Origin: Octopus vulgaris
Taxonomy: Eukaryota
NCBI GenBank assembly: GCA_951406725.2
Contig: OX597816.1
Span: 144,894,001-144,958,000 of the forward strand
Length of the DNA stretch: 64,000 nucleotides
Direction: 5' to 3'
Part shown: positions 1 through 64,000 of the stretch, in pieces
Layout of the letters: every line of letters starts with the position of its first letter
Numbering within the stretch: position 1 is the first letter of the stretch
Made by a program: the position numbers and the translations under genes
Notes under the pieces: generated by a model
What the model saw: the letters and a program-made list of their open reading frames with translations, nothing else
Told to the model about the DNA's origin: nothing
Database searches by the model: none

Positions 1-202
1 GCCCAAGATTACAGTATAGTCCATGTCACTGGCCCAAGGTGCCGTACGGTGAGACTAAACCCGAAACCACGTAGTTGTACAGCAAGCTTCTTAACAATTC
101 ATCCAAATTTAGTCCAAATTAAATTACCTTAAATTTAGAAATATAGATAAAAACAGTATGGAGTGAATTTAAAGAGGTGAGTGTGAGAAATATTTATTTA
201 TT

Positions 203-332
203 ACATTATTTACAATTGACGGATATTCGTTTCGGCTGATATACCCTCCAGCCTTCATCGGGTGTCTTGGGGAAAATTCGAACCTGGGTTCTCATTTCTA
301 AGGTATTTTCAAAGTTGTTGTTGTTGTTGTTG

Positions 333-364
<32 letters not shown>

Positions 365-1191
365 CAGGTCACCTCTTGGAATTTTGGGGTTAGTAGCCCG
401 CGCTCTTAACCATTACGCTATATGCCCGTGGGCAATAATGGAGTGAATTTTAGGGCTTATCTGCACACGGTTTGCTTAAGACGTTGTTGTGTCCTAGAAT
501 ATGTGCTGCTTCTTTTAGTTTTCGTAATTTCCAGTGGTGTTCTCTGTTTATTATTTTAACTTCATCCTACAGGAGGAGGTGGTCTCCATTTTTCCATACA
601 TGACCAGCTATACTCAATTTATGAATATCTCCCCGTGTCACAGCTTTGCGATGTTCTTCTACCCTTATTTTGAGGGGACGGCATGTTTCGCCTTTGTATA
701 ACCTACCACAGCTGCATGGGATGGTGTACACTCAGTTCTTGGTCATATTCTCTTCTATTAATGGTTTTAAAATAATAGACAGAGAACACCAATTGGAAAA
801 TACGAAAAACTAAAAGAAGCAGCACATATGTTAGGACACAACAACGTCCTAAGCAGTCCGAGTGCAGTTATGAACAGCATATGGGAACCGATATTAAGGA
901 AGGATAGGAGAATATTAGATTTATAAGCCCTAAAATTCACTTCATTATTGCCCACGGGCATATGGCGTAATGGTTAAGAGCGCGGGCTACTGATCCCAAG
1001 ATTATTAATAATAATAACCACGAAAAATACCCTAGGAATGAGAACCCAGGTTCGAAATTTCCCCAAGACACCTGATGAAGGCTGGACGGTATATCAGCCG
1101 AAACGTTGTGTTAACAACAAACAAAATGAGGACAAATATCTGTCAATTGTAAATAATATACATAATTCCTCATTTCTTAAATATAGAACTG
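203..1191. mobile_element. Penelope-like element (PLE): two 5'-truncated copies in inverted, head-to-head arrangement
   Basis: Minus 731->461 reads VYTIPCSCGRLYKGETCRPLKIRVEEH...REHHWKLRKLKEAAHILG (GIY-YIG domain, one stop). Plus ~770-925 reads IIDRE/WKIRKLKEAAHMLG...WEPILRKDRRILDL* (one frameshift). Both are followed by the same terminal repeat (203-460 inverted vs 922-1160). Possible low-complexity TSD tatttatttatt at 191-202 and 1195-1206. Confidence 0.85.
1067..1112 (+). ncRNA. Minimal type I hammerhead ribozyme motif in the PLE terminal repeat
   Basis: GACAC-CTGATGA-A-GGCTGG(loop)TCAGCC-GAAA-CGTT-GTGTT: core boxes, stems I and II, and a loopless palindromic stem III (AACGTT), as known for PLE minimal hammerheads. 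Confidence 0.7.
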
Positions 1192-1261
1192 TATTATTTA
1201 TTTATTAGTTCACCAAACTGAAATTGTTTCAATATATATATATATATATATATATTCAAAT

Positions 1262-1297
<36 letters not shown>

Positions 1298-3749
1298 CGG
1301 GGAAATTCTCTTACACATTTTTTATCAGTGATATTCTGCTTCATCAAGATTAACGCAACACTTAACGTAAAATAGCATCATTTTATCACCGGACTAGGCA
1401 TGAAATCCGACCAACGGTTGAACTCTGCTCATAGCCAGCAACAACAAACAATTTTGTATTTCTAGTTCTTGATTCAGAATAACATTTATTTCGTTTTAGC
1501 TGTTAATATAATATTGCTATACTTTGGCTTCGACACATCGGTTTCTTTTCCTTTTTTGCTCCCCGATAACAAAGTAACATCGTTTCTTTCCTTTGTTTTT
1601 TCTCTGGGCATTGAGGTAATTAGTGATAAGTATAAACCAGAGTGTAAGAATTAAAATTTTCCTAAAATCAAGTGAACCATATGTTTTGTACATAAATGTT
1701 GTTACAAACATATTTATCATTAGAATAGCTTCATAGATGATTATATGTATACCATAAGTGAATTTAACTAAAAGTTATGCTCTTCGAAATTGTTTCAGAT
1801 CGGCATAAAATATTGTATTACAAGATGAAAATGGAATGAGGAAAATATGCTTTGATACACGTTTAAATATTGGTGTCAATTTTAAATAGCTACAGCTCGG
1901 AATAGAAATTGAGCGAAGCTTTTCCCGTAAATCTAGCCTCTTGTTCCATGCCTCAGTTTGAAGCAGAAAGGAAGAAGGAAAAATGCAAGTTAGAAGAAAA
2001 ATTTAAGTTAAAGAAATAGTATTTGAACACGGATAAACAGGAATTTGTAAAAAATTTATGATGATGATGAAGAACGACAGAACGATGTTAACTGTTTCTT
2101 AAGCTGACACGAAGCCACAAATGTTGCAAAGCATGAGTGTGCTATATAATTGATCGTATTCCATGATTAGTACTGTATTATTATCAACAAAAGAAAATAG
2201 GAACAATATGTGGGAAATCTGAAGTGACTTCCAGTCGTTGTTAACATTTCCTATCGATCTAAATTGATTATATCCCCTAGAAACCAAGCCTAATATTTCT
2301 TAGTAGGATATTTTATTGGTAGTCTATCGAGTTATTCAGTGATGAATACAATTCGTGAATTTAGCGAAAAAGATCTAGAGGATACTCCGGTAGCGAATAA
2401 AGATCGTCTGAGCAATCGTTTCTGAAGCACTTTTAACTAGAAGATTACGTAGAACTTTCAAAAATTGTTGGTTGACAAGTGCTAACGGTGTGTTAGATTA
2501 GCAATTTGAGATGAACTTTACAGACACAGCAATGCTGTATGTCAGCTGGTTCTGTCCGAGATACGCGGAGTTGCATGTTGAAACTGGCTTTAAATGTGTG
2601 TTGGACGGACAGAGCTATCAATTTTGTCTATTATAATCGCCCTCACCGTCAACCTTTGAAAGAGAAGACCGTTATTTTGTCAGATGTTTATATCAGTGTG
2701 TTCGACAAGATTCAGGGGATTGAGGACATGGCATTTTCCATCAGTAAATCTTCCCTCAACTTCAACAAATATCTCTCTCTAAAAGAAAAAAAAAGAAAAA
2801 CGGGAGCATAGTGCAGATTAATGCTTACCAGTAAATTTGCTGAAAGTTTGTTTGTTTCTGAATTGTTTGTATGATTTGATTTAATAGTCAACTCTGAGAA
2901 TACGTTTCGAGACCGGAGACTGTAACTCAACTGGGAGTGGGCTCATACGTTTAGCGCTTACTTTTTCTGATCACTCTAACAAAAGTATTAAATCCTATAT
3001 ATGATATTAGGCTTCTTAAACTTTTTTTAAAAAGGTACTAATGTGAGTCACATGAACAAATTATATTTAGCCTATATCAATATAATACTCAAATAGGATT
3101 GATGTGCTGAACATAGTTCGTGCTCAGGCTGCATATTTGCTTGCTCCCACTCAGATGTAACGAATTGGAGTCCACTACATGGTGACCCATTAGCATTGTA
3201 TCAGTGTACCGTAGTGAAGTTAGTTCGATTAGCTACCTCTGTCTGAAGATCTCCATCAAATATTAACTTTTAAATAAGAGGGTCCAAAATATCTGAAACA
3301 AGAACACAATTCTTGAGAGGAACTTTTGGACATCTTTCGCCTTTATTAAAAGTTTTATTCAAAGGCATCGGCCAAACCAAGTCTATGGTAGAAAATACTT
3401 GTTCAAAGTGCTGCTCAGTGAAGCTAAGCACAGAAACTCATGTTTGTGAACTGAACTGTTTCACTACACATGCTTTGAACCCAATATAAAACATTTATAT
3501 AAATGTTTTATATTGGGCTTAAACTTTCAGTTATCTGACTTGGTATAAATAACTTATCTGTCGTGGTAGCAACAATATGCAGTGTGTTAACGATAAAAAT
3601 ATTAAAAATTTTTTAATTTCAACAGAATTTGTATTCTTTTCATCGACATCAACTCAAACAAATATTCACACTGTAGACACACGTACAAATATAAGCTTAT
3701 CGTTTACAAATAATTAGGAAAGACTAGCACAAGACCACAAAATATCTGA

Positions 3750-4226
3750 ACCATTTCGTTGCACAATACGTCTCCATCTTTCCTTTACCTTGAAAATACC
3801 CTCTTCCTAGAATTGGGGTGGTTTCAAGGCAAAGAATTCGTCAAGGTATCATTTTACGTCATCTAATGAATTGAAATTTTTACCATTAAGACTTTTCTGC
3901 AGAGACCTGAATAAGTGGAAAACCGAAGGAGCAATATCTGGGGAATAGGGAGGGTGGGGTAACACATCCCAGCCGTGTTGCAGCAATTTTTGTCTGGTTC
4001 CCAAAGCATCAAGTGCCGAAAATGAACTTTCTCATCTTTTATTTTAAAGGGTTACAGAATTAACACAGGTTATAGGAACGTAAACCTTCTTCCACGAAAA
4101 GATAGCTTAAACTGTGCTCTAAATGGAGGTGTAGTCAAATCCTATTTTATGGACTCAAACATGTTCTAAAATAAGTCGAAGGATAAGCTACTATAAATCG
4201 GCACGAACTTTCCGGACAACTCAATA
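3750..4226 (-). mobile_element. Mariner remnant (internally deleted)
   Basis: Minus strand HPPYSPDIAPSVFHLFRSLQ motif at ~3890-3960; mariner-like terminal inverted repeat (TIR) at 4197-4226. Confidence 0.8.
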
Positions 4227-4448
4227 TTTCTATATTTTTATCATGAAACTCTTAACATGAATATGTGTATATTCGTATGGAATAATACCTCGTGTGCTAC
4301 ATCTGAATTTTCTTGTCTGAATGTTTTAAGACAAATATCCGAAATTTTTATCGTATACCACATTTTATTAATACTTAGCTCATATACGGAGACAAAAATG
4401 TTGTACTATATATTGCATGTTATCTCCATTAAATTTCTCGTATTATAT

Positions 4449-4641
4449 ATGCTTAGCGGTATTTCGTCTGCCGCTACGTTCTGAGTTCAAATTCCGCCGA
4501 GGTCGACTTTGCCTTTCATTCTTTCGGGGGTCGATAAATTAAGTACCAGTTACGCACTGGGGTCGATGTAATCGACTTAATCCGTTTGTCTGTCCTTGTT
4601 TGTCCCCTCTATGTTTAGCCCCTTGTGGGCAGTGAAGAAAT
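4449..4641 (+). mobile_element. SINE family B fragment
   Basis: ttctgagttcaaattccgccgaggtcgactttgcctttcat...aagtaccagtt core, repeated many times in the window. Confidence 0.8.
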
Positions 4642-4828
4642 ATATATTAATTTAGCATTAGAATTCTTCAAGTTGTATAAAAATTGTTTGCATCATTCGA
4701 AAGTGAAATAAATTTTGAATAAGGTGTAAAAGATATAAATAATTTGTATGGTGTTAGTAACAAAATATTTTGTAAGAAATAGAACTTTTATCGTCGGTCT
4801 TAAATATATTTTCGCCGGTGTATATATC

Positions 4829-7588
4829 TCAGGTCATTCCATAAGTTCTGTCCGAATTTTGGATAAAGAATCCAAGTGATCAAATGTTATATTTTATTGA
4901 AAGTTAATCATCAATGTACTTTCCCTGATTATCTATGACTTTCTTCCATCTATTTACAACCTTTTAAATCCCATCAATGTAAAACTCTTTTGGTTTCAAA
5001 GCAAGAAACTCTGAAATGTCAGGTTCGACCTCCTCCTGGCTTGCGAAAGTTGTGTCCCCCTTATAATTCTGTAAACTATGAAACAAATGGTATCCTGAAG
5101 GAGTAAAGTCGGGAGAATAAGTTGGATGAAGAAATTTTTCCAAACCGACCTCTTCGATCTTCTGTGATGTGATCTTTGCAGTGTGGGGTTGCGCATTGTC
5201 CTGATGAAACATCACTCGTTTTCGACTCACTAAAGCGACTCTTTTTTCCTTCAAAGCTTGGTTCAAATGCTCTAATTGCTGACAGTAGACTTGAGCATTG
5301 ATTGTTGCATTAGGTGGTAACAATATAAAGTGAATTACGCCTTTGCAATCGCACCAGATAGAGTAGAACCTTTTTCCATGAAGTTCCCTTCTCGATTGTG
5401 GTTGAGCATTTTCCCTTTTACCAAGCCACTGTTTACGACGTTTAACATTTCGATAGAAAACCCAGTTTTCGTCACAAGTCTATCGAAAAAGGGTGAAATG
5501 AGTTTGCGAGAATGGAGAGAAGAGTAGATGTCAACTCGGGATTTGCGGTTGCTTTCGGACAATACATGAGGCACATATTTTCCAAGTTTAGGAATCTTTC
5601 CACGTTGTTGAAGATGACGATGTATGGTTTGAAGTAGGATTTATTGCCAATTCTTTAACAGATAATGACGGATTTTCTTCAAGTAATGCCTCAAGGAGCT
5701 TATCATCAAACTCAACTGAACATCCTATTCGATCTTCATCTTCAATTTTGCAAACGATCTCCTGCAAGTTCTTTCATTCAAGCACTTTCCCATAAACTGA
5801 GTGTATGCTTCGAGTCACTTAGGCTTCAGAGTTACCTTTATTGTACTCATAAAGAAATATATGTGCCTTAAATGCTCCTTGGATACTTCCATGTTGAAAG
5901 GGTTTTAATCAAAGCAACTTTAGGGTGTCCACGAAGTCTGGGTACATGGAATAAAATCATAACATAAACAAATATAAGAAATAATAATTTTCCTTTTTTA
6001 CTTTTGTTTAAATTAAATTTAAAAAATACTTTACTTTTTTGTTATTTTTTCTATAGATGATCGAATGATGGCTCTGTCTGAAGAAGAGAGAATCCCAGAT
6101 CGAATGATGGCTCTGTCTAAAGAAGAAAGAATCGAATTAGTATTATTAAGTGGACGAGAGGGATGGTCTTATCGCAAAATTGCGGAAGAATTTAATCTTC
6201 GACACCCTTATAGGTAAAAAAATACTTTACTTTTCTAAATCTATTTGTTATTTTTTCTATAGATGATCGAATGATGGCTCTGTCTGAAGAAGAGAGAATC
6301 CCAGATCGAATGAAGGCTCTGTCTAAAGAAGAAAGAATCGAGTTAGTATTATTAAGTGGACGAGAGGGATGGTCTTATCGCAAAATGCGGAAGAATTTAA
6401 TTTTCGACACCCTTATAGGTAATCTATTTTTTTTACTGCCGTCGGGAAATTGATCAAGAAAGTTAAAGAAACAGGCAGTGTTTTGGATAAACCCTGTTCC
6501 GGGCGACCAAAGACTTCAGATGAATCGAAAGAGGCTGTCATGGCTAAAGTTTCTGCTAGCCCAAAGAAATCCCTTCGTCGGACATCCACGGTGTTAGGTG
6601 TTCTAAAACCAACCATCCACAAAATGCTGGTTGAGGAAAAGTTTCATCGATACAACCTACAGATATTGCATCACTTAAATGAAGACGACCCTGATAGACG
6701 AATGTAGACGTGCGAATGGTTTTCAGATAAATTGGATAAAAATATCAATTTTACGAAAAACTTTGTTGTTCAGTGACAAAGTTACGTTTTATGTAAATGG
6801 TGAGGTCAACAGACAGAATCTTCTATACTGGTCTCGAGGTAATCCACATTGGATAGATCCATCCAAACAGCAAGGCAGCAAAAAGGTGATGGTGTGATTT
6901 GTGGAAAGCTCATGTCCTAGGACCCTTCTTCATTGAACATGTAACGGATGAGACTTATGTAAACATATTGAGAGACAAATTAATATCTCAAATTGAGCAC
7001 CTAGGCGAGGGCCTTCCGAATTGGTTTCAGCAGGATGGGGCCCCCTACCCATTTTGCCACAACTGTTAGAGATTAGCTTAATGACACTTTTCCTCACTGG
7101 ATTGGAAGAAGGGCTCATATGGAAAGTTTCCCTCGTTCACCAGACCTTTCTCCCCTTGATTCCTTTTTCTGGGGTATGTTGAAAGAGAAAGATTACAATA
7201 AAGATTACAGATTTAAAACACATGAGAGAACGCATTATCAGTCAGTGTGCTGAAATTGATGGGAATGTAGACTTATTTAATCAAGCTCACCTGAATTTTG
7301 CAAGTTGTATCAAGTTATGCATTGAAAAATGATGGAAATCACTCTGAAAATATTATTTATTAACATTATAATTAAATTGGTTTGTGTTAAAAGTATGTGT
7401 TAATCCCCATGTACGCAGACTTTGTGGTCACCCTCTATTATTTTGTAAAACAATATTCAATTAGTTTAAACGTACACAAATGCATAAAAATAATTTTTAA
7501 TTGAATTAGACATTTGAAAATACATTTAAATTTCATTCAAATCTAAAAAAAAAAGGTAAAATTGGACAGAACTGATTGGATGAATTGA
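4829..7588 (-). mobile_element. Mariner (DD34D-type) pseudogenised element, split by a nested insertion at 5923-7435
   Basis: ORFs 4964-5323 (FHQDNAQPH, HPTYSPDFTPSGYHLF) and 5335-5574 (PHVLSE); TIR at 4829-4859 matches 7560-7588. Confidence 0.85.
5923..7435 (+). mobile_element. Tc1/mariner-superfamily element (DD40/41D, rosa-like), decayed
   Basis: TIRs gggtgtccacgaagtctgggtacatgg / ccatgtacgcagactttgtggtcaccc with TA flanks. Motifs ETGSVLDKPCSGRP, FSD, FQQDGA and PRSPDLSPLD; 40 residues between the last two Asp after correcting one frameshift. Internal ~200-bp tandem duplication at 6020-6420. Confidence 0.85.
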
Positions 7589-8527
7589 TATACATAATCT
7601 GATATTCTAGTAGGTTTCAAGTTTATAACACCTTGATATCTCATGTTATCTCATTTTATATGCCTAAGACGTATATTTTTCTATTCTGGTTTTCATATAT
7701 TTCTATACATTATATTTGTATCTATAATTTATTTTAAGCCGAAACATATTACGATCCTTGTACAAACGAAACAACAAGAATGTCCTCTGGAACTTTTATC
7801 TTCCACCGGTGTTTGTAATCGATGGTGACATGTGCGATGATTTTGCGACTATATTATATTTTACAGAGAAATTGGAAGCCCCGAATGTAAGCCACCACTT
7901 TATGCATAATACAATATTTATAGTTCTCTATTTCTAACTCAAATTCTGTCCTCAATAATTATAGATCTCTATTTCTAAATGTAATTCTTTTTCTTCTTGT
8001 TCAGTTTATAACTATAACACGTATTCTTGTCTGTCTCTTGACAAAGCCTTTTTTCTCAAGCGTTCACCACTTCACCTCGTTAGGGTTAACTAGCCCTCAC
8101 CGAATGTTTTAACTGTCCTGTTTTGTTAGCAGCTTTGACGTTCCACGGATCTCAAATTTTATTTAATTTGCTTTGGGGAAGCAATTGCTTTGACGAAGAC
8201 GCATCTTGTTCCACTGCTCGCAATGCGGAGTAGGTAACAATTGCCAACAATTGAGGAAGGGTTGTTTTTTATGCTGCCTTCGCGCTATAGTTTTCAATAC
8301 CCAACCCAACCCAACCCAACTCGACCCCTGGTCGCCATAGCGTCGACTGTGGGCTGCTAGCTGTGTACAGTCGCCCCAATGGCGCCCACAGCTTTGCCCA
8401 TGACACTTCCTGGACCCTAAGTAAGGCATGTGTAAAATTTGAATGAAATTGGTTGTGTAGTTCTCAAGTTTTAGGGATTCACACAGAGAGACAGACACAC
8501 ATTCTCAGTTTCATATATTTCGATATA

Positions 8528-9533
8528 CTAGCATTATGACCCTGTCGTTGCTGGGTCATAGTGCTAGTGCATGTATATATGTGTATATATATGTGTACAT
8601 ATTACATGTACATCTATATATATACATCTACACATAAAATACAAATTACAAAGTTATATCTTGATATCGCTAGTGATAACAATACTCAAAATATATAACA
8701 GACTGGAATTGTAGGCCCGTCTCTTGCAATTTCGATCAATTGTATCTTGTCCTCCCTCTTGTATAGAAGTGTACGGCTGCAGCGAAATTCATTTTTGGAC
8801 TTTCTTTTATCGACGGCATTTTAACAAAAATGCTTCCGTAAAGACGGTAAAAATATTGTCAATTTCCCCAAACAGGGACACAATTCAATTTTTAAACAAT
8901 TTCTCTGAAAGGGGGAGGATTACGGTTTACAATTATTTAACAAATGCAACACAACAACGTTTCCCTGACGAGGAACCAACAAATGTGATTACAATAGTCA
9001 AACAGTATTAATAATAACAACAAACCTTTTTAATTTATCCCCATTTATGTGAAACCACTTATTCAAGTTCAAGTCATTGATGCAATTTTATACGAATTGC
9101 TAATACACACACAAACACACATAATAAGGGTGAAAAATTGAATATTAATTTGATTAATATGAATTGAAAACCAGTGGTGTAGCATATAAGAACATAGCGG
9201 ATCTTCTAGCAAAATGGATGACCACTGTTAATGGTTCATCCCTGTTATATAATACTTTCACTTTAATAGTTACAGTATTAAAGTGAATGTCTGCATTACA
9301 ATAGAGAGGTGTTTTTGTTTCACTTTTAACACATAATGCTGGAATAGTGGAGAAGATATGATATTGCTGTGGGGTCGCCATAGGGAAAAAGTTAAAATTT
9401 TTTTGCCGATGACACTCCCCGGACCTTAAGTAAGGCATGTGTAAAATTTGAATGAAATTGGTTGTGTAGTTCTCAAGTTTTAGGGAAACACTCAGACAGA
9501 CAGACACACATTCTCATTTTATATAGAGAGAGA
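8528..9533 (-). mobile_element. Non-autonomous Helitron
   Basis: On minus it begins TC(TCTCTATATAAAA) at 9533 and ends in a GACCC...GGGTC hairpin plus CTAG at 8528, with A|T flanks. The 5' end of a second copy (8400-8523) lies head-to-tail. Confidence 0.75.
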
Positions 9534-9629
9534 TTACAAGGCATGCATTTAACGGTGTCTTTACTTTACACTCCGATTCAACTGTAGCTACTTCAATTGA
9601 GACAGTCAATTACCCTCAATTCAATAATA

Positions 9630-10230
9630 ACCTGAAATGTACAAGTTCCTTCACGCACCGCACATCAAGAAAAAACGGCATACTTTAGAATCCTTGTATT
9701 TATGGAAAAGAAAATATGTGTGGTACCTACAGAAACACACCTGGTACCAGATATATTAAGTGAAGAGGTTTACATGTCGCGGTACGTATGACAAAAACTG
9801 ATTGCAAAATACGCAACCTTGAACACTTTTTATACATGAAAGTTCAGTAACAAATATCCTCATTTCTTACTTCATCACAGTGTGTGATACATGAGTAATT
9901 TGTCTGAAAGACCTCGATCTACTCATAGATATTACCTACTGGCCATCTGATGCAGTTGATTATGTAGAATACTCCAGTAATAGTTTATCACGCATAAGTC
10001 AAACTATTAATTATGTTGACCCACAGATTAATATAATTTTAATGAGATGCATCAATTCAGGTCATATGCTGTTAAACTGGAACAATATGGAAGCTTTTCT
10101 CAATGCCACGAAAACTCTTCTTAAGCAAAATATCATTTCCTGTTCGATTTGAAAGACGTTTTCGATCTGGTCTTCACTTCGAATATCTATGATATTCAGG
10201 TCCCCCAAAAAGCTGTTTCTGGCCAAAACA
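9630..10230 (+). pseudogene. Highly decayed Pif1-like (Helitron) helicase fragment
   Basis: Scattered similarity to Helitron helicase motifs (ESLYLWK; FDLVFTSNIYDIQ resembling PVRLAFAMTINKSQ); many frameshifts. Confidence 0.35.
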
Positions 10231-10633
10231 TGAAACAACTATCTTTATTGGTTCAAAACAAGCACAACACTAAAATAACAAAATTAAAGTTTGACGCATC
10301 AGTTTTGGATTTGACTTTTAGGAAAAGTAACCGGAGAGAAATAGAAGTTGAGATCTTCGCTACACATTTTGTCATCCTTGAATGAAAATTCTCTACACAA
10401 AGATAGCCAAGATCGGTCAAAGACATGTTCAATTTATGCGTGCCTATTTACGCAAAATATCCATACACCGTAACGGACGTAAATAAATACGTAAAAGAAT
10501 CAAACATAGCTGATATCTCAAGGCCAAACCTTTTCTGTGGGAAGGATTGAGGGAAGGGCATTGAAATGGGAATTATTGAACTGGTCTTGAAACAAATGTA
10601 TGACAAAAAATATTGACAGAAGCAGTATCGACA

Positions 10634-12140
10634 CTGCTGTTTTCAATCTTTTTAATACCCAGGCAAGATCCAAAATCTGGATTTGGTGGGGGAGCACACC
10701 AAAAGAAACAAAATCAAGTAAATTAAAGATGCAGTACGCAAAAGCTGGTTGATATGATGGTCAACCAATTGGTTGCGATATTTTGCGTTGATGTTTACCA
10801 GTTTGCTGAAAAGTGTTACTCACACATGTTGAACCGAATGAAGAAGTATTTTTCTGTGCATTAGCAATCAAGTTAGGATATTTCCTCTCCGTTATTCAAC
10901 TTCAGAAGTCAAGTAGCTGACTAACCTTGAATGCGGATGTCAACTCCACATCTGACTGCAAGTCCAGGAACTCCATTTGAAATTCGTCTGGAGCGGTGGC
11001 GGCATCTATCTCCATACGCGCTGAAAATATTTTCAGCAAGTGTAAGGAATCCTTGGTGTCATCAAAAGGGCGTTCAAACTTGTCAGTTAAGTCACTAATA
11101 ATCCTATTGTACTTATTGCATAATCTGTGACCCTAGAGTTCAGAAAGTGAGAGGAGTGGGTCGCAGTGCCACGTTCAATTTGTGTCTTTCAAAGGTGAAG
11201 CTTTGCAAAGAAGGCAGACACTGTGCTGTACAATTTATAGCAGAGCTTGTCCCTACCTTGTAGGACGCGGATCAAAATCGAAAGGTGTGCATTGATATCA
11301 ACCAAGAAAGCCTAATCAACAATCCATTCTTTGGTGCTCGGTTCAGAACCAAAGAATGGATTTCTAGAAGTCTGTATAACCTAATGATACACGTGGTACA
11401 GCTTAATATCGTACAGCAGTGTACATGAGCACGTTTCCATAGTTAACATCAATATCCGCCAGAAGGTTCAGAGTTTTTGAACAAATCGAACTTACGCTGA
11501 TATTGCGGCCTCTGTGACATTGTCAATTTTCAGTGACTTAGGAATGTTATTTTCCTAGTGTACAATGCAGTGGTGCCATGTTATAGGAGTGTATCCTCTG
11601 CTCGACTCCAGGAAATAAGGTCCTTGAAGACCTTCGTTTCTGTCCAAGCATGGGAGGATCTCTGTCTGTGACAATTAAAAACAACTTTGACGGATACAGA
11701 TGTACTTGTTGAAGGCTTGCACGAAATTCACGAAATTCACCCAACACCAGAGCTGAAGACACCTCCGAAAGGGAGGGGGGCACCACGTCAAAACGGTAGA
11801 GGAGTAGGGGCCGAAACCGGACGTGGTTCCTCCTGATGATGCCTTGAGCTAACTGGATCCTATAAAGGAGCTGTTGTGGTAGCAGACCACGAAACACGGT
11901 TGAAATTCCTGACAGTTTCTTTCCTTTTTTTTTTTTGAGTCATGAATAGAAAGCAACGTAAGAAATTCTTCGTAAATCTGGAGATCTGGTACAACTCACC
12001 CAATGAACACTTAATTGCTCTGTATCGGTAATGTCTTTTGTGCCATCAAGAGCGACAGAGTAGTAAGCAAAATCCATTGACTTACTGAGAAGTTGGTCAT
12101 GTAGGTCACTAAATAAGCATTCAATCCGTCGAGTTAATAT
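10634..12140 (-). mobile_element. hAT (GTF2IRD2/SPIN-like) transposase remnant
   Basis: YSVALDGTKDITDTEQL (consensus ALDESTD..D.AQL) and KLFLIVTDRDPPMLG (consensus TTDGAP.M.G); stops and frameshifts. Confidence 0.75.
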
Positions 12141-12142
12141 AT

Positions 12143-13008
12143 TAGGTCTGATCAATAAGTATCTGGACTGTTGCTATAGTAACCAGGCAAAAGCACGCAG
12201 GGTGAAGCCGCTGGGCAGAAATTTACCTTAACCTCTGCCGTGCATGCACACTTAGTTTTAATGTTCTCGCTTACTTCTGCTATTTACAGCAGTGCTTGGA
12301 AAGAAGGTATGTAGCGTGTGCTCGTCGCATTGTCCATGGCAGAGAAAGTTGTCATGGTGATACCTGCTCAGGTAGAAAGTTGCAGAAAGCATATGGAGAG
12401 GAGTGTATGAGCCACACACAGGTGTACGAGTGGTTCAGACTTTTCCAAGGTGGCTGAAAAATATCAATATTGACGAACGTTCTGGGAGACCCGCACCCAA
12501 CGGAACTGAGAAAAGCATTGCAGATGTGCATGCAGTTGTGAGGGGAAATCGTTGAATCATCATCTGTGAGTTATCAGAGGATGTTCAGATTAGTTACGGT
12601 TCAGTTCAGTGCATTATCACTGAAAATTTGGGTATGAGACGTGTGTCTGCCATTTTGTGCCAAAACTGCTTTCAGCTGACCAAAGAGACACTTGAGTTTC
12701 AGCAGCACAAGATCTCATTGATTGTGTTTAGAACGATGAAAACATTTTGAAAGTTTTGCATAGGCCTTTTGGCAAAATTTGATGCAGATTCTCTGCTCAG
12801 CTTTCTCTGTCATTGTCAATGTGATGATGACACGCTACACACGTTCCTTCCAAGCACTGCTGTAAACAGCAGAAATGAGCTAGAACGTTAAAACTCAGTG
12901 CACATGCAAAACAGAGTCCAAGGTCAATTTGTGCTTAGTAGCTTCAATCTGCGTGCTTTAGCTTCGTTACTATAGCAATAGTCCGAATACTTATTGATTA
13001 GATTACGT
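12143..13008 (+). mobile_element. Internally deleted mariner with ~180-bp inverted termini
   Basis: 12143-12320 is the inverted match of 12830-13008; the interior reads LQKAYGEECMSHTQVYEWFR...DERSGRP (mariner HTH region). Confidence 0.8.
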
Positions 13009-14138
13009 ATACTGTTATTTATATGTAAAAGATCCTATAAGGCCATGTCCTAAATCTCGGCTTGAAATAAAACTAATGATTGATACTTGCAGCTTCTCAG
13101 TGGGGAAGAAGGGTGACATTCTATTGTAACAATTTGATATTTAGAGGCCTTCAAGCATTTTGAAAGAAATCAGAAATGTAAATGAATTTCTATAGTACCA
13201 TTCAAAGAAAACTTCAATTAACTCCTAAATAGAATACAGAAGCAGCTAAACTATACAATAATACACGCAGAGAAAACCAGCTTTCTCATATTCTATAACT
13301 GATCAATTACCAGTCATAAAGATTCAACAAAAGCTGGATAAAGAAACAAAAGACTTGAAGGTACTATGGCAGAAGTAGCAGAAACACAAAAGCAAAGTGA
13401 CCTGCAATGGGATCAAATTCTGAATCAGATTTTTGTGAAACGATCTTTAACTGCACATCTATGACTAACATCAGTCAGACACTTTTTTTTTTTTTTTTTT
13501 TTGCTGTTCTGGGACAACATAACTTTCAACAGACTTAATGGTAATCAAATTATAGTTACAAAAAGGATACATTTGGCAAGCACACAAAAAAAAAAATTAG
13601 AGGGGAGGTAACTGTAAAAATATTTTGAAGAATGATTTCCCTTGAAAATACAACTTACAACTTAAAAAATATTTATTATTGCTTTCAGACAGTTTTTCGA
13701 AATCATTGGCAGTGGTTACTGGGAAAAACATTAAATAGATATTCGCAAACAGGTCTCTCTTCATCGAAAACCGGTGATTACCCTACGTTGACAAGAGGCA
13801 AATACCTAGAAACTGCAGTCCGTGCGTATCACTTAGGTTTACGAGAGAGGGATGACCTCCCTTCGCAAATATCATAAGACCACAGAAAGTGTGCCTAAAG
13901 CCAGCTGGAGACGATGATCTCCTGGGGCTAAAAGCTACAGTAACACCCACTCTTAGTGGTTAGCCATATTGAGATGGCTAGTATACTTTACGTTGTCGAG
14001 CGGTTACTGTTTATATCTCGTTCAGAGATTTATTATAACTTTAAAAATATTTTCCTTTTTTCTCTTTTTTTTTTTTTGGAAGTGGCTTTTTTTCTGAATA
14101 ATTCAATATTATTCGACTTATTTCTATATAGTTAATTT

Positions 14139-14364
14139 ACAATGTGGAGGTCAATGGGTACCCCCATTTCTCTTGCACACCAAGTATTTAGTATCTATCT
14201 TTTGTTCCCAAATTGTAAAAGCACAGCTATTTAGATGAGGTGAGACAGATTTAAAGTCTTGTAAATGTTGGTATACTCAAGCTTATAGTGTATATAACTA
14301 TCCATAACTGTGTTGATATGGTGTGTATTTCTTTTCCAAGTCACTTGAGACGATCAGTTCAGTT
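14139..14364 (+). repeat. ~225-bp direct repeat, copy 1 (copy 2 at 16923-17148)
   Basis: Near-identical sequence acaatgtggaggtc...gatcagttcagtt, about 2 mismatches seen. Confidence 0.9.
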
Positions 14365-14925
14365 TTATATTTCTAAGTTTTATATTTCTTTTTACTGAAT
14401 GTATAAGTATGCATGCATTTGTGTGTGTGTGTATACGAAATAAGCTAGCTAGCTAGATAGATAAATAGTACTGTTCATGTATGTATATATGCTTTTCTTT
14501 CGGGTTTATTTGATTATTTTTTTTATCTTCACAGAATTTAAAACAGGTACTACAAAGTGGCGAGTCGCTTATGTTGCTGTTTAAAACAGCTCTTTGGGTA
14601 TGCGGTTACCTGAATTGGTTGGTTTGTGCATATATATATATACCTGTGCGTGTATGCGTATGTACGCGTGGATAAACTTGCACCTGTGTAGTGGATGTGC
14701 ATATAAATATAGCACAGAAGTCTATGCGCTTCAGAATTCTTTATGCATATGCATATGTAAGTATTCCATATTTAAAAGTGATTGCATGCATGTTTTCAAC
14801 CATGGAGTTACAAATGAAAAACCCCTGGAGTGTTTTGCTAATTTTTACTATATTTCTAATCTCCTGTATTTGGAGAACGCGAATCAGTTTTATTTGTTCT
14901 CTTTTTGGAGAACTCCATCATTTAT

Positions 14926-15675
14926 TTTATTACCCTGCGCGCGTAAGCGAAAGCAGGATGCTGTAATCACTCACCTAAATCTGTTTGTCTGTGCATTTAC
15001 AAAATTACTGGGAAACGGCTGAACGGATTTTCACCAAATTTGGCAGAAATACTCACTGGATGAATGGCTCAAAAAGATGAGCATTTGGTTTTATTATCTT
15101 GAAAAATAAAAGAATAATATTCTTTTAATCGAGCTTGCAGATTTCCCGATGAGCAAGTGGTCATTATTATTTTGTTCACTTTCTTTTTCAAATGAATCGA
15201 CTGTCGTCTACGTGTGTATAGATCATGGTATAACTATGTGCGTAGACACGTGTTGATACATACACATATACATACATGCATGCATGCATGCATGCATACA
15301 TACATACATACATACATACATACATACATACATACATACATACATACATTCGTGCATGCATACATACATTTGCGACTCTGTGTGTGTATGTGTGTGTGTA
15401 CAGTTAGGAATTCGAGGGTTTCATTTGTTTACGACTTGATTTCTTAATTTCACCGGGGTATAAATACCTATAATGGTATGAGTTAAAAAAACAAAATATT
15501 TTTTTTAGTCGAACTCACAAATTTCCCGATAAGCAAGTGGTCATATTATTTTGTTCACTTTCTTCATATGAATCGACCCTCGTCTGCGACATGTGTGGGT
15601 ACATACATACATACATACATACATACATACATGCATGCATGCATGCATACATACATACATACATACATACATACA

Positions 15676-15706
<31 letters not shown>

Positions 15707-15840
15707 GTGACTGTATCTGTTTGTGTGTGTGTGCCTGTGTGCATGCGTGTATGTGCGTGCGTGTATGTGCGTGTGTGTATGTGTGTACTGTGATGGATTC
15801 GATTTTGTTTATTTATCAGTTGATTTCATAATTTCACTGT
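14926..15840 (+). mobile_element. Helentron-associated (DINE-1/HINE-like) non-autonomous element with an internal ~380-bp tandem duplication and (TACA)n arrays
   Basis: Start ttattaccctgcgcgcg, then ctgtttgtctg and acggattttcaccaaatttgg; 15115-15452 is similar to 15495-15837. Confidence 0.5.
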
Positions 15841-15989
15841 TCTTAGGCTTCTAATCCTCTTCTAGTAAAACACAAAGTTTACAACGTTTACAAAGTCCAG
15901 TTAAAAGGCATGGGTAAGCAACGCGTTCTAAGTCAGACTATAATTTGCGAAAAGATTCATCGGCCTTTTTTTTTTAAATTTAATTTAAT

Positions 15990-16480
15990 TTTTTAAACAA
16001 AACCTGTTGTTACATAGCCCATTGAATTTATAATGTGTACAAATGAAAATCTATATAGTGAATATAAGAGTTGTACGTTTCTCTTTAGTTCTCCATAGGT
16101 GTTCTTTTTGCCTCTAATTTTTCCCCAGCCAGGCAATTGATCTCTACAACGGTAGGTGACTTTTGAACCTTGTCCCATGCGGCGATATATGGCCTATCAA
16201 GGTTGTTGCTTTTCTTTTCTTTTAATAGTCCATCAATATTCTTTTTAAAGGCGTTGATTATTTCTGGTTCTGGTGCTTTTGCTATGGCTATTAGGAAAAT
16301 GCTTCTTGCGTATAGCATTATAGACGGCCTTGGAAAGCTTGTGTCTTGCGGATATTTATAAACAGACAGCTGCTGATGATATGGATATCATCACCAGCTC
16401 ATGGAAAGCTTGTATCTTGCAGATAATTGCGATGATATAGATGATGATGATATGGATGGTATTTTCGACGCTGGTATGAC
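15990..16480 (-). mobile_element. R4/Dong-like non-LTR retrotransposon 3' remnant (restriction-like endonuclease, RLE)
   Basis: HIISSC...RHKLSKAVYNAIRKK; RPYIAAWDK...VVEINC (consensus RPD..WD...E..CP); TYGELKRNVQLLY...MGYV. Confidence 0.6.
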
Positions 16481-16495
16481 ACAATCAACATATTC

Positions 16496-16904
16496 TTATT
16501 TCTTTATTGCCCACAAGGGGCTAAACATAGAGGGGACAGACAAACGGATTAAGTCGATTATATCGACCCCAGTGCGTAACTGGTACTTATTTAATCGATC
16601 CCGAAAGGATGAAAGGCAAAGTCGACCTCGGCGGAATTTGAACTCAGAACGTAACGGCAGACGAAATGCCTATTTCTTTACTACCCACATGAGGCTAAAC
16701 ACAGACGGGACAAACAAGGACAGACAAACGGATTAAATCGATTATATCGACACCAGTGCGTAACTGGTGCTTAATTTATCGACCCCGAAAGGATGAAAGG
16801 CAAAGTCGACCTCGGTGGAATTTGAACTCAGAACGTAACGGCAGACGAAATACCGCTACGCATTTGGCCCGGTGTGCTAACGTTTCTGCCAGCTCGCCGC
16901 CTTA
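16496..16904 (-). mobile_element. SINE family B, dimeric
   Basis: Two tandem core units; flanked by aatcaacatattct / aatccacatattct (TSD, 1 mismatch). Confidence 0.85.
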
Positions 16905-16922
16905 GAATCCACATATTCTATC

Positions 16923-17148
16923 ACAATGTGGAGGTCAATGGGTACCCCCATTTCTCTTGCACACCAAGTATTTAGTATCTATCTTTTGTTCCCAAATTGT
17001 AAAAGCATAGCTATTTAGATGAGGTGAGACAGATTTAAAGTCTTGTAAATGTTGGTATACTCAAGCTTATAGTGTATATAACTATCCATAACTGTGTTGA
17101 TATGGTGTGTATTTCTCTTCCAAGTCACTTGAGACGATCAGTTCAGTT
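16923..17148 (+). repeat. ~225-bp direct repeat, copy 2
   Basis: Matches 14139-14364. Confidence 0.9.
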
Positions 17149-17879
17149 GTCCTCAATTCACCAGGAATAGATGTACATTCAAAGTACCTATTCAGGAGTT
17201 GTACACCTAATCTCTTGGTATTGATGTCTCATGATAATTTTTTATAACTTCTCTGCAGGCATTTCTCAAATTGAGATTAAACTATTCTCCTTCCTGAACT
17301 TCTTTACGAATGCTTGTCAAACTAAATTGAAAGTAGAAGCGAAAAAAAGGATAGATATTACAGACCCTTACTGCTGGTTAAAAAGAATATAAACACATTC
17401 TTACCACATTATTGATGCGTGGAGAAAGAAGCAGATGAGTTTCCTGACTCGCCATTTCACGATTTGTTAACTGCTTCTCAGTATTTTTCCCTCACAGCAT
17501 TACATGTGGTAATTACTTCGCTTCGGATGTTTCCCAATTTCCATTGAAAATCTTTTTATTTTCTTATCAAATTCTACACGCCCTTGTCAAAACAATATTC
17601 TACCACGGAAGAATGAATGAATGAATAATACACTTGCTTTTAAAATGTAAACAAAGTTTTGGTTTTCCTTCCTCCTTTCGCTATTTCATGTAATCTTTAA
17701 TATTTCTATACATTTAAAATTACATTATTTCAAATTTCGCGGTGGTCGACTTTGCCTTTCATCATTTCGAGATCAATAAAATAAATACCAGTTGAGCATA
17801 ATTATACAAATTTTGTTACATATATAACAAGTATGTATATGATACATGTATATATATATAGTTCGAAAGCAAGACAAAA

Positions 17880-20385
17880 AAAAAAGAGGGATAAAGAAAA
17901 GCAAGAAAAACATTAATGCCGCACCAAGTGCTTCAGATAGTCACACACCACAAGGTTCGACAGAACCTATTGAAGCAAGCCAGCACGCTCGCGGCATTAC
18001 CACAGGCGATGGCGAGGCTGAGGCGTTGGAAAAGCTAAGCACCCTCATGGGCATCATGTAACACCTTGTTGAAGTGAGATGCCAACAATAACAAGGACTT
18101 CGCCGTTAGTGGTCCAGTGCATCCAAACGTTTCAAATGCGACAGGTTTTGAAAAGATAGTTCACTGCCAGGTCCCGATACATCAGGGTTTCGTTCCATTC
18201 GGTTATGGAAGAAGTAACCCTCCTATTTACTGTAGCATCCAGGATGTGGGAGGGTGCAAAAGAGTCACAGACCGTGGCCTCCCAGATACAGCACCTACCT
18301 CTTACCCTGGGACCGAAGGTAAGACTATCTGGTCTCTTCCCATCACTTCTGGATAATCCCACCGACCCCAGAACTGAGGGAAAAGTAATCCGAGCTGTGA
18401 TCTGCTTAATGATTAATTTAGCTCGGTGTAACGGGCGAAGCGACCAACATTTAGGCGGCAAAATAAACCGTGAAGACCTGTGGAATCGAGGAGGATACCA
18501 CAGCGACATCTCATTCCTTCACAGGCGTCAGCTCCCACTCTGACTGCAATGGAGATGCGGAACTCATCAAGATTGAGTATACCTCCAATGTTAGCCACAG
18601 ACAGGGTATCAGTCCAGTCTCCTGAGAATTTAGCTCTAGCAGAAATTAGGCGACTTCTTGAAAATTGATTAGATTGATCAAGGAGAGAGTTGAAAGTGGC
18701 ACCTGAACGCAGACTGTCCCATACTCTCTGCTTCCGTCTATACACAACTGTAATAGCAACTGACAAACCGAGCTCTCTCCATTGTACCAAAGCTTCATCC
18801 ATCTCCCTGTTGGAATTAGTCCTTGTTGGAGAGGAGAGAATGTTGCCTATTAAAGAAGATATTGCAGACCTAGATCCCCAAACCGTTTAGGCAAAGCTAC
18901 CTGTTCGTGGGACTCTGACGAGAGTCTGACATTGACCAAACATTCGAGTTTCCTGAAGATTAGGTTGTCAAAGCATTGGAATGATAACAATAATCCATTA
19001 GAGGGACTAACTTTGAGAAAATTCAATAACTTAGAAATCGGCAAGTAATTCCTAAGTATATATAAAAAAAAAACAAATAACAAAACCTTGGTGAGGCTCA
19101 ATTACCTCAAGGTCTTTTTTTTTTAATTGTTCAAGGTTAGCCATTTTGGATCGAAAGTTGAACTCGAAAGCTCGGTCAGTAATTGGGGCAACAAGAAAGC
19201 ACAACGCTGATGAAGGATGAACTGCGATAGAGGAGAAGGAGCTTGTAAACAGGTCTACAGTCTGTTCATGTGAAGCTGGATGGTTGAGGAGTCAGAGCTC
19301 ACTTTTGGAACTGTTAACGCTAAGGCCCCTATGACCAAGTTTCGCAATCACGACTTTGTCAGGAGGGCTCCCCATACAAGCATCATCAAGATACTAGACA
19401 TTTAAGTCTAGGTCAATTCTCATCTTGGTAACATCATCAATACCCATTGCAAATAGAGCAGGTCCAAGTGGGCCGGCCTGTTGGACTCCAGAGGTAGATG
19501 GGATGAGGTGGTCACCAAAGAAGAGGTGGGGGGGGGCTCCCGATAAGCTTGCCAAGCAAAGTGATAGAGTTGTGGGGCATTCACCCATACGGCACGGAGG
19601 ATGACATCCCGGCTGATGGAACTGAAGGCATTCCTAATTATGAGGATTACTTTTGTGGACTTGAGGGCAAGTTCGTGAAAGCCCTGGCGGCATGAGCAGC
19701 AGCCTCACAACCTAGCTTAGTACCCGCTCCTAGCTGAGTAGGACACTGTCGGAAGTTGAAAACAAGTTGTAGAAAACTTGGTGAGTTGGGCAACTGTAGC
19801 TAGTCATCGTGGGGGCGGGGCGGAGTATTTTCTCATTCAGTTGATTGAGGGAGTCTGTGGTACATGGATGTGGGATGATAGAGAGGAGAGAAGGCGAACA
19901 GCCCCTTTAATGTCGAAATCACTGAATTGGGCATTAACGGCCTTCTTTAAGTTATGTGGTCGACCATTGCTCGGGTTGTGCTGATCACCGACCTGAGATG
20001 AACAATGATTGGGGTGGATTCGAACAGCTCAAACTGCCGTTTAAGGGAATATGTCAGGATCCACAATTCACGTTCGTCACGTGGAGAGAAACCAAAATGA
20101 ATAGAAACAATTTCTGCCAATCTTAGGTGTTGTTGGATAGGCAGATGTTCTTCAACAGTTTCGAGAGAAAGAGAACACGGGTGAGACAAAACCGAACTCC
20201 CACACGGATCCGATTGATGAGCTTCAACAAGCCTTAGAAGGCGACGGCAAAATACTCAACAGCGATCTGGACTTCAGAGAGCAAAGTTCTGTCCTACTAA
20301 TTATGTTGCGGCTGAAGTGGCATTGGTTGCATGTCCAGTTTGAGAAACTTTCGGCTTGAACCTTAATAATGCCAACGCAACTTTT
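17880..20385 (-). mobile_element. CRE-like non-LTR retrotransposon (RT plus RLE), decayed
   Basis: GVQQAGPLGPALF (RT), LPKRFGDLG, CRCG...GLHGLFC...GRFARY (CCHC region), DGKRPDSLT...WEATVCDSFAPSH (RLE). Confidence 0.8.
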
Positions 20386-20392
20386 GCGGTAA

Positions 20393-20800
20393 CAGGAGTG
20401 GCTGTGTGGTAAGTAGTTTGCTTATCAACCACATGGTTCCGGGTTCAGTCCCACTGCGTGGAAACTTAGGCAAGTGTCTTCTACTATAGCCTCGGGCCGA
20501 CCAAAGCCTTGTGAGTGGATTTGGTAGACGGAAACTGAAAGAAGCCCGTCGTGCATATGTATATATATATGTGTGTGTGTGTGCGTGTATGTTTGTGTGT
20601 CTGTGTTTGTCCCCCTAGCATTGCTTGACAACCGATGCTGGTGTGTTTATGGCCCCGTAACTTAGCGGTTCGGCAAAAGAGACCGATAGAATAAGTACTG
20701 GGTTTACAAAGAATAAGTCCCAGGGTCGAGTTGCTCGACTAAAGGCGGTGCTCCAGCATGGCCGCAGTCAACTGACTGAAACAAGTAAAAGAGTAAAGAG
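20393..20800 (+). mobile_element. SINE family A (tRNA-derived head, microsatellite middle)
   Basis: caggagtggctgtgtggtaag...gggttcagtccc head and gaaacaagtaaaagagtaaagagta tail; near-identical copies at 41668, 49780 and 61037. Confidence 0.85.
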
Positions 20801-21196
20801 TACACAAATGGCATTCGATAGTCTTCAAATAGTGACTTGTACGGGTGCAGAGAACACAGCTTGGGAGAGTACAGGTAGGATCAGTGGGGTCGGCATTAGA
20901 ATTAGAATTCGGACGGGAAGGGAATATTGGTGGGGGAAGATTGGTGCTGGGGGTAGAGTGGGGTAGCTGGGTGAACAGCTGAGCATTGCTCGATGTAATC
21001 GACTTAACTCTTCTCCGAACTTGCTAGCCTTGAACCAAAATTTGAAATCATTATTTTTATACATTGCTCATAAACACGCTGTGCTTTTCCAAATTCACTG
21101 TAAAAAGATTTACTTTGTACGAAGATTGCAGAACAGCGACAAATCAGTTTCAGTTTCTAATTACAAACTGGAAGAATGCCTTGTTCCGTTTATTAA

Positions 21197-21245
21197 TCAC
21201 GTGACCTCGACTCAAAAGTCACATGACACTTATTCCAAGATGGCG
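21197..21245 (+). promoter_or_regulatory. COMMD10 proximal motifs: two CLEAR/M-box-like E-boxes and a YY1-like motif over the start codon
   Basis: TCACGTGAC at 21197-21205, GTCACATGAC at 21218-21227, CAAGATGGCG at 21236-21245. Confidence 0.5.
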
Positions 21246-21268
21246 TTGTTGTTTTCAAGTACGTCCAG
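21240..21268 (+). CDS. COMMD10: COMM domain-containing protein 10, coding exon 1 (MALLFSSTS)
   Basis: ATG in aagATGG context; donor AG|gtacgt; phase joins exon 2 in frame. Confidence 0.75.
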
Positions 21269-22620
21269 GTACGTTCGTTCATTGTTTATAATATATGTAG
21301 ATTATCGGCATATATTGCTTTTGTTTTTGTATGTGTAGATATAAATTTCCTAGCCTAGTTCAGTTATTAAAATCTATAAATTATAAAAGTCTGAACACAC
21401 ATTCGACTGCTAACCCGTTAATGCAATTCTACTGACTTTCGTATGACTTATTCCATTTCGGCAATTTCTAATGTTTATAAGGAGGTTGTGTTTATTGGAC
21501 TTTTAGGAAAATATTCACGTTTAATGAACATTGGTTTAGTATTACACAAAATGCATTTTTCAGTGCTTTTAGCCTCTTACGAACAGCAGTGTCAAATAGT
21601 CTAACTGCACTTTTAATTTTTTTTTAAATGACATTCTCCCATTTTTATAATCAACAATTTTTCTCTGTGTACATGTACGTGTATATATATATATACAGTT
21701 TGTGTGTGTGTTTGATTGCTTGAATACCGTCATGGATGTTGAGTTGATCTTTATATTTGCTATTACTGTAAAAAAAAAAGGGGGCGTGTATTTTTCGACT
21801 CCGCTCATAAAAAATTCGCATCTAATTCTTTTTTTTTTTTTTTTTTAAATACACATTTAGAGGTTACTAATTATTGTTAATAATGATATCAATATTGTTT
21901 AGCGTTTACAATTTGCATGAATCTGTGCTTTTGTATATAGAGCACACTATAATCATTCGCTAATAATTCCATATATATATATAAGTGTGCATAAATTCAT
22001 CATCGATATATCTGAATATTGCTGCCGATAGAATATATTTTTTTTCTTCGTATTCTAGATGCAATATGTATTTATATAATTATCTTTATGTTACATAGAG
22101 TTAAGAGCCAGAAAAGTTTTCAGTTCTAATTTCTTGGTGTTGGAAAAATGCTTGCCACTTATAGAAACTTTTATCCTCCATCCATTTTGTATAATTCTAA
22201 GTGTTTGTATATTGTGATAAATATGCTTTATATATATATATATATATATGCACAAGCAATTTCAAATTTCACATGAAGGAAGGGAAGTAACTCTTTTCTG
22301 TCATTGTTATCTTGGCGCTGCCCACCTACATACTGGTTTCATTACAGCGGCACGACAAACTCGTATTTTTAAACAGTTCGTTGGGATGTTCTGGTATTCA
22401 TACCTTCCTACTTCTGAGAAAATTCAGTATTAATAATCGTAATTGGCTCGTAACTTTAATATCTGGAGAGGAACGAAAACTACAGTAAACGGAACTTATA
22501 ACCTATAAGCAACGAGTCCAACATGTATCCATTTTGCATTTCATGTTTTTATGCTTTCCTTAGTATCTCCTCTACTAAGGTTCTAATTGATACTCAATCG
22601 CTTCTACGGTACTATTTAAG

Positions 22621-22835
22621 AAGAGTGGTCTCGGTGCGCGCACTCGCGCATCCGCGCTAGCTAGTCGTGACTAGTCGATCCTACAACGACTACCTAGCAA
22701 AGTAAATAAAACACAAAATAAATAATTTTTTTAAAACAAAGTGAATAAAACAAAGACACACAGTAAGGCTCGACTAGTCACGACTAGCTAGTGCGGATGC
22801 GCGAGTACGCGAGTGCGCGCACCAGGACCACTCTT
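22621..22835. mobile_element. CpG-rich MITE in COMMD10 intron 1
   Basis: ~65-bp inverted arms aagagtggtc...gactagtcga / tcgactagtc...gaccactctt; TTAA at or near both ends. Confidence 0.8.
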
Positions 22836-23108
22836 AATACTCAATGGGAAGCTTTCATATTATCTATCACCAATTGTTACTGAATAGCTAAATGTAAGTT
22901 TATTGCTAATGAATATATATATATATATATATAAAGATAGGTAGATTGAGAGGTTAGTTACAGGATTCATTCGAATCTTGGCACATCAACACATAGGATG
23001 CCAGGACTAGTTGGGTACCATAATGTTGTGTTCACTATAAGGTAAAACAGCTATTAGGTGTCATTTGTTGGTAGAGTATTGCAGGTATGTATGCGTGTGT
23101 GTGTATAC

Positions 23109-23164
<56 letters not shown>

Positions 23165-24599
23165 GAATGGAGTTGAACGACTAGTTAACAAATATCCTTT
23201 ATTCTCGACATATGTTTCAAAGGCTGCATATTCCTAATTCCGAAGGAATAAGGAGTACATTATGCAGATTTCTCATCAAGAAAATCAAGGAACTTATGTC
23301 GACATCAAAATGCACAAAAAACTTTTAGCTGACCGCTCTCAAGGAGCCCATGGCGATAATGAGTGTCTCTTTATAAGGAGTGACGTCAGAGTGGCTGAAT
23401 GTAGATTCTTCTATATATATATATACTATAGGTACCAAATCCAATATAAACTGTACATCTGATTCAGCATTGAGTCCAGTTGTGACGTACATATAAAAGA
23501 ACACCACAAATAAAGTTTGAACCCTATTTGTGTTCTTTGATATGTGTGTGTGTGTGATCGCCATCATGATCTCTTTGTGTTCACTTCCTTTGATGGCATG
23601 ATTTGTATGGTTCAACAGGATCTAATGGATTAGAAGAAAATCCCTTGGTCCAGTATTACAGTTTTAGTTTGAATTCTACATTTGGATACTCTTCCTAACA
23701 CCAGCCACTTTACAGAGTGTACTGAATACATTTTTTTGAAGCACCAACACTCTAGAGGTTGTTTTACCCTTTATAAGGCTAGAAAGTCCTCTGAAACCCT
23801 GCATTGTCTCTGCTTGATTTGCCAACCACATTACAGAGTGTAGTAGGTGCTTCTTTTATGCAACCAATTCTGGTGAAATCACCTTATAACCTACTGTATA
23901 AAAGAGCATCCACTACAAAAGACAGAATTGAGAAGAAATGATGGTTTTATATGAGGTGTTAGGAGACGTTACTGTAAGCTGTGGGAAAAGGATTTTTTGG
24001 TGGATATGGCATCTTTCTGCAAAACTTGATTTACTATACTGGTGACTAGGTTGGGGCATATGTTGGGTGTACTTACTGTCTGATGGAAAGAATGGATTTA
24101 TTGTTGTGAGGGGTGGTAATAGAGAAAATAACACGATGTAGAGAAGGAAGAGATGTCAAAGCACATTCCCAAAATAACATGGCGTAGCAGGTGAATAGAA
24201 GGGAGCAGAGTGGCAGAAGACTCATAGGAAATGAGTGAAGGTTGAAAGACTTGCAGTCCCACCACTTCATATTCAAACATCATAATTTGGAAGAATAGGA
24301 GGAGTTGCAGATAGCGAGAGATAATCTCTTCCTTGATAAGATATTGTTCTATGACAGGTATATTTTTTTCTTACTAGTGTAATTACAAATACAGCAATGA
24401 AACACTTGTCAATTCTTCAGTCCTGCCATTGCTTGTCATTGCAAATCATGCCAACCATTGTACTTAGAAGTGGCTGGACTTTGCTTTGAAAGTGAAGTAT
24501 CTTAGTTACAGACAGTATAATGTTATACCAAACAGGCATAGTACCTGTTTAGAAAAATTATTTCCAGAACAGTTACTGATTTTTGTTTTCTTTCTTCAG

Positions 24600-24690
24600 C
24601 ATCCAGAAAGCAGTGAGTTTCATCAATAACTTGGATCCAAAATTATTTACTCCAATATTGTCCCGTATTTTGCAGAAAATAGACTTGAAG
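24600..24690 (+). CDS. COMMD10: COMMD10 exon 2 (SIQKAVSFINNLDPKLFTPILSRILQKIDLK)
   Basis: tttcttcag| acceptor and |gtgagt donor; matches vertebrate KKAVSLIN...LTRILQKLHLK. Confidence 0.92.
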
Positions 24691-26459
24691 GTGAGTTTAA
24701 ACAATTTGCTTGTACATACATATACACATGTATATACACATATGTGTGCATGCACACATATATATGCTTGTTTTTTGAAATTTATTTAAATTCTTAATGG
24801 AATTCAAGTAAGTTATTTACAGTGACAAGTTTTTTTTTTGTTTGAGTCAAAAGAATTCCAGGAATTTGTGAATGTATGAGTTAGTATGTGCATATATATA
24901 TATATATATATATAGGTGGATATACCTGCATGTTTATGGTATGGGTATGTATATATTTCTTTTGTGAATTTGTGTATGATTGCTCTTCATGTGTTTGTGT
25001 ACCACATATACACAAGATTGTGTATATATACTGATACTAGGAAATTCAAATGGTAGTGCCATAGAGGTAGTGCATCTCATCCAAGTTGACTCTCTCCCTA
25101 ATCAGTTGGGCTATGGCCCTCTCCATAACCTTCATTACTTGATCCAGATGATGATATCATCATTTTATGCCTACTTTCTATCTTTCAAGATAATTGCTAT
25201 GGGTAACATTTTTTTTATTTTCCTCAATGTGATTAACTTCTAGTTTCTACATTGTTCTCACTATTCCATCCACTTTGTGTTTTGTCATTGTTTTAGAGAA
25301 AAGGCAAAGCTAACCATGTTGATGGTTGAACATGTGAGTTCAAATCCCCACAGTATCTACTTGCCCTTTCATCCTTAAAGGTAAAGTACTAGTCAATTTT
25401 AAGGCTGTTTATTATACTCCTTTGCTAAATGTACAGCCTTATGTCATCATTGTTTTGACATCCACTTTCCCATGCTTACATGGCTCAGATGGAATTTGTT
25501 GAGACAGATTTTCTATAGCTGATGTTCTTTCTGTAGCCAATGCTTACCTGTTTCCAAGCAGGGCAATATTTACCCATCCTCAGACATGATTTTGTTGGAG
25601 AATGGAAATAAACGACATCACTTGTATGATAATGATACATGTTTACAACCATCATGTGATGTCAACACAAGTGTACATACATACACAGACACTCACATGC
25701 ATGTACACACACACACCATCACTATCATCATCATTACCATTTAACATCTGTTTGCCTTGCTGGTATAGTTTGACAGGAGCTGGCAACCCAGACGACTGCA
25801 CTAAGCTCTACTGTCTATTTTGGTATAGTTTTTATTGTTGGATGCTCTTCCTAAAGCCAACCACTCTAGAGAGAGTGTTCAAAGTGCTTTTTATGTCTAC
25901 CAAATTCATTTACAAGGCTTTGGTTGATCCATGACTACAGTAGAAGACATCTAAGATGCCATGCAGTAAGACTGAACCTAAAACCATATTGTTGGGCAGC
26001 AAACTTCTTAACCACACAACCACTCTTGCACCTTATGTACATGTGTATATAAATACACATATATATTGACAACAGGTTTCTTTCAGTTTCTATCTAATAA
26101 ATTGCTCACAAGGCTTTACTTATCCTAGGGCTATAGTAAAAGATGCTTGCCCAAGGTACCATGCAGTGGAACTGAAACTGAAGCCTCATTGTTAGTAAGC
26201 AAGCTATTTATCTACACAGCCATACCTGTCAGTGTTAGAAAAAAGATTGGCTGAATCATTAGAACCTTGGTTAAAATATTTAGCAGTACATAGTTGCAGC
26301 CCTTAAATGTTTGGTGTTCAACAATGTTTTTTTATCCGATGGAGCTTGTAAAATATAGTACCAGTCAAGTTCTAGGATCAATGTAATTGACTGACCCAGC
26401 TTCTCCAAGATTATTGTTCTTGTGTCTAAATTAGAAACAATTATTATTTTAATTTCTAG

Positions 26460-26570
26460 GATGAGAGATCCTTTACAGAAGAAGAAGAAAGCAAGCTGGA
26501 ACAGACATTAGATCTACCTGCTGCTGACTTGGAGCTAATGATACAGTCTCTTGAGTTCTTTTTGCAACAG
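26460..26570 (+). CDS. COMMD10: COMMD10 exon 3 (DERSFTEEEESKLEQTLDLPAADLELMIQSLEFFLQQ)
   Basis: ttctag| acceptor and |gtcagt donor; matches SFSEEEEEKLQ. Confidence 0.92.
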
Positions 26571-29486
26571 GTCAGTCAATAAATTTATAATTCTTGTTGT
26601 TCAGTTAAGTTCAGCTGGAATAATATAGTTTGGCTATGATTATATTTGTGGACATTTTATTTCAGCCTATGTTATCCAGTGTGTTTTGTGTTATTATTAA
26701 ATGACTTTAAAGAAATCTGGCTTCTATTTTTAGCAGGGTGAGTGACTACATAGAAGCTACCTCCATACATCATTATGGCTGAGATAGAAACATTTATATT
26801 TACAGATACCATCATCCTTACCTTTTAACATTTGTTTTCCATGGGTTGGGCAGTTCAGCTGAATCTGATGAGCCGAAGGACAGTGTCAAGCTTCACTGTT
26901 TGTTCCGATAGGGTTTGAATGGCTGGATGCCTTTCCTAATACCAACCATTTTACAGCATGTACTGGGCATATTTTCTTTTTGTAGCACTGGTCCTAGAGA
27001 GGGCAGCAAGAAACTTTCAAGACAAAGTCCTTTGACTGAGTGGGTGTGCAGTTTTGATGGAGGTAGCTTTATACCTAGTGCTGAGTGGCTAAAGTATGAT
27101 AGAATGACCAGGTATAAGTGTCTCATTATAGAAGAAATATTTCGCTACCTAAGATAGAAAAAGAGAAAAAATGGTAATGGCAGTGTCAAGATGTAACCTC
27201 AAAGTACAAGAAGGTAAAAGTAAGTGAAAATGGGGACAGACCATCAGGAAGGGAGGGTGGATAAGTTCTTAAAAATGTGGAATGATAGTGATAAGATGGT
27301 TAGTGATGGAAATAGATGTGAATGCAGTGAATGAAGAGAAGGGATGGAGGCATGGTTAAAGGTGGATACCAGAAAATAGAAGTCAATCAGGGTGGAGGAG
27401 GTCATTAGCAGCCTTATGGAAAGAAGCAGTATAATAAAACCCACAAATACAGAGAAAGATGTGGAATATTAAAATGATGTGAAGTGTAAGGACAAAGAGC
27501 GAGATGCACAGAGATAGAGGTTAGTGGTATGTAAAAGTGGATATAGTGAATGACAAAGGTGGGAAGTGGGCATCGCTGGTAGATATGACAGGGTGTTCAG
27601 TGACAGATAAAGTGCTCTGTGTGATATTGAGAATGTGAGATGGGTGCTTGAAGGAAGTGGTTACAAGGAGAGAGAGATAACTGATAATACAAAAGCGAGA
27701 TGAAATATGTGCAGTTCTGCTCTCATATCATTACAGCTGCTGAATTAATAGTGCCCTAGTTAAAAAAAGTGATAGAGGGATGGGTGAGACTTTACACCAG
27801 CCACAGTAGTCCTTAGTAGGTTGTCTTGTAGGAACTTGAAATTGTCTTCTATACTGTACCTCTTTATTTTTATCAAATTTCAACTAGAATATCTCTAAAT
27901 TTCTGACTTTTTGCAAGGTCTGTTTTCCTATCTTCCTTTTCCAGATAGGTTTGTTTCTCTGAGTCATTATAGTTTTAAGTCCGATGTCACTTACCATTGA
28001 CTTAGATTGTATACTCTTCTCATGGGAAAGACATTGCACTTACAAGCATCTGTCTATCCTGTATTTTCTTGAGAATTTAGTCAATTTGGCATGTGTGCCC
28101 AACAGACTGATAAGTAATCTGGCAGCTTGTCGGTTTCCTGAAGTTAGTGTTGCAGACCATCAAGCTGTTGCATCACAGAACTCCAGCAGCTTTGTTCCAT
28201 CCTCATTTGTAACACCAAAGCAATAACTTCCATCATTTTTGGAATCCATCGGGATGCTGGCCAACATGTTAGATGAAGAGTCACAATAATAAATTTTCTC
28301 TTATTCATCATTGCGATGATTTGTAGAAGGACCTTATGTTCATCTGTCATCCCTGATTATGGAACATTGGTGAGATAAGTGTCAGTGTTGATTTCTCTAA
28401 GACAAGCCTAAGCCTAACTATCACATCATACTCTGACTACCTTGATTACTTTATCTAACCACATCTCTCCCAAAAAGCATGCAAGCACCACCTACCCCAT
28501 TACTACTGTGCCTACCTTAAAGAATTTGTTCATGGACAAAGTAGTGAGAAAGGATCTACAAGCATTGGGACTCACAGAGGGTATGACAGGGGACTGAGAC
28601 TCCTGCGGTTTTGCTGTGCTTGAAAACATACATCAAGCTAAGTAAAAGTGTGGTTGCCCTTGCATACAGGCTTTTTTCTTGCAACTTCCTCCAGCTGAGC
28701 ATTCCTAATCTTGTGGACTTATAAATGCTGGTGCCACATAAAAAGCACCCATACTGGTGCTATGTAAAAGCACCCAGTACACTATGTAAATTGGTTGGTG
28801 TTAGGAAGAGCATCCAGCCTAGAAGCCATACCAAAACAGACATGGAGCCTGAACAGCCTTTCATCTGGCCATCTTCTGTCAAACTGTTCAACCTATGCCA
28901 GCTTGGAAAACAAATGTTAAATGGTGATGATGTTTCTTGTTCACGGGGAATCTAGCTGATGCCTCATGGACACGGCACATGTCTACATGCTTCTGTTCTA
29001 GCATTTCTATAATCTCACTGGTTCTATCTTTAATTGGGCTGACATTGACTGTGGTGGCTCTAAAGTTGTAAACTTAAAGGAAGACTGGGGGGATAGTTAG
29101 GGGAACAGTTGCCAGCACCTGTAAAGAAGATTGCAAATACTTACCACCTAGTGAAGGGCTCCTTTACAGTGAAATTAATCAAGCAATTACCACTTAATGA
29201 ATTACAATTTCCTCAATATTATGAACCATCTAGGACAAGCAACCATAAGAATAAGAGGAGAACTGGAATTGTATTTTTTTTTTTTGAGAGTGGAATTCTT
29301 GCTAGCTGAAAGAGAGAAGAGAGTACATAACAAGTAGTGTGAAAGAGAAATGGTAATATCGTGTCTGCAAATCACTTGCTCATGTCATATTTAATATCTC
29401 TATATATAAGCATTTATGTGTATATACATATAGATACACATAAATATATATTACATGTTATCAATGGTGTTTGATATTTATTGCAG

Positions 29487-29558
29487 GCTGCTTACCATTC
29501 AGCTAAACCAGCTGTGTTGAAACAGCAACTTGAGCAACTGGAGATCAACGAAGATAAG
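29487..29558 (+). CDS. COMMD10: COMMD10 exon 4 (AAYHSAKPAVLKQQLEQLEINEDK)
   Basis: ttgcag| acceptor and |gtaagt donor; matches AVYHNVKPAALQQQLE. Confidence 0.92.
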
Positions 29559-29903
29559 GTAAGTTGCCTTTTCTTTCCAGTATTATTTTTTCTTTGACTG
29601 GTTTCAGTTATTGGACTATGGCAATACTAGAATTAACACCATCAAAGGTGTTAATCAAATATATTGGTTTTATGGCTTTGTTTGGTACTTATTTCTCTTC
29701 ATATGGGAAATTAAATCCAAAGTCAACAGTGGTCTAATGACTGAAACAAGTGAAATATATATGTATGTATGTGTGTGTTTGTGTGTGTGCATGCGTATAT
29801 GTCACAATATCTATTAGAGGGAGGGAAAGAAGGGGAGGAATCAAAATATACATCACAATGTATTTTTTGAAGGGAAGGAGAAAAAGTTGTTGAGAGAAAT
29901 GCA

Positions 29904-29940
<37 letters not shown>

Positions 29941-30404
29941 AAGTGTGTGTGTTTGTGTGTGCACATGAAAGGTGGTGTTGTCACCATAGTAACTAATAAG
30001 TTTTGATTGAAAACATGGAAGTTTTAAGTGCAAAATTGTCAACACAACACAGCTTTAAAGAGCAAAAGACTTTCATTATATAACAATATAAATTATTTGT
30101 TTGGTTGTTTGTGTGTCTGTGTATTTGTGTATGTTTTCAACATAGAGACAATGCAGCCCATATTTTAAAAAGACTTTCACTATAATGACAGGTCTTTGAG
30201 AGAAAAATATAGTGAGAGAGAGAGAGAATGTGTGTGTGTGTAAAAGATTGGCAGAAACTAACAAAACATTTACTATATAACTGTTTATTATTAAAAGAAA
30301 GTGCCTGCATAATTAACAATTTTTTTTCTTTCTGATAGTGTAGCAATGGGTAAAGACCTTGTATACATAATAAAATTTTGTATATATGTGCATTTTGGTT
30401 TCAG

Positions 30405-30488
30405 ATACAGGCGATTGTTGAGGCATGGTCAACGCATGCCAAGGAAATACTTCAGAAGTTAAGACAAAGAACACTGGTACCAGATCAG
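30405..30488 (+). CDS. COMMD10: COMMD10 exon 5 (IQAIVEAWSTHAKEILQKLRQRTLVPDQ)
   Basis: tttcag| acceptor and |gtacgc donor; matches AFVNTWS...EKFRQRILAP. Confidence 0.9.
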
Positions 30489-31453
30489 GTACGCATTTGA
30501 GTTCACACAAATTGACACTTGTATCATTAATGCTATTTTCTTTGATGTTGTTATTCTACCTCTATTACCATTTAATATGGATGTTAAATGGTGATAATGA
30601 TGATTTAGGGTATGTGTATTTATCTCATTCCTAAGACCCTATTGTTTTTATGATTTTTCTTTTCAACTTTCATTGGGTCAGTACCTTAAGAATGGTACTC
30701 TGATGAAACACAATTTCCTTCCTTTATTTTTTTGAGGTGCAAGACCTAATCCATTGTCCAGCTTAAGACATTACCACTAGCCTTAGTCTTTAATGAAGTG
30801 TGATCTGTTGCAAGTATTCAGACCAAGTTTCTAGCCTGAGTATAATATGTGATTTTAATGGAATGCTTTCTAAACACCCTCTTTTGCCGAGTACCTCTGT
30901 TTGTTAAAAGTTACATGATGATGAAGTGACTTTCTGACATAGGCTTGCCTCCAGATCTTGTAGAAATACTGCTTCATGAATAACATTATGAGATGTTGAC
31001 ATATTTCCTTGTAGATAATCCTGTTTTTTTTTCCCCTCTAATTTGAGACTGATGTGTCAGAAAGCACAATATGTTGAGAGGCTGCCAACTTCTAGAGATT
31101 TCAAAGTTGTGGTTAGCAGCAACCCATAAACTGTAATATATATTTCCCCTTTCCTATATCACAGTCTCTTAGATGTTGCTTACATCATGAGTCTGTCCCA
31201 CCTCCTTTGACTAAACTATGTAAAAAGAATATTAAATCTGTTCATTCAGTTAACTGATTCCTATTAGTCTTTCAGCTTTTTCATTGTTACCATGTAAACA
31301 ATTAGTAAATTCATTTTCAGTCGAGACTAAACAGAATCAACAGTGCATGACAATTTTTTTTCAGTAAAAATTACATATCAAATTTGAAGAAATTTCTTTT
31401 ATATTATTAAAATATTTCTTTATTTTATTTCATTCTGTGGTTCAATTTACTAG

Positions 31454-31564
31454 TTGAATGCCATCAACTGGCGGCTCAACTTGGAGATGGCCAATGGTAG
31501 TCGATCAAAAATGAAACAACCTAATGCAATGTTTGAACTGAAGATAAACCGAGAAGGCAAACAG
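31454..31564 (+). CDS. COMMD10: COMMD10 exon 6 (LNAINWRLNLEMANGSRSKMKQPNAMFELKINREGKQ), COMM domain
   Basis: tactag| acceptor and |gtatca donor; COMM-domain W and P signature residues. Confidence 0.92.
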
Positions 31565-33097
31565 GTATCATTATTTGTGTCATTATTATAATTTTCATCA
31601 TCATTATGTCTCTTTTACTGCTTTTAGCATTAGTTTCAAGCAGAAACAACACAATATCTTTCCACAAACCCTGATCTTTTGTCCATGTTTATGTGGACTA
31701 GTTTTCTTCAGGATTATCTACCATTATCTCTTCACAAAACTTTCTTTGATAGTGTTATATCTTAAACACTCCTCTGTTTGTCTCAACACCTATTTGGTTT
31801 ATAAGATCAATACTGAGCAATCCATCTTAATTCATTCCATCCTAATCCATTTTGTCCTTGTATGAAATACTGTTGTCATATTTGGGCAGGTGCACCATCT
31901 TGTCACTTGGATCTCCTTGACCAGGTTCAAACTGAGTCTAATTTGATTAGTCCCTCTTGTTTCAACTCTGTAATCCTTGTCTCAGCAATGTGTCACCACC
32001 AGCCTTAGTCTTTTTTTTTTGTTATTACCACAGGAAGTATTCTGATAAACTTCCTCAGTTCCAGATCACTTTGTACCATTTTGCCTGACTCAGAACTCAA
32101 CATCTTCATCCAACTGCTGTTGTGCTTCTATGAATAAGGAAGTCTTTCTACAGTTGTAACTTTTTCCCTCAAACTGCTAAACTTTCTGATCAGTTCCAGA
32201 CTTAGGAATTGTCTTCCATCTCATTTTCCTCCTCCTTATGACATCTTCTCTTTCAAGGTGAAAGTAAATTCATTCCTTACACCTTAATTTCTCCTTTATA
32301 GTTTCATATGCTAAGTGGCTTCTCACCTTGTTTTGAGACTTTCTTACCAAAAACTAAAAATTTCTTAAATATGAACACAAAATGGCTGCAGTATCCAAAC
32401 CATGAGCATCAAAATATTTTCTTTCACTATTAATATTTTATGTAGCTTAGTAGCCTAATACAGTGTGTGTTTCTGTGCATTGTGAAACAAAATTATGCTT
32501 TGATTTGTTTGAGCATGAAACTAAAGCACAAGGTCAATTAGTTTAACTGAAAACATGTCAGTATTTATGAGTGCCTCGTATATTTTGTTGTTGCTGGTCT
32601 TTTCTAAACATTTTCACTGTGTATCTTTTATTATTTTGCTTAGACATAGTGATGCTAATAATATGTTGTTAGAGCTCAATATACTTATGCTTTAGAGAAA
32701 AGTATCAAGTGACTACAGAGTGTAATATTAATAAATGAATGACAGAAGAACATGTGCTACACAAGCACATCAATTAACTTACCATGCTAAAACTGACCTC
32801 GCCTGTGCTGGTGCCATGTAAAAAGCACTCAGTCCACACTGTAGAGCCATTGGTGTTAGGAAGGGCATCCAGCTGTAAAAACCATACCAAAACAGACAGT
32901 GAAGCATGGTGCAGTCTTTTACCTAGCCAGCTCCTGTCAAATCGTCCAACCCATGTCAGTATGGAAAGCAGATGTTAAATGATGATGATGACAATGTTTC
33001 TGCTGTAAGTAATAGTTCACTCAGAGTTGAGTGCTCATGCAACATCTTATAGCTGCCTCAGAGCCATTTATATATAAACATGTGTATATATAAATAT

Positions 33098-34327
33098 TAG
33101 GGTATCCTAAAGCTATGTATACATGTTTTAACAGCTGATAACTCACCTAATTTTAATTTCCTTTTAGCTTTAACCCATTAGAAATTATGAGGGGAGCCAG
33201 ATTAAGCTTTGAACCAAAGAAATTTATCCTAATGTGTTACTGGAAGTTAGAAGGCTCAGTTGAAGTGCATAGACAGTTCAAGAGGATGTTTGAAATAGAT
33301 CCACCTATGCAACTTTCTGTCACTTGAATTAAAGACAAGTTTGAAATTAGATGGAACTGATCAGAATGTCTACAAGAAGTGTTCTGAAGAACCCCAACAA
33401 AGTAGTAGAAACATATTGCTAGAGTTCAAGAGAATTTGTATGGCAAATGAGTTGTGAGATATGAATTTTGAAATCAAATGACCATTGTATTTTGAAGTAC
33501 CATCATTGGAAAGTTACATTCCAAGAATAGTCCATGCTCTTAAAGATGATCTGGACTAAGAGTAGATGTTTTCTTAGCAGTACTAGGCAAGCTTTGTAGA
33601 ATATGTTCCAGCAAAGATTGTTTGTAATGATATGACTATGGCTATGTTTAAATTAAGTGGCTCAATAAACTTCCATAATCACACTTACTGGAGATCTGAG
33701 AATTTGTATATTATGTATGGTCATCATGTTAATTTATCAAGAGTTATAGTATGGTGTGACTTATCAGCAAAAAGTTTAGTTAGACCTTTTTTTTTTGTGA
33801 TGGTTCTATGACTGGTACCATTTACTTGACAATCTGTCAGAGGAAACATTCAACTGGACTTTGAAAATGTGAAGCTTTATTTCCAACAAGATGGTGTACC
33901 CACTTATTACCATAATGATGTTAGGGCCTACATTAAGATGCTGAGTTCTGCTAAACAGGTGGATTGGATGAAGAGGTTCAGTAGAATACCTTCTGTCTGT
34001 GTTCAGCAGATCTCACAGCTCTAGACATTTTTTTCATGAGGATTCTTAAAAGATAAAGTTTCTGGTACAAAACTGGCAATAGTCAACAAATTCAGAAGAA
34101 GAAAGTGCAGAAGCTCTGAATGAATATGTCTAGATGTTTTTGATTGCATTACTTCACACTATCAGCAATGTCTGGACTAGAATGGTTATCAGTTTGAAAA
34201 TAGGCATTCATAAAAAAATTCTGTATGTAGTTGTAGATTCTATTCAATTTTGAATGTGAAATGCTTTTGTATAAATACTTACTTTATAATCATTCAATGT
34301 ATATATACATTTTGTGGGGACATCCTA
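33098..34327 (+). mobile_element. Decayed rosa-like Tc1/mariner element in COMMD10 intron 6
   Basis: YFQQDGVP, WIG*RGSVE and ADLTALD motifs; degenerate TIRs tagggtatcc / ggacatccta. Confidence 0.7.
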
Positions 34328-34723
34328 AAATACTACAGCTTTGTTGTGTTTATCAGCATACATACATTAAGAATATGATATTGATAATGCTTACATTACT
34401 GAGCTGCTTCTAACACAAAATTTGGATATATATATATACATACATACATATATATATATTTAAAATCCTATTATTGATTATACATTTTAACATGAATTTG
34501 CTATCCTGGAAAATCTTTGGATAATTGTCATGGTAAAAGACAGCTACTTATTTGAAAAATCCCCATTGAGCTCAAAGGATATACCGAATATATGATTGTG
34601 TCTTACTATCTGATGAATATTCAGAGATTTTTGTTCTGGTTTTGAAACTTTGTCACAATATATAATCTCTAAAAGCTTCATATCATTCTGATTATAACTT
34701 GTCATTCTCACTCTCTTTTTCAG

Positions 34724-34783
34724 AATGCTGAAAAACTACAATTAGAATTTTCACACCAGGAACTGTATAATTTCTATAACCAG
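34724..34783 (+). CDS. COMMD10: COMMD10 exon 7 (NAEKLQLEFSHQELYNFYNQ)
   Basis: tttttcag| acceptor and |gtctgt donor; matches EFSHKELFDFYNK. Confidence 0.92.
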
Positions 34784-34999
34784 GTCTGTTAATAGATTTT
34801 TTTTTCCCATTGAAATAAATATATTGTGTATACTTGGGAATTAGTTTTGTACCTTATGGACTGCTTTTACAAATCTGTACCCCGTTGTAAGAGCATTAAC
34901 GGTATTATTAGAGTTCTAATGCTTCTATTAGTTCAGCTAATAGAAGCATTAGAACATTAACTTGACTGTTATTTAGTATTTAGATAACATCTCCATGTG

Positions 35000-35835
35000 C
35001 AAGGTGCATTGCAGAAGTTTTGAGACTTTTTCATGAGAGACATTTATTTCAAAGAAGTACAAGACTCTAATCTTCTTTGAAGTACAATTCTCTGACTTCA
35101 ATGCACTTGTAGCATTCCAGTCACTTTAACAAGGTTCTATGAAGTTTTTCTAAATGAAGGTGTCCAGGACCCTTGTCACAGCTTCTTTCATCATCTCCTT
35201 CAGCTTGGGGACAGTTTTGAAGTCACAGGGAGCAGATTGAGGGACAGTTTTGAAGTTCAGTTTTGTCAAGTAGTTGGTTACCAAGATGGTATTGTGGATT
35301 GGTGCATTGTCCTGGTATAAGTGTTCTAGCCTTTAGTGATAAAATTTCTTCCTAAACTCCTCAAAACCTCTACAACGTAGTATTTGTTGACCGTCTTGCC
35401 AGAGAGAACTCGGTGGATGTAGATGATACACTTGCTGTCAAAAAAAAAAAAAGGATTATCTTGAGATTTCCTGGTGACTTGCTTTGCCTGCTTCCTTATG
35501 CCAGCAAAAAATAGTTGCTTGGCACATTCAAGTGAATCCATAATCACTCTGAATCATTCCATAAGTTTCAGTAGTGTTTTTACCCAGTTTAACAAAGCTT
35601 TATTGCATAGCAAGCTTCCAAATTGTCATCATGTCCTGACTACGTCCTGAAAACTAGTCAGCTGTGACAAGCAGTATGTAGTAGATTGTGTTCAAAGTGC
35701 TGTTACTCCCATCTCATTCAATTTGGAATAATGAAAGTTAACAGGCCAGCTTTTTTGATGTATAGTAATGATATACTAAAATTACAATAATCTTGGGCTG
35801 TTAGAACTGCTTCTAAACTTCCAGAATGCACCTTG
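35000..35835 (-). mobile_element. Mariner remnant in COMMD10 intron 7
   Basis: TIRs caaggtgcattgcagaagttt / aaacttccagaatgcaccttg; FFFFDSKCII...GKTVNKYYVVEVLRSL and HQDNAP motifs. Confidence 0.8.
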
Positions 35836-36839
35836 CAACGTCTGTAAGTCTTGTCTGCTGGTGCCAAAGTTTAAAGTTTTTATTGATAGTAAGTGCATCC
35901 AGGCATAGAAACCATGCCAAAAAATGGAGTGTTTAAGTCAGATGTGCCCCTGACTGTTTAGGAGGGCAGTAGTTCCAAATAAGGACAATATAATAGCAAT
36001 AAGTTCACCATTATTATAAATCCCTTGTTCTTTCTCTTACATTTGAATTTCGTATTCTGCCAGGGCTGCATTTTTAATCCAGCCTTTCATACGAGATAAA
36101 ATTCATAGTAATCATTTATCTACTAGGGTTAATTCTGTTGACTGTAAGTATGTGAATATTAGGCCAATAGAAAAAAAAATCATTATTATCCTAACTTATT
36201 TTGTAAGACCTTTATATCTTTAAATTTTTCTAAAGTTATTAGCATTGGATGATATCAAACTAGAAGGACATAACAAAACTTTAAGCTCTGAATGTAGAAG
36301 ACAACACTAAATATTAAAAGAATCTAAATCAATAATTGAAGGATTTCAAGTGATGTATGTGATATAGAGGGTCACACATGAAGCTGTCTAGTTTGAGACT
36401 ACATCCATGCCCAGGCTTTCACCAGGGGTTACCCTGTCTCTACATTTCACTAGATATTCTTTTTTATTCTTTTCTTTGTTTCAGTCATTTTGACTGCTGT
36501 CATGCTGTACACTAAAAAACTAAACTGACTGAACAACTTACCCTCCTCTTTTTTAACATCTTTGGACTTTATGCCAATTTTGACCCTTTATATCACCTCT
36601 TACTAACATGCAAACCAGTGAATGATACATTTCCTGCCATTGTATGTAGTCCATCTCTGCTCATTACTTGAACTTCACTCCAAAAGATGTCGCTTGCACA
36701 CATGCAAATTTCACTCTTCATGCCTCTCGTCTCTATTTACATGGATGTCAGCAATATTGACTTATAGTTAAACTGGTTTCCAATTACTTTCTTTCACATT
36801 CTTTGACTCCTTGAATCATAAATAACTCTTTGACCATAT

Positions 36840-37360
36840 CTCTTCTTGCATTAAATGCCTATCCTCAACATGATAAAGACTGCATCTCAAATACTGTTCT
36901 TTGTTTTCAGTCAGAAAATGATTCAGTCCTCCCTAACTGCTAACACTTTTACAACACATAGGTGAGACCTAGACAAGAGTACTGCTACCACATCTGGAAC
37001 AATGCTGCTACTATGTGCACACATGCAAAGAAAGGCCACTACATTGAATGGCATCCATACTCATGCCTATACGAATACAGTTGCTCCTTCTTTTCTACTA
37101 TTACTACAATGGCCTCTGCTTTTTGGAGCTGGTTGGCTTCATGTCACTTATACTCAGCTGCTCTTGAGTCACGTTTCTTCTCTTTTAAGAATCATGTGAC
37201 CAACTTCCCAGGCCCCACACTAATCACTGAGTTCACTCTTTTCTTCTAAAGTCATTGGTCTTTTGGAATCCTGTCTCTGTGCATATCTTTTCTGTAGTTA
37301 TCAACTTGCAACAATTTAAGCAAAACATTAACAGTATGACTTCACCAGTCTTGGAGGGCC
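36840..37360 (+). mobile_element. CR1/Jockey-group LINE 3' fragment
   Basis: VRPRQEYCYHIW motif typical of the post-RT region. Confidence 0.55.
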
Positions 37361-37767
37361 TGCAAATGCTGTGGATCAAACTAATAAATTTAAAAAAAAA
37401 ACTCTCCTTAACTGTATCTTGAAAAGATAGAAATCTTTTAACTATCACATCTATGATACAAATCATCCATAACACTGGGATTCTGTTGACTCAGAATCTA
37501 GATTATGCTGTATATAAGACATTAGTCTATAGCTGACAATGTTCCTTAAAAGGTCCCATACCTATTTGCAGATGTTAAAGATACTAAAGTATGTGAAATC
37601 AGGTGTCCTGTTACAAAGAGAACAATGAAATTCTTGTAAGAGATATGACTTCCTCACTCTCCAACAAGAAGTTTGATATCTCATCCATAGTTATTTTCCC
37701 TATAAACCAAGTTTATCAAATGCTAATATTGCTCTATTAATTTGTTTTCCATTTTGTTATTTTTCAG

Positions 37768-37806
37768 CTTGAAACCATACAGAAACAGTTAGATAACCTT
37801 GATTGA
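37768..37806 (+). CDS. COMMD10: COMMD10 exon 8 (LETIQKQLDNLD*)
   Basis: ttttcag| acceptor, TGA stop; matches LETIQAQLDSLT. Spliced CDS is 597 nt = 198 aa. Confidence 0.92.
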   Translation, partial: LETIQKQLDNLD

Positions 37807-38996
37807 TTGGCATTCCAGCACAAAATATTTATAACCCATTGATGGCAGTTGAACCAAATTGCCAGACAGAATAAGGGGCTCTTTGTTAGTTTGTTTTTCT
37901 CTTTTGATGTGAGAAAATTGCCTTCAGTCTGAGGTAAAGCACGAAAGAGAAAATACTGTGTCTTTAAAAGAAAATGTCAGCTCATTTGGTATACATATTT
38001 ATCCTTACTCTATACAAGAATTAAGTATTAGTAGCAAACCACAATGCACTAAATACATCACCCAATCTAGTTGTAAATTCTGTTGTCTGAGTTACATGTT
38101 TTAAAAACTACAGCTGCAGACAGCTTCTGTAGGCAGTTGCTACCAACTAATCTTTTCTGCTGTATAGTTAAATATCATAGATTCACACAGATGCTTTAGA
38201 CTACATCCAAGTAAAACAAATCACTCAGCTGATACACAAACCTATACTCATTAGCAGACTGCTCAACATTTGCCTGCCATCAAGCTGTCTTCCATTTGTC
38301 TGCTGTTCCTTACTTTTGCTAATCAATGCCACTAAGTCTACTAAGTGTGTCTGTTTCCATCTCTTGCATCTATGACAGTTGTCTTCTCTCTCAGACTTGA
38401 TGCTATAGGGTTTCTACCTTAATTTTCAAAACTTCATATCTCTTGAAGTGCCTTGTCTAGAAGACCCATTTTGTTTACCAATTGTTCTGAAATAATCCAG
38501 AGTGTTTCAGAACCAGTGCACCACACCTGGTTATCCCTATCCAGTGTTTCAGAAAGTTATGGTTGCTACCCACCTCAGACACCTTTTCTCTATGTTAATA
38601 TTTTATTTCCAGTGACAGTAGTTCTTGGTAGACTACATGATTGATAGGTGGATTTATATTCATGCATTTAGGTGAGAGTTTTCAGTTGGTTACTTTAGCT
38701 GGTAAAAGCTCTTATACTGCTCACTTGAGAAAGTGCACATGGGTGAATGTGTTTGTAAGAAAACAAAATCAAGCTAACTTTAGTATTATAGCTAGTGGTA
38801 CTGGTTTCAACATATCTAGGTATATTGGTAACATATAGAGCTATTAAACTACCATCTGTATAATATTAACTGTGTGTAATTTCCATACAAAGAAGAAAGT
38901 GCTGGATTCTTAACACACTGTTCTTAAGAAACTATAAAACTTTAAAGACCTCCTATTATCATTAGCAAACATTGAAGCAACAGGGAAACCTTAGAT

Positions 38997-39252
38997 CAGT
39001 GGTTCTTGATCAGGATCCATATGGCCCCTGGAGGTCCATATAGGGTTTTGTTGTTAAAATTTATGTGCAATACATTGGTTATTCTTCTACAACACACAAT
39101 ATATTTTAACAGTTTTTTTCATATAGTTCCTAATAATATTTAATGATCAAAATATAATGCCATTTTTTAAATACTGAATGTCTAGGAGGGTCATCCAAGT
39201 AAAATAGCAATCAAAAGGGTCCCTAGGTAAAAAAAATAGTTGACAAACACTG
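38997..39252. mobile_element. hAT/Charlie-type MITE
   Basis: CAGTGGTT...AACACTG termini; 8-bp TSD-like flanks ccttagat / ctctagat. Confidence 0.65.
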
Positions 39253-40062
39253 CTCTAGATCATCACTCAACATGATAGAAATAGGAACCAAATTTTCTTT
39301 AAGTCATACCCTACATTTTATAAGAAAAAACAAATAAGAATATGATTATGTTGGACAATGTAGTATTAGACTCTTGAACACTGAAAAAACTTTAAAAATG
39401 TAAGATTGGTTGGTCGAGGTTGAAATGCTTTTGATCGTAGGTTTGCACAATCAGAATCTTGTTTTGTTAAAAAAAAACGACACCCAAGCTAACGTGCGTG
39501 CGTGCACACACACATCTGTAGCAGCGTCCGTATTTGGTGGTATGTTCTATACTACAACACTAATTTCTTAGAAAACCAATTTCCCAGACAAAATTTTGAC
39601 TCCTATTTGGGGCCACTTTACTGATGCATCTAAACAAATGCTTTTAAAACAAATCAGGAATGTTTGCTATTTCCTGTCTACTACAAATGTATAAACCAAT
39701 AAGATTCCCAAGTATGTATATACATATTATTTTTATAATAAATTTCAGCAAAAAGTTGTATCTTGTTCTTTTTCTCAATATTTTTGCTCTTGTTTTATAT
39801 ATCTCTTACAATGTTCTGTTGGATTCATGCTTCCAAATTTACCAATTCACGTTTTTTATGGCTCAGTCAGTAATGGCATCATTTAATGTCTGTTTTTGAT
39901 ACAACCATGGGTTGGATGGTTTTGCAGGATTCAGCAAGTCACAAGGCTGCATTGAGTTCCATTGTAAGCTTCGTCATAGTTGCTGGATGCCCTATTTAAT
40001 GCCAACTTTACAGTAACTTTCACGACAGGTAAAGAACAAAAAAAAGAAGCCCCCTCAATTAA

Positions 40063-41130
40063 CCCTTTCGTTACTATATTTCTGACCAAAATACACCCCT
40101 TATGTGTTTCAATTAATTTCTAATGTAATAATAAATTTAGTCTGGTTTCATTAAACAACTATAACTTTTTTATTTATCAATATATTAACGGGAATTTTGG
40201 AAGATAATTTAATGAAATGTTCTCAACCAATTCTATACTATAATTTTTGTCACAAAGTGACTCTAATTGTAGGTAGATACAGGTAAATTCAACAAAATAT
40301 AAAATTATAAAAATTTTGTTCAAACATCGCTATAGAAAATGGGTTATTAGCTAATATTCAATTGGGTATACAAGAAAATTTTACGATAGAATTTGTTATT
40401 CTGGGTAACTTTCTGATACCTATAATAATATTTATGGCAAAATAGTCTTAATTTCATTTAAGGTTGTGGGAAACCACAAAGTATCCTTTCTTTCGTTTTG
40501 TTTACATTTAGCGTAACGGTTCGTTTCTGCCGTAATGATTTCAAATAGGCTCATTCGAAAAAGTAAAAAGAAATAGTCTAAGGCTTTACTCTTCTGGGAA
40601 AGTCTGTGGCTTGGTCCAGTTTCTTCAGAAAAATCACCAAAAGAAACAGTTTTTAAATTTTCACTCCATTTAGGTGCCAATTCATTTTCTTTATCGCTGT
40701 CAGAGCTCTCGGATTCACTGTTTTCACTTTCGGAAAATGAAACATCAGATTCATTATCAAATACCACATGCTTTTTTTTTTCAGTCATAGAGTTAGATTT
40801 ATGAAGGTCTTCAGTAGAAAATCCTTCGAATTCTGACTCGCTGCTTGATATAATGAAATTCATATCCATTTTTTGTCAGAATTACAAATTTTGAAAACAC
40901 AATAGGAACAAATTTCGGAAAAAAATCTCCCAAAATTCACGGAATTAAAATTACACTTCGACTTTTGTACAAAACTGTAGTTGAACACTTTATGAAGTAT
41001 AATACGTATTTTTCACGAATGTACTAAAGAGATTTGCTCTGATATTCTCATTTAAATATGAATAGGTAAATTTGGGCGGCTTGGTCACATTAACCAAAAT
41101 TTTTTTTCGGGCGGTTTGGTAACGAAAGGG
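40063..41130 (-). mobile_element. piggyBac deletion derivative
   Basis: TTAA on both sides; TIR ccctttcgttac / gtaacgaaaggg; ORF 40432-40869 is an acidic PGBD-like N-terminus (LDYFFLLF, ETNRYA, WFPTTLNEIK), truncated. Confidence 0.92.
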
Positions 41131-41667
41131 TTAAGTGGGTGAGTATTTAAGAGGGGATGGAGGTGGATAGAGGGACAAATGCAGGTGTCTTGTTATAGGG
41201 AACAAGTGTGGGTGTTTTGCTATAAGGAAGATACATGGCTGCTTCATATAAGGGTGAGTGAGAATAGCTGAGAAGAAAAGAAAGTAATAGTGATAGGATG
41301 CCAGAGCAAACTCAAGGAGTGAGTGTAGCTATAGTTACTACAGAGCTGTGGCAGATACAAAAGAGTGTTGAGAATGATGGCAGATATAAGATTTGAGGGA
41401 AGGGAGATGAATGAAGGAACAGGAAGAAGGTGATCGGTGGGGAAATGGGAAGATGACTGGTAACAGATGGGAGTAAAAAATTGAGGATGTAATATGTGCC
41501 TAGGAGGGAAGGGTGTTAAGGGGATGTTGGGAATGCATGAGAGAGCTGAATGGGTGTAACAGGATCCAGCATGTACAAAAATAGACAAAATGTTTTCAGG
41601 ACCACTTTTGCTGTGATGGACAAAGCAAATCAATCAATATATATATATATATATGTGTATATATATA

Positions 41668-42060
41668 GGTGCAGGAGTGGCTGTGTGGTAAGTAGCTTGC
41701 TAACCAACCACATGGTTCCGGGTTCAGTCCCACTGCGTGGCATCTTGGGCAAGTGTCTTCTGCTTTAGCCTCGGGCCGACCAAAGCCTTGTGAGTGGATT
41801 TGGTAGATGGAAACTGATAGAAGCCCGTCGTATATATGTATATATATATATATGTGCGAGTGTGTGTTTGTCCCCCTAACATTGCCTGACAATGCTGGTG
41901 TGTTTATATCCCCGTTACTTAGCGGTTCGGCAAAAAGAGACCGATAGAATAAGTACTGGGCTTACAAAAGAATAAGTCCCGGGGGTTGAGTTGCTTGATT
42001 AAAGGCGGTGCTCCAGCATGGCCGCAGTCAAATGACTGAAACAAGTAAAAGAGTAAAGAG
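41668..42060 (+). mobile_element. SINE family A
   Basis: Same as 20393-20800. Confidence 0.85.
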
Positions 42061-42214
42061 TATATATATAAAATCTGAAGGACTGTTGTAATAAGTGTAT
42101 GAATCTGTGATGGGAATATGCTGAATAAAATCATAATCTACTGATTTTTCTGTATTTTTTCTTTTCCCCAGAGTTAAGAACTTTTCAGCAACCCCTTATA
42201 CGTACATACATACA

Positions 42215-42690
42215 AGCATTATTAGGACTCCTACCTTCAGAAAAACTTTATGTGGAGGAGTTCCAGGTGGCTCAAGAGAATTAAGGAAATCTGTTGTGTA
42301 ATGGACAGCTTGATTTTCATCAAGGACTGAATCAGCTGATTTGTACTACTTAATGACTGTTGGAATCTTATTCATTAATTCATGATTAATCCTTGCTACT
42401 TGCTTCATATTTGGAGCAAGAATTACCCTTTCACACAACCATTTATGTGAATTATAATAATTACTTAAGTCTGGAAATACCCCACCATGATAGCAATATG
42501 AGCCAAACCGATATTACCATTCCCATCAAATGGTACTTCCCCATTTCCTAATTGGAGTGCCAGGTTGAAAACTGTTCTGCACACTGGACCCCTTGTAATA
42601 AAACTTTCACGTTAGTATTGAAGAATTTCTGTACTTTATTCCAAAGGTATGAAGACTTAATGAATGCTTTTATTTCATCAGGTACCGTAT
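42215..42690 (-). pseudogene. Pif1-like Helitron helicase fragment
   Basis: DEIKAFIKSSYLWNKV; WLCERVILAP; YKSADSVLDENQAVHYTTDFLNSLEPPGTPPHKVFLKVGVLIML; internal stops and frameshifts. Confidence 0.8.
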
Positions 42691-45077
42691 ATAATTTCAT
42701 ATTAAATCCTAATGCTCTTTACCTAAGAATTAAAATAAATATAATTACAGAATGAATAACAAAGCAGAAAGTACCCGATTTTAAGAAATAGTTGTATATA
42801 TATGAAGTAAAATTGTTAATGTGAAAAAGCTTTTCATACACGAGTTATATATAAACAAAAAAAAAAACTTGGTCAAAGGGACTTAACTCTTAGTTAAGGG
42901 AGAGAAATCTTGTTAAACGGTTACTAAGTTTCGATACACAAGGTATCTGAAGCATTCAATGTTATTTTTATGAGAAAAGGAATTCACCAAATTAGACAAA
43001 TTTCTACATTGTCGTATTTTATATTCTCTAATAAAGAATGGTAAAAAATAATTATATTTGTAATAGTTATACATTTCAGTGCAAAATCTACTTCGCCACT
43101 TTAGAAACTCTTCATAGAAAAAGTTAAGTGAAATATGTGTTTATTCCATGATAGCAGCAGACGTAAGCTGTTAAAATTATTAATTGGGTGGAATTTCATT
43201 ATAAAACTATATAAATCCTCGAAGAAATAACAAAAGCAGAATGTTTGCAGTTACGGATCGCTGGCAGCTACTTCCATATAACCCCTTAGAAGAACGGCGA
43301 TATATTATCCTGGCAGTCTTCGTCTTATAATTTTAAATGTCTTCATTAATTTAACTTATTAATTAACCATTGAATGTAATATTTAAAACTTTTCTTTCTG
43401 AAATTAAGAGAAAGTTGATCACCTTTATACAATCAAAATCATAGGAACGTAAAATTTGACTTTATTTTCTACGACTGGGGACACAACCTATGAAGTGAAC
43501 ATCGCTTGTCTTGCCACATATTTTTTAATTAGCATTTCGACGCTCTCTGCATTAATTAAAGTAGGACTAAAATAACTATAGATTTCCTTAAAAGAGAATC
43601 AAGACATGATATGCATTAAAAGAAATATTTTGATATGTATATATATATATAAATACTAAGAAAATTGTCATGCACCGTTAGATTTCTAAGGGAGATAATT
43701 CTATTTTCAAGTTGAACCGGAGTTCAGCCGATCCTACCATAACAGTGTCTCGATATTAAATGAAATATATTTAAATTAGCAAATATCTTAGAGGAACAGA
43801 AACCCTTTGGAGTGTTTGGACTAGGAACTGTGTTTCGATTTTTTATTCTAGTTTTCTTTATTCTCACCATTTAACACTTTTGATTGCTTTACCATGTTCG
43901 CTGAATAACCTGTTTCAATTACTGCTGGAAGTAACAATAGGATTAGATACGATGCATTTTGTTACAATTCAATTCAGCATTTAATGTCCTCCTTCCATGT
44001 TGGCAGGAGCTTGAAAGTCAGAATACTGCACCATGTTCTACTGTCAGCTTTGACTGGATCTCATTTCTAACACCAATCATTTTACAGCGTACTGGATGCT
44101 CTTTACGTGGCACCAACAGCAGCAGGGTCAACAAATAACTTGCAAGACAAAACCCCTTACCCCAACAAATAACTTGCAAGACAAAACCCCTAACCCATGC
44201 ATTATATGGGTTTCATTGAGGATAGAATATAGTTGATATGATCAGAAATGCAGAGCATTTCATAGCAATGTGGTAGCAGTATCAAAGTGAGGGTAGTAAT
44301 TAAGATATAAGTTCAGACAAGAATTTCAGATATAAAAATAGAGGTTGTTTTAATTAATATCAGATATCAAATTTTTGCAGAAAGCCAGCAGTTTTGTGGG
44401 AGGGGTTAAGTTGATTACATCAACCCCAGTGACATTTGAACTAAGGCAGATGGAACGCCACTAAACATTTTGCCCTGTGTGCCAATGAGTCTGCCAGATT
44501 GCTGATAGTCAATATTCAATTAACATTAGATATTATAAATGCAAATTAAAAAAAAGACTAAAACCACACAATTTTGCTTACTGGACAACCACATTATTAA
44601 TTTTATTATGCTGTGTCAGTCAGTTGTTTTTTCAAGTCATGTACTATAAACGCTTTTTTTCTTTTTGCCTCTCATTGTGCAGTCCTTAGTCACAGGCATT
44701 CCGTCTATGACCATGCTATTTTTTTGTCTTTATTTAGACTGTTTTGTTTAATGTGTCCTTCCTTTTTTAAGGTGATTGAATGCTATAAAATGAGATCCAA
44801 TCAAAGCAGACAGTACAGCATGATGCAGTCTTCTGACTGGCAAGCTCCTGTCAAACCATCCAACCCTGCCAACATGGAAGGAGGACATTAAATGCTGATA
44901 TATTTTTTTCCCCATGTTTTACAGTTTTGTTTTTCAGAGGAGTTGTTGGATCAAGTTCTTCAAGTATTTGGATGTCTTGTTTTCTAATTCAATTCTAAAT
45001 CAGAATAGCTTTAGCATTTTTTGCTAAGTTGGTGTAATTCAATTTGCAAAATAAAATGCTTAAACAATTTCATAGAG

Positions 45078-45544
45078 ACATTATTTACATTTGACGGATA
45101 TTTGTCCTCATCTTGTTTGTTGTTAACACGTTTCGGCTCAAGTGTCTTGAGGAAATTTTGAACCTGGATTCTTATTCCTAAGGTTTTTTTGATGTTGTTG
45201 CTATTATTATCATTATTCAGGTCACTGCCTGAAATTGAACTCGGAATTTTAGGGTTAGTAGCCTGTGCTCTTAACCACTACGCCATATGCCCGTGGGCAT
45301 AGTGGTTAAGATCGTGGTCTACTAATCCTAAGATTCCGAGTTCGATTCCAAGCAGTGACCTGAATAATAATAACATCGAAAAATACCTTAGGAATGAGAA
45401 CCCAGGTTCAAAATTTCCCCAAGACACCTGAAGGCTGGAGAGTATATTAGCCGAAAAGTTGTGTTAACAACAAACAAGATGAGGACAAATATCTGTCAAA
45501 TGTAAATAATGTACGTAATTCCTCATCTCTTAAATATAGAACTG
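45078..45544. mobile_element. ORF-less inverted dimer of the PLE terminal module
   Basis: Left arm (minus) and right arm (plus) meet at ~45293; perfect 12-bp TSD aatttcatagag at 45066-45077 and 45545-45556; same termini as the 203-1191 element. Confidence 0.85.
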
Positions 45545-45597
45545 AATTTCATAGAGGCTATTTAACTTGCTCAACTGGTAATTTGTCAGGCACTTGA

Positions 45598-45916
45598 AGA
45601 AGAGGAGCACTCTATCGGTTATGACGATGAAGGTCCCAGCTGATATGATCAACAGAACTGCTTGCTCGTGAAATTAATGTGCAAGGGGCTGAGCATGCTA
45701 CAAACATATATACCCTTAACGTAGTTCTCAGGGAGATTCAGAGTGACAAAGCTGGCCCTTTGAAATAAAAGGTACTACTCATTTTTAGCAGATGAATGGA
45801 CTAAAGCAATGTGAAATAAAGTGTTTTGCTCAAGGACACAACACGTCACTGGGAATTGAACTCATGATCTTACGACTGTGAGCCGAATGCCCTAACCACT
45901 AAGCCACATGCCTTCA
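45598..45916 (-). mobile_element. tRNA-derived SINE family C
   Basis: Minus head gaaggcatgtggcttagtggttaggg...gagttcaattccc; related to 55920-56222. Confidence 0.7.
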
Positions 45917-45919
45917 CTG

Positions 45920-46162
45920 ACAGCAAGAGTGAGACTTGGCTGGGTGAAGTTCAGGTAATGCGGAGAGTTGTTATATGGGTAAAGGTCTTCGCTGAAGATG
46001 AAAGGAAGGGTCTATAGGAGTTGTGTGAGAGCGGCAATGCCATATGGGAGTGAGATATGGTATCTGAGGGAGAGAGATATGGCAATTTTGAGAAGGACCA
46101 AGAGAGCAATGGTGAGAGAAATGTATAGTGTGAAGCTGTTTGATAAGAGGAGGACTGAGGAA
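45920..46162 (+). mobile_element. RTE-clade LINE fragment
   Basis: ARVRLGWVKFR; MKGRVYRSCVRAAMPYGSEIW...RAMVR. Confidence 0.8.
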
Positions 46163-47285
46163 GATCTGGCCACCCCCATTATCAGGGACAAAACCCAGAT
46201 TTAAAACACTGGATGATGGATATATATTTGTATATATTAGAATAAGAAATAGACAGTCCTTGATACAGTATTTATTTATTTGGAAAAATAAATAGAAATC
46301 GCTTTTCTGATAATTTTCCCACTCTATTAATTGGAGGCTTATATGTTGTCAGGTATTTGTAAACCTCTAATAACTTATAAACATCTAATTATTAAAGTGG
46401 AACAATTATCAGAAAAGCCATTTCTATTCACTTTTCAAATATATATATATATCTGTGCATACTCTCGGAGTGGTTGGCATTAGGAAGGGCATCCAGCTGT
46501 AGAAACTTTGCCAGATCAGATTGGAGCCTGGTGCAGCTATCTGGACCACCAGACCTCAGTCAAATCGTCCAACCCATGCTAGCACGGAAAGCAGACGTTA
46601 AACGATGATGATGATGTGTTTGGCCACTATGAAGGTTTGTTTACATCCTTGTAATTTAGCAGCTCATCAAGATACTAATAGAAAAAGTATTAGGCGTAAA
46701 AGAAAAACAATTCTGATGAATAGCAAAGTCAACCTTGCTAGAATTTGATAAGTTTGATTAAACCCTTCAAAGCGGTGCCCCAGCATGTCCACATGAAATG
46801 AGTAGTAAGTGAAAGATAATGACTGATATCATTTGCAAATTACTGCTATTATTATACAATTTAGCTAAACCTTTAGGTCCATTTATCCAACTTTGTATGG
46901 ATCATATATGTTTGAAACTTGATATTTCCAGCAGCTGATTTCATTAGTTGGATTCCAAATTAAGCTATCTCATACATAATGTAACCTTTAATTTTGACAG
47001 CTAAACTTTTGTAATATAATTCAATCATTCTTACTCTTTTTATTTTACTACACTTGAGAATAATGCTATCTAGCAATTTTCATTCTGATATTTTCATTAA
47101 ATTTCTTGCATTATGAATAAATACTGAACTTTGCACAGTCATGAAGCATAGTGGTAGTCTAATTAAATTTTTTAGCAATATAATTGCTACTTCAAATTTT
47201 TGCATTAACCACTATATTTGCCACTATTGTGGTATATTACAGCTGTCTTCAGTTACTAATGCTTATGCAGTGAAACAGGCTAATT

Positions 47286-47506
47286 AATATTGGTTTTATA
47301 TATTGGTACAAGGTCAGCAATTGTGGGGGTAGGGGGCCAGTTGATTACATCATCCCCAGTGTTCAACTGGTACTTATTTCATCGACCCTGAAAACATGAA
47401 TAGCAAAGTCAACCTTGCCAGAATTTGAACACAGAACGTAAAGACAGATGAAATACTGCTAAGCATTTTGCTCGGCATGCTAATGATTCTGCCAGCTTGA
47501 TGCCTT
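47286..47506 (-). mobile_element. SINE family B, diverged
   Basis: Reverse complement of the family B core. Confidence 0.7.
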
Positions 47507-47714
47507 TGATGGTAGTATCACTCAGTCATCTCTGCACAAAATTGATTGAACAAAACTACAGCTATGCTCACATATCAAGAAAACAGATAGGGCTATATGG
47601 TACATAAGACTTTCTCAACTGTTAGAATTGTGGTCTCAGCTCACATGTAGTAAAATTACAAGTAAATGAGAGACCCTCAACTAAAAACATGAGATACACA
47701 GGGCATTTTAAATA

Positions 47715-47945
47715 CAGGGGTGGGAAAAAGTAGGTTTACAGTTGCTTAATATGAGTGGAATGTTGTTTTCATTTCTCCATTTCTTTTTTAAACCTAAGCA
47801 ATTCATAAGTTGATTAAAGGACCTGTGGGAGATGTCTAGTTCATTGGAAGCTCTCCCTTTTTTCTTTTTTTTTTTATAGAGAAACGATAAGAACATTCCA
47901 CTCATATTAAGCAATTGTATAACTACCTACTTTTGTCCACCCCTG
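47715..47945. mobile_element. Tc1/mariner-type MITE just downstream of the POLG2 stop codon
   Basis: TA flanks; ~60-bp inverted arms caggggtgg...gagtggaatgtt / aacattccactc...ccacccctg. Confidence 0.85.
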
Positions 47946-48083
47946 TATATTGTCTGGGAGGGAAAAATAAACAAAACAAGTGATAGCAATAGCTGGGATG
48001 CCGTTGGTCAACAAAAGGCAACAAACCAAACAACACAAGATGTGAAAAAAGATAGGTATTAAAAACTAATTGACTTATTTTTG

Positions 48084-49271
48084 CTATTGAATATTCTTTA
48101 AAATTGTATCTTTCAGTGTGGCAACATGAAGTGGTTCTTTTAAAGATGTATCGCGACTTCGCAATCCAATAATTCCACTTTCCAGTGTAGTGTCATTAAT
48201 AACTATTGTTAAAAGCACACCTAACTCATCAAACATCACATACTGCTTCTCAAGAGAATTAGTAGTGTCTAAACAATGAAATACTTGCAGTTCCAGGTCT
48301 TCAATGTCTTTTATAATACGTAACGCCATCTTTCGTAAATAGGAAACTTTACTCCCGCTTACACTGACACCGATTTTATAAGGCACAAGTCTTCTGTGAA
48401 GCTTCAGTATGCTTCTGGTTTTGGACTCAGAACGGGTCTTACTCTTACTATAAGTGTGAATATTCTCTTGAAAAGAATCGAGAAGGAAGGCCAAGAATGC
48501 TCTCTCTAGAATAGCTGTAGATTCAATAACACATGGTAAGGAAGCAGAACGTCGAATTTTACTTTGAGCAGATATACCCGACAAAAGCACATCTTTTATA
48601 CATTGGAGAGGATAATCACGCCAGTTTATAATTGTTTCAATGGTGTCCCAACCCCAAGGAAAATGGAATTGAACTTTAAACAGCTGGAAAGTTTCATTAT
48701 TGACATTTAACTGCTGTGGATCTGACAAAATAAAATTGGAGGGAAAACGTGCATACTGACGCCACCATTTCAGTCTACGCCTATGACAGTCACTAAAGGA
48801 GGAGACGATAGTTGTGGATGGACAGAAATGTGTAACAGTCAGCTCTGTATTTTCGGACGATTCTAAAAAAGACAGGTTCTCACCCGATGTTCGCTGCGGA
48901 TCAAAACAAACAGATGTGTGGGCTACAGAAAACGATAATTTTTTGCTTAACTGTTTAGCAATGACAAGATAGTTTTCGGGACACCGATGCAGTATAGATG
49001 AATTGTAATGTTCCACCCCTACCCTAGTATCTGATGGAGTTTCCGCGGTAATGGATTTTGAATTTTCCACCCAGAAAGTCTCCTCGTTGTTGTTGTAGAG
49101 GACGTATCTTCGCCATTCTTGTAAAATGTTATGTCGAAGTAATGCGCCGGGCGGTCCATAGCTGTAAACATTGTGTGTATGCTGATTTTTCAAGAAATTA
49201 CTCGGTTTTACAATGAATGTGCGTTCAATTAATAATTTGATAAGATTATCTAAAAGGCAAGGCACAGCCAT
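48084..49271 (-). CDS. POLG2: DNA polymerase gamma accessory subunit (class II aaRS-like fold), single coding exon, 395 aa
   Basis: YGPPGALLRHNILQEW, RRRLKWWR, FPWGWDTIETI, LERAFLAFLLDSFQ, LKLHRRLVPYKI, FDELGV, TTLESGIIGLRSRDTSLKE. First ATG at 49271; in-frame upstream TAG at 49299-49301 (the track start at 49283 is a GTG). Confidence 0.93.
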   Translation of the reverse strand: MAVPCLLDNLIKLLIERTFIVKPSNFLKNQHTHNVYSYGPPGALLRHNILQEWRRYVLYNNNEETFWVENSKSITAETPSDTRVGVEHYNSSILHRCPENYLVIAKQLSKKLSFSVAHTSVCFDPQRTSGENLSFLESSENTELTVTHFCPSTTIVSSFSDCHRRRLKWWRQYARFPSNFILSDPQQLNVNNETFQLFKVQFHFPWGWDTIETIINWRDYPLQCIKDVLLSGISAQSKIRRSASLPCVIESTAILERAFLAFLLDSFQENIHTYSKSKTRSESKTRSILKLHRRLVPYKIGVSVSGSKVSYLRKMALRIIKDIEDLELQVFHCLDTTNSLEKQYVMFDELGVLLTIVINDTTLESGIIGLRSRDTSLKEPLHVATLKDTILKNIQ

Positions 49272-49779
49272 GGATATAAACACGTGTTTTATATTTCTCT
49301 AATTTCTTTTCTGAAGAGTTCTACGGTGATAAAATAAATTCTGTGCCGAATTAAATTAAAATACTACTTTAGATGTAGCAAGTTTTTCTGTTCACTGTCA
49401 AAAAATATTAATACGACAAAAAGCATGAAAGTGAACTTTATCTACTTTGGTAAATTACTTATACATTCAACTATCAGAAGTAATTCGAGATATTTACTGT
49501 TTCTAAACATAGTGAACGTTTAATACGATTTCTCTCCCTTGCATTCTAACTTGAGTCCTTTGTGGCATGGGCTTCATTCTAAGGGAAATAACTCATCTAC
49601 GAACACGTTCCCATGTTTACAATAGGACTTGGGACTTTCATTTGTGTTTGTTAAAATATACAACTATTTATACCACATTTACGAAGTTTTTGTTGGTACT
49701 TTGTTCTTTATGAATTAATACGTAAGAGATTGTTATATACTTTATACCCTTATATTTTAACTTTTAAGTAAAGTTGATT

Positions 49780-50090
49780 AGGAGTGGCTGTGTGGTAAGT
49801 AGCTTGCTTACGAACCACATGGTTCCGGGTTTAGTCCCACTGCGTGGCACCTTGGGTATATATCTTCTACTATAGCTTTGTGAGTGGATTTGGTAGACGG
49901 AAACTGAAAGAAGCCCGTCGTATATATGTATATATTTGTATGTGTGTACGTATTTGTGTTTGTCCACTGATGCTGGTGTGTTTACGTTCGGCAAAAAAAA
50001 AAAAAGACCCTGGGGGTCGATTTGATCGACTAAAGGCGGTGTTCCAGCATGGCCACAGTCACATGACTGAAACAAGTAAAAAGAGAGTGT
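49780..50090 (+). mobile_element. SINE family A with internal deletions
   Basis: Same head and tail as 20393-20800. Confidence 0.8.
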
Positions 50091-50426
50091 GTATGAGTGG
50101 AAGGGTGCGCACACCTCCACTCCCGTTTCAGAAAAATAATAATTCTTTTTAATGTTGGTACAGAAGAGGCAAACCGATTACATCGACCCAGACTCTATTA
50201 CATGAGTGGTACTTTATTTTATTGACCCTGAATGTTGAACTCGTTGGCATTTGTTACCAAGCAAATGTCACAAAGCAGTTTGTTCGACGTGCTAATGATT
50301 CGTGCAGCTTGCTGACGTAGTAATAATAATGATAATAGTTTCTACTAAAGGCACAAGGCCTGAAATTTGGGGGTGGGAGTGGAGAGGGGACTAGTCGACT
50401 ATATGGACCTCAGTATTTCACCGGAA

Positions 50427-50740
50427 CTGGCAGAATCGTTAGCATGCCGGGCGAAATGCGTAGCCGTATTTCGTCTGCCGTTACGTTCTGAGTTCAAATT
50501 CCACCGAGGTCGACTTTGTCTTTCATCCTTTCGGGGTCGATAAATTAAGTACCAGTTACGCACTGGGGTCGATGTTATCGACTTAATACCTATGTCTGTC
50601 CTTGTTTGTCCACTTTGTGTTTAGCTCCTTGTGGGTAATAAAGAAATAGGTATTTAATTTATCGACTCCGAAAGGATGAAAGGCAAAGTCGACTTCGGCG
50701 ACATTTGAACTTAAAACGTGAAGTTGGACGAAATACTGCT
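50427..50740. mobile_element. SINE family B followed by an inverted partial copy
   Basis: Plus unit 50427-50650, then reverse-complement core 50650-50740. Confidence 0.75.
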
Positions 50741-50898
50741 CCACCAGATGTGACTTCACTCCAATTGTGCGGTATATTATCGTACAACGTCGCGCGTTTT
50801 CCGGCACGTCCGGTGGAGGTGTGAGGGTGATTCTTTGGCCCCTCCTTTTTAACACGTTTAGCCTCTCTTAAATCGTTTCTGCTTATTGCAATTGTTTC

Positions 50899-51282
50899 GG
50901 ATCATTTTCTTTTGAACGGCACTTTGTAAAATAATTTCTAGGTAACTAAAAAGTTTTAAACTTCGTATACTGGTTAGGGTTAGGGGTTGGGGAAGGGTAT
51001 CTTTTTTTTCTTCACAAATGTAAATAAACCCAATCTGTTTCTTAAAGGAGGGACATATTCATTATGCACAGAATGTTATTTACCTAAATGGACTCCAGTG
51101 ATTGGTTAAAATTGCCGAAATGCAAGTAATTTCAAACGAAATATCTTACAAACTATAGAATTTTCTCAATAAAGTTAAGAGAAAATGATGTTTTATAAAC
51201 ACATTCTACCAGTATACGAAGTTTAAAATTTTTAGTTACCTAGAAATTATGTTACAAAATGCCGTTCAAAAGGAAAAGATCC
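50899..51282. mobile_element. MITE with GGATC...GATCC termini and 8-bp TSD
   Basis: ~75-bp TIRs; perfect TSD attgtttc at 50891-50898 and 51283-51290; internal ttagggttagggg. Confidence 0.9.
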
Positions 51283-51717
51283 ATTGTTTCTGTATTTTCG
51301 GTTGTCCTCGCGAAGGAAACAGTTGATATTGGAGTTTCTTTCTCTGTTGTGTCGAGAGGAGTCACACATATGTCTCCGCTTATTTTGTTGTTGCTGTAGT
51401 TGTTCTTGCTGCTGGCTCCGCTGCCACCACCTCCCACCACGCTTATTGGAGACTGGGTGAATACAAACATGGAGGTTTTGTTACCAATTGTGGTTGTGGT
51501 GGAGGTGATAGTGTTTTGGCTGATGTTGTTGCCTTTTTTATTGATTTATTTTGTTGTTCCTGCGACGGTAAAGGTGGTGGCCAAAGCAAAGGAAAAATAC
51601 CTTCATACTTTTCGTGCTGTGTTATTTCATACTTTTACATGCTGTATTGTTGCTGTTGTTGTTGCTACTGTTGCTGTCACAGACCTTTGCCATGTGGCTG
51701 TTCTGTTTAGTGGATAA

Positions 51718-52014
51718 TGTGGGATGACATCAGCAGCTGGAGAGCTGACCGGAACTTGGGGATGACCGGAAGGGGCAGCAGTGACGCGCGCGCAGCGAGG
51801 GCAGGATTCTGCCTTTTCGAGGCAGGTCGCCGAGCGAGTAAGACGGCGTCAGCATGTTGTTCCCAACCTTAACAACGTGCTGACGCCGTCTTACCCGCTC
51901 GGCGACCTGCCTCGAAAAAACAGAATCCTGCCCTCGCTGCGCGCGCGTCACTGCTGCCCCTTCCGGTCATCCCCAAGTTCCGGTCAGCTCCTCTGCTGCT
52001 GGCGTCATCCCACA
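51718..52014. repeat. 297-bp GC-rich near-perfect palindrome with TGT...ACA ends
   Basis: Arms of ~144 bp around a 9-nt loop (cccaacctt); few mismatches. Confidence 0.92.
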
Positions 52015-52267
52015 GATAGCTAACAGTTCTTTTTAGAAAACGAACAGTCCTCGTCTGCTACCTTTCTTTTTTCAGCAAAAATCGAACCCTAATTTCGCCC
52101 CTAAGGGCTATAAATGGGGAAAATTTGAACAGTTCCCTAAATTCATGGTTAGTTTATTTATGTAACGATATCAAATGTACAATGCATAACAATGTGTATT
52201 ATCATAAATAACAACAAACTTACGGGAGCGATGTGCAACACGTGTCGATAGACGAACAACAACGATA

Positions 52268-52490
52268 ATAATCCTTTCTACTATAGACATAAGGTCTGAA
52301 ATTTGGGGTGAGGAGGGGGATTAGTCGATTACAGCGACTCTAGTGTTTCACTGGTACTTAATTTATCAACCCCGAAAGGATGAAAGGTAAAGTCGACCTT
52401 GGCGGAATTTGAACTCAGAACGTAAAGACGAACGAAATGCCGCAAAGCATTTCGCCCGGCGTGCTAACGATTCTGCCAGCTCACCGCTTT
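52268..52490 (-). mobile_element. SINE family B
   Basis: Reverse complement of the family B monomer; adjacent (GAT)n. Confidence 0.8.
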
Positions 52491-52510
52491 AATGATAGTG
52501 ATGATGATGG

Positions 52511-52547
<37 letters not shown>

Positions 52548-52552
52548 AGTTA

Positions 52553-55450
52553 TCTCTTTATTGGCTACAAGAGCCCCAACCCCGCCCCAAATATTTAGGA
52601 CAATGCAAAGGCAAAGTCTTTGCATTGGGGGATTTACATAAAACCGCGTAAACAAAATAGAATAACAACTAAAGAATTCTAATCACGAAAATTTATTTCT
52701 GAATCGGTGGAAACGCCATCCAGAGGTATTAAGGGACCCCACAGATCCTAAGCGCTCCCTACTCGCTAGGAGTACTGAGTCAATGCTCCTTTCTTCCCCG
52801 TAGTTCTCAGCCAACTTGCGCCAGCTTAAAGTAGCCATTCACTCAGGTCATCCTCCTTTCAACAAATTTATTGGGAAGCAGGATGTCCTTCTTAACAATC
52901 ACCTTCACTTTCAAATGAAATTTAAAAATGTCGATGAGAACTAATCGAAGGGGAAAGTGTCTGCCTACAAGTCTTTTCAAGCTCGTCAACCGCACAACTT
53001 CTTCCACCATAGCCAGTATAGAGAAAATACTGCTTGCCCTTCTCAACCAAAGGAAAGCTGTGATGCGATCTTCGCGATAGAGCCGGTCGATGGCCTGATC
53101 CATCATACACGTTATAGCAGCTGTTTGACATAAACAAAACCTCACAACTCAGCGATATTCGGGTATTATATACGCGCGTACAGAACGATTTCCTTGTTCT
53201 GTATGCGTCTCGGACAGGCGCAGCTGACGGCACTACTACCCTGCAAAGTTTATTCCGTTCCGTACCGGCAATACCCCCACTCAAACCCACCCCGCTAGCA
53301 TTACTGATTTCAGGAAGTTATTTATAAGTACCATTCTGAAAATCTTCTGGAACAAACTAGCCAGTTGATTTTTATTGATATCCAGACTTTCTTCTGGGAC
53401 CGCATCGATCTTATTCACCAGTAAACCTCTAAATAGTGCCATGGTAAATGATTCATCGATGGCAATACCCGACTGGCGGAGAGCTGCGAACACTTGGTGA
53501 TACTCAAGATGTCAGGTTCCCTACCTTACTTTAATCTTGGTGCTGGACAGCAGTTCTGTGAAAGAGACGAACTGCGGGAAAGCGCAACTAACAAACGACG
53601 ATCACATCTGCTCAGGAAAACGCTGGAAATGTCGTTACGTTAGTGCATACTTGCGTATCATCAGCCACAAGTGTACCCTCTGACCACTAGAATGCACCCC
53701 TTACGCAGAAAGCGGAAGAGCAGGCGCTGCATGCCAATCAGCTACGAAGCGAGACAAGGCATGACAGTCAGGCGGTAGTAGATGACGGATGCGATGTAGG
53801 CATGCGTCATCTCAATCCGGCACTTTAGGGACAGTTTCCTCTCGGCCCACATCTGGGAGATACTAGTCACTCTGTTCGTCACGTCTTCCCAGTTCTTGTA
53901 CTTTTGGTGGTTTGAATCAAACTAGATCCCAATCAATTTAACCGGTGTGTCTGTCCAACGTCCAACGACATTATTGAACAGATATGAAGGTGGCGAGCTG
54001 GCAGAATCGTTAGCACGCCGAGCGAAATTCTTAGCGGTATTTCGTCCACCGCTACATTCTGAGTTCAAATTCCGCCGAGGTCGAATTTGCCTTCCATCCT
54101 TTCGGGGTCGATTAAATAAGTACCAGTTACGCACTGGGATCGATATAATCGACTTAATCCGTTTGTCTGTCCTTGTTTGTTCTCTCTGTGTTTAGCCTCT
54201 TGTGGGTAGTAAAAAATAGGTATTTACCGGCCGCTACTTTCTGAGTTCAAATTCCGCCGAGATCGACTTTACCTTTCATCCTTTCGTGGTCGATAAATTA
54301 AGTACCAGTTGAGTACTGGGGTCAATGTAATCGACTGTCCCTCTCCCAAATTTCAGGCTTTGTGCCTATAGTAGAAAGGATTATTGAACAAATATGGACC
54401 TTCTTCAGGTGCCGAGTTTTAGGTCCATCGACTTCTAGCTGTGCTCAGCATATGATATGGTTGTGGACTCAATTAAATTTGTTACTTGTTCCGAAGAACG
54501 GAATCAGTTAAACAAGAAACGAAATTGATTCACTGCTATATACTACAACATAATGTGTTTGGTGTCCGACGCTATTATGGTGATGCCGTCCGCATATCCA
54601 AATACGGATTTTCTGCATCCTTGGAAATTGGAGATTTCAAGGATTTCTGCAGTAGTGGCTTTAGAGTCAGTAAGTACAGAAAGGATGAGAGGTTGAACCT
54701 TTGCCAGACCGATCACACGATAATGAGCAATTGCCACAGGCGGCCATTTACACTTACCACTGACCTCATGTCGCTATACATTGCAGCAATCCATCTTACA
54801 AAGATGGGTCCAGAACTATCCGCTAAGTATTGATGGTCGATCCTATCGAAAGATTTCGACTGATCTCAATTGATCAGGATCTCACTTATGCCAGATTCTT
54901 TAGCCACCCTTTCTATGATGTACCTCGTGAGTTTTAAGCTGTCGTGGATAGATCTGTTTGGTGTGGCACATGTCTGAGCCTCACCCACCGGATTATCGAC
55001 TACAAACATTAAACTCTTAGCTAATAGCTTGGTCAAAGTCTTCAGTTCTGTATTTAGTAGAATTATAGAACAGAAGTTGTTAAAACTCCACCCATCCCAC
55101 CCCTACCCATTCTGGGCCTTTCTCAGCAACACCGTCACACCTGTTTTCGCAGTACTGGGAAACTTTCCCTTCTGTTGCTAGTTGCATTAGACATCTCCTA
55201 GAGGTGTCAGAATAAGTCTGGCTTCTGAAAATAAAGACCATAGGGCAGGCCATCCAATGCAGTCGCCTTCTCCTTTACGCAGGTAATAGACCGTCAAACC
55301 TTATTTTCCGTATTTCGTCAGCTGTATCCAGCCTTTCGCAGAAATGCGGAACTCCGCCTCCTTAAACGAGAACCGAGTGTAAGCGTCGATCCAGGTGACA
55401 ATACTTTGACCTATTGACTTAACGTGTTTGAACTTATGCACCAATACAGA
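52553..55450 (-). mobile_element. L1/Tx1-clade LINE ORF2 remnant
   Basis: LDGLPY, IILLNTELKTLTKLLA, GEAQTCA.PNRSIHD and DQSKSFDR motifs; AATAAA near the 3' end at ~52557-52562; many stops. Confidence 0.75.
53987..54379 (+). mobile_element. Dimeric SINE family B inserted in the LINE
   Basis: TSD attattgaacaRatatg at 53970-53986 and 54380-54396. Confidence 0.88.
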
Positions 55451-55919
55451 TTTGGCTCGTGTTAAGCACAGCAGACATACTTTTTTCTTCTTTTGGGACA
55501 TCAAATTGATTGTAGCTTTTATATTCCTTCACCGAAATTGATCCGATCACTAGTATCTCTAATTAGATATGCTGGATGTGGACATGTAATGGTGAGAGAT
55601 TCAACAAAAATCGCTTCGTATGATATTAATAGTTTGTCCACCACAATGTAAATAGCGCATTGCTACTGTTAAGTCTCGGTCAAATCATTTCGATTGGTGC
55701 AATGTTTCGAATGTAAAGGAGAAACAGTCTATACCGTAGAATTTATAGCCATGTGCTTGTCAAATGAACAACACGTAAAATAGAAATAAATAAACAAATA
55801 AATGTGATCTCCAGGTAATCCGAGACAGCCACCATCGTTTTGATTCATGATTTTCGTGTCTTTCCGTAAAACACGATCGCTCAAACCATCCCATTTTTTA
55901 TTTCGTTAAATTAGATATG

Positions 55920-56222
55920 TGAAGGCGCATGGTTTTGTGGTTAGAGTATTTAGCTCACAGTCGTTAGGTCCTGAGTTCGATTACTGACGGCGCGTTGTGT
56001 CCTTAAGCAAGACACTTCATTTCGCGTTCCTCCAGTACACTCTGCTGGCAAAAATGTGTAGTACCTGTATTTCAAAGGGCCATCCTTGTCACATACAGTG
56101 CCACGCTGAATCTTCTGGGAACTATTGGAGTACTCAGCCAATTGTAGGTGAATTTCATGAGCAGGCTGTTTCGTTGATCGGATTAACCGGAACCCTTGGC
56201 GCCGTAATCCAAAGCGTGCCAG
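55920..56222 (+). mobile_element. tRNA-derived SINE family C
   Basis: gaaggcgcatgg...gtggttag A-box-like and gagttcgatt B-box-like motifs. Confidence 0.7.
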
Positions 56223-56513
56223 TTAAATTAGCTGTCTTCAATGTGTTGTCGGAAAAAGTAATACTCTATGTAAGTCCGTGTTCATGCAACAAGTAAACGT
56301 CCCCGAAATAAATTTCCAATGGCCATTATTTAGATATATACGTTTGCTTTTTTTCCCCATAAGGATCATAGCTGCCAGCGAAATAGTTTTCAATCTGAAA
56401 AGAGAAACAGAGCTTGAAGAAAGGAGGATATTTTATTTTTAAGCGATTTATAAATTCCACCTCGACTCTGTGTAAGCTACAATACATAATGTATATAATG
56501 TAAAACAGTTCAG

Positions 56514-57843
56514 GGATCTTTTTCTAAAAGATGGACAGAATTTTCTACTTAACTAAATAATTTGAAACTTCGTATACTGGTAGAATGTGTCAAAAGAAAA
56601 CATTAATTTCAATTAGTTTTTTTGAGAAAAATGTATTTTGTAACTTTTACGTAGTTTAATTCTTCGAATTTTAACCAATCGTATTCTCTGTTTTGAGCTC
56701 AATTCATTTGCTGCCGTGTTATTCATCCTTATCTCTGTCTTCAAAGGCTTCTCGCATGTTTATTTCAATGTCATCCCTGACTTACGGAACGATTATCTGT
56801 GTGTGTGTGTTTTTGTTTTGTATGTGTGTGCGTGTGTGTGTTTGTTGTGTATGTGTGTGCGTGTGTGTGTTTGTTGTGTGTGTGTGTGTTATTGTTGTGT
56901 ATGTGTGTGTGTGTGTTTTTGTTGTGTATGTGTGCGTGTGTTGTGTATCTCTTAAATCGATGAATTTCGTCGCCCAATAAAAATATTAACGATATCAAAG
57001 TTAAAAAAATATCGTTAATATTTTTATTGGGCGACGAAATTCATCGATTTAAGAGATACACAACACACGCACACATACACAACAAAAAAAACACAAACAC
57101 ACATACACAACAAAAAGACAAACACACACACACGCACACATACACAACAAAAAAAACACAAACACACATACACAACAAAAAGACAAACACACACACACGC
57201 ACACATACACAACAAAAACACACACACACACAACAATAACACACACACACACACACAACAAACACACGCACACATATACAACAATAACACACACACACGA
57301 CAAACACAAACACGCACACACATGCACAACAAAAAGACAAACACACACACACGCACACATACACAACAAACACACGCACACACATACACAACAATAACAC
57401 ACACACACACAACAAACACACACACACATACACAACAATAACACACAACAAACACAAACACGCACACACATACACAACAATAACACATACACACACAACA
57501 AACACACTCACGCACACACAGAACAAAACAAAAACACACACACACAGGTAATCGTTCCTTAAGTCAGGGATGACATTGAAATAAACATGCGAGAAGCCTT
57601 TGAAGACAGAAAACAGAAGACAGAGATAAGGATGAATAACACGGCAGCAAATGAATTGAGCTCAAAACAGAGAATACGATTGGTTAAAATTCGAAGAATT
57701 AAACTACGTAAAAGTTACAAAATACATTTTTCTCAAAAAAACTAATTGAAATTAATGTTTTCTTTTGACACATTCTACCAGTATACGAAGTTTCAAATTA
57801 TTTAGTTAAGTAGAAAATTCTGTCCATCTTTTAGAAAAGATCC
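56514..57843. mobile_element. 1.33-kb foldback element with GGATC termini and CA/TG-rich internal arrays
   Basis: The whole element is an inverted repeat centred near 57001; 8-bp TSD cagttcag / cagtccag; shares aaacttcgtatactggtagaatgtgt with the 50899-51282 MITE. Confidence 0.9.
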
Positions 57844-58519
57844 CAGTCCAGTCTATGAAGTTACAACTGATCAATAGAGTCACTGGGAAGACGTAAATGA
57901 ATTAGCATTTTTCCCGCTGAACTGCAGGTAAAAAAATTCTGACTTTCGAGTTTTGGGTTTTTATTGTATATTTAATCTAGTGTACCGTAACCGGTATGTC
58001 GCGGTACAGTGGTGTGCCATGAGACGATGTTGCAGTGTAACCTGAATATAATATTTTCTCCCTATACTTTTAGCTAAATTTTTAGTTCAGGTGTGCTGCC
58101 GTTTTGAAAAGAATATAAGTGTACCGCAAGTAAAAAAAGCTAGCGGAGCACTGATTTTATCCACAGCACTAATATCTCGAGGGTACACCAAGTCGTTTTT
58201 TAACGTCTGAAATGACAACATACTTGAGAATCAGTTGAGGTGTCCGTCGTGGTGTAGAATTTACTTCAAGTATCGTCTTTTTAGAATGTGAATAAAAGCC
58301 GCTTAACCATCAAAAACTATATTGTCACATGATCTGTTAGATTTAGGGGCTAAATCTTCATCATGTTGGCCGTTCTGTTTTTAAAACAGGGTCATATTGG
58401 TTAATGTAACCGCAGACTCATTGACTTATATCGAAAAATAAGATGTGCTGGTCTATATATACGATAAAAGGCGAGTATGGTTGTGGTCTGCGCTCATACA
58501 GGGCTAAGCTTTAACAACA

Positions 58520-58601
58520 CAGCAACAACAGCAACAGTATCAACAATCACTACTACTACCACCACCACCACCACCATGCCACCACCACCACCACCACCAC
58601 C

Positions 58602-58662
<61 letters not shown>

Positions 58663-58671
58663 TTACTACTA
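58520..58671. repeat. Compound trinucleotide microsatellite (CAA/CCA/CTA)n
   Basis: Directly visible. Confidence 0.95.
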
Positions 58672-59043
58672 GCATTGTGAAACATCTTTGATTCATTAAC
58701 CTGATCGCCATTAAGCAATCCTATTTACTCTGCTGTACTTCAGTGATTAAATACAATTTATAAGAGCGATTATAATTGATATAATTGGTGTAAGAAATGG
58801 TTTATCAGTGTTGCAATAAATCTCCCCATAAATATAAATTAGAGTGACTCGAATGCATCATTATATTATAGCGCGATCATATTTGACCTGGAGTTAAGGC
58901 AGCTATAACTACTGTGACAGTAGGTTCGTTTGCAGTGGGTTTCGCTTGGATTACTTTCTCATAAATACCGTGTTTGAAATAGCAGGTAGACGCTCTTAGC
59001 TCACATTGTGCTATCTTGAATTAAGGAGACATGCGCTTTAGAC

Positions 59044-59275
59044 CAAAGGTTCTCAACCCATTTTGGCCAAACGCCTCCTTTCAGTTCACAAGACTTATCG
59101 CGTTATGTGGTGCATGACCGCAGATCAAATGGGTATAAAAACCTAAAACAAATGTGTGTGTGTGGTTGGGTCTTTAACAGCCAGAGGTCAATTTAAGTTC
59201 AATCACAGAAAGGAATTCAAAACGGCAACGCACGCAATCATATACATACAAGCATATCCACACACACACACACAC

Positions 59276-59344
<69 letters not shown>

Positions 59345-59758
59345 TACATACTGAAAATATGTATTATATATTTGCACACAAATACACACATACACACACA
59401 TTAAGCTTTTCGCTTTATTCATTACTTTTTTTCTTTTAATCATATGTCACTGTTTTTAGTTTTTGTTTCTGTTTTGGAGGTTTTACTTTAGCGACACTAG
59501 TTACAATGAATTTGCTTGGTGTCGTCAAAATGGAAAAAGTGTTTTTAAGTTTTTGAAAATTTGAAACAAAATGGCATGTTTTTTTTTTAAACTGATTGTC
59601 GCAGAGATGTAAAAATATGGCTACTATTCGATAATTTCAAATTAAATTTACCAAAGTTGAGGACCTTTCAGCACGGCCCCCAGCGCCATCAAACCTCTTA
59701 ATGCTCCCCTAGTTCCCCCTCGAGCTCCAAACAGTGGCACTCCCGTTGAGAACCTTTG
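59044..59758. mobile_element. hAT/Charlie-type non-autonomous element containing (CA)n
   Basis: TIR caaaggttctcaac / gttgagaacctttg; TSD ctttagac / atttagac. Confidence 0.85.
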
Positions 59759-60396
59759 ATTTAGACATATAAACTATAAACTCCTTATAAAGACGGAACT
59801 ATAAACTATAAACTCCTTATAAAGACGGTTGAAATTCGTTCGACTTTAGTCTACTCGGTCAGAGATAACATGGGACTAAGCAACAATGACAAAACAATAA
59901 CAAGAACAGGAATCAAACTAATACTGATGACACTGACAAGGTCAATTGAGAGAAATTCTGGAAGTTTTTCAGTGGAACTTCTACACAGTACCTTCTGAAG
60001 CTAGGACACACTGCCTAGTTATCCGAGGATTCATCGAATCTAAGCATCTAATATTTATCTATGTATGCTAGAACTTGTTAATAAATTTATATTATAGGTC
60101 CCACTGTATCGATTTGCCCGAGGTGTGAGCTTATAATGTGGTTAAGACTGCCCTACTCCAATAAAAGTAATTTGCTTTGGTTCTGCATTTAGACCTAAAC
60201 CAGGTGATCTGCTTATATTACAGTCATAAGAAAGACAAGTAACTAATTGCAAATGCTCATGCTTGCCTTGCTGTATGTCAGAACATAAATGATGGGTGGG
60301 AGGGTAATATTCATGGTAGTTGTTACTTGGCTGCGTGTCTGCCTTCATCGTTGACTGGTGTCTAATTGTGATCACATCGTTATGATCTCTGGCGTA

Positions 60397-60536
<140 letters not shown>

Positions 60537-61036
60537 GTGTATGTGTGTAGGTATAATTAATACTTGTTTTAAAATATATATTTTGATTTTATTTTAATTT
60601 TTCTTCATAGTAAATGACCCCCTCTTTCCCTTTCTTTTTTTTTTTCTCTCTCTCTCTCTCTCTCTTTCTCGACACACAAACACACACATATGAAAGACTT
60701 GCGCTAACAGTATTACATAAAACAGTTATCCATAAAATAATGTTATTAAAACCTTTCCATTTTCCATAAGTTAATTTTCAAATTCTTGTTATGATACTGA
60801 TTTTGAAAGTTTGAATACTCTAGAACATTTATTGGCAATGCAAACTAAAATTATTTATGATCTTGATATTTCTGTTCTGTACAGTAATGGACTCCGTGCT
60901 GCGGTGTATAGAAGCAGAAGAACAATTCCCTTTGCACATCGGTTGCCGAAGGAGACACAGTAGCTGAGGTTTCTCTGAACTAGCAATTAGACAAATTTTT
61001 ATGGAGCCAAATTGTCGATACATAATACATACATAC

Positions 61037-61202
61037 AGGCGCAGGAGTGGCTGTGTGGTAAGTAGCTTGCTAACCAACCACATGGTTCCGGGTTCAGTCC
61101 CACTGCGTGACATCTTGGGCAAGTGTCTTCTGCTATAGCCCCTGGCCGACCATTGCCTTGTGAGTGGATTTGGTAGACGGAAACTAAAAGAAGCCTGTCG
61201 TA

Positions 61203-61253
<51 letters not shown>

Positions 61254-61453
61254 TTGTGTGTTTGTGTTTGTCCCCCTAACATTGCTGGTGTGTTTACGTC
61301 CCCGTCACTTAGCGGTTCGGCAAAAAGAGACCGATAGAATAAGTACTGGGCTTATAAAGAATAAGTCCCGGGGTCGATTTGCTCGACTACAGGCGGTGCT
61401 CCAGCATGGCCGCAGTCAAATGACTGAAACAAGTAAAAGAGTAAAAGAGTAAA
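61037..61453 (+). mobile_element. SINE family A
   Basis: Same as 20393-20800; lies in a (TACA)n context. Confidence 0.85.
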
Positions 61454-61517
61454 GATACATACATACATATATGTATGCAATTAATGCATGCTTGCATACA
61501 TTACATGCATACATACA

Positions 61518-61551
<34 letters not shown>

Positions 61552-61754
61552 CATAATACTTACATACGAGCGTACATATATATCATATCTCATGATAGAT
61601 CGCAAACCACAAAACCTTTTTTTATTTTCTCTCCTTGTTTATTTCTGTGTTCCTTTCTGTCGAAAAGCGTAGGCTCGAAACGTAAAAGACTTTCTCACTT
61701 CCTTTATTTTTTCTGACTACACACACACACACACGCACGCACACGCACACACGC

Positions 61755-61804
<50 letters not shown>

Positions 61805-62155
61805 TAGTAACAGAAAAGAGGGAATTTCGATTATTTCCAAGTGGTGATTTGTGATTTTTCTGACTACACACACACACGCACGCACACACACATGCACGCA
61901 CACACACACACACACACGCACACACACACACATAGTAGTAACAGAAAAGGGGGAATTTCGATTATTCCCAAGTGGTGATTTGTAATATATAAAACAATTA
62001 AAAAAGGAAAATATACACACTTTACATAGTTTTAATATAATTTTTAATATATCGACCGGTTTCGCTTTCGCTATTCATGATATTAAGGTTTACTTATTTA
62101 ATTATGCATTTTCTTAAGAAGAAATTTTTGCCCATGTTGTGTATGATGATATTTA

Positions 62156-62211
<56 letters not shown>

Positions 62212-62212
62212 T

Positions 62213-62361
62213 GAGGGCTTAGTGGTTAGGGTGTTGCCCTCACGATCACGAGAGAAAGTTGTGGCGAAAGAGTACAGCAGAGATCGCCCGGTCTGGGAAT
62301 CGAAACCGCTTTCCCACGACCGCGAGTCCGCTGCCCTAACCACTGGGCCATTGCGCCTCCG
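62213..62361. mobile_element. Two opposed tRNA-derived SINE heads
   Basis: Plus ggcttagtggttagggtgttgccctcacgatc; minus ggcccagtggttagggcagcgg...gtttcgattcccag. Confidence 0.6.
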
Positions 62362-63133
62362 CACATGTACACACACACACACATACACACACATATATAC
62401 ATATGAATATATAGATAAGATACATATATACATTTATATTTCTATTCATATATTAATGTATATGTATATTTAAATTTAAGTGTAAATGTGTATACGCAAA
62501 CACACATACACAAACACATACACTCACACATACATACACACATATACACACGCATACATATGTATCTATGCATCTATGTCTGTGTGCGTATGCACATAGA
62601 AATACTTGTCTTTATGCTTTATGTGGACATCTTCTTCTATGTTGTTCTCGCACTAGTAAATAATTAACCGCAAAATAGCCAATAAGACGCTGACATAATG
62701 TATAGCAGAATGTACTGGTGAAAATAATTGCTTGCTAATGTATCAAAAGTTATGGCCAGCAAAACTACATAGATCTTCAACAGGGGATATAAAAAATACT
62801 GTAATACGAGAAATAGCCCAGGTTCTAGACAAATAAATGTAAAATGTAAAATAACTTGTAGCTGCTCAGTTTAATGGGTCACACATACACACACTATGTG
62901 TGTATACATGCATACATACATATATACATATATATATATGTATATATGTGTGTATCTGCGTGTGTGTGTACGTGTCTGTTTCATATATAAAAAGATAGAG
63001 TCAAGCATGAACTGAAGCAACACTCATTACATTTAAGTAGGGCATCACACTTACTTTAACGAGAAATGTTGTCAATAACTTCGCAGTTTCGGCTCAGTTA
63101 CTGTCGTCTAAAGCCTATATATGTATATGTATG

Positions 63134-63189
<56 letters not shown>

Positions 63190-64000
63190 TATAAATTTTT
63201 TATGTTCAGTTATAATGAAATCAATTTTATATTAATCTGATAGGTTACTCTATACTTTTGTAGAGTACAAATTTATTATTCTTAAACAGGTATACTATTG
63301 AAATATTTATAAATACATAGCCCACAAGTACTACCTCTATAAAACATAAGGGTTAACATTTCTACATACTAATCAAATTTCTTATAGAGCAATGAACACC
63401 TAGAGAAGAACATACAGACCAACAACCTTTACACCTATCCACATATTCCTGTAAACATCAAAGCACAAGATAATCTAATTTCTATACTAACAGTATAGAA
63501 ATTACTGATAGCTCCACCTTCCAAATAGAAACTGGAAATACTCTACATAGCAGCAAGTAAAGACGTTGACCAGTTAAGCGTACCACCTACTTACATTCTT
63601 TTATGAGCCCCCTCCCCCCCAAAAAAAAATCCATTAAAAAAAGATACACATAATTGCCAAGTTTTAAATACTGGGCTAAACTTTTAACCTTTGACCTTAA
63701 ATCCAATGAAACCCAAAATAACTAAAACTAGTAACACATCCTATACATGCATACCAAAAGCGACATACCTAATTATTCACATGTGCTTACAAAGTTCTAC
63801 AAACATGAATAAATTCTAAGCCATAACATAACCACAAAACTACTCTATAAAAATTTCTGCAAAACGCCACTCCATACCATCCCGCCTTAAAGCTTAACTA
63901 CCAACTACAGTCACACTCATATACCCAAAGATTTTAGCTCAACAGAGACTATATAAAACCAATAATAGATTTAATAATAGTCCGAAGATGGCCTAAGTGG

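Follow-up and report, generated by a model that had tools for sequence, protein, structure and literature searches.

The closest described relatives of the insertion discussed here are the EN+ Penelope-like elements (PLEs), such as Poseidon of Anolis (PMC11167929) and Pen2a of Adineta vaga (PMC3846280; see also PMC8557442); these papers, and the others cited below, are referred to for the parts that were available. Like the octopus family, these elements possess a single ORF of 810-850 aa for a reverse transcriptase (RT) with a C-terminal GIY-YIG domain, a pseudo-LTR (pLTR) that overlaps the ORF start and carries a minimal hammerhead and a palindrome at its 5′ end, and insertions with a 30-40-bp tail at one end, an inverted 5′-truncated partner and a target-site duplication (TSD) of 8-12 bp, the last three together being a structure described for Penelope (PMC8557442, PMC3846280). 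With the Anolis Poseidon in vitro, both strands of the target are cut and extended, and the RT begins copying at two internal positions, one at either boundary of the tail (PMC11167929). The later steps behind the inverted structure are left undefined in the available parts of PMC8557442, PMC3846280 and PMC11167929. Unlike the EN+ PLEs described in those parts, the octopus family has a pLTR that opens with a tRNA-Arg-like A/B-box head, insertion ends that mark a sharp putative start just before that head, mostly ORF-less insertions and a consensus free of T4 runs.

A tRNA-derived Pol III promoter followed by a hammerhead is known from the schistosome elements Sm-alpha and Sj-alpha (PMC6765202, PMC2770079), and the octopus element would use its promoter likewise; the schistosome elements are tandemly repeated, do not code for protein and are processed by an active ribozyme, whereas the octopus module is part of a protein-coding element and lies head-to-head. 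Non-LTR retrozymes (PMC7229834; bioRxiv 10.64898/2026.07.22.740005) are also ORF-less, pLTR-related and hammerhead-bearing, with lengths of 200-400 nt. They occur as head-to-tail tandems and circular RNAs, whereas the octopus copies are inverted pairs with TSDs and form no independent lineage; the head-to-head arrangement led us to reject a non-LTR retrozyme as the identity of the locus. In the TRIMp3 elements Cassandra, Helenus and Ajax, a small-RNA-derived Pol III promoter, possibly from a SINE insertion, sits in the terminal repeat, but these are non-autonomous LTR elements whose autonomous partner, it is argued, must use Pol II, and the octopus head sits in an autonomous element (PMC10886601). 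Literature searches listed no paper on a tRNA-derived head in a Penelope pLTR, no such head is described in the available parts of PMC11167929, PMC3846280, PMC8557442, PMC4209133, PMC13282606, PMC6765202, PMC2770079, PMC10886601 and PMC7229834, and neither tRNA nor Pol III came up in a term search of the available part of bioRxiv 10.64898/2026.07.22.740005. Since Repbase, Dfam and most subscription papers lay outside this search, the family may already be catalogued. What is unusual is a probable tRNA-derived promoter in a Penelope pLTR; the architecture of inverted arms, tail and TSD is known.

The insertion occupies positions 45078-45544 of the window, the whole stretch of 64,000 nt of Octopus vulgaris DNA that was analysed. 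It lies between two perfect plus-strand copies of the 12-bp sequence AATTTCATAGAG (45066-45077 and 45545-45556), 12 bp being the modal TSD length of the family, and the duplication and inverted arms claimed in the original prediction are confirmed. Family positions below take the initial T of the A box as 0. Aligned to the family consensus, the left arm (45078-45299, minus strand) is inverted, tail-less and spans -14 to +232, with a complete tRNA-like head, a (TAA)n tract, the ORF start, a deleted hammerhead and the short 3′ end; the right arm (45296-45544, plus strand) is direct, spans +1 to +264 and ends in a tail. BLAST gives 77% identity between the arms, and the whole element folds into a single long hairpin (z = -26). 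The two are joined head-to-head by a 4-nt microhomology, GGCA, at 45296-45299, and the junction belongs to the 41-nt class. A join precisely at the 5′ ends of both heads had been claimed. The head-to-head join near the heads stands, but it is not exact at both, the left arm including 7 nt beyond the base equivalent to the first of a tRNA, and the right arm missing the first 7 nt.

In the left arm, the leader (45285-45299, minus) runs from the putative RNA start, a G at -13 (45298) suggested by the pile-up of insertion ends, to the A-box T at 45285, and has a small palindrome inside. On the plus strand, the right arm presents the rest of the A box and the B box of the tRNA-Arg-like head (45296-45361; B box GTTCGATTCC at about 45341-45350), an ATG (45394-45396) that opens the 835-aa RT and GIY-YIG frame of the script consensus in tandem and full-length copies, and a minimal type-I hammerhead (45424-45466) damaged by deletion of 3 nt of CTGATGA and by GAAAA instead of GAAAC. 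The left hammerhead has lost 21 nt, stem II included, so both cores are damaged, as had been noticed. At 45513-45544 (plus) lies a 32-nt Penelope tail (compare PMC11167929, PMC3846280) between the two putative RT start sites, and this is the surplus of the right arm that had been put at about 30 nt. The locus holds pLTR only; the ORF stop of the family sits at -39, outside both arms, in agreement with a dimer devoid of ORF sequence. Its outer termini both match, as predicted, those of a sibling insertion of the same Penelope family at 203-1191, whose two arms contain unequal stretches of the ORF end and whose heads both bear deletions. Taken alone, the locus is an ordinary Penelope insertion: a dead product that does not replicate as a unit.

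The arm is the pLTR of an autonomous PLE with an 835-aa RT and GIY-YIG ORF. A GIY-YIG-type fragment in the sibling insertion (570-731, minus) runs into the same arm as that at 45078-45544; walking upstream through natural copies reaches the RT domain and then the arm again, and in these copies the ORF leads directly into the head and hammerhead. Scripts building a majority consensus returned one 835-aa frame in a 2655-nt unit, beginning inside the arm at +111 and stopping at -39. Natural copies of the form pLTR-ORF-pLTR exist (L286, L287, L357, L358), and in them the pLTR results from a partial tandem and overlaps the ORF start. Pfam RVT_1 was matched by L363 (E 5.5e-10) and, below the cut-off, by L351 (2.7e-6), and homologs of 810-850 aa share PF00078/PF26215, some with PF01541. 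A single ORF with RT and C-terminal GIY-YIG, the hallmark of EN+ PLEs, is thus borne out by the consensus frame, the RVT_1 matches and the homologs, and it is the ORF walk, the pLTR-ORF-pLTR copies, these matches and the homologs that identify the tRNA-like and hammerhead module as a pLTR. On fragments of the family Pfam did not call GIY-YIG, three short fragments giving no match, and a PDB sequence search returned weak RT matches only. We take the motif VYSIPCSCGRLYKGET in the protein to be that of GIY-YIG. The pLTR consensus has a minimal type-I hammerhead with CTGATGA, stem II, GAAAC-GTT and a closing stem I; Rfam in evalue mode over the window, and on copy L097, gave no tRNA or hammerhead match, and ARAGORN over the window reported none either. 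The clade name Poseidon is a label that we presume to apply from the order of the domains, the length and the motifs. A search for other Penelope families in the same genome gave this family only, for which reason the controls for T4 runs were drawn from metagenome loci of other organisms. This Penelope family is an old one and occurs, too, in four DNA-type runs whose labels name four organisms.

Two exact anchors matched 2557 and 2914 places in the 2.8-Gb genome. Of the first 100 places listed for each anchor, we studied 92 for the first (90 loci) and 85 for the second, the remaining 15 for the second being loci already in the sample; after removal of 8 duplicates the 175 loci represent 167 insertions. 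All lie in the initial 108 Mb of contig C1, and anchoring by exact match biases the sample towards less decayed copies. The sample comprises 109 inverted insertions, 30 unpaired ones and 28 unpaired arms ending in a (TAA)n tract, the last being set aside before ends were counted. An apparent second peak of 5′ ends at +57 to +90 was rejected, since it consists of these 28 of 167 arms, which end mostly at long expansions of the tract or at other elements inserted into it. The (TAA)n microsatellite of the pLTR can expand greatly, and other elements, whose ends recur, often interrupt it (L031/L032, L040/L041, L086, L271, L278).

The inverted structure with a 5′-truncated partner, a tail at one end and a short TSD recurs in the family: of the 93 inverted insertions that retain both ends, 86 combine a long end at about +265 with a short one at about +232, and TSDs of at least 9 bp flank 52 of 89 intact inverted insertions compared with 3 of 709 mismatched-flank controls. 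The TSDs are AT-rich with a peak at 12 bp. Most inverted insertions (88 of 109) are ORF-less, and other ORF-less dimers with TSDs, whose absence would have spoken against the original prediction, are abundant. No empty site for 45078-45544 was found among contigs of the four DNA-type runs, where none of the joints listed bridges the insertion; one contig follows the window over 44806-45024 and departs from it thereafter. Three insertions (L051-L054; C1 21.17, 21.30 and 22.16 Mb) have nearly the same TSD sequence, two of them also the same structure, and probably reflect segmental duplication.

The 5′ ends of the arms form a wall just before the head. At -14 to -5 their density is 0.068 per nt (55 ends over 803 nt at risk; binomial P 3e-70), compared with 0.0023 at +91 to +190, 0.0030 at +16 to +56, 0.0023 at -200 to -26 and 0.0019 at -1000 to -201. 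Among the 113 elements that reach +15, 83 end within -25 to +15 and 30 go on towards the ORF, and the subset anchored at the 3′ end alone has the same wall (36 of 49). The sharp junction peak foreseen at the tRNA-like 5′ end is therefore present in the 167 insertions, and junctions are not evenly spread. Its upper edge is abrupt, the match to the cognate base falling from 61-64% at -13 and -14 to about 30% at -15; ends called at -25 to -15 are mostly alignment artefacts of a palindrome. Both arms stop at the wall in 23 of the 109 inverted insertions, symmetrical like 45078-45544, and one arm does so in 50. Because unpaired copies (10 of 30 start at -14 to -7) and three tandem jumps landing at -13/-14 (L300, L311, L316) respect the same boundary, the template RNA likely began just before the A box. 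No full-length copy from -13 through the whole ORF was present among 45 loci examined. Three RNA runs (raw reads of one study, aligned to copy L125) gave family-wide cover with equal depth on both strands and no pile-up of starts or ends. A weak second pile-up of 5′ ends occupies the +181 to +190 bin (9 of 248, compared with 3-6 in most bins), with arms ending at +181 to +184 in L035, L048, L107, L220, L237, L253, L270 and L281; +181 is the predicted hammerhead cut, and a GTTAAC palindrome at the same spot could explain the pile-up equally well.

Two tRNA-SINE families of the same genome (76 and 5 heads) start about 10-11 nt before the A box, and the spacing from wall to A box resembles theirs. 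An abundant short-repeat family in the window (20394, 41673, 49780, 61043) is the tRNA-SINE used to calibrate this start spacing; a second abundant short-repeat family is seen at 16554, 16738, 47341 and 52325. The head is best matched by tRNA-Arg(TCG), with a score of 18 compared with a shuffle mean of 2 and maximum of 7 (distinct tRNAs of 30 loci), and it resembles a neighbouring SINE head slightly more (21 versus 18). In the consensus the A and B boxes are both undamaged, spaced as in a tRNA and immediately downstream of the putative start; the A- plus B-box pattern also matches 24 of 30 genomic tRNA loci and 0 of 26 other Penelope-like 3′ regions. Probably the head came from the captured start of a tRNA-Arg-type SINE. 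A tRNA-derived SINE whose head resembles that of the pLTR lies 200 bp downstream of the locus (45757-45917, minus) and belongs to a candidate donor family.

Pol III terminates at T4. The 2655-nt consensus contains no TTTT, T4 occurs in at most 13% of copies at any site, and the absence from the consensus has P values of 0.04 (codon shuffle) and 0.008 (base shuffle), or 0.035 and 0.011 on repetition; T4 is found in 32 of 33 other intact Penelope-like ORFs from metagenome loci, at 1.1 times expectation. The signal is weak and was measured on the consensus, A5 runs being depleted there as much as T4 (P 0.009) and natural copy L351 having 3 T4 runs in 1970 nt. Short Pol III transcripts, once proposed as the templates, are not supported: no TTTT terminator is present in the consensus, and RT that begins internally on a long transcript yields an identical product. 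From its sequence features we judge transcription from the head by Pol III to be somewhat probable.

The same mechanism and RNA start could instead belong to a Pol II transcript that begins about 28 nt after a TATA-like motif, with the tRNA-like head as a passenger or accessory, which seems to us unlikely. The motif in question, TTTATAA, lies at -43 to -37, about 28 nt before -13, and overlaps the ORF stop codon, but Pol III genes, too, can rely on a TATA motif upstream of the start. Transcripts of Pol III lack a cap and the ORF must be translated, so that its translation would need explaining if Pol III were used. Promoters with TATA/Inr have been described in the pLTRs of other Penelopes (PMC3846280, PMC6765202). 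Against a Pol II transcript speak the intact pair of boxes, spaced as in a tRNA and following the start immediately, the SINE-like start spacing and the T4-free unit.

A quite unlikely reading dispenses with an RNA end at -13 and has RT, on long read-through transcripts, stall or self-prime at the palindrome at -14 to -3. The sequence from -24 to +12 can indeed form a hairpin (-11.5 kcal/mol) whose 5′ foot coincides with the wall, the most frequent class of symmetrical junction (15 of the first 50 listed, 48 nt) is a perfect fold-back at that foot, and self-priming at palindromes of inverted Penelope junctions has been proposed (PMC3846280). The wall, however, also stands in the 10 of 30 unpaired copies, in the tandem jumps and in the 50 of 109 inversions with one arm at it, and the longer stem to -21 that read-through would permit is found in 1 of the first 50 junctions listed. 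Among 86 inverted insertions, moreover, the tail-less arm exceeds the tailed one in 45, the reverse holds in 35, and 6 are ties; a longer arm without the tail of the shorter one disfavours a single cDNA folding back and copying itself.

The genomic copies thus favour two cDNAs from two start sites over self-priming, a distinction that a likely fixed RNA 5′ end allows them to make. Our preferred reading, which we hold to be a little better than even, is that the ORF-less inverted pLTR insertion arises when each of the two target strands primes a cDNA on an RNA template; the tRNA-derived head would be where this RNA begins, probably through Pol III. The endonuclease would cut both target strands about 12 bp apart, and reverse transcription would begin at two internal sites of the 5′ pLTR, +232 and +265. 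An uninterrupted cDNA would run off the RNA 5′ end at -13, after which the two cDNA 3′ ends would anneal by microhomology and repair would close the insertion; 45078-45544 would be a case in which both cDNAs got to the head. Since reverse transcription would start in the 5′ pLTR and the cDNA end at the RNA 5′ end, the autonomous element's own RNA can give ORF-less products. In L1 twin priming, two target strands prime two cDNAs, which join by microhomology to give an inversion with a TSD; the second primer there sits at variable internal sites, whereas the octopus family has two fixed putative starts 33 nt apart and a duplicated 3′ end. Counted from the ATG, its two 3′ ends are at distances of 121 and 154 nt. 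This spacing is close to the Anolis geometry (available part of PMC11167929). Four of the 30 copies running past the tail into the ORF (L295, L300, L307, L311) end at +499/+500, in an AC-rich place that is a possible third RT start site.

Exact head-to-head junctions number 586 genome-wide (control 0), counted with a pattern blind to spans over 52 nt. The first 50 listed include 15 of 48 nt, 7 of 41 nt (the class of 45296-45299), 7 of 40 nt and 5 of 46 nt, the rest being scattered; the junctions use short microhomologies, are not the same from copy to copy and occur in both mirror orientations. Among 108 dimers (28 chosen by likeness to 45078-45544 and 80 from the sample), no site separated tailed from tail-less arms (best P 0.019 among 173 sites), and non-CpG variants common to both arms of one insertion occurred at 0.0062 per site compared with 0.0018 after permutation (3.4 times; 0 of 1000 permutations reached 0.0062). 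The lack of arm-specific variants, the many junction types and the 23 of 109 symmetrical cases indicate, as far as sequence comparison goes, that the dimer is assembled de novo at each insertion. A MITE or foldback DNA element was rejected on the same absence of arm-specific variants, the likeness of arms within a copy and the variable junctions.

Although the module has the A- and B-box head of a tRNA-derived SINE, no non-autonomous lineage distinct from its driver was detected: ORF-linked (57) and ORF-less (161) arms show no diagnostic difference (best P 0.013 among 189 sites), and outside CpG they diverge by 4.7% and 4.2%. Penelope-mediated insertion as one event is supported by the TSDs, the inverted arms and the pLTR identity. 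A distinct non-autonomous family and a foldback unit of about 470 bp, both part of the original prediction, are not supported, the module being the pLTR that follows the autonomous element's stop codon, and the dimer not being replicated as a unit. A separate tRNA-head and hammerhead family of SINE or retrozyme-like kind, mobilised in trans as that foldback, is very improbable and largely refuted, for in spite of the 88 of 109 ORF-less inversions, the 586 exact symmetrical junctions and the schistosome precedent of Sm-alpha (PMC6765202, PMC2770079), module and variant frequencies are identical in ORF-linked copies, arm-specific variants are lacking, junctions fall into many classes in both mirror orientations with 23 of 109 symmetrical, and Anolis RNA needs sequence beyond the tail for use (available part of PMC11167929), which by extrapolation these copies would lack.

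A tRNA-like promoter of its own would be unusual for a protein-coding transposon. Lying in the terminal repeat of an autonomous element, it would blur the division between autonomous Pol II elements and Pol III SINEs, and if derived from a tRNA it would offer a route from Penelopes to Sm-alpha-like elements of tRNA and hammerhead. A bolder version, rather doubtful in our view, is that Pol III transcribes the element from end to end from the captured tRNA-Arg-derived promoter, the 2.66-kb unit being kept TTTT-free; since that promoter would also render most insertions SINE-like, the family would then be a Penelope becoming its own SINE, with thousands of copies that record twin priming in vivo. 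For annotation, a warning is in order that copies of this family resemble SINEs or MITEs.

Three further inverted structures were observed in the window. At 12147-13002, inverted arms of 205 bp (80%) belong to a decayed element; its frame is broken and has motifs like those of a mariner transposase, a label that we presume to apply. A GC-rich, near-perfect hairpin in AT-rich surroundings (51718-52014) has 144-bp arms (94%) and a 9-nt spacer. At 56520-57838, perfectly inverted arms of 223 bp enclose inverted GT/CA-rich repeats and a central hairpin, an arrangement that is foldback- or MITE-like and young.
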